DNA of 64,000 bases from Candidatus Latescibacterota bacterium. Its GTDB lineage: Bacteria > Latescibacterota > UBA2968. The stretch covers positions 2,432,001 to 2,496,000 of the forward strand of contig OZ240241.1 of the NCBI GenBank assembly GCA_965198115.1. The letters are read 5' to 3'. The stretch's first letter is position 1; each line of letters begins with the position of its first letter. Under the pieces are notes generated by a model. That model saw only the letters and a program-made list of their open reading frames with translations, was not told the DNA's origin and did not search any database. The position numbers were made by a program, and so were the translations under genes. Shown here one piece after another: positions 1 through 64,000 of this stretch.

Positions 1-454
1 ACACGTGGACAGCACGCTCGTTGTCGGCGAAAACGCCGAGCTTGATGCGGTCGACGTCGCGCTGTCGCGCCTCGTCGATCATCCGACGCATCAAGACGGT
101 ACCCAGGCCAACACCGTGGTAGTCGTCGACGACGCCGATGCCCAACATCGGGATGTCTCCCCCGCCGATGCCCTGGATCCAGCTGTAGCCGACGATGCGC
201 TCGCCGGGGGGCGTCCCATCGAGGAGGACGAGGCAACAGCAGTCGTCCGCCGCGGCTCTGGTCGCGAGCTGGCCCGCGTGCTCGCGCGTGCAGCGATCCG
301 GCCTGCTCCATCCGTGCATGAAGTCGCGACTCTGTGCCGACAACCCCTCGAAGAAAGTCAGGAAGAGCTCGACGTCCGATGGCTGGGCGTGGCGGATGCG
401 CACGACCCTCCCATCACGTAGCGGGAATTCCTCGGTCGTGGTTTCGTGAATCAT
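1..454 (-). CDS. GNAT family acetyltransferase (runs off window start)
   Basis: Manual translation from ATG at 454: MIHETTTEEFPLRDGRVVRIRHAQPSD...ERIVGYSWI...MLGIGVVDDYHGVGLGTVLMRRMIDEARQRDVDRIKLGVFADNERAVHV, with GNAT motif A/B. Absent from the ORF track because there is no stop in the window. Confidence 0.85.
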   Translation of the reverse strand, partial: MIHETTTEEFPLRDGRVVRIRHAQPSDVELFLTFFEGLSAQSRDFMHGWSRPDRCTREHAGQLATRAAADDCCCLVLLDGTPPGERIVGYSWIQGIGGGDIPMLGIGVVDDYHGVGLGTVLMRRMIDEARQRDVDRIKLGVFADNERAVHV

Positions 455-523
455 ATTTTCTCTTTGGTTCTTCGCGTGGAATGAGGGATACGGTTACGCC
501 AACCTTTGTGCCTATCTATCCTA

Positions 524-675
524 TTCTTCTCTTTTGTGACCAAAAGAGAAGCAGAAAAGTCCCGCTCAGGCGCCGCGGAGGCTGGTGGCCCACGCCGGCA
601 GTACGATCCAGGTGCGTGACGGCTTAGGTGACAACCCGAAGTCCGGATGTGATACGGCAGCGTTGCTCGTTGCCG
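524..675 (-). repeat. Long dispersed repeat (L) copy 1, truncated
   Basis: Shares TTCTCTTTTGTGACCAAAAGAGAAGCAGAAAAGTCCC...GTGGCCCACGC...CAGTACGATCC...CGTTGCTCG with 10970 and 22729. The right boundary is approximate. Confidence 0.85.
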
Positions 676-1414
676 ACACCGCCCGTAGCTCCATGTCGAG
701 TATCGAGCAGTGCGTGAGCCACATGCCGTCCCACGTTTCGGAGTGCTCAATGGCGGTCGTGCAGTCGCGCAGCAGGACGATGTTGTAGCCCCGGTCGAGC
801 ATGGCCCAAACACCGTAATCCCTCCGCTGGACGCAGATATTCGCCGCGAACCCTGCGTAAAACAGGTGCAGGATCCCGCGATGCCGGCACAGTCGGTGAA
901 GCTGCTCGCCCGTCGCGACGACGTGGTCTTCCGGTTCTGGACCCAGGAACGCCATGATCTTGCGTGGTGCGTGCACAGCATCCTTCATCCACTGCTCGCG
1001 TCGAGGCTCGGGAGGACGGGCGAGGGAGGCGTAGGTACCGTTCCGCCGGCGCAGATCTTCGGGCGGCCAATCGGGCCCCGAGGCGGTCGAGCCGAACAGA
1101 GCTACTTCGTCTGCATACCGGGTCCACTGGGGATATAGCTTCGCCTGTTGCGGCGAAGGGGCGTGGACCACAGCGATACCTGCCCTTCTGCAAGCCTGAA
1201 CCACCGGCAGGATCTTCTCACGGCCGATTTGCCCGCCTCGCTCGAGGTGCGTCTCCACGGGATGCTGGTCCCAGCAGTCCACAAACACCAGGCCGCACGT
1301 CTCGCTGCTGAGCGTCCAGTCCATCTGTCCGTGGCCGAAATGCTCTTCGTGGCACGGAATCTCGGAATCGGACAGCTCGCGGCTGAAACGAACGCTCAGA
1401 TTGAACTCGGGCAT
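566..1414 (-). CDS. Isochorismatase/cysteine hydrolase family protein; C-terminus read from repeat L
   Basis: VFVDCW, VVHAP, LFYAGFAANICV and VLLRDCT motifs. Confidence 0.8.
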   Translation of the reverse strand: MPEFNLSVRFSRELSDSEIPCHEEHFGHGQMDWTLSSETCGLVFVDCWDQHPVETHLERGGQIGREKILPVVQACRRAGIAVVHAPSPQQAKLYPQWTRYADEVALFGSTASGPDWPPEDLRRRNGTYASLARPPEPRREQWMKDAVHAPRKIMAFLGPEPEDHVVATGEQLHRLCRHRGILHLFYAGFAANICVQRRDYGVWAMLDRGYNIVLLRDCTTAIEHSETWDGMWLTHCSILDMELRAVSATSNAAVSHPDFGLSPKPSRTWIVLPAWATSLRGA

Positions 1415-1566
1415 CGGTAACCTTCCGGGCGTAAGATCGGAAACCAGGGAGCACGACCGTCACGAACGGCATAGGTGAATCATCCATTCGTCAGTCAGGG
1501 CCGCGCGCCACCCGTGGAGAAATCTCAACAACGAATCATCTGACTCGGTTCAAGACCGTTTCCTAG

Positions 1567-2345
1567 CCTGAATCATGCATGAATTTGAGTTTAGGTTGTT
1601 TTGGAGTGATGTGATCACGCACAGGATTTGTTCTCGGCTTCTTCGGATGTCCAAGGTCCCGTAAGCGGTCTCTACGAGTCGCAAGAGTCACGATTTTCGT
1701 CCGGAACAGGTGTTGTTTTGCGACGTGTACATAGCTGTCCCCGGTATAGATCGGCGTTGTTACTGCGTGTTCGTTTCGAGCCTGGTGATGATTGACACCA
1801 AGACGTTTTTGAGTGGATACGATGTTGGAAAATGGAATCGGATTCTTCGTGCGCTTTCAATGACTCTCGCGCCGATTTTGAGGAAACGGTTCTGTATCGT
1901 GTTGACCTGAGGTTTGGTCCACGCGGTGCCCTTGAGTCCCTGTGATCGGAGTGCGTGAAGCAAGGCGTATGCAGCACTGTGTAGAAAGAGTCGGAACTGG
2001 TTGGCTTCAAACTTGTGGCACGATGTTCGATCGGAGTGAAGGAATGTTTTGTGGTCCTTGATGAAGCCTTCCGTGCGTCCCCTTGCGCAGTAGATACGAT
2101 CATAGATAAAGCCGTCTCGATTACTCTGTAAATTGGTCACGAGGTATCTTGGATTTGCTTCGCCGTTTGTGACTTCAGCCTTGTGAATGATCCGGCGAGG
2201 CTGCCGGTAGGTGCCAGCCTGATATGAGAAGGATGAGAACAAGCGAATCGTCTCCTTATGCTCGCTCAGACGTAGCGCTTGGTCCATCAGGTTTTGTCCA
2301 GCCGCTTTGAGCTTGGAGTTGGCGCCCTGGCCCAGAACGTAGTAG
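1567..2345 (-). mobile_element. IS1380-family remnant (3' half of transposase plus right end)
   Basis: RRIIHKAE, NPRYLVTN, YCARGRTEGFIKDHK, SCHKFEANQFRL. Terminal CCTGAATCATGCAT at 1567 next to CTAG. The transposase N-terminus is missing. Confidence 0.85.
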
Positions 2346-2620
2346 ACAGTGAGGGTGTCCAGGGCGAGAGCTGGGACCGACAGCAAGAGGCTGAGGACAG
2401 AGGACAGAAGACAGAGCACGGAGGATAGCAGTAGACGGTGGACAGTAGACCCCTCGACTCCGCTCGGGGCAGGCTCTAGACGGTGATGACGGGATTGGCC
2501 CCCTATTGCTAATGACAGAGAACGGAGGCCATCACGAACAGGTACTGGATTCGTCGTGTGGCAATCTCCTACGCGCAGTGCGCTATGGAGCCCAGGGAGG
2601 ATGGTGGCATAGGTGCTCAT
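1760..2620 (-). pseudogene. Chimeric ORF: signal-peptide-like N-terminus (...PALALDTLTV) fused in frame to IS1380 transposase C-terminus
   Basis: ALDTLTV matches AVDTLTVTTPD of the fragment at ~36580. Transposase similarity begins right after, at ~2345. Confidence 0.65.
2451..2477. repeat. REP-like hairpin CCCTCGACTCCGCTCGGGGCAGGCT
   Basis: Near-identical to ~11043-11068, and related to 8579, 8661, 17921, 22771, 28544 and 34553. Confidence 0.75.
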
Positions 2621-2656
2621 CGCAACCAAGATGCGATGACGAGGAAGAGCCGGCAA
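2618..2656 (-). promoter_or_regulatory. Dispersed promoter-like element (P) copy 1
   Basis: Minus strand TTGCCG-N17-CATCTT-GGTTGCG-ATG. Confidence 0.55.
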
Positions 2657-2884
2657 GCGAAGCTGCTTCAGGGGATTAATTCAAGTCAAAATTTTCATTT
2701 CAAAATGCAAAATGGATCTGTAGAGTTTTGTGAGGATGGTTCTTCAGGGCAGACTGCAAGGTCTTGTAGCTGGCGGCGTCTATCTACATCAGGACAGCAA
2801 GTCATCCACATCGAAGCGACTGGTCTTTTGTTCGACATTCGGTGGTCGGAAATCGATATTCGATACTGACAAGGAGGAATGCGC

Positions 2885-3715
2885 ATGCGTATCGATTCCC
2901 ACGTCCACGTGTGGACGCTCGGTGAGCCGCCGTGGACCCACAACGACGACAAGACCTCCCAGCGACCGGACTATCCGGGCCTGGTCGAAGACCTCATCCG
3001 GTACATGGACCTCAACGACATTGACCGCACAGTCCTGATCCAGTGCATGTACCACGGCTTCGACAACAGCTATATGTGCGAATGCCTGCGCCGCTTTCCG
3101 GACCGCCTGCACGGCGTGGCACTGCTCGACCCGCGAAAACCGGATGCCGCCACCGAGCTAGAACGCCTGCACCGCGAACACGGCGTAGAGGGCATGCGGC
3201 TATATCCGATCTCCGATGAGGACGCCTCCTGGCTGTCGGACGAGGGGCAAATCCCGCTGTGGGAAACGGCCGAACGGCTGGGCGTGCCGTTCACGTGGTT
3301 CGGGCGATGCCACCAGATCCCGTTGTTGGCGCCGATGCTGGAGCGTTTTCCCACGGTGAACGTGATCGTCGACCACTTCGGCGAGCCGATATTGTCCGAG
3401 GGGCTGGACGGCGACTTCAAGCTCCTCCTAGCGGCAGCCCGATACGGCAATCTCTATGTCAAAGCGACCCGGATCGACGGTCTATCCGAGCAGTCCTTCC
3501 CCCACGAGGACATTCATCCCTACATCAGAGCGCTCCACCAGGCCTTCGGCCCTGAGCGTATGCTCGGCTGCACGGGCTTCCCTGAAAACCCGCAGCGCGG
3601 CGAAGCCATCGGTTTCCGAGTGATCGAAGTTTTGGATTTTCTGTCAGAGGAAGACAAGGCGTGGCTGCTGGGAGAAACGGCCGCCTCGCTTTACGCTCCA
3701 CCTTCCAACCGATGA
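2885..3715 (+). CDS. Amidohydrolase family protein (Amidohydro_2)
   Basis: IDSHVH, GMRLY, VIVDHFG motifs; AAGGAGG RBS. Confidence 0.9.
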   Translation: MRIDSHVHVWTLGEPPWTHNDDKTSQRPDYPGLVEDLIRYMDLNDIDRTVLIQCMYHGFDNSYMCECLRRFPDRLHGVALLDPRKPDAATELERLHREHGVEGMRLYPISDEDASWLSDEGQIPLWETAERLGVPFTWFGRCHQIPLLAPMLERFPTVNVIVDHFGEPILSEGLDGDFKLLLAAARYGNLYVKATRIDGLSEQSFPHEDIHPYIRALHQAFGPERMLGCTGFPENPQRGEAIGFRVIEVLDFLSEEDKAWLLGETAASLYAPPSNR

Positions 3716-3787
3716 ATATCCATCCTGCCGACGACATTGCGGTGATATCTCTCACTCCGTGGCCACAGGCCTTGTTTGCACGGAGCG

Positions 3788-3818
3788 ATGTGACTACATT
3801 TAGCCCAATGTGACCACA
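3788..3818. promoter_or_regulatory. Putative toxin-antitoxin operator
   Basis: ATGTGACTACA and ATGTGACCACA repeated 20 bp apart just upstream of the antitoxin RBS. Confidence 0.55.
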
Positions 3819-3832
3819 AGGAGACTTCGCTT

Positions 3833-4099
3833 ATGGACATCTCTATCCGCGAATTGAAAAGCGGTCTATCGAGATACCTACGGGAAGTGCAGAAAGGTGT
3901 AGTCATACGCGTGACGTCCAGGGGGAAGCCGGTGGCTCGTCTGGTGCCAATTCAACCGCCTACGTCGAGCGTGGAAATAAAGGACATCCCTGGGGTTGAC
4001 CCGGGTTCAGGTGGCAAACCAGCGGGAGCCGATTGTCCGGTTCGCGTTCTCAAGGGGCAGAAGACGTTATCGGATATCGTGATGGAAGACCGACGGTGA
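3833..4099 (+). CDS. Phd/YefM family antitoxin
   Basis: MDISIRELKSGLSRYLREV...VTSRGKPVARLVP. Confidence 0.9.
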   Translation: MDISIRELKSGLSRYLREVQKGVVIRVTSRGKPVARLVPIQPPTSSVEIKDIPGVDPGSGGKPAGADCPVRVLKGQKTLSDIVMEDRR

Positions 4100-4518
4100 T
4101 CCTATTCCTCGACACTTCCGCGCTTGTTAAACTTTATGTCGACGAATCCGATTCCCGGAATGTCCGCGACTGGGTCGATGAAGCCGATGCGATCGCCTGT
4201 CAATGGCTGGCTTACGTAGAGGCTCGATCGGCGTTCGCAACCAAGCGTCGTCTCAGTGAGCTGTCGGACACTGAACTCGCTACGTGTAAACAGGCCTTCG
4301 AGGCGGACTGGGCGAGGTGTCACAAGGTCACCGTGACGGAGGCTTTACTGCGTCGAGCCGGCGCGATCAGTGAGCGACTCGGCCTCCGTGCCTATGACAG
4401 CGTGCATCTTGCGGGGGCCGATTACCTCCAGACTGCCCTTGGATCCCCAATCACATTCGGATCGTTCGACAGGCAACAGGTCGAAGCAGCCACTCAACTG
4501 GGACTGGCTATCGCTTGA
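4096..4518 (+). CDS. vapC: VapC PIN-domain toxin
   Basis: LFLDTSALVKLY, LRAYDSVHLA, SFD motifs; GTGA overlap with the antitoxin. Confidence 0.9.
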   Translation: MILFLDTSALVKLYVDESDSRNVRDWVDEADAIACQWLAYVEARSAFATKRRLSELSDTELATCKQAFEADWARCHKVTVTEALLRRAGAISERLGLRAYDSVHLAGADYLQTALGSPITFGSFDRQQVEAATQLGLAIA

Positions 4519-4520
4519 AC

Positions 4521-5054
4521 TCAGAGCAAGGATATCTGTGTGTCCTCACCCCCGCTCGTGGCTTCTCCTTGTGAATCTCCGGATGGGTCATAGGCCAGGA
4601 TTTCACAGAGACGATCCACAAAGCCGACCTGACCCTTGTGGAGTTTCTCTTTGGATGTCGCGACAGAGAACCACCCGGCCCTGTCGACTTCGGGAAACTC
4701 TGACTGCTTGCCGGATCGAGGGGGCCATTCCATCGAGAAGGTATTGCTTCGAATCGACTCCGGATCACAGTCGCCCTCTACCGCCCACGCCGTGATCCGT
4801 TTGCCGCCAGGCTGGGTCAATTCCCCGAGTTCCTTGAAATCACCTGTGATGGCTTCGTCAAATCCGGTTTCTTCCTGGAACTCACGTTGAGCGGCCTCGA
4901 ACGGATCTTCACCGTCCTCGTATTCACCTTTGGGGATGGACCAGGAAGCCTTGTCCTTGTTCTTCCAGAAGGGTCCTCCAGCGTGAACCAGTAAGACTTC
5001 CAGCCCGTCGTGTCGGAAGCGATACACGAGGATGCCCGCACTCTTTCTTGCCAT
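4521..5054 (-). CDS. NUDIX hydrolase
   Basis: WSIPKGEY...AAQREFQEETG Nudix box. Confidence 0.9.
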   Translation of the reverse strand: MARKSAGILVYRFRHDGLEVLLVHAGGPFWKNKDKASWSIPKGEYEDGEDPFEAAQREFQEETGFDEAITGDFKELGELTQPGGKRITAWAVEGDCDPESIRSNTFSMEWPPRSGKQSEFPEVDRAGWFSVATSKEKLHKGQVGFVDRLCEILAYDPSGDSQGEATSGGEDTQISLL

Positions 5055-5136
5055 AGCCTCTCCGATTTCTCTGTGCCACTAGTGCCAGGTCATCTTCGCG
5101 CCTTGAGATCCTGATGCGCTCGCTTGGCCTGATCGA

Positions 5137-5166
5137 TCTTCCCGACTCGGAGAGTCGGTCCTACGC
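5137..5166. repeat. GTAG-type REP hairpin
   Basis: 30 bp identical to 36256-36285. Minus strand reads GTAGGACCGACTCTCCGAGTCGGGA. Confidence 0.75.
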
Positions 5167-5286
5167 GAACTGGCGCGAAAAGTGCCGTCACGCCTGCTCT
5201 CTCGCTCCTCGACCGCTCACCCGCTCAGCTGTAACCGCTGTAACCGTGATCTTCGCTGCCGTCGGGCGACACGATCGAAACCCTCC

Positions 5287-7125
5287 TCAGGGCTGCCTCT
5301 CGTCGGACTGTTGTTCAAACCACCAGCGCCAAGCTTCGGGGCGCTCGTGCAGGAGTTCGCCGGTCATTTCTTGCAGGGCTTGGGTGGCGTGCTGGCGCAC
5401 CTGGGGGTCCTCGTCGTGCAAGACTGTTAGAAAGAACTCGAGGCTGTCCATTCGAGGTTGCAGTGAGAGCGCCAGGATCGCGGCTCGGCGGGTGGGGGTG
5501 TGCTCGTGCTCGAGGAGCTGGTGAAGGACATCCGAGTGCTCCTCGATGCCTTCGATCCCCTGAATGGCCTGGAGAGCAGCCACGCGGACCATGGCGTCCT
5601 GGTCTTCCAGGGCACCGCGCCAGATTGCTGCGTCTACTTCGCGCGAAATCGGGGCCAGGGCCCGCGCTACATTGCGGCGGACAATGACGTCGGGATCGCC
5701 GATGGCGGCGGCCAGGGCTTGGCGCGCCCAGTCGGTGGGAATGAACTTGAGGCCCTGAGAGGCGTGTTGGCGCACCTGTTCGTCTGTATGCTGCAAGAGG
5801 TCACTCAAGCGGTGGCTGGGTGCTTTGCGAGCGATCAGCGCCAGGCCAGAGGCTCCCCATCGCACGGTATCGATCTCGTCGTCGCGTGTCAGTGCCTCCA
5901 GGGCCTCCCGGGTGTAGGGTTCGCCCATTCTGGCCAGGGCTTCTGCCACGAGCCGCCGGATGTCGGCGTCGGGATCCTCTGCAAAGGGCAAGAGGACGGG
6001 GACTGCGTCGCGATAGCAAAGTGCTCCCAGGCTATGGATGGCGTCCGGCCGCGCGACCGGGTCTTGCAGGCGGTCGACTTGCTCGGAAATGTAGGCCGGG
6101 TCTTTGCACAGCCATCGGTAGTCCACCACCTCGCCGTCCAGACCGCAGGTGCGCCAACGCAGATGAGGACCGTCGATGGACACGATGCAACAATGATGCA
6201 CCGAGGTGGCAAAGGCGGTCCAATCTCCGGCATCCACGGGATAGAGCGGGGCGCCACCGCCGCCGGTCACCACGTAGATGACGCCGCTGTCGTCTTCCCG
6301 CTGATTCGCCTGCATTGGAAAGCTGCGTTCGTAGATGTGGTCGTGTCCATTGAAGATCACATCTACCTGATATTGTTCGAGGAGAGGAGCTAGGGCCTCG
6401 CGTTGCGTGACAGAAGGGCCGTGGTTCCCCGAGCTATAGGGCGGATGGTGGAACCAGACGACGCGCCACAGGGCAGACGTTTCCGCCAGGGTTCGCTCCA
6501 GCCAGGCGTACTGCTCCGTTCCGGGTCCAAACCCGCCGGAAGCGGTGTTCGTGTCCAGGGCGATGAACCGGGCGTTGCCGCAGTCAAAGGAGTACCAGGG
6601 GCCGCTGGGGAAGAAGTTGTAGAAGTGCTCGGAGTTCTGTTCGTGATTGCCGAGGACCGGGAAAAGTGGAATGTGGGCGAGCGCTTCCCCGAGCGGGGAG
6701 AAGAATTGCTCTTCCCATTGTTCGTAGACCGTTCCGCGTGAGACCAGGTCACCGGAGTGGAGGAGGAAATGAGGCTGGTGGCCGGCCATCTGACGACCGA
6801 CGCCAGCTGACTGTTCAGGGCTGGTGCGGGAGTCGCCGAATACGGCAAAGGAAAAGTTGGTAGAGTCGTTTACTGCGGTGCGAAAGGTGAAAGGGCCGGC
6901 CTGGGCATCCTGGGTCTGGATGCGGTAGCGGTAGGTGGTCTCGGGCTCCAGGGCCTGAAGCGCGACCTGGTGCAAAGTCACGGGCGCAGTCCGATCGACG
7001 TGGTGGCCGAATTCTGCAGTCAGGCCGTAATCCACCCGGGATGGGCCAGGGGCATCTGTTTCCCACAGCACGATCATTTCTTCGGAATGGTTGAATTGCA
7101 GGTAAGGGCCCTTGATGATTTTCAC
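5287..7125 (-). CDS. Purple-acid-phosphatase-type metallophosphoesterase (FN3 + calcineurin-like) with C-terminal HEAT repeats
   Basis: GDSR, GDLV, GNHE, HHPPY and GHDH motifs, followed by repeats such as DPDADIRRLVAEAL and DEDPQVRQHATQAL. Confidence 0.9.
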   Translation of the reverse strand: MKIIKGPYLQFNHSEEMIVLWETDAPGPSRVDYGLTAEFGHHVDRTAPVTLHQVALQALEPETTYRYRIQTQDAQAGPFTFRTAVNDSTNFSFAVFGDSRTSPEQSAGVGRQMAGHQPHFLLHSGDLVSRGTVYEQWEEQFFSPLGEALAHIPLFPVLGNHEQNSEHFYNFFPSGPWYSFDCGNARFIALDTNTASGGFGPGTEQYAWLERTLAETSALWRVVWFHHPPYSSGNHGPSVTQREALAPLLEQYQVDVIFNGHDHIYERSFPMQANQREDDSGVIYVVTGGGGAPLYPVDAGDWTAFATSVHHCCIVSIDGPHLRWRTCGLDGEVVDYRWLCKDPAYISEQVDRLQDPVARPDAIHSLGALCYRDAVPVLLPFAEDPDADIRRLVAEALARMGEPYTREALEALTRDDEIDTVRWGASGLALIARKAPSHRLSDLLQHTDEQVRQHASQGLKFIPTDWARQALAAAIGDPDVIVRRNVARALAPISREVDAAIWRGALEDQDAMVRVAALQAIQGIEGIEEHSDVLHQLLEHEHTPTRRAAILALSLQPRMDSLEFFLTVLHDEDPQVRQHATQALQEMTGELLHERPEAWRWWFEQQSDERQP

Positions 7126-7340
7126 CTAATTGCTCCTTTTCTGACTCCTTGTGTGGTTCTGTCCAATTTCTTGTTTGACTAATATAGTTGGGCAAGGCTC
7201 CTGGCCCGGTTTTCCTCTAGGCTCACGACGAGACATACTGGTGCGCGAATGTCATAGGCAACCACAGGAGCTTTGCGCAGTTGATCCGGCGTGGGGAACG
7301 GCGGGTCAAGCGCGCGGCTGAGAGAGAATTACGGGAACTG

Positions 7341-7375
7341 AAAAGCCCCGTCGATGTCTGAACCGACGGGGCCTT
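7341..7375 (-). terminator. Rho-independent terminator
   Basis: GCCCCGTCG...CGACGGGGC stem with T-tract on the minus strand, downstream of 7431-8369. Confidence 0.7.
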
Positions 7376-7430
7376 CGTGATTCAACCCACAGCGTGGTTG
7401 GGGGTAGAGGGTGTCAAATGATCCCGAACA

Positions 7431-8369
7431 TCACGCCGAACGGCGGAAAGGACGTTGCGAGCGACCTGTTGTCGCATCAGACGGGTTGGCCACGCTGACA
7501 GTTCCCGACGTATCGACCTCGAGCCGGCATTCTTCCGTACGTGCCGCTGAAGCCGGGCCGAACATCACGGCACGCTGTTCGGGTGTCATGCCATCGATGA
7601 TGTTTTTATCCCAGTAGGTATCGGGATCGAGGAAAAATCTGGACACGCCGGAACGCGTCGAAGTGCGGCTTGCGTATTTGAACAGGATAGCTCGGCGTTG
7701 ATGCTGGGCCTGCCAGGCGCGAGCCCCGTGAGTCTGAGCCCCGTCCATAAAGAAGATGACGTCACCGGCCCTGATGTTCGGTTTTTCCACGACGCCCATG
7801 TCGTCCTCGAAAGTGCGGACACCCGTGGGCATCGGATACTTCGACTTGTGGCTTCCCAGAACGCACGCGAATCCCCCGTCCTCGGGGCCGGAATCGCCGA
7901 GGGCATAGGTCACCGTAACGCCACCGACGTAGGTCATCCCGTTCTGATTCTTATAAGCTACGTAGGGATTGTGGGGATTCCCCGCGCCGTGGAGGTTGTG
8001 GTTCGCGGTGCCGGGGAGTCCGCCGATGAACTGAGGGCCGTGATCTAGACGGAAGCCTTTCCCGCACATCACCCGGAGGCGCGAAATGACCTGGGGGTGG
8101 GAGATCATCCTGCGATAGGGTTCGCAGTGTGGGGGTTTGAGCTGCAACAGATAGGGGAAACTGTTGCGCGTGCGGACGAGGGTGTCGCCCATCCAGCGGG
8201 GCATCGCGTTCTCGCGAAGGTAGTCGGACTCTTCGTCGGTTCCGTTCGCACATCTGTCCGCCAGATAGTCGATGGCGTCGTTGGCCGCTTTCAGTTCCTT
8301 CGGCGTGAGGACGTTGCGAACAACGAGATGGCCGTTGAGATCCCAGTAGTAGCGTTCTTTGTCAGTCAT
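7431..8369 (-). CDS. Phytanoyl-CoA dioxygenase (PhyH) family Fe/2OG enzyme with atypical HxA motif
   Basis: GHLVVRNVL, LHGAG, GGFACVLGSHK, AGDVIFF, THGA, RRAILFKY. Confidence 0.85.
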   Translation of the reverse strand: MTDKERYYWDLNGHLVVRNVLTPKELKAANDAIDYLADRCANGTDEESDYLRENAMPRWMGDTLVRTRNSFPYLLQLKPPHCEPYRRMISHPQVISRLRVMCGKGFRLDHGPQFIGGLPGTANHNLHGAGNPHNPYVAYKNQNGMTYVGGVTVTYALGDSGPEDGGFACVLGSHKSKYPMPTGVRTFEDDMGVVEKPNIRAGDVIFFMDGAQTHGARAWQAQHQRRAILFKYASRTSTRSGVSRFFLDPDTYWDKNIIDGMTPEQRAVMFGPASAARTEECRLEVDTSGTVSVANPSDATTGRSQRPFRRSA

Positions 8370-8572
8370 CAGGGTGTCCCTTCAAAGTTTAAGGCGCACC
8401 ACAATCGCGACACCAGGCAAGGTAAGGTGGGTATCCGAAAATCGAAACCTGGAACGTCGAATTCTGACGCAGTGCGCATTCCATTGTCAGTTGAACTCCG
8501 TTTTGAAGGTCAAAGGGCTGATCAGTGGCCTGTAAACATATTGCCTTGTAGAAATTACCGATACAGTGTCGC

Positions 8573-8689
8573 TTCGAGTTCCTCGACTTCGCTCGGGATA
8601 AACTCCGTTGAGAAAGCCCCTCCTCGCTTTTTTTGCATGACAAGCGGGTTCTCGACGGAGTCTATCCCGAGCCTGCCGAAGGGCTCGAA
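8573..8689. repeat. REPIN-like inverted doublet
   Basis: ~41-bp imperfect arms 8573-8614 and 8649-8689 around a short spacer. Confidence 0.75.
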
Positions 8690-8759
8690 CTGACGCCGCA
8701 ATACGTGCCGCCCAAAAACTCAGTGCCTCTTCTGTAGGTGCACCCAGTCGTCGCCCCGC

Positions 8760-9482
8760 CTAGGCCTTGCGCATTGCCCGCTGGTATTCCTTGATGCCCT
8801 CCCACGTCAGGTCGGGATCGGAGAAGATCGCGTGGTAGGCGGATTCTCGTTCTCGGATGTCCCTACCCTTTTCCAAAACCCTCGCAGGGTCGTCACCCGA
8901 CGGAATCTTCACCACCCCATCGCCGTCGGCAGCGACGACTTCGCCTGGGTGTACGAGGAGCTGATTGACGGTGATCGGCTCGTTGTGGCGCACGAGACTC
9001 AACACGCCGTGGCCGGGCGTCAGACCGGTTCCCCAAACCGGCAGACCGACGCGGTCTATGCCGGCAAGGTCCCGCACGGATCCGTCGACGATGATGCCCG
9101 TCACTCCAAGATGTCTGTGCGTAGCCGCCATCCCGTCTCCGAGGGAAGCGCCACGACCGGCCGTGGTGTCGACGTCTTTCATGATCGCCACCATCGGGCC
9201 CAGGGATTGGTCCAGAAAGTCGTAGTAATCGTCCCAAGGGATTCCCGGCCCGTCGGGGTCGTGTGTCGTCAACTCGCAGGTGACAGCGTATCCGATCGCC
9301 ATTCCTTGCTCGGGCAGCAGGCACGCCATGCCTGGTGCCATGTAGTTGATCGGTACTCCGCCCTTATCTTCGAGTTCTTTTCCGCCCTGGGTCGCCCCGC
9401 GAGCCTCGATGACGGCATTGAAAATGGTTGCGGTGTCGAGCTCTCTGAGCCCTTCGAATATTTCTGGTGATACCTGTCCCAT
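8760..9482 (-). CDS. RraA/HMG aldolase family protein
   Basis: GYAVT, GDGMA, VDGSVRDL, PGEVVAADGDGVV. Confidence 0.85.
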   Translation of the reverse strand: MGQVSPEIFEGLRELDTATIFNAVIEARGATQGGKELEDKGGVPINYMAPGMACLLPEQGMAIGYAVTCELTTHDPDGPGIPWDDYYDFLDQSLGPMVAIMKDVDTTAGRGASLGDGMAATHRHLGVTGIIVDGSVRDLAGIDRVGLPVWGTGLTPGHGVLSLVRHNEPITVNQLLVHPGEVVAADGDGVVKIPSGDDPARVLEKGRDIRERESAYHAIFSDPDLTWEGIKEYQRAMRKA

Positions 9483-9696
9483 CCTGTTGTCTCCTTTCGG
9501 CTGAGAGATTCCGATTGCTCTGTACTGCCAAGCTGAGAGATCTGTAAATCTGTTTGTTCCCTATGCATAAACGACTTGATGTCTCGATCCTACAAGGAGA
9601 TGCTACTGAACCGGTTCCGCGACCTTGCGTCGATCGTCTTCGTGTTTCAGACACGTTTTCCAAGACGGCGACGCGATCTTAATCGCTCATTCACGT

Positions 9697-9745
9697 ACCC
9701 CAGGGCTAACGCCCTGGGCTAAGATCTGCCGCCCTTTCAGGCGGA
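9697..9745. repeat. REP-like hairpin CCCAGGGCTAACGCCCTGGGCT
   Basis: Palindromic CCCAGGGC/GCCCTGGG in intergenic DNA; single copy in the window. Confidence 0.5.
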
Positions 9746-9801
9746 CACCCTGTCTTTTCTCTGCGGTATCTGACACGCGCTACGAAATCGCCGAAATAGG
9801 C

Positions 9802-10875
9802 TCAAGCAGGTGCGTCCGAAAGAATCCAGTCGGAGCGGCTGATCTGATAGCTTCTGATGTGGGCCATGGGACCGTCGTCTTTGATGTACTGCACGACGAA
9901 CAGGTCTCCCGAGGGCAACTGTAACCAGCCGGAATAGGCGCCGTCGCTGTGGGCGCCGCGGTCGTGATCGATAAAGAAGTAACGGTGGCCGCCGGCGTGC
10001 TTGTCCGCGTTCTGGACGCAGTCCGGGTCGACGGCAACGGCCCCTGTTTCGACGTGGAGGACCAGGTTGCGTGGGGGTGTGAGGCGCTGAAAGCCGTGTA
10101 CGACCGCCACTTCGCCGCTGCTCAACACGCCCGCGTGGGGTCGGCCGACACAGCACGTAAGAAATGTCGGAAACGGACCCAACCAGGTTTCTCCATCATC
10201 CCTCGAGATCGCCTTATAAGCGCACTTTCGCTCGAGGTCCTCTCGCAAGTAGCAGACCAGAACGCCATCATCAAGTTCGACGTAGGTCCCCTCGTTCAGC
10301 CACAGCTCCCGATCGGAAGCGACGTGCACCGCCGCTTGCCACGATTCACCCTGGTCTGTCGACACGAAGGCGTTGTGCAGCCAAACAACGTCGGGGCGGT
10401 CTTTTGGACCCACCCTGTCTGCGCCGATGACGATTTTTCCGGATCGAGTCCTGAAGATACAGGGGCAGATGTGGCCTTTGATGCCGGTGGAGACCATGTC
10501 GCTCCAGGTGTGTCCTCCGTCGGAGGATCGCCAGAGGAAGATCTCGGTATCCGGTACGTGTTCGGGCTCGTGTCGGGGAAGGATGTCACAGATCAGCAGG
10601 AGCTCGGAACCGCCCAGTGACAACAGACGCGGGTTGTTGAGACGGCCCCCGGTGGAAGAATCGGGGATTTCGTGAATGATCTGTTTGCCGCTCCAGGTGC
10701 GTCCGCCGTCGGAGCTGATGTGACAGGCGATGCGTCCGAACGGGCGCGCCGAATGGCCCAAGCTTTCCCGATAGATGCAGACCACGGAGCCGTCTTCGCA
10801 TTCGGCGAGATCGGGAAAGGCTTTGTAGACTGTGTCTTCGCGAAAGAGAATGGATCTTATCACGATAAACTCCAA
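9802..10875 (-). CDS. BNR-repeat/sialidase-family protein
   Basis: Asp boxes SSDGGRTW, SSDGGHTW, STDQGESW, SRDDGETW. Confidence 0.85.
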   Translation of the reverse strand: MEFIVIRSILFREDTVYKAFPDLAECEDGSVVCIYRESLGHSARPFGRIACHISSDGGRTWSGKQIIHEIPDSSTGGRLNNPRLLSLGGSELLLICDILPRHEPEHVPDTEIFLWRSSDGGHTWSDMVSTGIKGHICPCIFRTRSGKIVIGADRVGPKDRPDVVWLHNAFVSTDQGESWQAAVHVASDRELWLNEGTYVELDDGVLVCYLREDLERKCAYKAISRDDGETWLGPFPTFLTCCVGRPHAGVLSSGEVAVVHGFQRLTPPRNLVLHVETGAVAVDPDCVQNADKHAGGHRYFFIDHDRGAHSDGAYSGWLQLPSGDLFVVQYIKDDGPMAHIRSYQISRSDWILSDAPA

Positions 10876-10969
10876 AAATTGATGATGCGCGTTGCTGACC
10901 GGGCAGAGATTCTTTACGCTGGAGAGTGGATATGGCTATGACAATCCTTTATTACAATGTCTATCCGTG

Positions 10970-11268
10970 TTCTTCTCTTTTGTGACCAAAAGAGAAGCAG
11001 AAAAGTCCCACTCAGACGCCGTGGAGGCTTGTGGCCCACGCTCCCTCGACTCCGCTCGGGACAGGCTCCAGTACGATCCGGTTCGGTGACGACACCTGTG
11101 ACAACCCCCAAGTGCCTCCCCCACCCAACCCTATCCCCCCTGGAGTTGAAACAACGACGTTGCTCGCTGCCGCCTTTACCTGGGCCGCTATCGCGTGGGA
11201 GATGGGTTGTTCAACGGTCTTTAGGAGCGCCTGGTTTCTGAGCGATCCACACCCAAGCGTTAGAGCCA
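10970..11268 (-). repeat. Long dispersed repeat (L) copy 2 with nested REP
   Basis: Aligns with 22729-23014 along ~290 bp, e.g. GCCGCCTTTACCTGG.CCGCTAT.GCGTGGGAGATGGG. Confidence 0.85.
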
Positions 11269-12005
11269 AGAAAGTAAACGTAGATCGGGTCAGGGTGGGT
11301 CAAGTAGTGGAATCTGTAGCTGTCTTGAAACCCGAAGCGTTCATAGAGACGGCGCGCACCGTCGTTCGATAGGCTGACACCCTGCATGAAGGCCGTTCGA
11401 GCACCGGCTTCTTGTCCGATGTGCAGGAGACCGCGAATGAGCTGCGTACCAAGCCCTTGGCCGCGAAGGTCTGAAACAGTAAACAACTCGCAGAGCTGGT
11501 AGAGATCGTCCTGCTGAACAGCGCGTCCGTAGGAGCATTCACGGCCATCGTGTCGAATCGTTGTGTACCAGACCGGGAGCGCGATGCTTGAAAGGGCTGC
11601 TTGCTTTTCTTGCAGATCCTGGGCATCCGCTTCGGGATCGAGGCGTTGAACCAGATCCACCCAGCCATCGAGATCGATCTCGGTCAGGCCATCCTCGGCG
11701 GGCTCAGTCGTGATGGGGCGCACCACGATGAGCATAGGGATTTCAGCTTTGTAGCCACGGTCAACGAGGTAGGATTCGATGGCCTTGTCTTTATCCAGGG
11801 CCGTCAGCCGGAAGTTGCAGGGCAGGTCTCGTTCCGCGTAAGCCCGTTCACACGACTCGATCCTGGACTCGAGGGATTCGGCCGCCGCTGTCAGAGGCCA
11901 GACGGAGTTTCTGTTCAGACTCTTGCCCGTGTTGAAACGGAGCAGCCACCCGTCATCGAACACGGTCTCCTGCGCAGGCAGCATGTTGGCGATCCCTTGC
12001 TCCAT
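11211..12005 (-). CDS. GNAT family acetyltransferase; last codons and stop lie in repeat L
   Basis: GWLLRF, LRGQGLGTQL, NDGARRLYERFGF. The start may be further upstream. Confidence 0.8.
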   Translation of the reverse strand: MEQGIANMLPAQETVFDDGWLLRFNTGKSLNRNSVWPLTAAAESLESRIESCERAYAERDLPCNFRLTALDKDKAIESYLVDRGYKAEIPMLIVVRPITTEPAEDGLTEIDLDGWVDLVQRLDPEADAQDLQEKQAALSSIALPVWYTTIRHDGRECSYGRAVQQDDLYQLCELFTVSDLRGQGLGTQLIRGLLHIGQEAGARTAFMQGVSLSNDGARRLYERFGFQDSYRFHYLTHPDPIYVYFLGSNAWVWIAQKPGAPKDR

Positions 12006-12196
12006 ATGTCGGATGTCAATTTCGGGCACGCTGATGATTCCCGATGACGGTGCACGGTTGCCAGCAAAACGTTGCGGCGACCCTGACCAATGACCAGTGA
12101 CAAAAGGACGACGGAAAACAGATTCAGTAGACAGTGTCAAGCGTTTCGTGTTGATAGAGCGCTACGGGGACCAGGGTGGATGGTGAAGTAGGTGCG

Positions 12197-12235
12197 TGTC
12201 GTGACCAAGATGCGATGGCGAGGAACCGTGGGCAA
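12197..12235 (-). promoter_or_regulatory. Dispersed promoter-like element (P) copy 2
   Basis: TTGCCC-N17-CATCTT-GGTCACG-ACA (ATG degenerate). Confidence 0.55.
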
Positions 12236-12312
12236 GCCCTCCTCAGTCCAGCGCCCCGGGGTTTTCTTGGACACTCCGTTGACCTACAGTAGGTCGAAAA
12301 GGAGGGTCCACC

Positions 12313-12696
12313 ATGAACAAGGCTACCAGGGGATCGGTTGGGGCGGAGCGAGCGAGAGCGAGCGGAGGCCCAGCCGATCCAAGCGCGACTTCGCAGGGTC
12401 GTTTCTCCGTGAAGAAGAAGGCCGAAGCCGTATTACGTGTGATGCGTGGCGAGAGCCTCGACAGCGTCTCTCGCGATCTGGGAGTAACGGCAGCTAAATT
12501 GAGCGAGTGGCGCGATCAGTTCCACTCTGGCGCCCAGGCCGCACTACGCTCTCGTCCGAGCGACGAGCGTGACGAGAGGGTCAAGGACCTCCAGGCGAAG
12601 ATTGGCGAGCTCACGATGGACAACGAGCTGCTGCAACAAAGAATCGATCGTCTGGAAGCCCGCCGCCCTTTGGCGCATCGGAGGTCGCGGAAATGA
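12313..12696 (+). CDS. IS OrfA (HTH)
   Basis: KAEAVLRVMRGESLDSVSRDLGVTAAKLSEWR HTH plus leucine zipper. Confidence 0.85.
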   Translation: MNKATRGSVGAERARASGGPADPSATSQGRFSVKKKAEAVLRVMRGESLDSVSRDLGVTAAKLSEWRDQFHSGAQAALRSRPSDERDERVKDLQAKIGELTMDNELLQQRIDRLEARRPLAHRRSRK

Positions 12697-13586
12697 GTGA
12701 GGTCCTTTCGCCCTCCACGGGGAGACGCTACAGCATTAAACGCGTGTGCAAAGTGTTGCAGATACCCCGTTCCACGGTGCACAGCCAGCTTCGTCGTTCA
12801 TCCGTAACCGATCTTCGGCAACCCCGGAAGCGAGGCCCGGTCGGAGCGGGTACCGATGAGGAATTGGTCTCCCTCATTCAGCAGGAGATCGACGCGTCAC
12901 CCTTCCACGGCGAAGGATACCGCAAGATCTGGGCCAGGCTTCGCTTTCACGGTATGCGGACGTCAAAGGATCGGGTCCGCCGGTTGATGCGTGAAAACGG
13001 GCTCCAGGCGCGTCCAGGACGGCGTCGCGAACGACGAGCCCACGATGGCACGATTACGACCGAGAAGCCCGATCAGATGTGGGGCACCGACCTGACTGTG
13101 ACGCCCACGGTCGACGAGGGCAGAGCCTCCGTGTTTATCGCGATCGACCACTGCACGTGCGAGTGTGTGGGCATTCACGCCTCCAAGACGGCCAACCGCT
13201 TTGAGGCTCTCGAGCCGATCCGACAGGGCATCCGTGAACACTTCGGGGGCTTCGAAGAAAACATCGCCGAAGGACTGGAGCTCCGACACGATCACGGGTC
13301 ACAATACGTCTCTGACGACTTCCAGAACGAGATCGCATTCCTCGGCGTCCAAACATCGCCGAGTTTCGTGCGTGAGCCAGAAGGCAACGGATGCGCCGAG
13401 CGGTTCATCCGTACCCTCAAAGAAAACCTCCTGTGGGTTAGACACTTCAGTACCATCGAAGACCTGCGCCTCGCACTCCTTGAGTTTCGGGACAGATACA
13501 ACCACAGGTGGATCATCGAACGTCACGGCTACAAGACGCCCGAACAGGCTAGAAACGCACTCACGGCAACTCGAAAGGCCGCCTGA
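12693..13586 (+). CDS. IS OrfB DDE transposase (rve)
   Basis: WGTD, HDHGSQY, GNGCAERFIRTLKE; ATGA overlap with orfA. Confidence 0.9.
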   Translation: MSEVLSPSTGRRYSIKRVCKVLQIPRSTVHSQLRRSSVTDLRQPRKRGPVGAGTDEELVSLIQQEIDASPFHGEGYRKIWARLRFHGMRTSKDRVRRLMRENGLQARPGRRRERRAHDGTITTEKPDQMWGTDLTVTPTVDEGRASVFIAIDHCTCECVGIHASKTANRFEALEPIRQGIREHFGGFEENIAEGLELRHDHGSQYVSDDFQNEIAFLGVQTSPSFVREPEGNGCAERFIRTLKENLLWVRHFSTIEDLRLALLEFRDRYNHRWIIERHGYKTPEQARNALTATRKAA

Positions 13587-13776
13587 ATACACTCACCCGA
13601 GTGTCCAGACAACCGCGGGCTTTACAGCAAGCCCTCCTCAGCGGTCGCGCTGCGGAGGACAGGCAGGTGTGGGTGATGGACAAATGACTGGTTCGACGCA
13701 ATCCTTTCGCTCGGGGTGCATCCATCTGCGCGTATGTGAGAAGCGCAGGAACCACGTTGATCGATAGGAGTCGCCG

Positions 13777-14469
13777 ATGGAAGTAGCTTGCCTGCGAGGA
13801 CCAGACACCGATGCCCGGGTCAGATTCTACTTAGAAAAAGATCTGGGTCTCCCTTTGACGGACTTCCCGGAAGAAGGCGTTCTATTCCACGAGTCACCCA
13901 GCCACTGCCTGGAGTTCAGAAGAATTGGGAATGGTGCTGTATTTTCGGGCAATCAGGCCATCACGCGCCTGCTTCGGCCGATGATAGAGAACCACTCGCT
14001 CTGGGAACTCTACACACCCTACGGCCTCGCAGAAATGAATCGGATCTGTCAACCGGAAGGCATCGAGATCAAGGGTGGAGGATTTCACTATACCCTCGCA
14101 CCCGAGCACACGCCCGAGGACGTGCCGGAGTCAGCGCCGGTCCACAATCACACGCTGCCTGACCAAAACACCTACGATAAGCGTTTCCTGAAAGCATTCT
14201 ATGTTTCAGCCAATGGGGTAGAAGCTTCCCTCTCCCAGATTCGGTGGAAAACGGACGCGTTCATCGAAATCGCAGTCGACACCCAGGAGGGTCATAGAGG
14301 GCGAGGCTACAGTACAGCTGTGGTACACGCAGCTACGAAATGGATCCACTCGCGGGGCGCCGTAGCCCACTACCCCGTTCTCCCATCGAACATCCAGTCC
14401 GTCAGAATCGCTCGGCGCCTCGGATACAGAGTGGCCTGGCAGGAGATCTATGCGCAGGAGCGGTCCTGA
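13777..14469 (+). CDS. GNAT family acetyltransferase
   Basis: HRGRGYS, NIQSVRIARRLGY; AGGAG RBS. Confidence 0.8.
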   Translation: MEVACLRGPDTDARVRFYLEKDLGLPLTDFPEEGVLFHESPSHCLEFRRIGNGAVFSGNQAITRLLRPMIENHSLWELYTPYGLAEMNRICQPEGIEIKGGGFHYTLAPEHTPEDVPESAPVHNHTLPDQNTYDKRFLKAFYVSANGVEASLSQIRWKTDAFIEIAVDTQEGHRGRGYSTAVVHAATKWIHSRGAVAHYPVLPSNIQSVRIARRLGYRVAWQEIYAQERS

Positions 14470-14507
14470 CTTAATCCGTGATGCTCTCATGATGTCCTCT
14501 ATAAACT

Positions 14508-15449
14508 CTACCCATCAAGAGTCGATTCAAGCAGCGAACGAACATAGGGGATCGCCTCTGCCAGACGGTCCTCGCCAGGCGATGCGGGCTTTCCCAGATG
14601 CTCGGGGTTTGCAATCCCGGTGAAGCCGACGTCCCTGAGGGCCGCCACTATGGCCTGGAGGTCGACACGTCCCTCGCCTGGAAGGACCTCACGGCCTGCC
14701 GGCCAGCGATCGGTGTGATCCCGGACCTGGCAGAAGTGAATCTTTCCGGCAAATGTTCTGACGAGCGATGGCACGTCGCCACCGGGGATGTCCATGCCGG
14801 TGCAAAGGGTGACCCCGTTCGACGGACTGGGCACGGCATCGACGAGGCGGGTCAGCTCCTTCCAGTTTCCGACGAGGAACGGTCCGCCCCATCCTTCCGC
14901 CGCGTAGCTGTCGTAATCTTCGATTCGGACCCCCTCGGCAATCGCCTTTTCGCGCACTCCATCGGCGAGGAGTCGATGGAGGCTGTGGTTCCCTATCCCG
15001 ATGCCGTGGGCCTCGGCTTCCGGAATGATCTCCTCGTAGATTGCGATCAGGCCGTCCCTGCACGCCTCTTCGTCTGCTGGATCGAGTGGCCGGCCCAGAT
15101 CCACGTAGTGCAAGACGGATGTGATGCCGACCTCGCCCAGACGCTCGAGCATCCGCTTCATCGCGTCGATGCAGGTCCGATCGCGGGTGAGGAGGATGTC
15201 GGGATTCGTGGAACCTTGCCGCCAGGGGCGGTCCGGCCACCTCGCGAACCAGTAGGTTGCGGACGGCACTGAGATTCCTCTCTGTTCGAGCCCTTCCTTC
15301 AAGACGCGAAGAGCGTTCGCGTCAGGGTATCCCCTCTCCTCGTAGCCCGGGAGTGACGCGCAGGACACGAAGACGGTGTTCACTCCGAGCTGTTCACAAC
15401 GCTCGACGGTTGCGTCGACATCGGTTGTGGCTGGGATTCCTATTTTCAT
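14508..15449 (-). CDS. Sugar phosphate isomerase/mannonate dehydratase-like TIM barrel
   Basis: PSPSNGVTLCTG, KIHFCQVRD, PGEGRVD, NPEH. Confidence 0.75.
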   Translation of the reverse strand: MKIGIPATTDVDATVERCEQLGVNTVFVSCASLPGYEERGYPDANALRVLKEGLEQRGISVPSATYWFARWPDRPWRQGSTNPDILLTRDRTCIDAMKRMLERLGEVGITSVLHYVDLGRPLDPADEEACRDGLIAIYEEIIPEAEAHGIGIGNHSLHRLLADGVREKAIAEGVRIEDYDSYAAEGWGGPFLVGNWKELTRLVDAVPSPSNGVTLCTGMDIPGGDVPSLVRTFAGKIHFCQVRDHTDRWPAGREVLPGEGRVDLQAIVAALRDVGFTGIANPEHLGKPASPGEDRLAEAIPYVRSLLESTLDG

Positions 15450-15486
15450 TGAATGGCCTCAATAGTATGACAACCAGATCGTTTTT

Positions 15487-15624
15487 TTACGAATACGCGC
15501 GCAACACTTCGAGGATGCGCGCCAGGTATTCCTCGGTCGTCGTAGCCGAACCTTCGGTCATCCCCTCGCCCTGACCGATCACGTCACTCGTATCGTAGTT
15601 GAGAATCACCCTGTAACGCTTCAT
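15487..15624 (-). CDS. Small hypothetical protein (45 aa)
   Basis: Manual translation MKRYRVILNYDTSDVIGQGEGMTEGSATTTEEYLARILEVLRAYS; purine-rich upstream sequence. Confidence 0.4.
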   Translation of the reverse strand: MKRYRVILNYDTSDVIGQGEGMTEGSATTTEEYLARILEVLRAYS

Positions 15625-15831
15625 CCACCGTCCACCTTTGTCACTGCATCGGTGCAGGTTGAGCTGAACGGGCTCGCTGAGTGAACGAATTATGAGCTAC
15701 ATGGAATGTGTCGAGAATATTGACCACCACGACTTTCCAAGATGCGACACGCGACCTTACATTGTATCATGTAGCTTGGCTGTGCAATAACCCCTCGTGT
15801 TCCATTCATCCGACACACGAAAGTTATCCAC

Positions 15832-16155
15832 TTGACTCTGCTCTGCCTTATCGTCGTCCTCGCGTCAGCCATCTACATTTTCCTCATCTCAAAGAAGTAC
15901 ACCGACTACGTCCAGATCACGCGACCGTATATCGATGAGGTCACCGAGAAAAACGAGCGTTTGGCCGAAGACATCGAGACCGAAAAGGAGGCCCGTCGTA
16001 CAGTGGTCAGCCAGGTGAAGGATGAAGAGATGGCCATCGGCGACCTCAAGATCACCATCGAGAATGTCGAAGCAGAGATCGCCGAGGAGAGGGCGGTCGA
16101 AGAGAAGATAGAACTCTCCAAACAGATGAAACAGTTCACCAAGCGGAAATCCTGA
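15832..16155 (+). CDS. N-terminal TM + coiled-coil protein
   Basis: Hydrophobic N-terminus followed by an E/K-rich helix. Confidence 0.7.
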   Translation: MTLLCLIVVLASAIYIFLISKKYTDYVQITRPYIDEVTEKNERLAEDIETEKEARRTVVSQVKDEEMAIGDLKITIENVEAEIAEERAVEEKIELSKQMKQFTKRKS

Positions 16156-16170
16156 AAGCAACCTATACCT

Positions 16171-17885
16171 ATGGTCTTAGAAATATTGGCTCTATCCGGG
16201 TTTCTCAACGGTGAAACTATAGAATGACAAGGTCATAGATCGTTCCCTACGCTTGGTTGTGTGTGTAGGACAATCAAAGCGAAGGGGGTGCGACCTATGA
16301 CCGGGAGCAGATTACTATCGAAACTGCTGAGATTCAAGGGGTTCCGTGTTGTCAGCTGGTGGTTTGAGGGGAGAAGCTGTTTCGTCATCGCCGTAAAGCC
16401 ACATAAGAATGGTTGTTGTTGTCCGGAGTGCGGCCGTCGAGGTAAAATCGTCCGCACAATGCCCCATCCGCGTCGGTGGCGTGACATTCCGGTGTGCGGG
16501 TGGAGGGTCTGGCTTCTCTACCATCCTCGGGAGATTCGGTGTCCTACCCACGGTCGTGTGGTCGAGGAGATTCCGTGGGCGGAGCGGTTCTCTCGGGTGA
16601 CGTATCGCTTCGAGTATGCCATGCTGCGCTACTGCCAGACCATGACGCAGAAGGCGGCGTCCGAGTTACTGCGCATCTCTGCCTCGACGCTGTCGGATCT
16701 CCTTCACCGATCCATCACGCGGCTTCGTGAAGGTCATCGTATCCGAGGGCTCAAAACCATCGGGATCGACGAGATCTCCTACGCCAAGCGTCACAGGTAC
16801 GCCACGCTCGTTTACGATCTGGACCGCTCCTGCGTGGTGTGGGTTGGCCGCGGCAGGGCGCGTAAAACGATCGATCGGTTCTTCACAGAGGCTCTCAGTC
16901 CCTACCGGAGATCCAAGATCGAGTGGGCCTGCTGCGACATGAGCGAAGCTTACATCGGAGCCATCCAGGAACACTGTCCGAATGCCAAGCTGGTCCTCGA
17001 TCGCTTTCACATCGTCAAGGCTCTCAATATGCCGCCGTTGACGAGGTCCGTAAGGACCAGTGGCGTAAAGCTGCCCCGGATGAGCGCAAAGCCATGAAGG
17101 GCCTCCGATGGCTCCTCTACCGGCACTCAGCGACACGCTCCAGAGGGGATACTCGGACACTCAAAGCACTGGAGAAGGCGAACTACCGAATCTATAGAGC
17201 CTGGAGACTCAAGGACGAGTTCGAGCAGTTCTGGGAATACAAAGCGCCCTGGGCTGCCGAACGCTTCCTGAAATGCTGGACGACGTCCGCACTCAGAAGT
17301 CGACGTGAACCCCTGCGAAAGTTCGTCAGGACCCTGCGACAGCACTTCTTCGGCGTCCTCGCATTCGTGAACACGCGTCTTACCAACGCCATCGCCGAAG
17401 GCCTCAACCGAATCGTCCAAATCGTCAAGAACCGAGCCAGCGGATTCCGCACACTCGACGCATTCAACGATATGATCTTCCTTACCGTCGGAGACATAAA
17501 CATCCCTGAGCAGATTCCGAAGAGGTTCCGCACACTCTAACCGCGCCCCCATGCCAGGAACCACGGCACCTTCACCCACTTCATCTCGTTGAGAGATCCG
17601 GATATAGCCAAAATATTCACCCTGCTCTCTATGGTTGCCGCTCTGGCAGTGCGATTCTTGACGTCTCGCAACACGGAAGCCCTCGAGGTCCAGAAGATCG
17701 AGGCCGATAACGAGAGCCGACATCTAAACTCGACCTACGATCAGGTCTTTGAAGCGCGCCGAGAGGCGGAGGGTCGTCTTCGCTTGTTCCAGCACGACAG
17801 GGCAGAACTGGAACAGTACCTGGAAGGGGCCGAGGGAGAGCTCAAGGAAATAATCAAGCGGAACGAGGAACTAGAAGGAGACTGA
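16171..17885 (+). pseudogene. N-terminal TM + coiled-coil gene interrupted by ISL3
   Basis: Removing the IS and one target copy restores MVLEIFTLLSMVAALAVRF...EELEGD. Confidence 0.8.
16188..17609 (+). mobile_element. ISL3-family IS copy 1, transposase frameshifted (+2, AT at 17029-17030)
   Basis: GGCTCTATCCGG...CCGGATATAGCC IRs; flanks GAAATATT/AAAATATT; zinc finger CPECG, IGIDE, CDMS, DRFH, TNAIAEGLN. Confidence 0.95.
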
Positions 17886-18192
17886 GGAAGCCGAGCCAAC
17901 GAAGTGGGCAACTGGGAGAGCCCTTCGATACAGCGTCCACGGTCGCTTTCTCAGGACACGGCGGGCGACTTCATTTCCTACACAATCACACGACGTCTCT
18001 ACATCTCACTCTTGTAGTTTGCCGGACGGACACGGAAAGCCTCGTGTTCTCCCCTACCATGCTTCACGTCAATCGGATCCCTGGCAGTTCGATGGATTCC
18101 TCGTGATGGACAGCCCGATTCGGCCCCGCGATATTCGAGCAACTTCAAAGTCCTTGCGACGTACCCGCCCACCTTCAGCGAAAGGGTAGCCC

Positions 18193-19041
18193 ATGCCCGG
18201 AACCGATTCGTTCTACACGTCAGACGAGTTGCGTGCACGTCTGAGCATCTCAACCCTGGTCTTCCGCGGGTTCAGACCCATTGGAGAGGGAGCCTTGAAC
18301 GCGTTACGGAGCTCTGGCATTCGCAGGATCGAGCTCATCGAAAGCCCCGAGCAATTCGACATGACGAGTTCGACATCGATGGCCAACGTCGCCGAAGTCT
18401 GCGACGCTTGCGGCGTCGAGATCGGCGCCTATCACTGCTACAAGACGGACTTCAACGATGTCGATTCGGAAGCCGTCCGGAATGAACGCGTCACCCAATG
18501 CAAGCGGCAGATCGACACGATGCTCGAGCTCGGAGGCAATCTCTGGGGCTGCCACGCGGCGGTACCCAACACAATGGTGCGGAAGTCATACGAGGAACTG
18601 GCCGATCACGTCGAAGGGACGGAGGCGTCCGTGACGATCGAGAACTTCGCGCGCGACGGCGTGAACGTCGACGAGCGGATCGACTTTCTCGACGACTTCG
18701 ACCACCCGAAGGTGGGGATGATCCTCGATATCGGTCACGTGAAGGACAAGGATGGCGGAAACCCGATGACGACGCCCGGCGGTCCCACGCGGATCCTCGA
18801 GCGCTGCGGCCACCGGCTCCGCCACGTCCACCTCCACGGTTTCAAGGAGGGCCGGGACCACAACCCGCCGCTCGTGGAAGGCGACGAGATCCAATGGTTG
18901 GAACTGTTCACCATGCTCCGCGCCAAGGAGTACGGTGGGCACATCAACTTCGAACCGGCCGGGGAGCCACGCGCCTTCAAGAGCATCGAGCACGCTGGCG
19001 CAATGCCCGATCGTCTCCCTCAGCTGGCGAACGCCGGCTGA
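18193..19041 (+). CDS. Sugar phosphate isomerase/epimerase TIM barrel
   Basis: TIEN, ILDIGH, HVHLHG, DH.P, NFE. Confidence 0.85.
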   Translation: MPGTDSFYTSDELRARLSISTLVFRGFRPIGEGALNALRSSGIRRIELIESPEQFDMTSSTSMANVAEVCDACGVEIGAYHCYKTDFNDVDSEAVRNERVTQCKRQIDTMLELGGNLWGCHAAVPNTMVRKSYEELADHVEGTEASVTIENFARDGVNVDERIDFLDDFDHPKVGMILDIGHVKDKDGGNPMTTPGGPTRILERCGHRLRHVHLHGFKEGRDHNPPLVEGDEIQWLELFTMLRAKEYGGHINFEPAGEPRAFKSIEHAGAMPDRLPQLANAG

Positions 19042-19072
19042 AGCTCAAAGGCGTGTAAATTGCGGACCGTGC

Positions 19073-19501
19073 TTATTCCTCAGTTTGCATCATCGAGCTG
19101 ACTTCGAAAACCCTCTCGAGAGGATAGATGATACCCGAGAGCTTGACGTTCTCGCCGTGGTGCTCGTTGATGAGCGCCTGGCTCTTCTCATTCTCCAGGT
19201 AGTGAAGAACCCAGCCTTTTAGATCGGCCAGCTCCTTGCCATCCTTTGTAGTGGCACGGACGACGCGTAATGAATGCCGATGGCCGAAAACGCTGCACTG
19301 TGCCGCCGCGCCTTTCCGCTTCTTCAGGGCACAGCCCAAGCAGAAGTTGCTGCCCTCCACGCTCGCGTGGATCACACCTGGGGGTGCGGTCGCCGTCCGA
19401 TCCGGGCTTGGGGATTCATCATCGGCATAGGCAACGATCGTGACGCAGGCAACCGCTACTGCTACAATTGGAGATACTCTCCTTTTCAGTACTGAAGACA
19501 C
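19073..19501 (-). CDS. Secreted hypothetical protein with CxxC...C...H
   Basis: Signal peptide, FCLGC, QCSVFGHRH; GGAGG RBS. Confidence 0.7.
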   Translation of the reverse strand: MSSVLKRRVSPIVAVAVACVTIVAYADDESPSPDRTATAPPGVIHASVEGSNFCLGCALKKRKGAAAQCSVFGHRHSLRVVRATTKDGKELADLKGWVLHYLENEKSQALINEHHGENVKLSGIIYPLERVFEVSSMMQTEE

Positions 19502-19734
19502 GTTTCACCTCCATTGGATTGCGCGTGGGACAGGGCTTTCACTCACGAGACTCTCATTTTAGCACTCACCATCGACACCTCCTTCATTGTGTTCGATGAG
19601 CCATCACAGTTGACCTGAGCGGCTTCGCTAGATGCGTCAGTTCCCACAGCCATTGGCGCTGGGTGATGGCTGCGCCGTGAGATCTTGATGCATCTATTGT
19701 GTGCGAATGATCTTCGCGACCGGGACGGTCGGTC

Positions 19735-21099
19735 CTACGGAATCGGCGCGAGATTCAACCGATCGGAGGCTCGGTCCAACACGGTCGTATCCTTGCGGGC
19801 GTGGAGCGCCGCCTCTCGGGCCTGGGCGACCAGATGGATCGCCGCGCCCGGGGCGCGCGTGTCGCGAAACTCTTCGACCATCCCCTGATGATGCTTCATC
19901 CCGTGCATCTCGGTGGCGCTGTCCCTTGCCGCCCACAAACCCAGCTCCGCCACCAGCCGATCCACGTCGCCGCCGGTTCCGCAATAGGTTTGCGCGTGGC
20001 TGGCAGCTCCGTTCGCGTCGTTCTGAACGATCGCCTCTCTGATCTCCTCGATACTCGATCGACCTCCAAGCGGTGATAGCGGCTCCAGATCCACCCCCGA
20101 CTGGGTCTCGGGTCCGAGCGTCCACAGCAACAGCCCTCTCGCCCCCAGCGCCGGAAACCTCCTGCCGACCCATCGCAGTGCGTTCGCACCCGTCATCGCG
20201 TGTATCCCCATCGGATTGGTCGACTCGCTCCGCGAGAACACCTCGGACGCCGCCAGTGAAACCGCGTCGGTGGCGCCCATCAAAGAGAGTCCGCCAGACA
20301 GTGCGGCCGCGATCACCTCCGCCAGCTCCTCGAGTGGGTGCGATAGCAGATCCTGACACAGGGATCCGATTCCCGTATCCTCCGAATCCTCATCCAATTG
20401 GATTTCCGACGGCAACCTCTCACGGACAAGCTTCTCGACGCGTTCCGCCGGAGGCGCGTCTGCCCAGACGGAAGGCATGAAGTTATAACGCACGACGGGG
20501 CGCAACAGGATGGGCGCAAGGTCCCACCCCAGGAAATCCAGCAAGCGGATGCTGTTCACGACCGCGATCAGCTTGTGTTCGTCGAACCGATAGTTGTTGA
20601 CCGCCACCCCCGCCAACGCCTCGAGCGCCACCTCTCTCGGCGCGCGGTCGAGCAGCCAGAGGAAGTAGTGCTCGGCGGCATTCGGAACATTGCATCTGAG
20701 GCATCCATAGAACGCCTCCACCGTCGCCTCGATGCTTCCCTCGCCGACCGGGTCGATCTCCGGCATCACGTAAGGTCCCGAGGCTGCATCGTGGATGTGC
20801 GCATTCGCCAGGGCCACATCCTGGACCAGCGGCAACAGACGTTCCTTCTCCGGCAGTCGTGTCATCGTATGCCGGATGCCGTGGAGCGCTGCCACCGGAT
20901 GCAAAGGACCCCCGTGATGCACGAACGGCATCTCCGTCGATCGGATCACGGCCAGCGTGAGCGCGGTCATCATCCGCTCTTCGGAGGCCCCTTCGAGAAG
21001 CTTTGCCGTCGTCTCCTCGACGATCTTCTCAGGCGGCGTTTCCTCGATGAAATGAACTAGGGGCTCGATGTCCTCGGAAAAGCGAATCCCCTGAGCCAT
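19735..21099 (-). CDS. Hypothetical helical protein with His-containing motifs
   Basis: 454-aa ORF with GAGG RBS; HHGGPLH, DEHK, GIHA, MHGMKH. Confidence 0.75.
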   Translation of the reverse strand: MAQGIRFSEDIEPLVHFIEETPPEKIVEETTAKLLEGASEERMMTALTLAVIRSTEMPFVHHGGPLHPVAALHGIRHTMTRLPEKERLLPLVQDVALANAHIHDAASGPYVMPEIDPVGEGSIEATVEAFYGCLRCNVPNAAEHYFLWLLDRAPREVALEALAGVAVNNYRFDEHKLIAVVNSIRLLDFLGWDLAPILLRPVVRYNFMPSVWADAPPAERVEKLVRERLPSEIQLDEDSEDTGIGSLCQDLLSHPLEELAEVIAAALSGGLSLMGATDAVSLAASEVFSRSESTNPMGIHAMTGANALRWVGRRFPALGARGLLLWTLGPETQSGVDLEPLSPLGGRSSIEEIREAIVQNDANGAASHAQTYCGTGGDVDRLVAELGLWAARDSATEMHGMKHHQGMVEEFRDTRAPGAAIHLVAQAREAALHARKDTTVLDRASDRLNLAPIP

Positions 21100-21221
21100 A
21101 CGATCGTCCTCTCAGATCCTATTGCGAGTTCGATGATCGAAACGGGCAGTCGTGCTCGTTTTCATTCCACCGCACCGTCCCGCTTCGATCGATTGTGGAT
21201 ACGTGGCAAGCAGAGCCTACG

Positions 21222-21260
21222 CATCGCGACCAAGATGCGATGACAGGGAACGCTGTGCAA
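21222..21260 (-). promoter_or_regulatory. Dispersed promoter-like element (P) copy 3
   Basis: TTGCAC-N17-CATCTT-GGTCGCG-ATG. Confidence 0.55.
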
Positions 21261-21333
21261 TTGCGACCGATTGGGACAATTACACACCTTCACGCAGAAG
21301 AGTGGATATAGATACTCAAACCCATTTTGCGCA

Positions 21334-22707
21334 GAGCTATAATCAAAAGGTGTGGAAAAAGAGAAAGGGCGACCCTACCCTTCCCGTGAGATAGTTGATT
21401 CACACAAAACCGGGTGAGAGGCCCGGTTGGGAAGGAGGATCGCCGTGAAGGAACATACGCATAGAGCCCCATTGAAGTCCATGCCGACGTGGGAGACGGT
21501 TGACGATTGGATCCGTGAAGAGATCCAGGGCCGGTTCCAGTCCATTCTGGAGGAGGAGGCGACCGCGTTCTTGGGCCGGTCGTGGTATGAGCGCCGAGCC
21601 GAGGTCGATAGCTCCAGGGGCTACAGGAACGGCTACGGCAAGCCCCGGCGTCTCTCGACGAGCTGCGGAACGATCAAGGTCCGGCGTCCCCGGGTTCGTG
21701 GTCTGGAAGAGCGGTTTGAAAGCCGCATCCTCCCCCTGTTCGCCCGGAGAACCAGGGCCATTGGAGATCTGCTTCCCGACCTTTATCTCCACGGTCTCTC
21801 CCAGGGCGACTTCGAGTTGTCTTTGCGTGCGCTGCTCGGTGATGGCGCGCCGCTTTCGCCGACCTCGATCGCTCGTCTTCGAGGGAAGTGGGAGGTCGAC
21901 TTCCAGGACTGGAAAGAAAGGCGTCTGGATAATCGCGAACTGGTCTACGCCTGGGCTGATGGCATCTACGTCAAAGCCGGGCTCGAGCGCGAGAAGGCGT
22001 GTCTGCTGGTCGTGATCGGCGCGATGAGCGACGGCAGCAAGGAGATCCTGCCGATAGAACCCGGTTATCGAGAGTCTACAGAATCCTGGCTCACGGTGCT
22101 ACGGGATCTCCGGGATCGCGGGCTCGAACATCCTGTCCTGATCGCCGCGGACGGGAATATGGGCATCTGGGCGGCCGTTGATCAGGTCTGGCCAGAGAGC
22201 CGGCAACAACGGTGCTGGAACCACAAGATCCTCAACGTGCTCGACAAGGTCGCCAAGCGTGCACAGGCTGAAGCCCGCGCACTGCTCGTCCAGATCCCCT
22301 ATGCCGGCACGAAAAAGGAGGCCGAGAAGCTCCGGAAACGCTTTGCCGCACGGTATCGCTCACAGTTCCCTGCCGCCGTGGAGACGCTCGAAAGAGACTG
22401 GGATCGGATGGTCACGTTCTACGACTTCCCGAAGGAACACTGGAAACACCTGAGAACCACGAACGTCGTCGAGAGCCCCTTTGCTTCCGTTCGGCTTCGC
22501 ACAAACGCCGCCAGGCGATTCAAGAAAGTCAGGAACGCCACGACTCTCATCTGGCGTACGCTCAAGGTCGCAGAGAGCCGATTCAGGAAACTCACCGCGC
22601 CACACTTGCTACAACAAGTCTACGATCAGAAACACTCAACCGGACCGCAGGTCGAAGCCGGGAAGATGGCCGCCTGATTTCTTTTACACACCTATTGACC
22701 TGAGCTC
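21334..22707 (+). mobile_element. IS256-family IS
   Basis: IRs GAGCTATAATCAAAAGGTGTG / GAGCTCAGGTCAATAGGTGTG; 9-bp flanks TTTTGCGCA/TTTTGCGAA. Confidence 0.9.
21445..22677 (+). CDS. IS256 (Mutator) transposase, intact
   Basis: YRNGY, WADG, ADG, QQRCWNH, RTTNVVES; AGGAGG before GTG. Confidence 0.95.
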   Translation: MKEHTHRAPLKSMPTWETVDDWIREEIQGRFQSILEEEATAFLGRSWYERRAEVDSSRGYRNGYGKPRRLSTSCGTIKVRRPRVRGLEERFESRILPLFARRTRAIGDLLPDLYLHGLSQGDFELSLRALLGDGAPLSPTSIARLRGKWEVDFQDWKERRLDNRELVYAWADGIYVKAGLEREKACLLVVIGAMSDGSKEILPIEPGYRESTESWLTVLRDLRDRGLEHPVLIAADGNMGIWAAVDQVWPESRQQRCWNHKILNVLDKVAKRAQAEARALLVQIPYAGTKKEAEKLRKRFAARYRSQFPAAVETLERDWDRMVTFYDFPKEHWKHLRTTNVVESPFASVRLRTNAARRFKKVRNATTLIWRTLKVAESRFRKLTAPHLLQQVYDQKHSTGPQVEAGKMAA

Positions 22708-22728
22708 TTTTGCGAACCTCATTTCGCG

Positions 22729-23014
22729 TCTTCTCTTTTGTGACCAAAGAGAAGCTGAAAAGTCCCGTTTCCCTCGGTACAGCCGCTTACGCGGCCACTC
22801 GGGACAGGCACGCGCCGCGGGGGCTTGTGGCCCACGCCGGCAGTACGATCCAGCTTGGTGACGGCTGTGGTGGTGACCCGGGGTCAGGATGTGAAACAGC
22901 CTCGTTGCTCGTGGCCGCCTTTACCTGGTCCGCTATTGCGTGGGAGATGGGCTGTCTCAACAGTCTTAAGGAGCGCTTGGTTTTCTAAATCCATCCACAT
23001 TGAAGCGTGGAACC
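22729..23014 (-). repeat. Long dispersed repeat (L) copy 3 with nested REP
   Basis: Aligns with copies at 524 and 10970. Confidence 0.85.
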
Positions 23015-23076
23015 CTCATAAGTTTTCATGACGAAAGCTTCGCAGTTTATGTAGCCGTGGACGAAACTCGATGGGC

Positions 23077-23105
23077 TTGACAGAGCAGTTGGCACCCTGT
23101 ATGAT
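23077..23105 (+). promoter_or_regulatory. Near-consensus sigma70 promoter
   Basis: TTGACA-N17-TATGAT. Confidence 0.7.
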
Positions 23106-23191
23106 GCGACACCGCCCCGCCGGAGGAATCCGAGCGGGGCGTTTCCTTTCCCATCTGCTACCCGCCCCTTGCGTAACGGAGGAGGTATGGC

Positions 23192-23380
23192 GTGCAGAAT
23201 CTCACGAACATTCTCGTTGGACTGTCTTTGCTGGCTTTTGTGCTGGCCGTCGTCGGGGCGGCGGTGACACACGGCAGCATGCTTGGTGTTGCACCCGAAG
23301 GCTATTCGAGGGCCTGCAGCAATCTCGCGCTGATTTCACTCGCACTGCGTTTCTGTACTGGTCAGCGCGAAGCTCAATAG
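23192..23380 (+). CDS. Small membrane protein (62 aa)
   Basis: GGAGGAGG RBS, two hydrophobic segments. Confidence 0.7.
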   Translation: MQNLTNILVGLSLLAFVLAVVGAAVTHGSMLGVAPEGYSRACSNLALISLALRFCTGQREAQ

Positions 23381-23457
23381 CCTCGCCAGATCATCGGTGG
23401 CTTTCGGACTTGGTTAAGGGGTTGGGCTGCATCAAATATGGATCAGATGCGTCGCGC

Positions 23458-24207
23458 CTACACGAATTTCAGATCCGCCCAGACGCCAGCGTGGTCGGAA
23501 GGCCATAGGGTCGGGTCGTTCGGGTCGGGCTTGTTGAAGCAGACGCCGCTGGCCTCGACTTCGAGCGGGCCCGCCACCCAGATGTAATCGATACACCGAT
23601 CCATGCGATCCCAATAGGGATGTGAGATGGTTCCATCCGTGTCTTCAAGAGGGGTGAAGGCGGTGGGCTCGGTCTGCGTCGGGTGGAATCGTGTTGCCAT
23701 CAGGCCCGCGGAAGGCATGCCCAGCGTGGCGTTGAAATCGCCGCACACAACACGTGCCTCGACATCGTTTCGGGATTCGATCCACGCCATGAGTTGCTGA
23801 ACCTGAAATAGCCTGAGTGAATCGTCGCCCCGCGACCCGTAAAGGTGGGTCACGTAAACATCCAGCACCCGTTCCTCGATCTCTACCCTCGCCACTTGCG
23901 CCACTGTATTCAGGGTTCGGTAATCCAGATTAGCCGTTTCAACGACAGGGTGGCGCGTCAGAATGGCCTCACCATCGACGGTTGACGAGCCGTTGGTCTT
24001 GGATTGTTGGATCAGCGCATAGGATATTCCGAGCGTTTCCTCGGCCCATTGTTGAAGCCAGCGCCCCGTCTGCTTGGGGATGCAGACCTCGTTGAGTGCG
24101 AGTATGTCGGGTTTGAGTGCCTCCACTTCCCCGACAACAAGATCTCTCCTCGCTTCCCAGCGTTTGTGGTTCTGCTCGTGATTCAGTGTGGCGACCCTGA
24201 AGCCCAT
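23458..24207 (-). CDS. Endonuclease/exonuclease/phosphatase family protein
   Basis: ATLN, LNEV, THL, GDFN, IDYI, SDH. Confidence 0.9.
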   Translation of the reverse strand: MGFRVATLNHEQNHKRWEARRDLVVGEVEALKPDILALNEVCIPKQTGRWLQQWAEETLGISYALIQQSKTNGSSTVDGEAILTRHPVVETANLDYRTLNTVAQVARVEIEERVLDVYVTHLYGSRGDDSLRLFQVQQLMAWIESRNDVEARVVCGDFNATLGMPSAGLMATRFHPTQTEPTAFTPLEDTDGTISHPYWDRMDRCIDYIWVAGPLEVEASGVCFNKPDPNDPTLWPSDHAGVWADLKFV

Positions 24208-24312
24208 GTGCCCTGTTTTTCAAAGATGAGGGGTGACATAGCAAACTGAGTGACTCGCGGGGTTCGTTTCCTCAGAGGTCGGATTACGGCCGATTGGGGA
24301 AGCGCCGGTTTC

Positions 24313-25371
24313 TCAAGACTTCACACCTTCAACAATGCTCGTGCCAAAGTTGTCTTGTAGGGGTGTGATGGATTTTACCGCAAAGTTCGCGGTAGCGAAC
24401 AGATCTTCCCATTGCTTCTGGGTTCGCTCCTTACCCGGGATGAACACCATCATATCGATGTCGAGGAACTTGCCGGGCGGACTCCCCGTATCCCCCATGG
24501 GTGGCAATACGGCGTCGATGCAGATCACACGCCCGTCGCCCTCCATACTGGTATGGCAATTCTCGAGAAGCTTGATGCATCGAGCATCGTCCCAATCGTG
24601 GATGATGTGTTTCATGATGTAGACTTCAGCCGGTGGTACCGCCTCGAACATATCTCCGCCAGCGAACTCGAGTCTCGATGCGACCTCCGTGTCTTCATCC
24701 GCCAGATGCTTCTGCGCGATCGGAATGAGACTCGGGACGTCAAGAACGACGCCCTTCATGCCGCCATACTTGGCCAACACGGCAAGGGCGAGGTGTCCGA
24801 ATCCTCCTCCCACATCCGCGACTTTCTTGACGCCCGTCAAGTCACAGGATTCGAGGAGACCCCGTATGGAATTGAGGCTATTGGACTTCATGGCCTCCCC
24901 GAAATCTTCCATCTCCTTGGGGTTCGCTATGCAGTAGTCCCAGTACTCCATGCCGAGTTGAGCCTTCGCCTGCGGCCCTCCCGTCCTGATGGCGTCAAAC
25001 AGACCGGTCCAGACTTTCCACCACGTACCCCCGAAGCATTCGGTCAGTTTCTTAACTGACGCGGATGAATTCAACGTGAGCACTTCGGACAGCGGGGTGG
25101 GTCCGAACGTGCCGCTGGCATCCTCAGTGAAGATGCCGACGCTCGCGCAGGCACGCAGAATCCGCTCGAGGAACTCGGGATTGGCCTCGACGTCGTGGTT
25201 CTGGACGAGCTCCGATGCCGTCAGCGATCCGTGCTCCTGGAGTAGATCGGGAACGTCCAGACGGGTCACAGAAGAAATCGTCTGAGACACCCACGCTCCC
25301 ATGACCATCTGCATCACGATTGCCTGTGGTGGGATATCCGTAGCAGGCCCCTGCTCAGCATTCGGTGCCAT
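24313..25371 (-). CDS. SAM-dependent O-methyltransferase (Methyltransf_2)
   Basis: DVGGGFG, GDMF, IIHDWDD, GKERT. Confidence 0.92.
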   Translation of the reverse strand: MAPNAEQGPATDIPPQAIVMQMVMGAWVSQTISSVTRLDVPDLLQEHGSLTASELVQNHDVEANPEFLERILRACASVGIFTEDASGTFGPTPLSEVLTLNSSASVKKLTECFGGTWWKVWTGLFDAIRTGGPQAKAQLGMEYWDYCIANPKEMEDFGEAMKSNSLNSIRGLLESCDLTGVKKVADVGGGFGHLALAVLAKYGGMKGVVLDVPSLIPIAQKHLADEDTEVASRLEFAGGDMFEAVPPAEVYIMKHIIHDWDDARCIKLLENCHTSMEGDGRVICIDAVLPPMGDTGSPPGKFLDIDMMVFIPGKERTQKQWEDLFATANFAVKSITPLQDNFGTSIVEGVKS

Positions 25372-25882
25372 CCTGTCCTCCTTTCGTGCTCCGGCTTATG
25401 GAATTGCTCTACTCTTGATACTCCACCGGCACCCGCACCGGAAACGCGCTTCCCTGTCCCACCTCACTCTTCGCACCGATCGTCCCACCCAGAAACGGCG
25501 AGCGGGCGGTTTGTCTCTTTCACAATCGAACGACGTAATATAGGTCTCACTTCTGTAGGTTGGGGGAACGGATACGACTACGTGAGGTCTGAGCGCTTCA
25601 GCCAGCCTTTGGTGTAGGCAGGCCAGAGGGTCACCCAGGCGGCCATCATCATCCCGATGACCAGCGCCCGACTCTTCGGCAGAAGCGCACCTCCGTCGGG
25701 TGGTGGCGAGACTCGGTCTTCTGCAGGCAAGAGGTTTTCCTTTAGGGCACCTTCCTACGAGATCGAGGGCCGACGTCCGCCAGGCGCCCCCCGGAGCGTA
25801 CCACAGGACACGTATTGGGGGTAACTCGTAGTTCGTCCGGGTCAGCGGGGCGACACGCTCGACAGGTTCTCCTTCTCCCTTC

Positions 25883-27526
25883 TCACCGTGTGGTACGTGC
25901 GAGTGCTTCAAAGGCGCGAGCGACGGCCTCGGCTCCCGGGTCTGCGAATCCGGCCAGGCGGTCGCCGCCTACGTAGGATGATCTTCCGGCTATAGCCTTT
26001 TTCATTCTGGCTGTTTCGTCGGCCCCTTTTCGGGCCGCTTTTGCGGCGACGGCGATCGATTTTCCTTTCAGGAGCGCTTCGAGCCCCGGCAGGAGGGCAT
26101 CCAGCATGGTCCTGTCTCCGCGTTGTGCCCCGCCATACTGCATCATCTGCTTCGCCCCTTCCATCGTTGCGGACGGCCAGTCCGCTCTCTGTCCGTAAGC
26201 CTTTGCCGCTGAGGCGAAGAGGATCGCCATCAAAACGCCACTCGACCCGCCCATGTTCTGCGACAGTATATCGCTGAGTGTTTCGGCGAGCTCTGCTCCG
26301 TCAGCGCACGGCAGTTGATCGAGGTTGCGCCGTATGACGCGGGCCGCATTGCCGAAGGTCGTCCCCGTATCTCCATCTCCGGTACGTGAATCGAGGCGAT
26401 TGAGATCATCCTCGGCCGACACCAACGCTTTGCAGACGGCCTGGATGACGGCTCGTGCCGTCGGACCCGACGAGGCCGCGTGTCTCTTTTTCACTCCGGT
26501 TTTCGGCAGTTTGGCGGTTCTTACTTTGCCTTTCACGCGCACCCCGGGCCAACCGGGAACGCCCACCTCTGACAGGAGTGCCTTCTTTCGCTGCCCGGTC
26601 AGCCGCACGAGGGAGAGTGAGAAGCCGTTCATGTCGAGGGAGGTCATCAGGTGTGCGGGCCCGATGACCACATCGACTCTGTCGGCCAGCTTCGTCTTTC
26701 CAAAAGCGTGCGCGAGGATCGTCATTTCAAGCGGAGGAACCGCGCCGAGATTGTTGATCAGCAGCGCATACCGACTTCTGGAGGCGCCGATCGCTTTCTC
26801 GAGTCTGGCTGAAGCCATTCCGATCAGCCGTGTTGCGGATGCGAAGGCGATGCGTGAGACACCCGGTTCCCCGTGAATGCCGAGTCCCATTTCGGCCTCA
26901 TCGTCCTCGAGGTAGGCCTCTTTTATGCTCCCGGGAACGGTACACGTATCGAGCGAGAGACCGATCGAACAGGATTCATCAGCCGTCGTTCGTGCCACCT
27001 TCGTGACCTGCGCGAGCGACTGCCCCTCCGCTGCCGCATAGCCTGCAACCTTATGTACGAACAGCGTCCCTGCCACACCGCGGGGTTGGTGCGCTCCCGG
27101 TATGGCGATGTCGTCCCCCACGATCACCATTTCCACTTTACGGCCCATCGCTTTGGCGCGCTCAGCTGCGAGACCGAAGTTCAACCGATCGCCGGTGTAG
27201 TTCTTCACGATCAGAAGACAACCTGCGTCTCCGGTCATCGCAAGGATGGCCGAGAAAACGGCTTCCACCGTGGGGGACGCGAAGATTTCCCCGCACACGG
27301 CGGCCGTCAACATGCCCTCACCGACAAAGCCAGCGTGCGCCGGTTCGTGGCCGGACCCTCCCCCTGAAACAAGCGCGACCTTCGATTTATCCCAATCCGT
27401 CCGGACGATCACTTTGGTGTGGGGATAGCCCTCCAGACGGGCCAGCTTTTCGTTGGTCGTCGTCGCCAGGAACCCATCGATCGCTTCGGTAACGATGTGG
27501 GTCTTTGCGTTTATGAACCGCTTCAT
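25883..27526 (-). CDS. dhaK: Dihydroxyacetone kinase, fused DhaK-DhaL
   Basis: GGGSGHEPAH, KNYTGDRLNF, GIHGEPG, GDGDTG, GDRTMLDAL. Confidence 0.92.
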   Translation of the reverse strand: MKRFINAKTHIVTEAIDGFLATTTNEKLARLEGYPHTKVIVRTDWDKSKVALVSGGGSGHEPAHAGFVGEGMLTAAVCGEIFASPTVEAVFSAILAMTGDAGCLLIVKNYTGDRLNFGLAAERAKAMGRKVEMVIVGDDIAIPGAHQPRGVAGTLFVHKVAGYAAAEGQSLAQVTKVARTTADESCSIGLSLDTCTVPGSIKEAYLEDDEAEMGLGIHGEPGVSRIAFASATRLIGMASARLEKAIGASRSRYALLINNLGAVPPLEMTILAHAFGKTKLADRVDVVIGPAHLMTSLDMNGFSLSLVRLTGQRKKALLSEVGVPGWPGVRVKGKVRTAKLPKTGVKKRHAASSGPTARAVIQAVCKALVSAEDDLNRLDSRTGDGDTGTTFGNAARVIRRNLDQLPCADGAELAETLSDILSQNMGGSSGVLMAILFASAAKAYGQRADWPSATMEGAKQMMQYGGAQRGDRTMLDALLPGLEALLKGKSIAVAAKAARKGADETARMKKAIAGRSSYVGGDRLAGFADPGAEAVARAFEALARTTR

Positions 27527-27605
27527 CGAGTCTCACTCAGCGTGGGTTTGCGTGTCTCTGCCACATCGATCTACTCACGGCCTCTCCACTCCTACGCCTA
27601 CGCCT

Positions 27606-28499
27606 CTACGGCAACAGGCGATAAGCTTCGGGCGGTGTGGCCGACGGGATGCGATGTGCCTCGGTCCGCTGCTGCGGCATATCGGTCGGGACGTATTTTT
27701 TCCCAAGCACCCTTTCAGGCATTGGAAGTTCGTCGTAGGTGATACCCTGTGGACGCAGAAACGGCTCGGCGTAAGCGCAGCCGGCGATCATCCCCCATCG
27801 GCCATCCCGGGCCTCGACGACCCACCGCGCACAATCCTCCTGATAGCCCTGGCTGACCAGCTGATCGATGGCGTGCACCTTCTTCTCGATGACGGGGGTC
27901 GTATCGATCCACACATCGGGCACGATCCCCCCGCCGAATACATTGCGCGAATTCAATTCCTCGCCGCCGGCGAACGAAAAGAAGACCTGCTTCACCCGGT
28001 GAGGCGCGATCCCATCGAATTGGGGCACTCTGTTGGCCGCCGTCCGCACTGCGCTCATCGTAATCTGGCCGACGATCGGGTGGTCGTCCTCGATATCACC
28101 CGCGCCCGTGGGCAAGTGGCTGATCACGATGTCGGGCCGAACCCTCAGGATGATCTCGCAGATCTCGACCACCTTCTCTCGCGAAAACGCGACCTCCTGA
28201 TCGGTCCACCCCAAAAACAGCAGCTCCTCGACCCCCAGGATCTCACCAATCCGCTCGGCCTCCCGCTGCTTGAAATCCCGGTACTGGGCGAGCGTCATCG
28301 TGGCCAGCGCCGGGTCACGCTCGTCCTCGGGCTTGGCTTCCTCGTCGTGTAGCCACTGCATGTGGTGGCGTTCGCCGTGTGTGACTATCACGCTAGTAAT
28401 GTGGTCGCCCCGCTCGGCGTGGAGGGCGATCGTGCCTGCGGCCTCGGTCGCACTGTCGGCGGGGTGTGGGTAGACAACCAGAATCTTGAATTTTTCCAC
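27606..28499 (-). CDS. PIG-L family deacetylase
   Basis: PHPAD, THGE, RPDIVISH, DH, YAEPF. Confidence 0.85.
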   Translation of the reverse strand: MEKFKILVVYPHPADSATEAAGTIALHAERGDHITSVIVTHGERHHMQWLHDEEAKPEDERDPALATMTLAQYRDFKQREAERIGEILGVEELLFLGWTDQEVAFSREKVVEICEIILRVRPDIVISHLPTGAGDIEDDHPIVGQITMSAVRTAANRVPQFDGIAPHRVKQVFFSFAGGEELNSRNVFGGGIVPDVWIDTTPVIEKKVHAIDQLVSQGYQEDCARWVVEARDGRWGMIAGCAYAEPFLRPQGITYDELPMPERVLGKKYVPTDMPQQRTEAHRIPSATPPEAYRLLP

Positions 28500-28600
28500 A
28501 GCGTCGCTCCTTCAAAAAAGACAGGCCCGCTCTGAGGACCCATCCCTGACGAGGTCGAGGGCTCGAGAGCAGGACGGTTCTTCACCCACACGGAAGTGTA

Positions 28601-29671
28601 TCAAGGAAGCCGCGGAATCACCTCTGTTGCCATGAGCTCCATCGACCTGCGCATCTTGGGCTTGTCGTCCCAGTCGTGCGCGATCATCAGAATCGTGCCG
28701 AATCCTCCGGTCGTCTCGTAGAGATCGCGAAGTTTCCGAGTCACCGTGTCGACGCCGCCGACGATGGCGATGTTGTCGACGATGTAGTCCGCATCGACCG
28801 CCTCGTCGGTCATGGCGGGATCGATCTTCGGCAAAGCGAGCTTGCCGGCATTCTCGAGCATCCCTCGTAAGTACATGAGCGATCCGATGAACGGGCCGTT
28901 CAGCGCGTGCGCTCGGGCCTCTTCATCCGATTCCCCGACGAAAATGCTGCGGGAGATTCGCCAATCGGAGCGATCCGGTTCCGCACGTCCCGCTTCGACA
29001 GCGCCTTCGCAGCAGAGCTCCCAGTGACGCTTCACCTTGTGCGGTAGGGCCATGTTGATGCTGATCGGACTGAACCCTCTCTGACCGCACGCGCGGGCCG
29101 CCATCGATTCCTCCTGCACGATACTCATCGCGATCGGAGGGTGTGGCTGCTGGTAGGGCCGCAGAAGCTTGCCCAACCCCAGATGTGGAATCTCCCGGTC
29201 GATCTTAACCTCCCAATTGTCCCCCTTGAACTCGAACGGCACATCCGCCTCCCACAACTTGAACACGATGTCCATCGCCTCGATGGTCATCAACCCCTGC
29301 GTCCTCGGATCCGGAAGATCGAACAATCCCCAATCGGTCGGCACACCCCCCTGCCCAAAGCCCACATTCAGCCTGCCCTTCGACAGGTGGTCGAGATAGG
29401 CCAGCCGGACGGCCACGTTGGACGGATGGTGCTGGGTGATGATCGTCACGCCAGTGCCCAATCGAATGTTTTTCGTTTGCGGTATGACGTGAGCGATGAA
29501 AAGGTCGTTCGACGGGATCGGCTCCCACGCAGCCGTGTGGTGCTGACCGATCCAGGCTTCGCTGAAGCCAAGCTCATCCGCCAGAATGATGCACTCCGTA
29601 TCCTCTTCAAAGGTCTGCGTCCGATCCTTCTCAGGAGGATGCAGCGGCATCATGAACGAACCGACCTTCAT
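28601..29671 (-). CDS. LLM-class flavin-dependent monooxygenase
   Basis: AWIGQHH, IRLGTGV, LDHLSKGRL, PYQQPHPP. Confidence 0.92.
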   Translation of the reverse strand: MKVGSFMMPLHPPEKDRTQTFEEDTECIILADELGFSEAWIGQHHTAAWEPIPSNDLFIAHVIPQTKNIRLGTGVTIITQHHPSNVAVRLAYLDHLSKGRLNVGFGQGGVPTDWGLFDLPDPRTQGLMTIEAMDIVFKLWEADVPFEFKGDNWEVKIDREIPHLGLGKLLRPYQQPHPPIAMSIVQEESMAARACGQRGFSPISINMALPHKVKRHWELCCEGAVEAGRAEPDRSDWRISRSIFVGESDEEARAHALNGPFIGSLMYLRGMLENAGKLALPKIDPAMTDEAVDADYIVDNIAIVGGVDTVTRKLRDLYETTGGFGTILMIAHDWDDKPKMRRSMELMATEVIPRLP

Positions 29672-29747
29672 GGTTCACCTCTCGGGAGTTTGAGTTGGAG
29701 GGCCGAATTGCCACCGTGCGAATTTACGTCGGCGGTCGTGGATAGAC

Positions 29748-32700
29748 CTATTTCGCGGAGTCCGGGTTCGCCACCGATGTCCAGGCCTCCGCAGGCCAGG
29801 GTTCCGGCAGCGGCTTGCGCGGCAACATTTCTCCGCGGTTGGCCGTGTGATACACGAACGACGCGACGATCGCCGAAGCTTGCATCAAATCGCCGGGCTG
29901 GATTCGGTCGTATACATCCATGTTCGAGTGGTGTGTACGCGACCGGTATTCGACCGGATCCTGAATGAACTGGAACCCCGGGATTCCGAGCGCATCGAAC
30001 GGTAGATGATCCGTGCCTCCCGTGCTGCGGATCGTGATCGTCTTCGCACCCAGATCGTTGAACGGTGCAAGCCACGTATTGAAGATAGGCCGCGCCATGT
30101 CGTTTCCCTGGAGATACACACCATGGATCTTGCCGGTACCGTTGTCCAAATTATAGGCTATATTCGGATCTCTCAACGAGATGAAGTGGGTGAAGGTGCC
30201 GTGGTTCCTGGCATGGGGGCGCGGTTAGAGTGTGCGGAACCTCTTCGGAATCTGCTCAGGGATGTTTATGTCTCCGACGGTAAGGAAGATCATATCGTTG
30301 AATGCGTCGAGTGTGCGGAATCCGCTGGCTCGGTTCTTGACGATTTGGACGATTCGGTTGAGGCCTTTGGCGATGGCGTTGGTAAGACGCGTGTTCACGA
30401 ATGCGAGGACGCCGAAGAAGTGCTGTCGCAGGGTCCTGACGAACTTTCGCAGGGGTTCAAGTCGACTTCTGAGTGCGGACGTCGTCCAGCATTTCAGGAA
30501 GCGTTCGGCAGCCCAGGGCGCTTTGTATTCCCAGAACTGCTCGAACTCGTCCTTGAGTCTCCAGGCTCTATAGATTCGGTAGTTCGCCTTCTCCAGTGCT
30601 TTGAGTGTCCGAGTATCCCCTCTGGAGCGTGTCGCTGAGTGCCGGTAGAGGAGCCATCGGAGGCCCTTCATGGCTTTGCGCTCATCCGGGGCAGCTTTAC
30701 GCCACTGGTCCTTACGGACCTCGTCAACGGCGGCATTGAGAGCCTTGACGATGTGAAAGCGATCGAGGACCAGCTTGGCATTCGGACAGTGTTCCTGGAT
30801 GGCTCCGATGTAAGCTTCGCTCATGTCGCAGCAGGCCCCACTCGATCTTGGATCTCCGGTAGGGACTGAGAGCCTCTGTGAAGAACCGATCGATCGTTTT
30901 ACGCGCCCTGCCGCGGCCAACCCACACCACGCAGGAGCGGTCCAGATCGTAAACGAGCGTGGCGTACCTGTGACGCTTGGCGTAGGAGATCTCGTCGATC
31001 CCGATGGTTTTGAGCCCTCGGATACGATGACCTTCACGAAGCCGCGTGATGGATCGGTGAAGGAGATCCGACAGCGTCGAGGCAGAGATGCGCAGTAACT
31101 CGGACGCCGCCTTCTGCGTCATGGTCTGGCAGTAGCGCAGCATGGCATACTCGAAGCGATACGTCACCCGAGAGAACCGCTCCGCCCACGGAATCTCCTC
31201 GACCACACGACCGTGGGTAGGACACCGAATCTCCCGAGGATGGTAGAGAAGCCAGACCCTCCACCCGCACACCGGAATGTCACGCCACCGACGCGGATGG
31301 GGCATTGTGCGGACGATTTTACCTCGACGGCCGCACTCCGGACAACAACAACCATTCTTATGTGGCTTTACGGCGATGACGAAACAGCTTCTCCCCTCAA
31401 ACCACCAGCTGACAACACGGAACCCCTTGAATCTCAGCAGTTTCGATAGTAATCTGCTCCCGGTCATAGGTCGCACCCCCTTCGCTTTGATTGTCCTACA
31501 CACACAACCAAGCGTAGGGAACGATCTATGACCTTGTCATTCTATAGTTTCACCGTTGAGAAACCCGGATAGAGCCAAATTATAGTAGGCCGAAACCTTC
31601 GTGTGTGCCGGTTCCAGCTCCATGGTCTGCGGGTTTCCGAAGTGTGTCTCGACATAGGCTTTGGAACCGAGAAGTCCCTGCTCCTCCCCCGTCCACAAGA
31701 CCATTCGTACAGTTCGGTCCATCTTCAAGTCCAGCGACTTCAAGATCCGCATCGTCTCCATCATCACAGCGCATCCGGAGGCGTTGTCGGTGGCACCTGT
31801 TCCGTAGACGACATCGTCAAAGTGTGCACCGATGATGACAAGTTCATCCGGCTTCTTTTCTCCGGGAATCTCCGCCACGATGTTGACAGGTTCGTGTTCC
31901 TGATGAAACTGCGCGCGCACCTCGACCTCGATGCGACACGGGATGTCGTGCTCCACAAGACGCGCCAGTCGGTTGTAGTGCTCCGTCGTCAGTGCGATGG
32001 ACGGGGGCGGATCCGCTGTCGTGTCGTGCCACCCGACACGCGGCGGGAACACGGTTCCCCCGTCGCCACGTCGCGCCGGATAGATCACGAGCCGCACGTC
32101 CTCGTCCACCAAGAACCGATTGAGCCCGAACAGAATCTCGTTCCGGTCGCGTCGCAACTTCTCGAACACGTAGCGTGGCGCGTGTGCAATGAACCGTCGA
32201 CGCTTGTCGGGATCCGTCGGAACCACCGGATCGGCATAGTCGATGTCGATCGGCTCGATCGGTTCAGGAGCCCTGGAGCGTTCGGACAACTGATCGTTGT
32301 TCAATCGTACGGAGGGCGCACGTTCCAGCTCCTTTAAATCGGGTGGATCGCGCAGCAACACGATCTGTCCGCGTAGCTTGCCGCGGTACTCCGCAATGAA
32401 CTCGTCGAGTGCTCGCTGGCGTTCTTTGAGGACGGCCGGCCATTCGAGCGGTGCGAGAATCGGTGATCCCGAAATGATGCCGTCAGATCCCGGTGTCCAC
32501 GCCAAGGGCACACCGATCAGTGATGCGTACTGGGGTTCGATCATATGCGCTGAGAAGTGACTCGTCGACCAGCCACGGCCAAAGGGCCCCCAGGGCTCCA
32601 GCTGCACGTTCTCGAGCCCCCACTTCTCGGCCGTGCGGACGACCCACTGCGCTCCCTCTTTTAGCCCAGGAGACCTCGTCAGCCGTGGACCGTAAACGTC

Positions 32701-32862
32701 GGTCATGTGGAACACGTGATCCATCACCTTCGACTTCTTAAATGCCTCCTGGCGGATCCGGTGAACCACGTTCAGATCGGGCGAATCTCCAGCACACAGG
32801 GCGGGAGCGCCGGCGAAGACCGAGCAAAACACGAGCAGCCCTGGGATGCAGAAAGGTCTCAT
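29748..32862 (-). pseudogene. M28-family secreted peptidase interrupted by ISL3
   Basis: GAHFD, GATDNASG, GEEQGL, YYNL|DNGTG across the IS, TDHLPF, THHSNMD. Confidence 0.9.
30156..31576 (-). mobile_element. ISL3-family IS copy 2, transposase frameshifted (+1 in C4 at 30836-30839)
   Basis: Near-identical to copy 1; exact 8-bp target duplication AAATTATA. Confidence 0.95.
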
Positions 32863-33008
32863 AGTGGTCCTCCGATAGAGGCCCGCGTCGCTCGCGACAC
32901 TCGTGGCAGACGGTTCGGGCGACGACTTGCGGATGTCGAGGTAGCGACCTGCCGCGGGCAAGGGTGTCCACGAACTCTCGAAGGGTGGCGGCTGGTGGAG
33001 AAGCTGCG

Positions 33009-33047
33009 CATCGCAGCCAAGATGCGATGGCGAGGAACGGCGGGCAA
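33009..33047 (-). promoter_or_regulatory. Dispersed promoter-like element (P) copy 4
   Basis: TTGCCC-N17-CATCTT-GGCTGCG-ATG. Confidence 0.55.
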
Positions 33048-33212
33048 GCAAAGGTGATGGAGGGGATTACTTCAATTGAAAAATTTCAAGCTCAAAACAT
33101 GGATCGAGCTCGGGTGCAGCTGAGGGGGGATCTCTCACCGTGTTTGTGGAGCTGACAATACGGTTCGAGATGACAGGGTGGGGCGTGCTTCTGGCGTAGA
33201 ATAGAATCCGAC

Positions 33213-34475
33213 TTAACCGTTTGGCCGATCCAGTGGAACGCGGATGTGGGCGTTGGCGTGGGCAAGGCCGTCTACGTTTTTCTCCAATTCGCGGTAACCC
33301 AAATTGTCCTGCAAACCAGCTGCCTTTGAGCGGTCGAGCACGGGCTGCTGCAGCGTATCCCGTTCTTCGGGGCAGACGTGGCGAAGCAGCGGCTGCAGGT
33401 CGGCCGGCAGGGCAAGATATTCCGCGTGCGAAAGCGGTCGGCAGATCGTGTTGAGATTGACCGTTTCGCCTGGGGCGAAGTCATCGACCGACACCCACCA
33501 GGGACACCACCGGTTGACCACGGCGATGCGGGGCCGGCCGCTGGGGTTGTGCATGGCAGACGCGTGCCAGCTCCGGGAATCCTGGATGTAAACCGACCCC
33601 GCCGGTGCCGTGACTTGCATGTCTCCGGGAATCGGCGCCGTCACCATCATCCCGTCGGCCGGTCCACGCGGATTACGTGGGTCCTTGTGCGATCCGGGCA
33701 CCACCCACGTGCCTCCCGAGTCTTCATCCACATCCGTCATATACCAGATCATCACCAGGCACAACGTCACGTCCGGGAAGGGCTGACGAACGCAACCGAC
33801 GTTCCCGCTGGGATCGTCCATCGCGTAGGCGGACAGGTCGTGGGGCCAGTCGGTGTGCCATTCCCGCGTATCCGCTCGCCCCCGGTATTGGACCCTCCCG
33901 AAGCCGCCAGGCGTGCCATCTGGCGAGTCGGCCGCGATCATCCGCGGATGCAGCTGCGCGATTCGCAAATGGTCGTCGAGGACGCGGCGCGCCACGGCAG
34001 TGACGACCGGATTAGCCAGATGCCGAGCGTATTGCGGCATCCAAATGATGTCGCAGGGTGGTTTCGGCGCGTGTCCGGCTCGGCGAACGGGTCTCAGCTC
34101 CAGCCCGTTGGCCGCAACCTCATCCAGCAATGCTTGGCCGGCCAATCCCTTCTTATCGGACAAGTCCCTGATCGCCTGGATGTTGCGTGCGGCTGTCGCG
34201 TGCGCCGCGACCATCTCTTCACGGATGGTGTCCACTTCGTCCGCGGGAATGACGTTGTCGATCACACAGAACCCGTATCGATCGATCGAATCGGCGCATC
34301 CCACCACGGTATCTTCAATCGGATCTGCTGTCGCGCTGAATGCGTAGGCCCGTGTGCGCTTGAGCTCGGCCGTGACCGCTTCGGGGTCGTGGGTCGCTCG
34401 ATAGAGCTGGTCGCGAGTCTCCTGCAGCTCTTGCTCAAGACGTGTGGCTTTCGCGTGTAATTCGTCGATGTTCAT
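33213..34475 (-). CDS. PhyH-family dioxygenase
   Basis: YGFCVIDNVI, WHTD, GGTWVVPGSH, SWHAS. Confidence 0.88.
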   Translation of the reverse strand: MNIDELHAKATRLEQELQETRDQLYRATHDPEAVTAELKRTRAYAFSATADPIEDTVVGCADSIDRYGFCVIDNVIPADEVDTIREEMVAAHATAARNIQAIRDLSDKKGLAGQALLDEVAANGLELRPVRRAGHAPKPPCDIIWMPQYARHLANPVVTAVARRVLDDHLRIAQLHPRMIAADSPDGTPGGFGRVQYRGRADTREWHTDWPHDLSAYAMDDPSGNVGCVRQPFPDVTLCLVMIWYMTDVDEDSGGTWVVPGSHKDPRNPRGPADGMMVTAPIPGDMQVTAPAGSVYIQDSRSWHASAMHNPSGRPRIAVVNRWCPWWVSVDDFAPGETVNLNTICRPLSHAEYLALPADLQPLLRHVCPEERDTLQQPVLDRSKAAGLQDNLGYRELEKNVDGLAHANAHIRVPLDRPNG

Positions 34476-34624
34476 TGAGACCTCAGAGTAGCCCGCCACG
34501 GCTGCTAGCGGTAGAGGATCTGGGCCGGATGGACAGGGGGGCGTGGGGCGAGCCCTTCGATACGCGACCTGGGGTCGCTACTCGGGAAGGGCAATCGTGG
34601 CAATGACCTTCATCGACCACTCCA

Positions 34625-36091
34625 TCACTCCAACCAGAACGAGTACAACCGCGCCTGTCGCAAGTAAAACTTGAGGCGCACGGGCTTGTCGAAAACCAGG
34701 CGGTGCGGATGCTTCCACGTCAGTTTTGCCTTCGTGCTGTCGCCAGTGAACGGCGCTGGCCTTTCGGACGGTACCCAGAAACCGTCGTGCGGCTTCCGCG
34801 TTTCGCCATCCACGATCTCGGCGTAGATCTCGCCCCAAGTGGCATCGGCGTTGATGTATATGTCCTCGCCCTTGAGCTCGAAAGGCTTGGTGAGAATCGT
34901 GCCGCACTCGCCGCCATCGATCGACACGAAGCCGTCAGGACGCAGCTTGGCGAGGGATAGCGCTCCGCTGTCTTCGAAATGCTCCGGATCGACGTTGAGC
35001 CGAAACAGTTCCTGGCATCGGTTGAACTCTTTGTAAAGCTCGATGCTTCCGGGTAGTCGGAAGGCATTGTAGTAGCACCAAATCTCGCCATCGTCCCGCA
35101 CGATCGGATGACCCGCCATCAACAGTTGGCTGCATCCGTAGTTTTCACCGTCGAACGGCTCCAGACCGATGAACAGCGCGCGATCGGCCACGCGCTCCCA
35201 GTGCAAGAGATCTCGGGAAACGGTCATCTCGATCTGGTTGATACGCGTGAAGTTCGTGGCGGGCGGTGGAACGGCGCCGAACGGATTGAAGATGGTGGGG
35301 AAACCGATGTAGAACCCCTGATAAGGCAGCACCGCCATATTGTAACATTCCGCGATGTAATCCTCCTCGTCGACGATGGGCGGTGTGATGTAGGCCGGAT
35401 TGTCGATCACCTCGCGCACCCGGCGACGGCGATTTTCGCGGTCTTGCTCGTCCGTATGAAAAATCAGCTTTGGCTCGGTGAATTCGTTGAAATCGGTGCT
35501 CGTCGAAAGCCATACCGACCGCCCCCATTCGGTTGGCTGTTTGACCGTGGCAAGAAACTGATTGGATTGGTGATCGTGCGTGAACTGGGATTCGTCCTGG
35601 CTCAGGATCGGCGGCGTGTCGATCATCGTCCAATGGAATCCATCGGGTGACACGGCCGGGTAGCGATTGCTCGCGCTCAGCAATCCTTTGTAGCGCCGAC
35701 TCGGATCGAGATCCGTTTCATCGCGCACACAATGGTAGAGCCGTCCCGGGCGCTTCTCATTCGGATCGAAGGCCGCCTGCCCCGCAGGATCGTAAGCAAT
35801 GTTGTTTGCTTTCGACCCGTTCCATTCGAACAGACCCAGGTTCGGCTGTTCCCTCTGTTCGCCATCTTCGGAGGTCGCGTAATAGACATTCTCTCCGAAA
35901 TACCACCACTCCCACAGATTCTTCTCCGGATTCCACTGCGGGCACGTCCTGCTCTGAATGCCGCCGGTGATGACCGGACCCCATTTCTTGGGGGAATGCA
36001 GCGTTCGGCTGGTACGCGTGGCCGTCTCTATCGCGAAGTCGTCCACGAACAGTTGACGGTGAGTTTTGGGGTCGATCAGTTCAAGACTCAT
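34625..36091 (-). CDS. Hypothetical glycoside-hydrolase-like beta-propeller protein
   Basis: RQLFVDD, ATSEDG, SPDGFHW, SRDLLHWER, LRPDGFVS. Confidence 0.75.
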   Translation of the reverse strand: MSLELIDPKTHRQLFVDDFAIETATRTSRTLHSPKKWGPVITGGIQSRTCPQWNPEKNLWEWWYFGENVYYATSEDGEQREQPNLGLFEWNGSKANNIAYDPAGQAAFDPNEKRPGRLYHCVRDETDLDPSRRYKGLLSASNRYPAVSPDGFHWTMIDTPPILSQDESQFTHDHQSNQFLATVKQPTEWGRSVWLSTSTDFNEFTEPKLIFHTDEQDRENRRRRVREVIDNPAYITPPIVDEEDYIAECYNMAVLPYQGFYIGFPTIFNPFGAVPPPATNFTRINQIEMTVSRDLLHWERVADRALFIGLEPFDGENYGCSQLLMAGHPIVRDDGEIWCYYNAFRLPGSIELYKEFNRCQELFRLNVDPEHFEDSGALSLAKLRPDGFVSIDGGECGTILTKPFELKGEDIYINADATWGEIYAEIVDGETRKPHDGFWVPSERPAPFTGDSTKAKLTWKHPHRLVFDKPVRLKFYLRQARLYSFWLE

Positions 36092-36151
36092 TTGCGATTC
36101 CATCTCAGGGGAAGAGTCCCACAGTAAACGACGCACATTAGGTCGGCGCCT

Positions 36152-36632
36152 TTATGCATCGATGCACCGCTCTTCGCGATCGGTTCTCCGACTGTAGCCG
36201 GGCGTGGAAGATGGTAGCGCGTAATGACTTGGACGTAATGGCTTCGCGCTATGGGTCTTCCCGACTCGGAGAGTCGGTCCTACGCAATCTTGCGCAAAAA
36301 GGCACGCTTGGCCACCGGTTTTCCAGCCGTATTCCGACGGAATCGTGATCGTAAACCATCCCGTACCGTCGAAGCGATTGATGCCTCTTACCTCACCGCC
36401 TGAAGTTCCGCTCTGGCCGCCTGTCACCAGACACACCCACAGTGTTCCGTCCCTGCGTTGTTTCATACCACCGGGACCCCACCGACCAATACCCACCAAC
36501 CCATCCTCCGTCGAGTAGGTCGTCCAGCGCCACGTCTCTGTCATCGGATCGGGCGTTGTCACGGTCAGGGTGTCGACAGCCAGAAGCGCCGATGACACTG
36601 ACAGTAGAGTGAGAAGGGAGAGGGAGAGGCAT
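36152..36632 (-). pseudogene. Truncated two-component-regulator-propeller-like protein fragment
   Basis: LLAVDTLTVTTPDPMTETWRWTTYSTEDGL...DGTLW...RFDGTGW. No clean in-frame start for the hydrophobic leader; similarity ends near the REP at 36256. Confidence 0.6.
36256..36285. repeat. GTAG-type REP hairpin
   Basis: Identical to 5137-5166. Confidence 0.75.
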
Positions 36633-36715
36633 TGGATTAGGAAATTATGGAATTAGGAAATTCAGAAAATGGGGCAATCGTCTTAAGGACCGTATCCAAG
36701 GCCCCAGTAACTACG

Positions 36716-36755
36716 CATCGCGACCAAGATAAGGAAGGCGAGGAATGGCGAGCAA
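36716..36755 (-). promoter_or_regulatory. Dispersed promoter-like element (P) copy 5
   Basis: TTGCTC-N18-TATCTT-GGTCGCG-ATG. Confidence 0.55.
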
Positions 36756-36912
36756 GACCCTCCTCCGCTCTGCAGGACACGAGATTCGACTGGGATGGCA
36801 GGTATAGGGAGGGGATAACCAAGACAGTAAAGCCCCGCCGATCCGTTGATCAGCGGGGCTCTCTGGACAAACAGGGTCTGCCCAAAACAGTCTACAACGA
36901 CGCAGAGAACTG

Positions 36913-37125
36913 TCAGTCGTGTGAATCCGCCTCTTCCTGCATCCAGCGCTTGTGATCGGGCCAACTCCCTCCAGTGGGATGCTTGGCGACGACCCTGTGA
37001 ACGTGGTGATGAACGTGCGTGGCGCGCTCGAAGAGGTCTTCGAACGACGGGCCTCGAGTCGCCCGCCAGAACATAACCGCAATCACCACGAACATCACAT
37101 ACAGAAACATTCCTAATTCGATCAT
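36913..37125 (-). CDS. Small membrane protein with His-rich patch
   Basis: AGGAG upstream; N-terminal TM; THVHHHVH. Confidence 0.45.
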   Translation of the reverse strand: MIELGMFLYVMFVVIAVMFWRATRGPSFEDLFERATHVHHHVHRVVAKHPTGGSWPDHKRWMQEEADSHD

Positions 37126-37375
37126 AACCCACGGCTCCTGTCCGATGTCTGAAGTAAAACTACCACCAAATCCAATAAAAGTGAAATCACTTACCTGTGC
37201 GTCCTTTCATACTTACTCAAACAGTCGCCCTCATTCGTTTCAACATATCCCTGCGCCCCGCCATCGAAGTCTTCACCAGTAAAGCTTGCGGGGTTTCTTC
37301 ACCCTTCTCACTCTGAAATCGATTCAGCCAGCTCTCGCCGTGGTTCTCAAAGTTCCCACAGACAGATAGACGGAA

Positions 37376-37789
37376 TCAGAAATCCACGGACCGCACGGCG
37401 ACCCACGCTCCGTCGCGAAACTCCACGAAATCCCGTGCGAATTTTTCCTTAGGCCCAAGGTAGATGAACGTCATACTCATCTCCCCGTCGACGGCCTGGA
37501 ATCCGTGAGGCACGCCTTGCGGCACGAACACGTAGGTTCCTTTGGGGGCCGGCTCGGTCGTGACTTTTCCGTCGGGATCGCCCCAGTGGAATTCGGAAGC
37601 ACCCCGCGTAATGATGATGACCTCGTGGCACGTGGGATGCACGTGCGTGGCGATACCGGTCCCCTCGGGGAAATCCGCGTCTCCGAGATAGATATCCTCC
37701 GTCAGCATATCGCGGACGGCGATCTCTCCCTCGAGAATCTTCGGTTCCACGTTGGATGCGTGGACGGTGTAGGGTTGGGTTCTGGGCAT
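37376..37789 (-). CDS. Cupin domain protein
   Basis: HVHPTCHE, VPQGVPHG; GGAG RBS. Confidence 0.85.
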   Translation of the reverse strand: MPRTQPYTVHASNVEPKILEGEIAVRDMLTEDIYLGDADFPEGTGIATHVHPTCHEVIIITRGASEFHWGDPDGKVTTEPAPKGTYVFVPQGVPHGFQAVDGEMSMTFIYLGPKEKFARDFVEFRDGAWVAVRSVDF

Positions 37790-37897
37790 CGTGTTTCTCC
37801 AGGTTCGGTTCAGAACGAACGGTTCAGCTTCGGCCGCAAAGACGCTCTTCATCCGCGCCGTTTACTGATGTGTTTGGTTTGTTGTGATCTTCGTGTT

Positions 37898-37937
37898 GAT
37901 CGCGACCAAGATACGGTGACCGGCGAACCGCGGGCAA
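37898..37937 (-). promoter_or_regulatory. Dispersed promoter-like element (P) copy 6
   Basis: TTGCCC-N18-TATCTT-GGTCGCG-ATC. Confidence 0.5.
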
Positions 37938-38068
37938 GCCCGGCTGGTGAGGGGATCACCGCAGCAGGCAAGCCGGTCGGTTTGACACTGCAAGTTCAGA
38001 CAATATTCTGCCAGCACGTCCGACAAACCGCACGCTCTTCTGGATGCTTCATTGACTAGAAGGTAACC

Positions 38069-38445
38069 GTGGGCCCTTCACTCATCATTAGACGCATCCA
38101 TCTCTACGTGGCGCTGTTCCTCGTGCCGCGGATGTTGATGTATGCCCTCAGCACGCTCACGATGAATCACCGTGGTGGTTCAAGCAATACTACGGCGGCC
38201 ACGTCGTAGAATGGGAGCCCGCGATCGAGGAACGATTCGGGTTCGAGAACACCGAATCCACATCACGTCAAGAAGTCGCAGACGCCATCCTGTCCCATTT
38301 GGGGATCGAACGCGCACACAATGTCAGGGGGAGACTGGATCGACGGATCACGATCACGCGAGATGATCCCTGGGACACACGGCGGATCTCCTACACGCCT
38401 GCGGACAGTATGCTCCGCTTCGCACACAAATTCCGGCCAATCTGA
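38069..38445 (+). pseudogene. Degraded PepSY-associated TM-like gene
   Basis: MGPSLIIRRIHLYVALFLVP...LTMNH followed by broken frames. Confidence 0.5.
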
Positions 38446-39579
38446 TCAGGTCCCCTCGGGTTCCAGCCCCAGGAAGAACTGTCCCGCTGTTTCATAATGA
38501 GCCATCCGCCCCTGAATCTGCTGTGTGATGGCGTGTACATCCTGGAACCGGCGCTGAATCGGATTGTTCTCGAAAATGGCGTGTGACCCGCACAGGTTGT
38601 AAGCGATATCCACTGCCTCGGCCGCCATTCGGATGGCATTGGAACTGGCCAGCCGCAGCCGGATCCGCTCCTCGAGAGTCAACGCGCCCGTCGTGCACGC
38701 CCCCTCCCACGCGGCCGTCGCCTTGTCGAACAGAAAGGCCCGCGCCGACCCCCAGATCGCCTCGGCCTTGCCCACTTGCTGCTGAACGACGGGGTTGTCC
38801 CGCAAGAGAACCGTGTCCCGGCGCGGCGTCTTGCCCCCCGCAAGTTCGATAGCTGCATCCAGACCCGCGCGGGCAACGCCCAACGCCACGCAGGCGAATC
38901 CCGACGAGAAGAAAAGCGATGTCGGAAAGACGTAGAGCGGACCCTCTTCCCGAGACGGACCACCCTGATCGAACGTCCGATGGCCCGGGACGAACAGGTC
39001 TTCCACCTCGAATCCGAAACTGCCCGTTCCGCGCAGACCGGTGACCTGCCACACATCCACGAGAGTCACCTCTGACTTCGGAACCATACACATCAGCGGC
39101 TTGCCCGTGCCTTTGACCGGGGCGAGGCCACCCATCCAGTTTGCGTGGTGGCAGCCGCTGCTGAAAACCCAACGTCCGGTCAGCCGATACCCGCCGTCTA
39201 CGGGTCGTGCCTCCGCCTCGGTTGGAGGACCGTTTGCGACGACCGACCGTGGGTCGCTGAAGATTTCCTGTGCGAGGGGCTCGGGCATCACCGAGGATCG
39301 ACTCGCGAATCCGTTCCCCTGGTTGACACACCACGCGGTGCTCCCGTCCGCCTCGCCGATTGCTTCGATGATGCCCAGGTATTCCAGCCAATCCATCTCG
39401 GCCCCACCCAGAGAGCGCGGCACGAGCAGGCGGAGGAATCCGCCGTCGATGATTTCGTCGGCCAGCTCCGTCGGCAGCTTCCGATCACGATCAATACGGT
39501 CGGCCGCGGCAACGACACGCGGAAGGAGGTCGTGAACACGCGTGAGGTAAGATTCGTCCGGATTCATCTCAGTGACCAT
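38446..39579 (-). CDS. Acyl-CoA dehydrogenase-fold flavin monooxygenase (HsaA/C2 type)
   Basis: DGSTAWC, GRWVFSSGCHHA, WQVTGLRGTGS, IQRRFQDVH. Confidence 0.9.
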   Translation of the reverse strand: MVTEMNPDESYLTRVHDLLPRVVAAADRIDRDRKLPTELADEIIDGGFLRLLVPRSLGGAEMDWLEYLGIIEAIGEADGSTAWCVNQGNGFASRSSVMPEPLAQEIFSDPRSVVANGPPTEAEARPVDGGYRLTGRWVFSSGCHHANWMGGLAPVKGTGKPLMCMVPKSEVTLVDVWQVTGLRGTGSFGFEVEDLFVPGHRTFDQGGPSREEGPLYVFPTSLFFSSGFACVALGVARAGLDAAIELAGGKTPRRDTVLLRDNPVVQQQVGKAEAIWGSARAFLFDKATAAWEGACTTGALTLEERIRLRLASSNAIRMAAEAVDIAYNLCGSHAIFENNPIQRRFQDVHAITQQIQGRMAHYETAGQFFLGLEPEGT

Positions 39580-39628
39580 AGCAGTCCTTTGCCAGCGTAA
39601 CCCGACGCCCACATCCGAACCCATTCCT

Positions 39629-40897
39629 CTACGGAGCCGCAGCTTCTCCACGGTACGGAGCCTTTGCCAGCAGAAAAGCAACGATCGAGACGATGAGCAT
39701 TCCGACCGTGATGCTGAACATCAGATTGTAGCCGCCGGTAGAGTCGAAAATCATCCCCGCCATAATCGGACCCGCAATGACCGGAATGATGATCGCCGTT
39801 TGGGTCAAACCCATAATGCTACCGAATTGCCTCAGACCAAACATATCCGTGATCACCAGAGGTGTCAGAGCGCCAACACCACCCATACCCAGACCGAAAA
39901 CACCGATCCCGGCCCAGGTGACGGCCTGATCGCCTGAAATGATCATGATCGTGAGTCCAACCCCTTAGAGGATCAGTATCACCACGTAGGCCAGGCGTGC
40001 GGTGATCGTCTCGCTGAGACGACCGAAGATCAGCTTGCTAGTCATCGCGAAGAACGCGAGCAGCATCATCGCCCCGGAGGCCGCTGCAAGACTGAACCCG
40101 ATCTGCTGGAGATGAGGCACCATCTGGCTCACGACGCCGGTTCTCACGAACTGCTGCAGCGTCATACCCACCACCAGAAACCAGAACGTCGACGTTCGCA
40201 ACGCTTCTGACAGGACGAGGCCCTCGCTCGTCTTCAACTGCTGTCGCGAGTCGGATTCACTCGGTGCCCACCGCTTGCCTTGTTCTTTCAGGACATCCGC
40301 GTCCCTGTCTCGTATGACCAGAATCGACAGGACGACGAACCCCAACAGACCCGAAGCCAACACGACAAAGGTCCAGCGCCAACCCACCGTCGTGATCAAC
40401 GCAGCGACGATGGGAATGGCGAGCATGCTGCCAAAGTTGTTCCCTGCAGTCACCAACCCCATCATCCGACCACGAATCCGAGGAAACCACGTATTCACGA
40501 GGCGGCCCGCCGGCATCATCGTCGCCCCCGGTGTACCCGCGAACATCACGGCGCTATAGAGATAGAATTGCCAGAGTTCCGTCATCGACGCGCGAAGCAG
40601 GAACGCGATCGCAACGATTGCGATCGAGCCCGCCATCGTCCACCGGGCGCCAATCCGATCCATCAGATTTCCGACGAACGGAGACAGAAGCCCTGAGACC
40701 ACGCCGAACGTCAACGCCCCGTTGACCTCCGTGCGGGACCATCCAAACTCCTCTTCGAGAGGAAGGATGAACAGACTGAACGCAAATTGCGCGGTTCCCA
40801 GTACCGCCCCAATGGAAAGGGCTGATACACCAGCGATGTACCAGCCTCTGTAGATGCCCTTGGTGATGGGTGGGGGTTGCTCAGCGGTTCGAGATAT
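39629..40897 (-). pseudogene. MFS transporter with in-frame TAA and no canonical start
   Basis: The frame is open upstream (IYRGWYIAG...FGWSRTE) to ATA after GGAG. TAA at 39965-39967, then the same frame continues. Confidence 0.8.
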
Positions 40898-41182
40898 TGT
40901 GATGGCTCCGCGTGTACGCAGTAATACGATCGTTTCGATCGGAAAGGCATCACGATTAAGATAGGGATCCGCCTTCGTTCGAAAAAGCCTGAGCTTCCAC
41001 CTCCGCTGAAGCTACGGTGGGCGGGGCGAGGAATCGCCGGCAGTGTTCCCCACATCCCAATGACTATGCATTGACGACTTTTGTTCAACGCATCCGTGTC
41101 GTGGAAGGATTCGTTCACCTTCCTATTGCGAGGCTACAGCATCCAGCAAGGCTCCTGCCGCACGGCGCTTGCAGTGGCGAAC

Positions 41183-41211
41183 TTGAGAGGCAAGGGAGTG
41201 TGTGCTATCTT
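41183..41211 (+). promoter_or_regulatory. Putative sigma70 promoter
   Basis: TTGAGA-N17-TATCTT with extended TG, upstream of AGGAG and ATG at 41239. Confidence 0.5.
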
Positions 41212-41238
41212 CTACACAATGCGTTATAGGAGTTTACG

Positions 41239-42975
41239 ATGGCTGAAGAACTCGGCACCCGCGATGTGCTCGAGCAGGTCGACGCCCGACTGAACAAAAT
41301 CGGGCTCTATCCGGGTTTCTCAACGGTGAAACTATAGAATGACAAGGTCATAGATCGTTCCCTACGCTTGGTTGTGTGTGTAGGACAATCAAAGCGAAGG
41401 GGGTGCGACCTATGACCGGGAGCAGATTACTATCGAAACTGCTGAGATTCAAGGGGTTCCGTGTTGTCAGCTGGTGGTTTGAGGGGAGAAGCTGTTTCGT
41501 CATCGCCGTAAAGCCACATAAGAATGGTTGTTGTTGTCCGGAGTGCGGCCGTCGAGGTAAAATCGTCCGCACAATGCCCCATCCGCGTCGGTGGCGTGAC
41601 ATTCCGGTGTGCGGGTGGAGGGTCTGGCTTCTCTACCATCCTCGGGAGATTCGGTGTCCTACCCACGGTCGTGTGGTCGAGGAGATTCCGTGGGCGGAGC
41701 GGTTCTCTCGGGTGACGTATCGCTTCGAGTATGCCATGCTGCGCTACTGCCAGACCATGACGCAGAAGGCGGCGTCCGAGTTGCTGCGCATCTCTGCCTC
41801 GACGCTGTCGGATCTCCTTCACCGATCCATCACGCGGCTTCGTGAAGGTCATCGTATCCGAGGGCTCAAAACCATCGGGATCGACGAGATCTCCTACGCC
41901 AAGCGTCACAGGTACGCCACGCTCGTTTACGATCTGGACCGCTCCTGCGTGGTGTGGGTTGGCCGCGGCAGGGCGCGTAAAACGATCGATCGGTTCTTCA
42001 CAGAGGCTCTCAGTCCCTACCAGAGATCCAAGATCGAGTGGGCCTGCTGCGACATGAGCGAAGCTTGAAGCTTACATCGGAGCCATCCAGGAACACTGTC
42101 CGAATGCCAAGCTGGTCCTCGATCGCTTTCACATCGTCAAGGCTCTCAATGCCGCCGTTGACGAGGTCCGTAAGGACCAGTGGCGTAAAGCTGCCCCGGA
42201 TGAGCGCAAAGCCATGAAGGGCCTCCGATGGCTCCTCTACCGGCACTCAGCGACACGCTCCAGAGGGGATACTCGGACACTCAAAGCACTGGAGAAGGCG
42301 AACTACCGAATCTATAGAGCCTGGAGACTCAAGGACGAGTTCGAGCAGTTCTGGGAATACAAAGCGCCCTGGGCTGCCGAACGCTTCCTGAAATGCTGGA
42401 CGACGTCCGCACTCAGAAGTCGACGTGAACCCCTGCGAAAGTTCGTCAGGACCCTGCGACAGCACTTCTTCGGCGTCCTCGCATTCGTGAACACGCGTCT
42501 TACCAACGCCATCGCCGAAGGCCTCAACCGAATCGTCCAAATCGTCAAGAACCGAGCCAGCGGATTCCGCACACTCGACGCATTCAACGATATGATCTTC
42601 CTTACCGTCGGAGACATAAACATCCCTGAGCAGATTCCGAAGAGGTTCCGCACACGCTAACCGCGCCCCCATGCCAGGAACCACGGCACCTTCACCCACT
42701 TCATCTCGTTGAGAGATCCGGATATAGCCCAAAATCGAGGCGGACATCCGGGAATTGCGATCGGGATTGAAACGCGCTTCGATAGGTTGGAGACGCGTTG
42801 GGGGCAGATTGATGCACGTTTCGAACGGATGGATTCCCGATTCGACCTTGCACATCAAGAGACGAACAATCTGCGTTCAGATATGGGCAAGGACATCCGT
42901 TGGCTTGTTGGACTCCTCTTTGCCGGGTGGCTGTCCCTGATGGCTACGATGGCTACTATCTGGACCAAGCTCTGA
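41239..42975 (+). pseudogene. Small coiled-coil protein with C-terminal TM, interrupted by ISL3
   Basis: MAEELGTRDVLEQVDARLNKI|EADIRELR, 1-nt shift, then IETRFDR...DIRWLVGLLFAGW. Paralogue of 46459. Confidence 0.85.
41303..42729 (+). mobile_element. ISL3-family IS copy 3, transposase broken by 7-bp duplication GAAGCTT (42060-42073)
   Basis: Near-identical to copy 1; exact 8-bp target duplication CAAAATCG. Confidence 0.95.
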
Positions 42976-43000
42976 CATCGAACAGCCTATCATCGACTGA

Positions 43001-43031
43001 GAGGGATCGGGACTCTTCCCGATCCCTTTTT
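43001..43031 (+). terminator. Rho-independent terminator
   Basis: AGGGATCGGGA-loop-TCCCGATCCCT followed by T-run. Confidence 0.8.
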
Positions 43032-43069
43032 CTGTCCACATCGGATACAAAACGACCGGTGCTCATATA

Positions 43070-44308
43070 ATGAAGATTTGTCTGACATCGCTGATCGTCT
43101 TCTGTCTGTTCAGCGCAGCTGTGCACGCAGAACAGCCGCTCGCTTTGCCCGATGGTGGTTACATCGTCGACCTGGACGGAACCACCCCGTCCGTTTCCGA
43201 CTTCGAAGACTTTCTTGCCCTGGTCGATGCGTTCAATGCCCGAAGGGGGAACCGCGAACTACTCACCGTATGCGGACATCACGTGCGACGGAACCGTCGA
43301 CTTCTCGGACTTTCTGATTTTCGTGGGAGGGTTCGGCAAGGAACAGAGGTGTCGGCTCTGGTGGGCCCCGAAATTGTTTCGGTCTTTCCAACGGACGGCA
43401 GCCCGGATGCGAACGTTCGGTCAGATGTCCGGATCACATTCAGCGCATCAATGGATTCGACGGATTTTAATGGTTTCACACTGAGACACGCGACAACCCA
43501 CGAGATCGTGAATGGCTCCACGTCGTTTTCGTCGGATGGTAGGACAGTGACCTTGAACGCGTTGGGCGATCTGGACACGGCGACGGAGTTCGTGGCTGTT
43601 GTGAATCCATCCGTCGAGGATGCGGCCGGAAATGCGCTGGGCCGCGTCTATGTCTGGCGGTTCACGACCCAGGGGACGCCACCGCCCAATCCAACCTTTG
43701 CACTACCTTTTGCGATCGAGGACATCGACCTCATCCAAAAGCTGCTGAATCCCTTCGGACCGATCCGGCACTCACGAGATACGGGAATCGGTCACGGAGG
43801 AATCGATATGCCGCTCCAAACGGGAGCCGCTTTCTTCGCTGTGGAGGACGGAGTCATCGTAGAGGTGTTGCCCGGTTCGGGAGGGCGACCCGGTAACGAC
43901 GTGAAGCTGCTGATCGGGGCGGAAGAACCGGCCCAGGCCGGTTGGATTTTCGAGTACGAGCACATTGCCCTCGAACCCGGTTTCGGTGAAAACAGTTTGC
44001 TGACTCGGGGCCAGCTGTTCGCGAGGACGCCGGACCCGCCTGTGACGAGCTACCACCTTCAACTGTCCTATTGGGAAAACACTTTCACATCGAATTCCAG
44101 GTGCTGGGTCGACTTTCTGGTTGATTCAACCTTCGCCCGGCACTTCAACGAGGCCATTCGCACGGACTCGATGTTCGTATCGAGCTGGGAGGATGCCGAG
44201 GCCGAAGGACAGCATCAGTTTAGAGCGTTTCTGGATCCGAAACGCTATCCGGAAGGACCGCAGCTCTGCTATCCGATCGGGACGGATGTGCGGATACCCG
44301 TTGAGTGA
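43070..44308 (+). CDS. Secreted protein: EF-hand/dockerin-like repeat + Ig-like (Big_5) + M23-like peptidase domain
   Basis: Signal peptide; PEIVSVFPTDG...ITFS...DAAGNAL...WRFTT; HGGID, YEH, HLQL. Confidence 0.75.
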   Translation: MKICLTSLIVFCLFSAAVHAEQPLALPDGGYIVDLDGTTPSVSDFEDFLALVDAFNARRGNRELLTVCGHHVRRNRRLLGLSDFRGRVRQGTEVSALVGPEIVSVFPTDGSPDANVRSDVRITFSASMDSTDFNGFTLRHATTHEIVNGSTSFSSDGRTVTLNALGDLDTATEFVAVVNPSVEDAAGNALGRVYVWRFTTQGTPPPNPTFALPFAIEDIDLIQKLLNPFGPIRHSRDTGIGHGGIDMPLQTGAAFFAVEDGVIVEVLPGSGGRPGNDVKLLIGAEEPAQAGWIFEYEHIALEPGFGENSLLTRGQLFARTPDPPVTSYHLQLSYWENTFTSNSRCWVDFLVDSTFARHFNEAIRTDSMFVSSWEDAEAEGQHQFRAFLDPKRYPEGPQLCYPIGTDVRIPVE

Positions 44309-44321
44309 TCTGCGCTGGCTT

Positions 44322-44347
44322 TAAAAGTGGCCCCGGGGCCACTTTTA
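44322..44347. terminator. Perfect 26-bp palindrome, likely bidirectional terminator
   Basis: TAAAAGTGGCCCCGGGGCCACTTTTA. Confidence 0.6.
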
Positions 44348-44438
44348 CACCGGTGATCGATCCTGTGTCAAACTGATACACTGCGATCGCCAACGACGCC
44401 AACCTTCCGGTAGAAACTTGTTCGGGTATGTTTTATCA

Positions 44439-45266
44439 ATGCGAGCCACATCCAGCTGGGCAGCCTTCGGGATCTGTCTCATCCTTGCTAATGGACAAGC
44501 CCGGGCAGGCGCCTGGACACAACCCAAGGATGGCTACTACTTCAAGGTCTCGACCAACTACCTCGACACCAGTTCGGACATCGATGCATCCGGCAGCAGG
44601 ATCCCGAAGGCCGGACAGGGCAACCTGAGGGACATCAGTACCTTCATATATATAGAGTACGGCCTGTCCGACAGACTGACGCTGGTGACGTCATTACCCT
44701 ACAGGAGACTAAGCGACCGACGTATCTTCGAAACAGGCATCGCCAGAGAGCGCCGGTCTGGATTCGGAGACACCGAAATTCGGGCACGATGGGCCATCTC
44801 GACCGGCCGAACGCCAATATCCTTCGCCGTGGGTACGAAACTTTCCCTCTGGCGACCCGAGGGGACGACCAGGGTGCCACTCAGCACGGGCGAGGCGGAC
44901 TTCGATACGCGAATACTCGTCGGCCGATCGTTGCACCCCCGCCCCGTATACACCACTGGCGAGTTGGGCTATCGCCTTCGGGGCGGTGCGTTCAGCGACG
45001 AGCTGTTTTATTCTTTCGAAGCCGGGATCTCAGCGAGAAGATTTTCGTTCAAGGGATTACTGAATGGCACGCAAACGCTGGGCGACTGTGAACCGATGGG
45101 CGAGGTTGGCCTGATCGGCGATCAGAACATCCTGAAGATCTCGCCTGGCGTGATCTACGCACTCAACGAGCGATTGGAGATCAGCCTCGAGCTGATTCAC
45201 ACGGCCACCGGGTGCAACACGACCGCGGGCAGTGTGTTGTCCCTCGGCATAGCGATTAAACCCTGA
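44439..45266 (+). CDS. Putative outer-membrane beta-barrel protein
   Basis: Signal peptide, AGAWTQPKDG, YIEYGLSDRLT, GFGD, alternating strands. Confidence 0.65.
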   Translation: MRATSSWAAFGICLILANGQARAGAWTQPKDGYYFKVSTNYLDTSSDIDASGSRIPKAGQGNLRDISTFIYIEYGLSDRLTLVTSLPYRRLSDRRIFETGIARERRSGFGDTEIRARWAISTGRTPISFAVGTKLSLWRPEGTTRVPLSTGEADFDTRILVGRSLHPRPVYTTGELGYRLRGGAFSDELFYSFEAGISARRFSFKGLLNGTQTLGDCEPMGEVGLIGDQNILKISPGVIYALNERLEISLELIHTATGCNTTAGSVLSLGIAIKP

Positions 45267-45274
45267 CAGAACTG

Positions 45275-46278
45275 ATGGCACTCATCAAGACAAAGAAGCG
45301 TTGGGAGATTCCGGAACGGAACGCGACGCCCGAATCCGTCTACCTCAACAGACGTCAGTTCCTGAGGGCCCTCGGCATTTCGACCGTGAGCGTGAGTCAG
45401 ATTCTCACGGCCTGCAGCTACGATCGCAGCTTCGAGTCCATCGACGGTTCTCCGATCTCTGGTTCGGTCGACACACCGGCTGACATTCTGGCGCTCTATC
45501 CGGCGTCCCGCAATTCGGCTTTCTCGACCCTCGACCGTGATCTGACCGCAGCCGACGTGGCAGGCACCTTCAACAACTTCTACGAGTTCAGTTCAGGAAA
45601 GACGCAGATTAGCGAACTGTCCAGGATGTTGTCCCTTTCGCCCTGGGCGGTGGAAGTCACCGGGCTCGTGCAAAACTCGATGACCCTGGACGTGAACGAC
45701 ATCCAGCGGAGATTCGAGCTGGAGGAGCGCCTGTATCGACACCGTTGCGTGGAAGCGTGGTCGATGGCCGTCCCCTGGACGGGTTTCCCGATGAAGGTGT
45801 TGATCGACGCGGTGCAGCCTGATTCGTCCGCCCAATACGTGCTGCTGACCACGTTCATTATGCCTGAGATTGCCCCGGGGCAGTTCAACAACCCCCAGTG
45901 GCCCTGGCCCTATCGGGAGGTCATTACAGTCGAGGAAGCGGCGAACGATCTGACGATGATCGCGACCGGCATTTACGGCAAACAGTTACCGCCCCAGCAC
46001 GGCGCGCCCATCAGATTGGTCGTTCCGTGGAAGTACGGATTCAAAAGCATCAAGTCGATCGTCCGGATCGAGTTCGTCGCGGAGAGGCCGGCCACGTTCT
46101 GGAACAGCCTCTTCCCCCCGCCTATGGGTTCACAGCGAACGTCAACCCCGACATCCCTCATCCCAATTGGCCTCAGAACACCGAGTATATAATCGGGACG
46201 AACGAGATTCGGCCGACCCTACCTTACAACGGCTATGGCGACTTCGTCGCTCATCTCTATCCGTCGGGCCCGGGCTGA
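45275..46278 (+). CDS. msrP: Protein-methionine-sulfoxide reductase catalytic subunit (frameshift in C-run ~46114-46119)
   Basis: [43 protein letters not shown]; second frame [16 protein letters not shown]...TLPYNGYG. Confidence 0.9.
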
Positions 46279-46458
46279 TACCTGGCTACACCTTTCAATA
46301 GCATCATTCGAACAGTTCTTGCAAGCTCGATCGCACGGAATGCACTGAAAGGACCGCTCTCGAGACGACACGGAGTTTACCACGTCCTTCCTATCACTTG
46401 AGGATGTTGTACAGCTGAGCTATCATTGGGAAACGACCAAGCCAAGCGTGGAGATCCG

Positions 46459-46689
46459 ATGTCAGAAGAACTCGGGACGAGGGACGTGCTGCAGCAACTC
46501 GATGCGCGGATGAACAGCCTGGAGAATCAAAATCGCTCAGAAATGGGGAGCTTGCGGTCCGAGATGGGAAGTATGAGGTCTGAGATGAACGCCCGCTTCG
46601 ATCGTGTGCATCAAGACTGGCGATGGCTCACGGGACTCTTCTTCGCGGGATGGATAACCGTGATCGCCTCCATCTGGCTCAAACCATAA
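46459..46689 (+). CDS. Small coiled-coil protein with heptad repeats and C-terminal TM
   Basis: GGAG RBS; RSEMGSL/RSEMGSM/RSEMNAR 21-nt repeats; WRWLTGLFFAGW. Confidence 0.85.
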   Translation: MSEELGTRDVLQQLDARMNSLENQNRSEMGSLRSEMGSMRSEMNARFDRVHQDWRWLTGLFFAGWITVIASIWLKP

Positions 46690-46697
46690 AATCAACC

Positions 46698-47705
46698 TCA
46701 CCGCCCCGCTCGACCCGGTCGCTTAATCTGATCGAAATCTTCCTGCAGGAACGGACACCCGAACGGCTCTTCATACGGACGGTACGGAACCATCGAGGCA
46801 ATTTCATCGATTCGCTCTAGGATCTCGGTGGGAAGCGGTCCATCCTCCGCGGCTCGAACATTCTGACGCAACTGATCGACGTTCCGCGGTCCCGTTAAGA
46901 CAGCCGACGCGTCGCCCGCATTACCCAGCACCCACCGCAACGACAGCTCGGGAATCGGTATCCCGACCTCATCGACCAGCTTGTAGAGCTGCTTCAGCTG
47001 TTCTCTCCTCGGCTTGTTCAGCCACCTGCCGTCCGCCGCCCCAACCTGCGCATCGAATCGATGGGCCAGCCATCCCTGTTGCGTCGGGGACGCCAGAAAG
47101 ATTCCCATATTCTGTCGCCTGGCTTCGGGCAGGAGCTCGATCTCGGCCTCTCGCCACAGCATACTGTAGTTGAACGCGGTCAGTACGACGTCGTAGAATC
47201 CCGTCGCCATGATGGGCACGATTTCGTAGGCCGTCGTCCCACCCAATCCTGAAAACCGAATGACCCCCTCGTCCTTCAACTCCTGTAGCAATTCGTGGAC
47301 TGGGCCATCGTAGGTGCGAAGATCGTCCCACCAGTCGAGCTGACCGGGCCGATCTGGCTCGTGAATCATCATAATGTCGATCGTGTCGCGATGGAGCAGC
47401 CTCCTGCTCTCGTCCACAATCGCGCGAAGATGCGTCTTGTCTTTGGGGTCGAAGTCGTCTGATCGGGGTCCCAGCTTCGTCGAAACGATACACGGCCGGG
47501 TCACATCTTTGAGGGCTTCGCCGACACCCGCCTCGCTGTCACCGTAGTCAGCCGATGTATCTAGCAAGTTCAGCCCCAACTCCAGCGCCTCGTGGACGAT
47601 GGCCTTCGCTCCCGCGTAACCGTCCTCACCACGGGTCGCGAAGGCCCCGCCGAGCGCCAACTCGCTCACTTCCAACCCGGTACGACCCAGGATTCGCTTC
47701 TTCAT
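46698..47705 (-). CDS. Aldo/keto reductase
   Basis: LGRTGLEVSELALG, LDTSADYGDSE, STK, IHEP. Confidence 0.92.
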   Translation of the reverse strand: MKKRILGRTGLEVSELALGGAFATRGEDGYAGAKAIVHEALELGLNLLDTSADYGDSEAGVGEALKDVTRPCIVSTKLGPRSDDFDPKDKTHLRAIVDESRRLLHRDTIDIMMIHEPDRPGQLDWWDDLRTYDGPVHELLQELKDEGVIRFSGLGGTTAYEIVPIMATGFYDVVLTAFNYSMLWREAEIELLPEARRQNMGIFLASPTQQGWLAHRFDAQVGAADGRWLNKPRREQLKQLYKLVDEVGIPIPELSLRWVLGNAGDASAVLTGPRNVDQLRQNVRAAEDGPLPTEILERIDEIASMVPYRPYEEPFGCPFLQEDFDQIKRPGRAGR

Positions 47706-47720
47706 ACACTCACCCTTCAG

Positions 47721-47963
47721 TCAAGCCAGGAGATCGATACGCGAACCCTGCAAATCGTTCGCCTTGCGTAGGACCAACGTGGAGACCGACGTGAGCACCT
47801 TGTCCCTCGCGAGACGCGTCGACAGGTCGGCGATTTCCCTTATCGTGGTCGAACCTTGGAGATCATCGTTCAACGATCGGAATGCCGCTTCCAACTCCCG
47901 GGTATTCTGAGCGAGGTGACGCTGAGCGTTCACCGCGGGTAGATTAGAGTTGATCGTCAGCAT
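47721..47963 (-). CDS. Mini flagellin-like protein (terminal segments only)
   Basis: MLTINSNLPAVNAQRHL resembles the flagellin N-terminus; KVLTSVSTLVLRKANDLQGSRIDLLA resembles the C-terminus. Confidence 0.7.
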   Translation of the reverse strand: MLTINSNLPAVNAQRHLAQNTRELEAAFRSLNDDLQGSTTIREIADLSTRLARDKVLTSVSTLVLRKANDLQGSRIDLLA

Positions 47964-48053
47964 AGGTGAAGGAAACCAACGCGCTGGTGTACTGGCAAGT
48001 CCTCAACACATCAGCCCTCGCTCATCAGGCCAACGGACCCCACCAGATCACAA

Positions 48054-49328
48054 TCAGTCGACCCTGTCGAGGTTCCCGGCCTCCCTCGGTGTGAAGAATC
48101 CATCCCTTTCCACCATCTTGCGACTCGGCACTTTCCACCGTAAGACACCCAGCCGACCGCTACCCCAGGAATCTACATCCTCGCCCTCTGGTACGGGGGA
48201 ATTGTCGTAGCACCTCAACCTCAGGCCACGCAAACGCCACGTTTCGCGACTGTCGTGGACTGTCACGATTGTATCGTCATCCAGGACGACGGAGCGCGCA
48301 TACTGACCACAGCGGTAGAGCTGGTAGACGGACCTGCTCCAGGTTTCGCCGCGATCGTAGCTCAGCATAAAACGCTGCCCGTATCGTCCAAACGTCAGGA
48401 TCAGGGTGTCGTCAGACAATCGCAGAATCGACCCGGACTGTTGGGCGGACGCCGTCACGATCCTCGGGGTCGCCCAGGTCTTTCCCCCGTCTGTACTCGA
48501 GCTGAATGCCGTGTGCTGGAACAGCTGACAGCCCACATCCGCGGGCGAACCGGTCCCGGAATACAGTCTCGCATCAGTCGCGAGATCGTCGGGATCTTCC
48601 GGCGTTTTGTTTCTCTGATACCGGATCGATGCGACGATCTCACCCGTCGGCAGCTCGAGCAGGTTCGGCTCAGGGGAGTGGTCCGTAAATCTTGAGAACC
48701 TCGACCACGTCCTGCCGTCGTCGTCGGAGCTGAAAATGAACGAGTGAAAAAAATCCTCGTTCTGAGGCACGGCTTTACCCGGACGAGCCCACGATTGGAC
48801 GACGAAGGGGACGACAATCCGTCCTTCGTGAAGCTGGATCGGCTTCGTCTGATCGCCGATGACATCGTAGGGCGAAGAATCGAACGGTCCGGTGGCCTGC
48901 CACGTGCGTCCTCGGTCTTCAGATCGGGTCGTCCACGCAAACGTGTGATGGCTTTCATCCTGCGTGAGCTCTTCGTGGTCCTCACCGTCGTTGGCTCTCA
49001 TCCCCCACACGACCAGAAGCGTGCCGCTGTCCGTGACACCGATCCCCGTGGGACTACAGGAGAGTCTCGTAAGACCTTCGGGTAATTCCGGACTCAGCGA
49101 GGGCGACGTGGCGAGAAGCGCCCAGTTCCGACCCGAATCCTTGCTGTGGTAGACCTGGCCTTCGGTTCCCGCCGTGAACAGTTCCTGATCGGGACCCCCT
49201 GCGACAGTCGGTTGGAAGATCGGACTCAACCCCGTATCGATCTGTTCACACGGCCACTCGACCGGCGGCTGCCTGAACACTTCGAACACCTCGGGATGAA
49301 GGTCTGCCCACGTACGAATGTGCGTCAT
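48054..49328 (-). CDS. BNR-repeat/sialidase-family protein
   Basis: SKDSGRNW, SEDRGRTW, SDDDGRTW, STDGGKTW, SYDRGETW. Confidence 0.85.
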   Translation of the reverse strand: MTHIRTWADLHPEVFEVFRQPPVEWPCEQIDTGLSPIFQPTVAGGPDQELFTAGTEGQVYHSKDSGRNWALLATSPSLSPELPEGLTRLSCSPTGIGVTDSGTLLVVWGMRANDGEDHEELTQDESHHTFAWTTRSEDRGRTWQATGPFDSSPYDVIGDQTKPIQLHEGRIVVPFVVQSWARPGKAVPQNEDFFHSFIFSSDDDGRTWSRFSRFTDHSPEPNLLELPTGEIVASIRYQRNKTPEDPDDLATDARLYSGTGSPADVGCQLFQHTAFSSSTDGGKTWATPRIVTASAQQSGSILRLSDDTLILTFGRYGQRFMLSYDRGETWSRSVYQLYRCGQYARSVVLDDDTIVTVHDSRETWRLRGLRLRCYDNSPVPEGEDVDSWGSGRLGVLRWKVPSRKMVERDGFFTPREAGNLDRVD

Positions 49329-49403
49329 TGGGTCCTCGAGCGGATGCTGAAGAGACTGGTGAGCGATCATACAGTCGTGGGCTCCTGCCCGCGACCGTTG
49401 TAG

Positions 49404-49661
49404 AACAACGCGTTACGCTCGCCCCCGTGCTCCGCACGGGGGCTCTATACCCATCGCGGAATGTGTAGATTTGTCATCCCGGCAGGCCTCAGGCAGGGGG
49501 TCGTCCTTTGGTCTTTCTTCAAGGATCCCTTCAGAACACGTCCCAGGCGAAGACCTTGTTTCGAAGTGTCTGGATCATGACTTATAATCCCCTACTGACA
49601 CAACCTGGTTCTTTTGCGTAAAACAACACACTGCGCTCGTCCCCGTGCTCTGCACGGGGAC
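49404..49661. repeat. Two ~40-bp direct repeats each ending in a GC hairpin
   Basis: AACAAC....T.CGCTCG.CCCCGTGCTC.GCACGGGG at 49404-49443 and 49622-49661. Confidence 0.75.
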
Positions 49662-49677
49662 GCAGAGGGGCAATAGT

Positions 49678-50676
49678 ATGAGCGTGTATGAAGATGCAAT
49701 CGTGATCGATAGTCTGAACGTGAGCAACTGGGAAAGCCCCGCTGTGTTTCACGCTATGCACACGGGGGGCGTGACGGCAACCAACGTCACAGTCGCAACT
49801 TGGGAAAACTTCATTGAGACGATGGATCACCTGGCGGCGTGGCCCAGCCGATTCGACGACCACAAAGACATTCTGCTTCAGGTAAGATCGACAGCCGACA
49901 TCCGAAGGGCCAAAGAAGATGGCCGCGTCGGAATCATCCTCGGGTTCCAGAATGCCTCCCCCATCGAGAACGATCTGGACCGGCTCGCCCTCTTTCACGA
50001 CCTGGGGGTGCGGATCATCCAGCTGACCTTTCACGAACGCAATCTGCTCGGCAATGGCTGCTACGAACGTGGCGACGATGGGCTCAGCAACTTCGGTCTG
50101 GATGCGGTGCGCGAAATGAACAGGATGGGCATCGTCATCGACCTCTCCCACGTCGGCGTCCAGTCCACGCTCGATGCGATCGAGCATTCCGAGCAACCGG
50201 TCGCGGTGACCCACGCGAATTGCCGGGATTTCCACGAAAGCCCCCGCAACAAAACCGACGAGGCTCTGAAGCGGGTGGCCGAGAAGGGTGGTGTCATCGG
50301 GGCAACGGCGATCGGTTCGTTTCTTCCAACGCAGTTTGAATCCTCGCTGGATGATTACATAGACGCGATCGACGATATGGTCGAGCGCGTAGGAATCGAT
50401 CACGTCGGCTTCGGCACGGACTTCACACAGGATCAGCCGAAGCCGTTCTGGCGCTACATCGGGTCACAGCAGGGCACGAAGTTTCCGGCCACCTTTACTA
50501 ATCCTTTCGTAGAGTATGACGAAGTGTCTCTCTACCCCACGGATCTGGAGACACCCGATAAACTACCCAACCTCGGGAGGGCGCTTACCGCCAGGGGATA
50601 CGGACCTGAGGATGTATTGAAGATTCTAGGCGGAAACTGGCTCAGGCTGTTCGCACAGGTTTGGAGCGAAGCCTGA
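49678..50676 (+). CDS. Membrane dipeptidase (M19) family
   Basis: GFQN, IDLSHVG, THAN, RNKTD, GFGTDF, GGNWLR. Confidence 0.92.
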   Translation: MSVYEDAIVIDSLNVSNWESPAVFHAMHTGGVTATNVTVATWENFIETMDHLAAWPSRFDDHKDILLQVRSTADIRRAKEDGRVGIILGFQNASPIENDLDRLALFHDLGVRIIQLTFHERNLLGNGCYERGDDGLSNFGLDAVREMNRMGIVIDLSHVGVQSTLDAIEHSEQPVAVTHANCRDFHESPRNKTDEALKRVAEKGGVIGATAIGSFLPTQFESSLDDYIDAIDDMVERVGIDHVGFGTDFTQDQPKPFWRYIGSQQGTKFPATFTNPFVEYDEVSLYPTDLETPDKLPNLGRALTARGYGPEDVLKILGGNWLRLFAQVWSEA

Positions 50677-50712
50677 CCGAACGGACCGCTCGCACCGAGC
50701 ACTCCATCTTTC

Positions 50713-51144
50713 TCAGAGACCTAGCTCACAGGTCCCTGTATCGCATTCGACTCGTCCGAAGCGGTGTCGATTGCGGGCGATGATACCATAGCACGCACGA
50801 AAAAATGTCGAGAAGACAGGCACCCTGTAGAGCCACGTAATCAGGTGGAGAGGCGGGATCCGACGATAGATCTCATAGATCGCGTCTGAACCCACGTAGA
50901 TTATTTCGGCACCGGCCGTGGGCCCAGACCGCTCGGACACGGCCGAAACAAACCGGAGACCGGTGTTGAAATCCGACTCCTCGAGCCTTGGAAACCGAAC
51001 CGCGACACCATCGGTCTGTCGCGGCAAGTACTCGAACTGATCCCTTCGATCGAGCTTCTGGATTCTCCGGATGCTCCACTGACAGAACCGGCATTCGCCG
51101 TCGTAAACGATCACCTGATTTTCCAAACGACCACCCTTCCTCAC
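50713..51144 (-). CDS. DCC1-like thiol-disulfide oxidoreductase (DUF393)
   Basis: YDGECRFC; YGIIARNRH. Confidence 0.85.
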   Translation of the reverse strand: MRKGGRLENQVIVYDGECRFCQWSIRRIQKLDRRDQFEYLPRQTDGVAVRFPRLEESDFNTGLRFVSAVSERSGPTAGAEIIYVGSDAIYEIYRRIPPLHLITWLYRVPVFSTFFRACYGIIARNRHRFGRVECDTGTCELGL

Positions 51145-51213
51145 CGCAGGTTGAGTTGCACGTCACTGCCCGCGGTCTGTACGGCGTTGATCTGAAATAT
51201 CAGATGAACCCAA

Positions 51214-52227
51214 CTAAAAGTCGTTGTTCACTTTGACCGGCTGGCCTGTGCGCAACGACTCCCAACACGCAAGCCCCGTCGCCACGATCCTCGCACCGTC
51301 CCGAACATCGACCCACGGTTTTGTTCCGTTCATCACACAATCGGCCATATGGCGAAGCATCACGATCATCTCGCCATAGTGTCCTCGCCCGTCTGGAAAC
51401 GTCGTAACCGTCGTCCGTGAGGGTGACGGCCAATCAGGATCCAGCCGCTTCTCGCCATCTCGAATCGTTCCCTTCGTCCCGTAGACGGTCAGGCTGTTCC
51501 CCTTCACGCCTGGCGGGTGGATTGCTCCGAGGATGTTCGCGACCCGGCCGATTTTCCCGCTCATGAACCGGCAGTTGATCAGGAAATTGTCCTCCTGCGG
51601 GTAGTCCACCGATACGCCACTGCGCAATCCATAACAGTGGACTTCCTCGATGTCGCCCATAAACCATCTGAGCAAATCGATCGGATGGCACGCGCCACCC
51701 AGGATCAGGTCCTGCGGCATCTGGACCCGCCACGGAGAGTAGTCATAGACCGGACGGAGATCGTGAACGTAGTGCGCCTCCGCCAGGAACAGCTCTCCGA
51801 GCTCACCCGCGTCGCAGGCGCGTTTGGCTTCGATGAAGTCGTAGCGCCCTCTCATCGTCTGAGTAACGAGCAGAACGCGTTTCGATCGATCGACTGCCGC
51901 TATGACCGTCTCGACTTCATCCATCGTGTAAACCATCGATTTGGTTACCATCACGTGCTTGCCCGCCGCCAACGCTTTTAGGATCTGGTCGGCGTGGAGA
52001 GGGCCGGGCGTGTAGATTCCGATGATATCCACATCCGTCTCGCAGAGTGCGTCGAACGAAGTCGTCTTCTGGGCGATTCCGTGCTCATCCGCGAGTCTCG
52101 AAAGCGCATCATCCTTCGTATCGCAGAGCGCGGTTACCCGAATAGGAATGTCGTCCTGCGTATTCGCGCCCAGAAGCGTCCGGCCGTGGCCGAGTCCGGC
52201 CACTCCTATAGTTAGTGATCGAGTCAT
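51214..52227 (-). CDS. Gfo/Idh/MocA oxidoreductase
   Basis: GVAGLG, TPGPLH, GKHV, HPIDL. Confidence 0.9.
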   Translation of the reverse strand: MTRSLTIGVAGLGHGRTLLGANTQDDIPIRVTALCDTKDDALSRLADEHGIAQKTTSFDALCETDVDIIGIYTPGPLHADQILKALAAGKHVMVTKSMVYTMDEVETVIAAVDRSKRVLLVTQTMRGRYDFIEAKRACDAGELGELFLAEAHYVHDLRPVYDYSPWRVQMPQDLILGGACHPIDLLRWFMGDIEEVHCYGLRSGVSVDYPQEDNFLINCRFMSGKIGRVANILGAIHPPGVKGNSLTVYGTKGTIRDGEKRLDPDWPSPSRTTVTTFPDGRGHYGEMIVMLRHMADCVMNGTKPWVDVRDGARIVATGLACWESLRTGQPVKVNNDF

Positions 52228-52295
52228 TCAACCGTTCCTGTTTGAAATGACGATCGCGGTCTTCGGCAGGCGGCAGAATCGTCGAAGCCAGAGGT

Positions 52296-53048
52296 TTACC
52301 AGCGAAGTACGCCTCCGAGAAGCAACTTCTGATCGGGCGTTCCATTCTCCTTCAACGCGGTCACCTTGGGTCCATCGAACGGTTCTCTCGACTTCATCCA
52401 CGCATTTTGGTAACACATCAGACACACACGGCGTCTCTCGTTAGACGTATTGGCTGCGCCCCGGTGGTAGAGCCACCCGTCGAACATCACCGCCTGACCG
52501 GGCTTCGCGTAGACCCGTTTTTCGTCGGGAAACTTAGGATGTCCTTCGGGAGGCTTGAACGGCGCGCGATGGCTGCCCGGGACAATCACGATCGGACCGT
52601 TCTCTTCGGTCAGCACATCCAGGAAGTAGCCACAGTTGATCTGTCCCGGTAGACTCCCGTAGGGCGTACTGTCGGGATCCATCGGCCACGGCCCATCGCG
52701 ATGCCAGTGCTGATCTTCCTGCCCCGGTTCGGTCACACGCGCCGTCGCACTGTGCAGCTGAACGCACGTCCCCAGAATCGCCTTCATGCGATCAAGAATC
52801 GGCGTGTGATCGAGCAGGAAGGCGAAATCGTCGTCCTCCTCCAGAAGCTGATGGATGAAGGGTTCGCCTAGACGTTCGTATGCGTCGTCAAGAGCGCGCC
52901 GTAATGAGCCGACTTGTTTCTCGTCAATCGCATCCTCTACGACCAGATACCCCCACTTCCGAAAGAATCGGACGTCGGCTTCGATCGCCGGTGTGACCTC
53001 CGGGTTCATCTGTTGGGGAACGATGGCTGGATCGTAGTCCCTGGCCAT
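52296..53048 (-). CDS. PhyH-family dioxygenase
   Basis: WGYLVVEDA, WHRD, VPGSH, YHRG. Confidence 0.9.
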   Translation of the reverse strand: MARDYDPAIVPQQMNPEVTPAIEADVRFFRKWGYLVVEDAIDEKQVGSLRRALDDAYERLGEPFIHQLLEEDDDFAFLLDHTPILDRMKAILGTCVQLHSATARVTEPGQEDQHWHRDGPWPMDPDSTPYGSLPGQINCGYFLDVLTEENGPIVIVPGSHRAPFKPPEGHPKFPDEKRVYAKPGQAVMFDGWLYHRGAANTSNERRRVCLMCYQNAWMKSREPFDGPKVTALKENGTPDQKLLLGGVLRW

Positions 53049-53255
53049 TCCAGCGTGCCTTTCGGTGATCGGAAATCTCGGGTGCCTGTCAGAGTCAGCG
53101 GCAAGATAGAAAGGGGCCAACTGCACTGCAACCTCGCTCGACGGATCTGGCCGGTAATCTCCCTCTTCAATTTGCGCGATGGATCAGCTTGAGTATCTTC
53201 CCATCCCATTCGTCCCTTGCCCGGCCACCGAACCGATCCCACGCACTGACCAACG

Positions 53256-54467
53256 ATGTCACCAAGAGCCAAAATCATCATTCTCATCAGCTCCCTGACA
53301 GTCACGATCGCCATGGGTGCGCGGCAGTCGTTCGGCCTCTTTCTCCAGCCCATTTCCGAAGCGCTCTCAACCGGGCGGGAAACATTCAGCCTGGCCATGG
53401 CCGTTCAAAACATCCTGTTCGGGATCCCTTTAGCTGGAATTCTCGCGGATCGTGTTGGCCACAGATGGGTTGTCGTGGCTGGGGCTGCCATCTACGCCGG
53501 CGGATTCTCCCTCCTCTCCTTCGGCTCGTCGACGCCCGCCCTCTACCTGGGCCTGGGGGGTATGGTCGGGCTCGCACTCAGCGCGACGTCCTATGTCGTC
53601 ATCCTGGGCGCGGTCGCGCAGGTCGTTCCGCCGGAAAAGAGAGGAACCGCCTTCGGCATCGTCACGGCAGCGGGGTCTTTCGGCATGTTCGCCGTCGTAC
53701 CGATCGTTCAGTTTCTTCTGAACTCTTTCGGCTGGCAGACGACGCTGCTGTATGCCGCCGGCGTGGTCGGTGTGATCGCCCTGTTCGCGCTCGGATTCCC
53801 TACGCGTGTGGCGAGCAGTTCAGATGGGAGCCAAAACATGATCGAGGAATCCTTCGGAGGCATCCTCGGCCAGGCCCGTTCCCACTCAGGCTACCTGCTG
53901 CTCAACGCAGGATTCTTCGTGTGCGGATTCCACGTGGCTTTCATCGCGACGCATCTGCCTTCCTTCCTTGCCGACCACGGCCTTCCAAAGATGATCGCCG
54001 CAACCGCGCTTTCCCTCATCGGACTGTTCAACATGGTGGGCTCGTTTCTGTTCGGGCGGCTCGGCGACCGCTATCGCAAGAAGTATCTATTGAGCTTTTT
54101 ATACTTCACGCGGGCCGTCGTCATCAGCTGTTTCATCATCGTCCCGGTCACCAGCACATCCGCCCTGGTCTTTGCGGCCATCATCGGTTTCCTCTGGCTC
54201 GCCACGGTCCCCCTGACGAGTGGTACGGTGGCTCAAATCTTTGGCACTCGTCATCTGTCCTCTCTCTATGGCATTGTTTTCTTCAGCCACCAGATCGGCA
54301 GTTTTCTCGGCGTGTGGCTAGGCGGCCGTATCTATGACGCCACAGGATCCTACAACCCCGTGTGGATCGGGGCCATTGCCCTCGGTGTCGCCGCCGCGCT
54401 CGTACACCTGCCGATCCGCGACGAAGCTCTGGGCAAAACTGCACCCACCGAAGTCGCCGCATCCTGA
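53256..54467 (+). CDS. MFS transporter
   Basis: About 12 hydrophobic segments; GFFVCGFH, HQIGSFLG. Confidence 0.92.
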   Translation: MSPRAKIIILISSLTVTIAMGARQSFGLFLQPISEALSTGRETFSLAMAVQNILFGIPLAGILADRVGHRWVVVAGAAIYAGGFSLLSFGSSTPALYLGLGGMVGLALSATSYVVILGAVAQVVPPEKRGTAFGIVTAAGSFGMFAVVPIVQFLLNSFGWQTTLLYAAGVVGVIALFALGFPTRVASSSDGSQNMIEESFGGILGQARSHSGYLLLNAGFFVCGFHVAFIATHLPSFLADHGLPKMIAATALSLIGLFNMVGSFLFGRLGDRYRKKYLLSFLYFTRAVVISCFIIVPVTSTSALVFAAIIGFLWLATVPLTSGTVAQIFGTRHLSSLYGIVFFSHQIGSFLGVWLGGRIYDATGSYNPVWIGAIALGVAAALVHLPIRDEALGKTAPTEVAAS

Positions 54468-54692
54468 TCAACCAGAACAGCAGAAACTCAGAGAAACTGA
54501 TCGTCGACTGCGGCAATTCTGGGTGGACTGCAGGATCGACGGATTCCGTGTTCACGCAGACAAACGGCTAGGTAGTCGATGACGACCCTTTAAAGGCTGC
54601 GACTGGCTCGATGATGAGCAGGTTAGTCGTGCGAGACTGGCGGGAATTGTAGGAAGGTATGCGGCAGGAGTAATCGTCACCGTGTGCGTATC

Positions 54693-56126
54693 TTAACAGA
54701 CCAGCCCGTCGACGAATTCATCGACCGGCATCTGCTCGAACCGCTCCTGCGATTCACACGTCTCCAAAAAAGTCGCACATCGGTCCGGAGGAAGACGCTT
54801 TTCGATCACCCGGGTGTACTTCTCCCTCAATAGTGGAAACGCCTCGTCCCGCCGGCGACGATGTCCGATTGGATACCCGACCTCAACGCGATCGGTCGAC
54901 GTCCCATCCTCGAAGAACACGCGAACCGCGTTCGGAATCGCTCGCTTCTCCGGGTCGAAGTATTCCTGAGTGAACGCCTCGTTCTCGCGAACTGTCATCC
55001 TGTCACGTAGCGCATCGATCCTCGGGTCCGAGGCGGCTTCCTCTTCATAATCCTCGGCCGTGAGGTTCCCCTTTGCGAGGGGCACGGCTACCATGTACTG
55101 AATGCAGTGGTCACGGTCGGCGGGGTTGGCGAGCGGACCCGTCTTGTCGATGATGCGGGCACCGGCTTCCTGAGTTTCGATCTCGATTCGCTCGATTTCA
55201 TCGAGACGATCGGCTACGGCCGGATGAAGCTGAACAGCCGCCTCGACCGCCGTCTGTGCGTGGAATTCCGCCGGGTAGGACACTTTGAAGAGCACGTGCT
55301 CCATCACATACGACCCGAGCACGCGGCCCAGCTTCAGGCTGTTCCCGCCGAACAGAACGTCCTGAAAACCCCATCCCTCCGCCGTCAGCGCGGACGGATA
55401 GCCCATCTCCCCGCGCAGACTCTGCAGAGCCGTCCAGACACCCCGGCTCGTTGCATCGCCCGCCGCCCAGCTCTTGCGAGACCCGGTGTTGGGTGCGTGG
55501 CGATACGTTCTGAGCGCCCCTCCGTCGATCCAGGCGTTCGACAGGGCATCGATCACCTGTTCACGTGAGCCGCCGAGCATGGCCGTCGCCACGGCCGTCG
55601 AAGCGATCCGCACGAGCAGCACGTGGTCGAGCCCTACCCGGTTGAAGCTGTTCTCCAGGGCGAGCACGCCCTGAATCTCGTGCGCCTTGATCGCCCAGGC
55701 GAGGACCTCGCGCATCGACAGACGCTCGCCCGTCCGGCTGAGATAGTCGGCGACGGCAAGGATGCCTCCGAGGTTGTCAGACGGGTGCCCCCACTCGGCG
55801 GCCAGCCACGTATCGTTGTAATCGAGCCAGCGGATCATCGCCCCGATGTTGTGGGCCGCACGTACGGGATCCAGCTCGAAGGACGTGCCCGGCACGCGGG
55901 CACCCGGCTTCATCACCGCCCCCGGGACGATAGGGCCGAGCAACTTCGTGCACGCCGGGTAGTCGAGCGACATCAGCGCACAGGCGACCGAATCCACAAC
56001 ACAGTAGCGTGCAGTCACCATGGCTTCCTCGCTGCTCGTCACATCGTACGCGAGGACATACTCGGCCACCGTCTCGAACAACGCGTCAGGGCCTGGTCGA
56101 CGGGTGTCCTTCGTCGGGGCGCTCAC
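54693..56126 (-). CDS. prpD: 2-methylcitrate dehydratase
   Basis: [47 protein letters not shown]. Confidence 0.95.
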
Positions 56127-56156
56127 GCGCGTGGCGCTCCCACTTGCGACACCCCG

Positions 56157-57047
56157 TCACGATGACACATCACCGTCGGTTCCCTCCTCGAACAGCTCGT
56201 CGATCTTGCGCTCGAAGGCTTCGTATCTCAAAACATCGTAGAGCTCGGCTCTCGTCTGCATTTCCGGCAGAAGACCCGACTGCGTCCCCTCTTCACGTAT
56301 CGTCCTGTAGACCGAAAGAGCGGCCTTGCTCATCGCCCTGAATGCCGACAGGGGATAGAGCACGCAACGGACGCCTGCTTCGCCCAACTCTTTCACCGTA
56401 AACATCGGCGTCTGTCCAAATTCGGTAATGTTGGCAAGCACGGGGGCCCCCGCATCCGCCACGAACCGACGGTACTCCTCCAGTTCGGTCACGGCCTCTG
56501 CGAAGAGGATGTCCGCTCCTGCTTCGACATACCGGCAGGATCGATCGACGGCGGCATTCAACCCTTCCGAGGCGAGGGCGTCCGTCCGTGCGACGACGAC
56601 AAACTGATCGTCGGATCGGGCGTCGACGGCGCTCTTGATCCGGTCGACCATCTCCTGGCACGACACGAGTTCCTTGCCGGGCCGGTGCCCGCACCGCTTC
56701 ATCTGCACCTGATCTTCGATGTGACAGGCGGCCGCTCCAGCGCGGGTCAACTCCCGAATCGTTCGCGCAATCATCAGCGCCGCCCCCCAACCCGTGTCGG
56801 CATCGACCAGCATCGGAAGATCCGTGGCGCCCGTGATCCGCCGCACGTCCTCTGCGACGTCATTCAGGGACGTCAGCGCCAGATCGGGCAAACCGAACGA
56901 CGCATTCGCCACGCCCCCACCCGACAGGTAGATGGCACGGTAACCGCTCTGCTCCGCGAGCAGTGCCGTGTAGGCATTGATCGTCCCGACGATCTGCAAA
57001 GGGCGCTCGGCCGCCATCGCCTCGCGCAGAAATTTCCCCTTACTCAC
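56157..57047 (-). CDS. prpB: 2-methylisocitrate lyase
   Basis: [35 protein letters not shown] at 57047 after GGAGG. Confidence 0.95.
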
Positions 57048-57073
57048 CTTGAGTCCTCCATCCAACAGAAGGG

Positions 57074-57970
57074 CTATACCCGCATCGTCCTGCCGGAGAT
57101 CCCGCGACCGATCTTGGCATTCTCCTCGCTCCCACCCGAGAGGATTCGCACGCCCCAATCCATCAGGTATCTCACTTTCGCTTCGGTGTCGAGCGAGGGG
57201 TCGTTCCACGAGCTTAAAAATGCGACACCGGCCCGGTCGCAGGCGCCCTTGACCATCTGCCGGGCGTTCTCCATTTCTGGCGGATACGGAGGATCGTGCG
57301 AGTCCGCGTGCCCGAACGACATCCCCATATCGCCAGGCCCCCACTCCGCAAAGGCTAAACCAGGCACCTGTGCGATGTATTCGGCGTTTGCGGCTCCCTC
57401 GCGATCCTCGATCTTCAAACCCAGCATCAGCTCGCCGTCGGGGTTGAGCGGCCACGGATCCGCCGCCTTCGTGTACTCCGGGGCTTTCACCCCCCAGATG
57501 CCGGCGGCGTAGCCCTGTCCACCCGACCCTCGCTGGCCCTGCCGCAAGCCACCACCCAGACCTGCCGTTTGGAACGGGTACCGACATTCTTCGACAAACG
57601 CCTTGACCGCGTCGGCCTGTCGAGCGTGAGTATGCAAAATCCCGTGGACTCCGGCTGCCAGGACCTGCCGGATCTGCCAGCCGTTGGCACGAACCTCGTA
57701 GTCCGTTCGGGCGTTCGACGGCAGCGTCGTCAGAACGGTCGGAGTTCTGTGGCCGGAATTGGTCGGCCCACCGTCTACCAGCCCCTGCATGAAGGCCCGC
57801 AATCCAGCGATGTCGAACGGACTGTGCTCGAAGTCCGCCATCAGAAAGTCGGCCCACGTCTTCGCTTGCTTCTTTCCGTTCTCGTAGGTCAGCTCTCCGG
57901 CCCCCGAGTAGTAGAGGTATTCGCCCTGGTCGAGTAGTTCGATACTCTTATTGATCCGCGTTTTGGCCAT
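57074..57970 (-). CDS. HpcH/HpaI aldolase/citrate lyase family protein
   Basis: DFEH, LKIED, WGPGDMG; GAGGAGG RBS before MAKTRIN. Confidence 0.8.
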
Positions 57971-58122
57971 TCCCCCTCCTCGTGTGCTTGCGTGATCAGC
58001 TTGAACGATCGATTCAGCGTGCCTCCCGACAGCGTGATCAAGTTCGCACCCAAACCGTCTCCAAACAAGAACCCCCCGCGACAGAAATCGCGAGGGGCAG
58101 ACCGAACTCGGCGCTCCGTTGC

Positions 58123-58983
58123 TCAGGCGGGTGGCTTCCACCTCCTGACACGTCGCTTGAAACAGCGATCGAGCTCCTGACGGATGGCCTGAACATCCTT
58201 GAATCGGTCGCCGAACACCGAGAGCATGTACCCACCCGCAATCTGTTCGGGACACGCGAACATCTCTCGCCCAGGCTCCGCGGCCTCGAGCCAGCAACCG
58301 ATAACCTGGTCCGCGAAGACGAGCCAGTCCTTGAACTCGGGCGTCAGCTGTCCCTTTCGACCCAACGCCGGAACCTGCGCGTGATGGCCGTTGAACGGGC
58401 GAAAGTGAAACTGCTGCGCCAGCTGAATCAGGTCCGGCCGCTCGGCGAGTCGGTCCCAGTATGGGGGCGATAGATGTTTGATGACTGCGGGATGCGAGAA
58501 ATCCCACGTCATCTTGAGCGGGTGTCCCTCGGCCTTTTCGTAACCGGCGGCCAGGGCGTAGGTCTTTTCGGGGGTTTCGGTGCACGTATCGCGATGGACC
58601 TCGATGGCCACGTCCATCTCGAGGGCGTCGGCCGCGTCCATCACGCGTCGCGCGACCGCGACCGCCCGTTCGGTCGGGGTGTCGTGATCGAGCATCTGAA
58701 CGTTCACGCACCGCGCCCCGGCCTTCTTGATGGCCCGGAATTTGGGCTTGATCTCCGGAATCCCACCGACGTCGGTCGTGGCTGCAAAGATGAGTCCGGA
58801 CTGCTCGACGTGCTCAGACGTGATCATCGGAATCCGGCCCAGAAACCCGTCAAACCCCGCCCGCTTGATCCGCTTCAGCTTTTCGGGAATGTCCCATTCC
58901 CCCTTCTTCCCACCGTAGCCTCCCAGCGTACCCACCGAACACATGTGACGGATCGCGGGACTGGGTGTCTTCGCTTTTGCCAA
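58123..58983 (-). CDS. Xylose-isomerase-like TIM barrel protein
   Basis: IEVHR, WDFSH, HFR, CPE; GGAGG before TTG. Confidence 0.75.
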   Translation of the reverse strand: MAKAKTPSPAIRHMCSVGTLGGYGGKKGEWDIPEKLKRIKRAGFDGFLGRIPMITSEHVEQSGLIFAATTDVGGIPEIKPKFRAIKKAGARCVNVQMLDHDTPTERAVAVARRVMDAADALEMDVAIEVHRDTCTETPEKTYALAAGYEKAEGHPLKMTWDFSHPAVIKHLSPPYWDRLAERPDLIQLAQQFHFRPFNGHHAQVPALGRKGQLTPEFKDWLVFADQVIGCWLEAAEPGREMFACPEQIAGGYMLSVFGDRFKDVQAIRQELDRCFKRRVRRWKPPA

Positions 58984-58999
58984 GATCGCCTCCGGGAAT

Positions 59000-59358
59000 T
59001 TACTTCGCCAGAACGCCCTGAACGGCATCCAAAAGCTGCGCGAACTCGAAAGGTTTGGGAATCGTCATCTCGACGCCCAGCTCTTCCAAATACTGAATCC
59101 GTTCTTCGTTCAGGTTCGCGCTGAGGATGATCACCGGCACCTCCACGCCCTCCTGCTTTGCAGGATGAGAATGAACTGATCCCCCGGCGTGGGCATCACC
59201 AGATCCGACACCACGAGGTCGATCTCTTCCCAGTTCACTTCTTCCAGAGCAGGCGCAGCGTCCTCGAACGCGAGAACCTCGTGACCGTCCCTCTCCAACA
59301 CTCGCGTGATCGCCACGCGGATGGTGTTTTCATCGTCCATGACTACGATTTTTGCCAT
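59000..59358 (-). CDS. Single-domain response regulator, frameshifted at ~59158
   Basis: VMDD, SDLVMP; second frame PVIILSA...PKPF...LAK*. Confidence 0.85.
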
Positions 59359-59360
59359 TC

Positions 59361-59552
59361 CTAACGCCCTTCGTCTGTGGTTCGACCCGAACGACTGGCC
59401 TCGGTCTCGGCGGAGGCCAGAAGCCGAGCGTTGAAGGTCCGCCCATCTTCCAGGGCCCGTGAGGGAACCTCGAACAGCCGCTCGAGGATCGTGTTGACTT
59501 CATCGAGTCCGAAGTCGGCTTCGACTTCTACAACGATTTTATAGGTCGGCAC
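59361..59552 (-). CDS. Small hypothetical protein
   Basis: GAGGG RBS; ends 2 bp before the response regulator. Confidence 0.55.
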   Translation of the reverse strand: MPTYKIVVEVEADFGLDEVNTILERLFEVPSRALEDGRTFNARLLASAETEASRSGRTTDEGR

Positions 59553-59630
59553 ACTATCCCTCTCGCATCAAGGCCCTCAATATAGGCGCCGGACAGAAAT
59601 CACAAAAGGCCGGATCGGCCGCTCGGCGTC

Positions 59631-61895
59631 TCAGTCGTCGGCCAATTCGGCACTCGCTGAATCGGCCGCAGAATGCCGTGCTGCCCGCATTTTCCACCAC
59701 ACCCTCATCCTCTCTCGAGGAATCGCTTCGTCCTCGAACGGAACGGTCAGGACGGACTCGGCGTTGAAAGCCACCTCCTCCGGCGTGAACCAGGCACGCT
59801 TCAGACGACCGTCCGTCTGTCGCTCGGCCTGATCGCTGTAGTGACTCGAGGACGTATCCTCGCTGCTGCCGAACGGCACGAGACTCCACGCCTCCGGTTG
59901 ATCATCGAGCGCGACCACGAGGGTGAACGCCGACCCTCCCGTCACCCGATGAATCCCGTCCTCTCCCGGTTCCGACCAGGTCGCGTGGACGGCATCCACA
60001 CCGTTCGGGGTTCCGCCCGTTGGAAACATCGACGTGCCACGTTCGATCACGTGGACTTCGCCCCATCTCATATCCAGCCGCCCATACGTTTCCACGAGGT
60101 AGGCCACGGTCTGCTGCAACGCATCCACGGCCACTCGCTCTAGCACCGTAATGTTTTCCCGCTGATCCTTCGGAAGCTGAGCGACGAGCGGCGCGAACCT
60201 CCGCTGCCACGTCGCGAACAGCAGCACAGATCGGCTGTCGACGTCGGCTCGGTTGTCCCAGGACCGCAGCAGATTGATGGCTTGAGCGACGAGCGCGTCG
60301 GGATCGTAGAGCTCCTGCCAGATTCGGTTGTATCCGCTCAGGATCAGCCCCTTGAGCTCTTCTGCGGCGATCAGATAACTGTCTCGCGAGAAGGCCACGA
60401 GCTCGTCGACCGAAACGACGCCGCGTGAAGCCAGCCACGTTCGTGTTCGACGTCCCCGATCGGTCACCCGTCCCCACCCGAGCGATGCGGGGTAATCAGA
60501 CCTGTCGAGCAGTTGCTCCGATGTCAGCGCGTCGGGAGGCACGTTGCAGTTCTGCATAAAACCCGAAACGGGATTGATCACCTGCGGCAGCTGTGAAAAA
60601 GGCAGGACGCCGCGCCACTCGGATTCTTTCGTCCACCCTGGGACGGGAGACTCCCAGTCGAACTTGTCGGATCGAAGGGGCGAGCGGGCGACGAAGGCAT
60701 AGTAGGTCGTGCCTTCCGTATCTCCATACATCACGTTGATCGCCGGAATCTGGAGTCGCGATACGGCCGACCTGAACTGCGCGAGATCCTGCGCACGTCC
60801 CATTTCGTGGAGCTGACCCACGACATTGGCGATGTCATCCATCGGAGCTCTGGCGGCGTAGGCCCAGTTTTCCCCGATCTTGTAGACGGGGCCGTGGTGG
60901 GTGTAGAGAACCTCCCTCGAAATCTTCTCCACGCCCGTCCCCCGGCGAACTCGGATTTCGATCTGTCTGGATGAAACGCGCTCCCTTTCACGCTCGTAGA
61001 GGTAGCGGCGCGAATTCGCCCGATCCAGCTTCACCTCGTAGAGGTCGAACACGTCGGCTTCGTTCGCTGTAAACGACCACGCCATCTTCCCGTTGTGTCC
61101 CTGAAAGATCACCGGCCAGCCGAAGAACGTCCCGCCGTAGACGTTCAGACCCTCACCGCTCACGAGGTGGGCCTCGTAAATGCGGAAGGGGGTGTCCCAC
61201 GGGAAGTGCAGGTCCGACATCATGAGCGTCCGCCCGCTGCGGCTCCGTGTCGGGGACACCACCACCTGGTTCGAGCCGAGGATTCCGAGCGGTGCGGTCG
61301 TCGACAGCCCCTTCGAGGCGAGTTCGGGGTAGCCCTGCCGTTCGACGAACTGCAAGATCAACCATCGCGTCGCGGCAACGACATCTGTCGCCCGAACGGG
61401 CTCTACCCACGAGGGCAGAACCTGCCGGTGAATGTCGATGTAGTGATTGACGCCGTCGGCGAACGCACCGATGATGCGTCGAGTCCGCTCCGGTATCGTG
61501 CCATACAGCTCCCCCGCGACACGATCGATACGCCACGTGCGCGATCTGAAATCGGATTCGATCGCTGACGGCCCGACGACCTCGGCAGCCTCCCCTTTGG
61601 CCTGTTTGTAACTCACCAGCATGCCTATGAGGTGGTCCTCGGCCTGGGCAAACCCGAATCCAAACGCCACATCGGCGTCAGTGGAACCGTAAATGTGGGG
61701 GATTCCGTAACGGTCTCTGATGATGCGCGCGCGCTCCGCGGGAGGGAGGAACAGGGAATCACCGAGGGTGGCGATCACCGAATCCACAAGGGGTACCGCC
61801 AGAAGACTGTCCAGCCCTTCATCCGACGTTCCATCCGTCTGCGCGCAGACGGCGGACACCCACACGAGCAGGAAGGCGATCAGTCGCACGCTCAC
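59631..61895 (-). CDS. Penicillin acylase family (S45 Ntn hydrolase)
   Basis: RDRYGIPHIYG, GFAQAED, GSN nucleophile, YEAHL, HYSDQ; GTGA overlap with the upstream gene. Confidence 0.92.
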   Translation of the reverse strand: MSVRLIAFLLVWVSAVCAQTDGTSDEGLDSLLAVPLVDSVIATLGDSLFLPPAERARIIRDRYGIPHIYGSTDADVAFGFGFAQAEDHLIGMLVSYKQAKGEAAEVVGPSAIESDFRSRTWRIDRVAGELYGTIPERTRRIIGAFADGVNHYIDIHRQVLPSWVEPVRATDVVAATRWLILQFVERQGYPELASKGLSTTAPLGILGSNQVVVSPTRSRSGRTLMMSDLHFPWDTPFRIYEAHLVSGEGLNVYGGTFFGWPVIFQGHNGKMAWSFTANEADVFDLYEVKLDRANSRRYLYERERERVSSRQIEIRVRRGTGVEKISREVLYTHHGPVYKIGENWAYAARAPMDDIANVVGQLHEMGRAQDLAQFRSAVSRLQIPAINVMYGDTEGTTYYAFVARSPLRSDKFDWESPVPGWTKESEWRGVLPFSQLPQVINPVSGFMQNCNVPPDALTSEQLLDRSDYPASLGWGRVTDRGRRTRTWLASRGVVSVDELVAFSRDSYLIAAEELKGLILSGYNRIWQELYDPDALVAQAINLLRSWDNRADVDSRSVLLFATWQRRFAPLVAQLPKDQRENITVLERVAVDALQQTVAYLVETYGRLDMRWGEVHVIERGTSMFPTGGTPNGVDAVHATWSEPGEDGIHRVTGGSAFTLVVALDDQPEAWSLVPFGSSEDTSSSHYSDQAERQTDGRLKRAWFTPEEVAFNAESVLTVPFEDEAIPRERMRVWWKMRAARHSAADSASAELADD

Positions 61896-62935
61896 CCTCT
61901 GAAAAGATGGTGCTCGACCGGAAGTGACACGGTCATCCCGTTCACGGCGGACAGAAATCCGGCCTCCATCACTTCCTGAGCGTCCCGAGACAGGTCGGCA
62001 TTCGTCAACCCGGTCGGCTCCGAACCACCCCGGATCGATTTTACGAAGTAGGACGGCCCGTCCGTCTCGCCCTCGGGCAGGGTATCGAGTTCGACCATCG
62101 TGCCATCCTGGTTGGCCCGCGTGAACACGTCGATCCGATCGTCGGCTGCCACGAGTGTCCCCTCCGTCCCATAGACCACCAGATCGTGCGCGGGTTTGTG
62201 GGCGACGGCTTCGGTCCAGGTCATCTCCAGTCGGCACATCGCTTTGGGATATCGCAGGATCATCATGCCATTGTCATCCACGGCCAGGTGTCGCTTCACC
62301 AGACGACCCGCCACCCCGACGACCGATTGAGGGCTTCCCAGCATCCAGACACACAACGACGAACCGTATCCACCGTAGTCGTTGAACGCACCGGCACCAT
62401 TGAGCTCCGGATCGAACAGAAACTCACAAAACTGATCGGAACATCCGTACTCGTCGGGGCCACAGTGGCCCCCACGCCAGACGATCTGCCAGACATCGTC
62501 AATCGTTCCTTCGTCAACCAGACGTTTGGTCGTACGCCAGCTGCGCGACCAGGCCGTCGGCCAGTTCACCATCAGGCGCGTCCCGTGTTTCTTGGTGGCG
62601 ATCAGCATTCGGTCGGCCTGCTCGAGCGTGGCGGCCATGGGCTTCTCCACCATCACATCGATGCCTCGGGGCGCACAGATCTCGACGACGTCGGCGTGTT
62701 CGGCCGTTGCCGTAAAAACGAACACGGCGTCGGGACCCACGTCGTCGAGCAATCCTTCATAGTCGTCGAAGACCCGCTCGCAGCCCGTTTCGTCCACGAA
62801 CTTCTCTCTCAGGGACGGATCATAGTCCGCGCCGGCCACGAGCTCCGCATCGGACAAGGCGTCCAGCCGTTTCAAGTTCGTCCAGACGTGATCGTGGGCC
62901 ATCCCCAGCGCGGCGACTCGAATCGCCTCGGCCAT
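61892..62935 (-). CDS. Gfo/Idh/MocA oxidoreductase
   Basis: GMAHDH, VEKPMA, GAFNDYGGYG. Confidence 0.9.
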   Translation of the reverse strand: MAEAIRVAALGMAHDHVWTNLKRLDALSDAELVAGADYDPSLREKFVDETGCERVFDDYEGLLDDVGPDAVFVFTATAEHADVVEICAPRGIDVMVEKPMAATLEQADRMLIATKKHGTRLMVNWPTAWSRSWRTTKRLVDEGTIDDVWQIVWRGGHCGPDEYGCSDQFCEFLFDPELNGAGAFNDYGGYGSSLCVWMLGSPQSVVGVAGRLVKRHLAVDDNGMMILRYPKAMCRLEMTWTEAVAHKPAHDLVVYGTEGTLVAADDRIDVFTRANQDGTMVELDTLPEGETDGPSYFVKSIRGGSEPTGLTNADLSRDAQEVMEAGFLSAVNGMTVSLPVEHHLFRG

Positions 62936-62945
62936 CGAGGTCTCC

Positions 62946-64000
62946 TCAGGATTCTTTTGATCTATCGACTCTTATCGTCTTGATCTCGTAGGGTCGGAAT
63001 CGAACGCACGTCGCGTCGACCTCGCGAAGGACCTCACCCAGGGGTGAGACCTCCCACGCCGCCGTGGCATCGGGCACACCAAGGATCGCTTGACCCTCTT
63101 CCCCCAGCGCCTCATACGCTCTGATTTCGAGTCCACCTTCAACGGGGCGGATCGACGAAGACAGGATTCCGCGGCCTTCGACCGAGCAGGCCGAGGCGGT
63201 TGCGGCGAGCGGCTTTTGTGACTTGGCGTCGTAGACCGGCCTGAGCGACATCGCGTGCCGCAGCCCGGCCGCCAGACGATCCGCCTCCTGAATCTGATCC
63301 TCTCCCACATTCGTCGCCAGCCGAAAACGGGCCGTGATCTCCCCCGCAGGCGAACGCCAGACCCGGTGGTAGGTGTAGGACGAAGGATCGATCGTCGAGA
63401 GGTAGAGATCGGTCCGAACGTCGTGCGCACCGAACCGAAAACTTCGCCGATCGCTCGCCAGGACCCACGCCGGGTTTCGGGATGCGACCCAGCCGTGGAC
63501 GTCGCGGGTCCCCGGCGACTCCAGAACGGATGACCCGAAGGGGGTAGCGTATCGGATATCCAAAGGTTGGGCCGTCGGACACTCGAAAACGGCTTGGAGG
63601 AGCCCCGAGACCTCATCCCTCCAATCGACGGCAACCGTGATGTCCAGCCACGGCAAGCTGCCATACATCGTCAGCGTCAGCCTCGCAGGTGACTGTAGCA
63701 AGCGACCTTCCACCGCCAGCGAAGCACTGACCGACCCACTCTCGACCAGATCGATGCGATCGGGAGCCAGCTCGAATTTTCGCCCGGTCGGGTCGTGCTC
63801 GGCTCGCTCCGATGCCAGACTATCCTCCACAACCTCCAGACCCAGACGCTCGATCAGCATCGTACCCGTTGACCGATCGGCGATCGCGATCGCCCCAGAC
63901 ACGTCATCCACATCCACCCTGAAGTCTCGGACCTTGAACGTGCGGCTCAATCGAATCCCCCTCCGGGGTTCAGACACGCGTTCTTCCACATCTTCGATCG
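62946..64000 (-). CDS. GH38 alpha-mannosidase-like C-terminal region (partial)
   Basis: VDW, YATPFG, IRAYE..G, FRPYEIKTIRV. Confidence 0.7.
   Translation of the reverse strand, partial: IEDVEERVSEPRRGIRLSRTFKVRDFRVDVDDVSGAIAIADRSTGTMLIERLGLEVVEDSLASERAEHDPTGRKFELAPDRIDLVESGSVSASLAVEGRLLQSPARLTLTMYGSLPWLDITVAVDWRDEVSGLLQAVFECPTAQPLDIRYATPFGSSVLESPGTRDVHGWVASRNPAWVLASDRRSFRFGAHDVRTDLYLSTIDPSSYTYHRVWRSPAGEITARFRLATNVGEDQIQEADRLAAGLRHAMSLRPVYDAKSQKPLAATASACSVEGRGILSSSIRPVEGGLEIRAYEALGEEGQAILGVPDATAAWEVSPLGEVLREVDATCVRFRPYEIKTIRVDRSKES

Follow-up and report, generated by a model that had tools for sequence, protein, structure and literature searches.

The genome of a Candidatus Latescibacterota bacterium carries a short gene whose 80-aa product, P0001, resembles the two ends of a flagellin joined almost directly to each other. 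The gene, stop codon included, occupies positions 47721..47963 on the minus strand of the 64,000-nucleotide stretch analysed here (the window). With an open frame, 19 homologous clusters, the mark of purifying selection and agreement with the contigs of public runs, it is almost certainly a real, selected gene, and its product was probably derived from a flagellin by one old internal deletion. In what follows, G000 is the genome of the window, while G070 and G067 are related genomes of the same family (f1).

The gene and its surroundings

A sequence-only reading of the window had described an 80-aa frame with flagellin-like termini, and this 80-codon open frame was confirmed at 47721-47963, on the minus strand, which that reading had not given. 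Residues 1-35 (47859..47963, minus) form an N-terminal D0-like helix that ends where the flagellin spoke motif would begin, as indicated by hhalign (95.6-98%), NCBIfam and a predicted helix over residues 7-35. Residues 36-42 (47838..47858, minus), delimited by alignment, form a variable linker that stands where a flagellin has its spokes and the whole of D1-D3, and show the highest pN of the three regions. Residues 43-80 (47724..47837, minus) form a C-terminal D0-like helix whose core, LVLRKA, is invariant and whose tail, IDxxA, is YjfB-like, supported by hhalign and by a gap-free register with the last 38 flagellin residues. The linker had been put at about 10 aa, which agrees with the roughly 7-11 aa of P0001 but not with the 71-74-aa members of the family, where it measures about 4-6 aa.

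The ATG of an aldo/keto reductase gene (PF00248, E 5.6e-38) lies 15 bp downstream of the stop of the short gene, as had been noticed, and a 90-bp gap separates the short gene from a BNR-repeat gene upstream, all three genes being on a common strand in the window. No SD precedes the ATG of the short gene, again as described before, no sigma70 promoter or terminator was found on its strand, and an Rfam scan of 46000-50000 gave no match. The location outside any flagellar locus also holds, the nearest flagellin gene being about 29 kb away, beyond the window. Positions 45200-48043 are covered by contigs of the public runs X1 and X2, which are possibly the source sample, with 0 differences and 0 gaps.

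Elsewhere in the window, 42709-42975 (+) and 46426-46689 (+) encode two paralogues of 87-88 aa, both coiled-coil proteins that end in a hydrophobic helix and match nothing in Pfam; the genome has six related copies. A molybdopterin oxidoreductase gene at 45275-46278 (+), presumably MsrP-like, is apparently frameshifted near 46150, where the run contigs show the same letters.

Family, range and selection

Starting from P0001 alone, a single-sequence search found four homologues of 73-92 aa. A profile search, for which the candidates were proteins of 40-161 aa only, found 19 homologous clusters of 69-92 aa (E <= 8e-19), the next match coming only at E 0.3; some members originate from Tara. When 1.84 billion representative proteins of all lengths were searched, two family members were followed by nine weaker matches, eight of them to the N-half, and among the four of these that we inspected two were full flagellins, one starts like the short family and one was unrelated.

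The family is narrow in range. Of the 168 genomes of the phylum that were searched, three carry the short gene (G000, G070 and G067), all in the window's family, and the other matches are full-length flagellins; the 137 genomes of the phylum outside that family hold no short copy. Flagellins occur in 10 of the 31 genomes of the family and FlhA in nine, and the short gene is found in 3 of the 10 flagellin-bearing genomes and in none of the 21 flagellin-free ones (0/21 for the genomes of the flagellin-free genus). The seven flagellin-bearing genomes without it are 82-98% complete. Among the genomes searched, the short gene is thus found only in flagellin-bearing ones, although this co-occurrence reflects related genomes and not independent events. 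The carriers have one FliS, one FliW and 6-9 Flagellin_N matches.

Synonymous changes far exceed replacements (pS 0.62-0.79, pN 0.17-0.31, p <= 2e-7 in nine of ten pairs), the tenth pair being two near-identical strains (p 0.29). Between G000 and G070 the short gene has a dS of 1.29, against 0.59-2.09 for 13 other orthologues, and a dN/dS of 0.23, the highest of 14 genes (0.03-0.17 for the others, 0.07-0.09 for the flagellins); with a dS typical of the genome and this dN/dS, the gene is orthologous, selected and rather fast-evolving. The C-half is the best-conserved part, the INTN start is eroded in 7 of the 19 members, and the indels are all in frame, with 3-7 residues in the linker. In G000 the gene shows two private changes, compared with 0-4 in the other seven sequences, and hence no excess. 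The homologue and dN/dS checks proposed with the sequence-only reading therefore came out on the side of a conserved gene of stable length (19 clusters of 69-92 aa, under purifying selection).

A decaying remnant of a flagellin gene might be suspected in a genome as rich in IS (262 ISL3 matches) and in broken flagellar genes as G000, but it is hardly credible given that synonymous sites are near saturation, that only in-frame indels occur, that the frames are intact in all 19 clusters and that there is no DNA likeness to flagellin genes. Decay is refuted for the family, as the earlier reading had anticipated, and may hold only for the present state in G000. A recent internal deletion, which that reading had named as a possible refutation, is ruled out by the lack of a DNA match to any G000 flagellin gene, and there is no near-identity to flagellin ends either, since only 11-14 of the last 38 residues are identical to those of local flagellins, compared with 26-37 between flagellin paralogues.

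The evolutionary rates also bear on whether the protein might polymerise by itself into a thin tube made of D0 alone, like a type III needle subunit. Type III needle subunits are about 80 aa long, and the short protein resembles them in size and in its predicted two-helix layout. Needle, rod and flagellin are structurally related (PMC8812861, in excerpt). However, the dN/dS of 0.23 is the highest of the 14 genes and three times that of the flagellins, the N-terminus and linker are variable, and the gene has no SD or strong promoter for mass production, so that we consider such a tube very improbable.

Flagellin likeness of the two halves

The standard Pfam models do not call the protein a flagellin. 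The suggested check with Flagellin_N and Flagellin_C gave no match for P0001 at E <= 1, and over the 19 members it gave one match to Flagellin_N (12.8 bits) and four to Flagellin_C (14-15 bits), none of which reaches the Pfam cut-offs (26.6 and 23 bits, respectively; 27 bits for YjfB). NCBIfam flagellin matches residues 1-32 of P0001 weakly (E 5e-4). With hhalign, the ends of 33 flagellins gave 98% for the N-half and 93% for the C-half, whereas nine local flagellins found by Pfam alone gave 95.6 and 64%, respectively, the larger set including seven proteins and several loci first found with the query itself. The earlier description of a protein with D0-like ends only is thus upheld by hhalign, with both ends flagellin-like and no D1, but not by the standard Pfam HMMs.

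We compared both halves with alignments of flagellin, FlgL, rod/hook, short rod-like and YjfB ends. Across these five end sets the N-half matches flagellin only and the C-half matches flagellin best by hhalign. HMM scores on flagellin ends were 27-41 bits for the N-half and 14-22 bits for the C-half, where shuffled sequences reached at most 14.2 and 8.8, respectively; FlgL and rod/hook ends gave nothing above the shuffles. Origins from rod/hook, FlgL or short Flg_bbr_C proteins were rejected (hhalign below 5% for both halves, scores within shuffles). When a 20-row family profile was compared with the PDB, 14 of the 19 matches were flagellin chains, with a best E of 4e-6.

The last 38 residues align without a gap to the flagellin C-terminus, with 11-14 identities and a shuffle p <= 0.0025 in eight of eight members. 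What is kept of flagellin is the stretch from residue 1 to about 35 and the final 38 residues, which run gap-free up to the stop, in proteins of 69-92 aa compared with 384-399 aa for local flagellins; the spoke motifs SSG.RIN or R.D.D occur in none of the 19 members, and D1-D3 are wholly absent. A likeness of 'STTIRE' to the flagellin 'SSIRD' was dismissed as off-register and not conserved. In the tail of the C-half, 9 of 10 large hydrophobic positions are retained, while the E, the four Q, the AQ of AQAN, the P and the S that are invariant in all nine local flagellins are replaced in 18 of the 18 members scored (P0028 was left out because of an internal repeat). Several of the replaced positions now carry invariant charged residues (R66, K67 and D77), and the equivalents of Hag Q297 and V299, in end-anchored numbering, are changed in 18/18 members scored.

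AlphaFold monomer models show two helices, at 7/8-35/37 and 41/42-79, at low confidence (pLDDT 61-62, pTM 0.28-0.31), and Foldseek with these models returned nothing at E <= 0.001. Lacking D1 and scoring below the Pfam cut-offs, the protein stands outside flagellin family membership, yet it is best read as a flagellin derivative.

Comparison with YjfB

P0001 has a weak Pfam match to YjfB (E 7.7e-4), and 18 of the 19 members match this model (PF14070) at 12.7-19.9 bits on positions 1-34 of its 57, compared with four for Flagellin_C. The short protein could accordingly be a chimera of, or a functional stand-in for, YjfB, in which a flagellin N-helix joined to a shortened YjfB-type protein would do the job of YjfB in flagellated cells. 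Its last 8 residues favour this history, scoring 9.0 bits on the YjfB tail profile versus 2.7 on flagellin (shuffled mean -6.1) and carrying the YjfB-type tail (G)xxIDxxA; five of the six next-best short proteins after the family are YjfB; and YjfB itself is present in 21 of 76 genomes of a sister family and in none of the 30 other genomes of the window's family. However, every YjfB score falls under the cut-off of 27 bits, the 30-residue core of the C-half scores 26 bits on flagellin versus 12.5 on YjfB of the same phylum, and hhalign gives the C-half 93% with flagellin versus 4-5% with YjfB, which reaches 84% only when YjfBs picked with the query are added. The position-specific scores were obtained with 33 flagellins and the usable YjfBs (102 of 120), mostly from this phylum. 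The N-half, moreover, matches flagellin and not YjfB, a protein of about 60-70 aa without a flagellin-type N-terminal helix.

The chimera requires both a fusion and the loss of about 20 residues, whereas a flagellin needs a single deletion and already ends at the same residue; the latter is the simpler history, and we regard the chimera or stand-in as unlikely. Convergence may be another route to the YjfB-like tail. The two proteins are alike in their small size, in the LVLRKA.D.Q core and IDxxA tail, and in sharing the register of the flagellin tail; they differ in that the short protein adds a flagellin-type N-helix, retains nothing of the second half of YjfB but its tail and does not reach the cut-off.

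The first half of YjfB (L083-L102, P0029-P0034) is itself in register with the flagellin C-terminal D0 helix, and one YjfB matches Flagellin_C at E 0.84; the profile comparison of YjfB with the flagellin C-end was not significant (hhalign 2.7%).

Upstream motif and genomic sites

A motif, TGT-N7-TTGC(C/G)A-N15-GGTTTC, lies upstream of the short gene at 47972..48008 (minus), its TTGC(C/G)A hexamer 35 nt before the ATG. It is found at identical offsets in G000, locus L026 and G070, though the gene has different neighbours in G000, which matches 16 of the 23 upstream positions common to L026 and G070 (p 2.5e-5). In G067 the motif is absent at that offset, and the start there overlaps the stop of the upstream gene. 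We infer a candidate promoter of a leaderless or short-leader mRNA. As a regulon marker the motif was rejected: it occurs exactly three times in the genome, and position -35 relative to ATGs shows no enrichment for it. In four members, the 260 nt upstream were found to contain no sigma28 or sigma54 site other than a single loose match to GG-N10-TGC, which falls within the gene upstream at L026. Local flagellin genes mostly carry GGAG SDs, and several of them show sigma54 or TAAA/TCGATA-type sites.

In the loci inspected the short gene never lies beside flagellar genes. In G000 it is flanked by the BNR and reductase genes; in G070 and L026 the flanking genes encode a phosphoesterase-like protein and a GFO oxidoreductase, and in G067 they encode an NHL-repeat protein and an amidase. 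The phosphoesterase-like/GFO pair is adjacent without the short gene in G000, and so is the NHL-repeat/amidase pair in G000 and G070; the short gene has thus moved at least twice. A link to the aldo/keto reductase was rejected, given the different neighbours at three sites.

The aldo/keto reductase gene of G070 follows an MFS gene (L157), which lies directly upstream of it, while in the window a similar MFS gene (39965-40714, minus) is found 6 kb downstream of the reductase; the different placement points to local rearrangement. In G000, the counterpart of the GFO oxidoreductase found after the short gene in G070 is broken into two pieces, 18 kb apart and on opposite strands (G000:C1:2877090-2896319).

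Decay of the flagellar system in G000

The flagellar system of G000 is in recent decay. FlhA is absent, the fliK-to-flhF block is missing between motE and flhG (G000:C1:4513174-4526086), and of 22 flagellar genes of G070 tested in G000, six have no close match and six are split across frames. Frameshifts affect fliF, fliA, fliD, flgK, flgL and several flagellins (loci L001-L016, L043 and L143). The fliS gene lacks its first 18 codons and adjoins an IS, as does one fliC; removal of residues 2-18 from the FliS of B. subtilis has the effect of a null mutation (PMC6070490, in excerpt). G070, a congener of G000, and G067 have export and motor genes, one FliS and one FliW. For one 11.5-kb stretch, assembly error was rejected as a cause of the broken genes, since one contig of a run that is possibly the source sample matches it exactly and so confirms the deletion and frameshifts there. 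The genome check asked for flagellin, fliS and export genes consequently had a mixed outcome, with flagellin genes present but FlhA absent and fliS cut at its 5' end. With these two losses, the export or chaperone role proposed earlier cannot operate in G000 at present, and the short gene may be a remnant there, its partners being broken.

Intact in G000 are the short gene, fliW, flgB, fliE and one flagellin, so the survival of a gene of 243 bp says little. The same observation bears on a recruitment to a job unrelated to flagella, in which a small basic helical hairpin would have found a new partner. The persistence of an intact gene beside a ruined flagellar system would fit such a job, as would the metabolic genes around it at three sites, its own upstream motif and the new invariant charged residues. 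We nevertheless judge it improbable: fliW, flgB and fliE survive as well, survival being expected at this length, and no flagellin-free genome carries the gene (0/21 in the family, and no short copy in the other 137 genomes of the phylum).

G000 has undergone an IS expansion, with 262 tblastn matches to the ISL3 transposase of the window, whose own copy (41376-42660) is split into two ORFs; its genome measures 8.4 Mb versus 5.6 Mb for G070. The flagellated relatives G062-G070 have 5-8 Flagellin_N matches each, mostly flagellins of about 385-400 aa, and their flagellin genes often stand in divergent pairs with mixed sigma28-like and sigma54 sites.

A possible role as a FliS mimic

As a tentative reading, which we regard as a serious possibility, the short protein may be a cytoplasmic mimic of flagellin that occupies FliS and damps flagellin export. 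Without D1 it would make none of the outer-tube contacts of a normal filament; it would stay in the cytoplasm and not be exported, and its C-half would bind FliS in place of the flagellin tail. Occupation of FliS would leave less of it free and so damp flagellin export, and a non-flagellar promoter of its own would allow another signal to throttle 5-8 flagellin paralogues via a single FliS. The level of free FliS sets flagellin export and FlgM secretion.

According to excerpts of published work, flagellin wraps its C-terminal 40 residues around FliS (PMC7248283), the export of flagellin is accelerated by FliS while FlgM is restrained by it (PMC8527033), and residues 1-47 of FliC, or 26-47 in some reports, are the export signal (PMC6337784). 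FliS also contacts flagellin D1, FliW protects Hag residues 11-34, 50-72 and 240-260, and Q297, V299 and L300 of B. subtilis Hag matter for filament formation, Q297 and V299 facing away from FliS (PMC6070490, in excerpt). The short protein loses D1, most of FliC 26-47, two of the three FliW patches and the equivalents of Q297 and V299, while its C-half keeps the length and register of the 40 FliS-bound residues as well as the hydrophobic face. It is this retention of the FliS-wrapped length and face, together with the loss of D1 and most of 26-47, that favours a cytoplasmic mimic. The sequence-only reading had assumed that the N-terminal export signal was carried over, which does not hold for the stretch most often cited, FliC 26-47, since it is mostly deleted.

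Several observations weigh against a mimic. As the AQ of AQAN, all four Gln and the Pro are lost, binding to FliS cannot be assumed; the hydrophobic pattern fits an internal hairpin of the N- and C-helices just as well, and the new invariant R, K and D may serve another partner. The D1 that FliS contacts is absent, and 7 of the 10 genomes with flagellin in the family lack the gene. Unlike several flagellin genes, it has neither a sigma28 nor a sigma54 motif, and it is intact in G000 despite the loss of FlhA and of a full FliS.

The short protein might instead be exported via the flagellum and act outside, either as a terminator or plug at the filament tip, which would add to the inner D0 tube and be unable to lengthen the outer tube of D1, or as a protein that is secreted without entering the filament, as are FlaC and the Vibrio proteins FlaE/F. 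The flagellin-like N-terminus and the two predicted D0 helices suit this alternative, and secreted non-filament homologues of flagellin are known (PMC4863622, PMC6692518, both in excerpt). Yet FlaC keeps both conserved end regions, far more than D0 (PMC8306008, in excerpt), and in the short family the 26-47 segment is mostly gone, the N-terminal motif is eroded in 7 of 19 members, no late flagellar promoter is present and the polar tail residues are rewritten, all of which makes export rather unlikely.

Comparison with known proteins and significance

With FliC/Hag (PF00669 and PF00700) the short protein shares the INTN...NAQR.L N-helix, the last 38 residues in register, the hydrophobic pattern and the best profile match; it differs in lacking the spokes, D1-D3, the invariant Gln, Pro and AQAN, a flagellar promoter and an SD. 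The conserved end regions of FlaC and of FlaE/FlaF include D1. The nearest described analogues are these Campylobacter (FlaC) and Vibrio (FlaE/FlaF) proteins, flagellin derivatives outside the filament (PMC8306008, PMC4863622, PMC6692518, all in excerpt), FlaC being without the central domain and binding TLR5 (PMC8306008); they are, however, secreted with their end regions kept, whereas the short protein retains D0 only. FlgM and HP1076 of H. pylori are non-flagellin FliS binders that tune export (PMC8527033, PMC7248283, in excerpt), and the short protein would be a putative further one, although acting by copying the client's own tail; Pfam gave no match of the short family to FlgM or HP1076.

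Stand-alone Flg_bb_rod/Flg_bbr_C proteins are likewise axial proteins reduced to their ends, but the same genomes hold a separate gene of this kind, encoding 113-122 aa, and the short locus is not among the PF06429 matches. That gene (G000:C1:1161660-1162004, L138:1161-1505, plus strand; also L133-L135) is conserved in the family with a dN/dS of 0.15, and in G000 a TTGACA-16-TATTTT site precedes its ATG by 9 nt. The ESM Atlas contains unnamed clusters of 70-83 aa (61-115 members) from Acidobacteriota, Verrucomicrobiota and Pseudomonadota that score 0.90-0.94 against the short family, with Flg_bbr_C in 12-28% of their members; they may represent a wider class of end-only axial proteins.

The term 'mini-flagellin' is reportedly used in print for engineered chimeras. 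It has also served for a model of EspA (PMC1084347, in excerpt). We found no report of a natural D0-only flagellin in the literature searched, which comprised the main text of papers, few of them from subscription journals; nothing was found on the flagellins studied here, and the excerpted text of PMC7018530 contains nothing on short flagellin forms.

Known non-filament homologues keep much of the flagellin body, and a selected protein of two D0 helices separates the chaperone and inner-tube functions from filament building. On a broader and unlikely view, it would belong to an unrecognised, repeatedly evolved class of D0-only flagellins that control traffic by mimicry or form a thin needle-like tube or filament plug from one hairpin, with YjfB perhaps a derivative of the flagellin tail. 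If true, a single-hairpin tube or plug would connect, in a naturally occurring protein, the inner tube of the flagellum with the needles of type III systems. Being half-way similar to YjfB, the short protein suggests a hypothesis that can be tested for that uncharacterised family, and it is a ready reagent for asking whether FliS can be tuned by mimicry of its client and whether D0 by itself suffices for polymerisation or for capping a filament.
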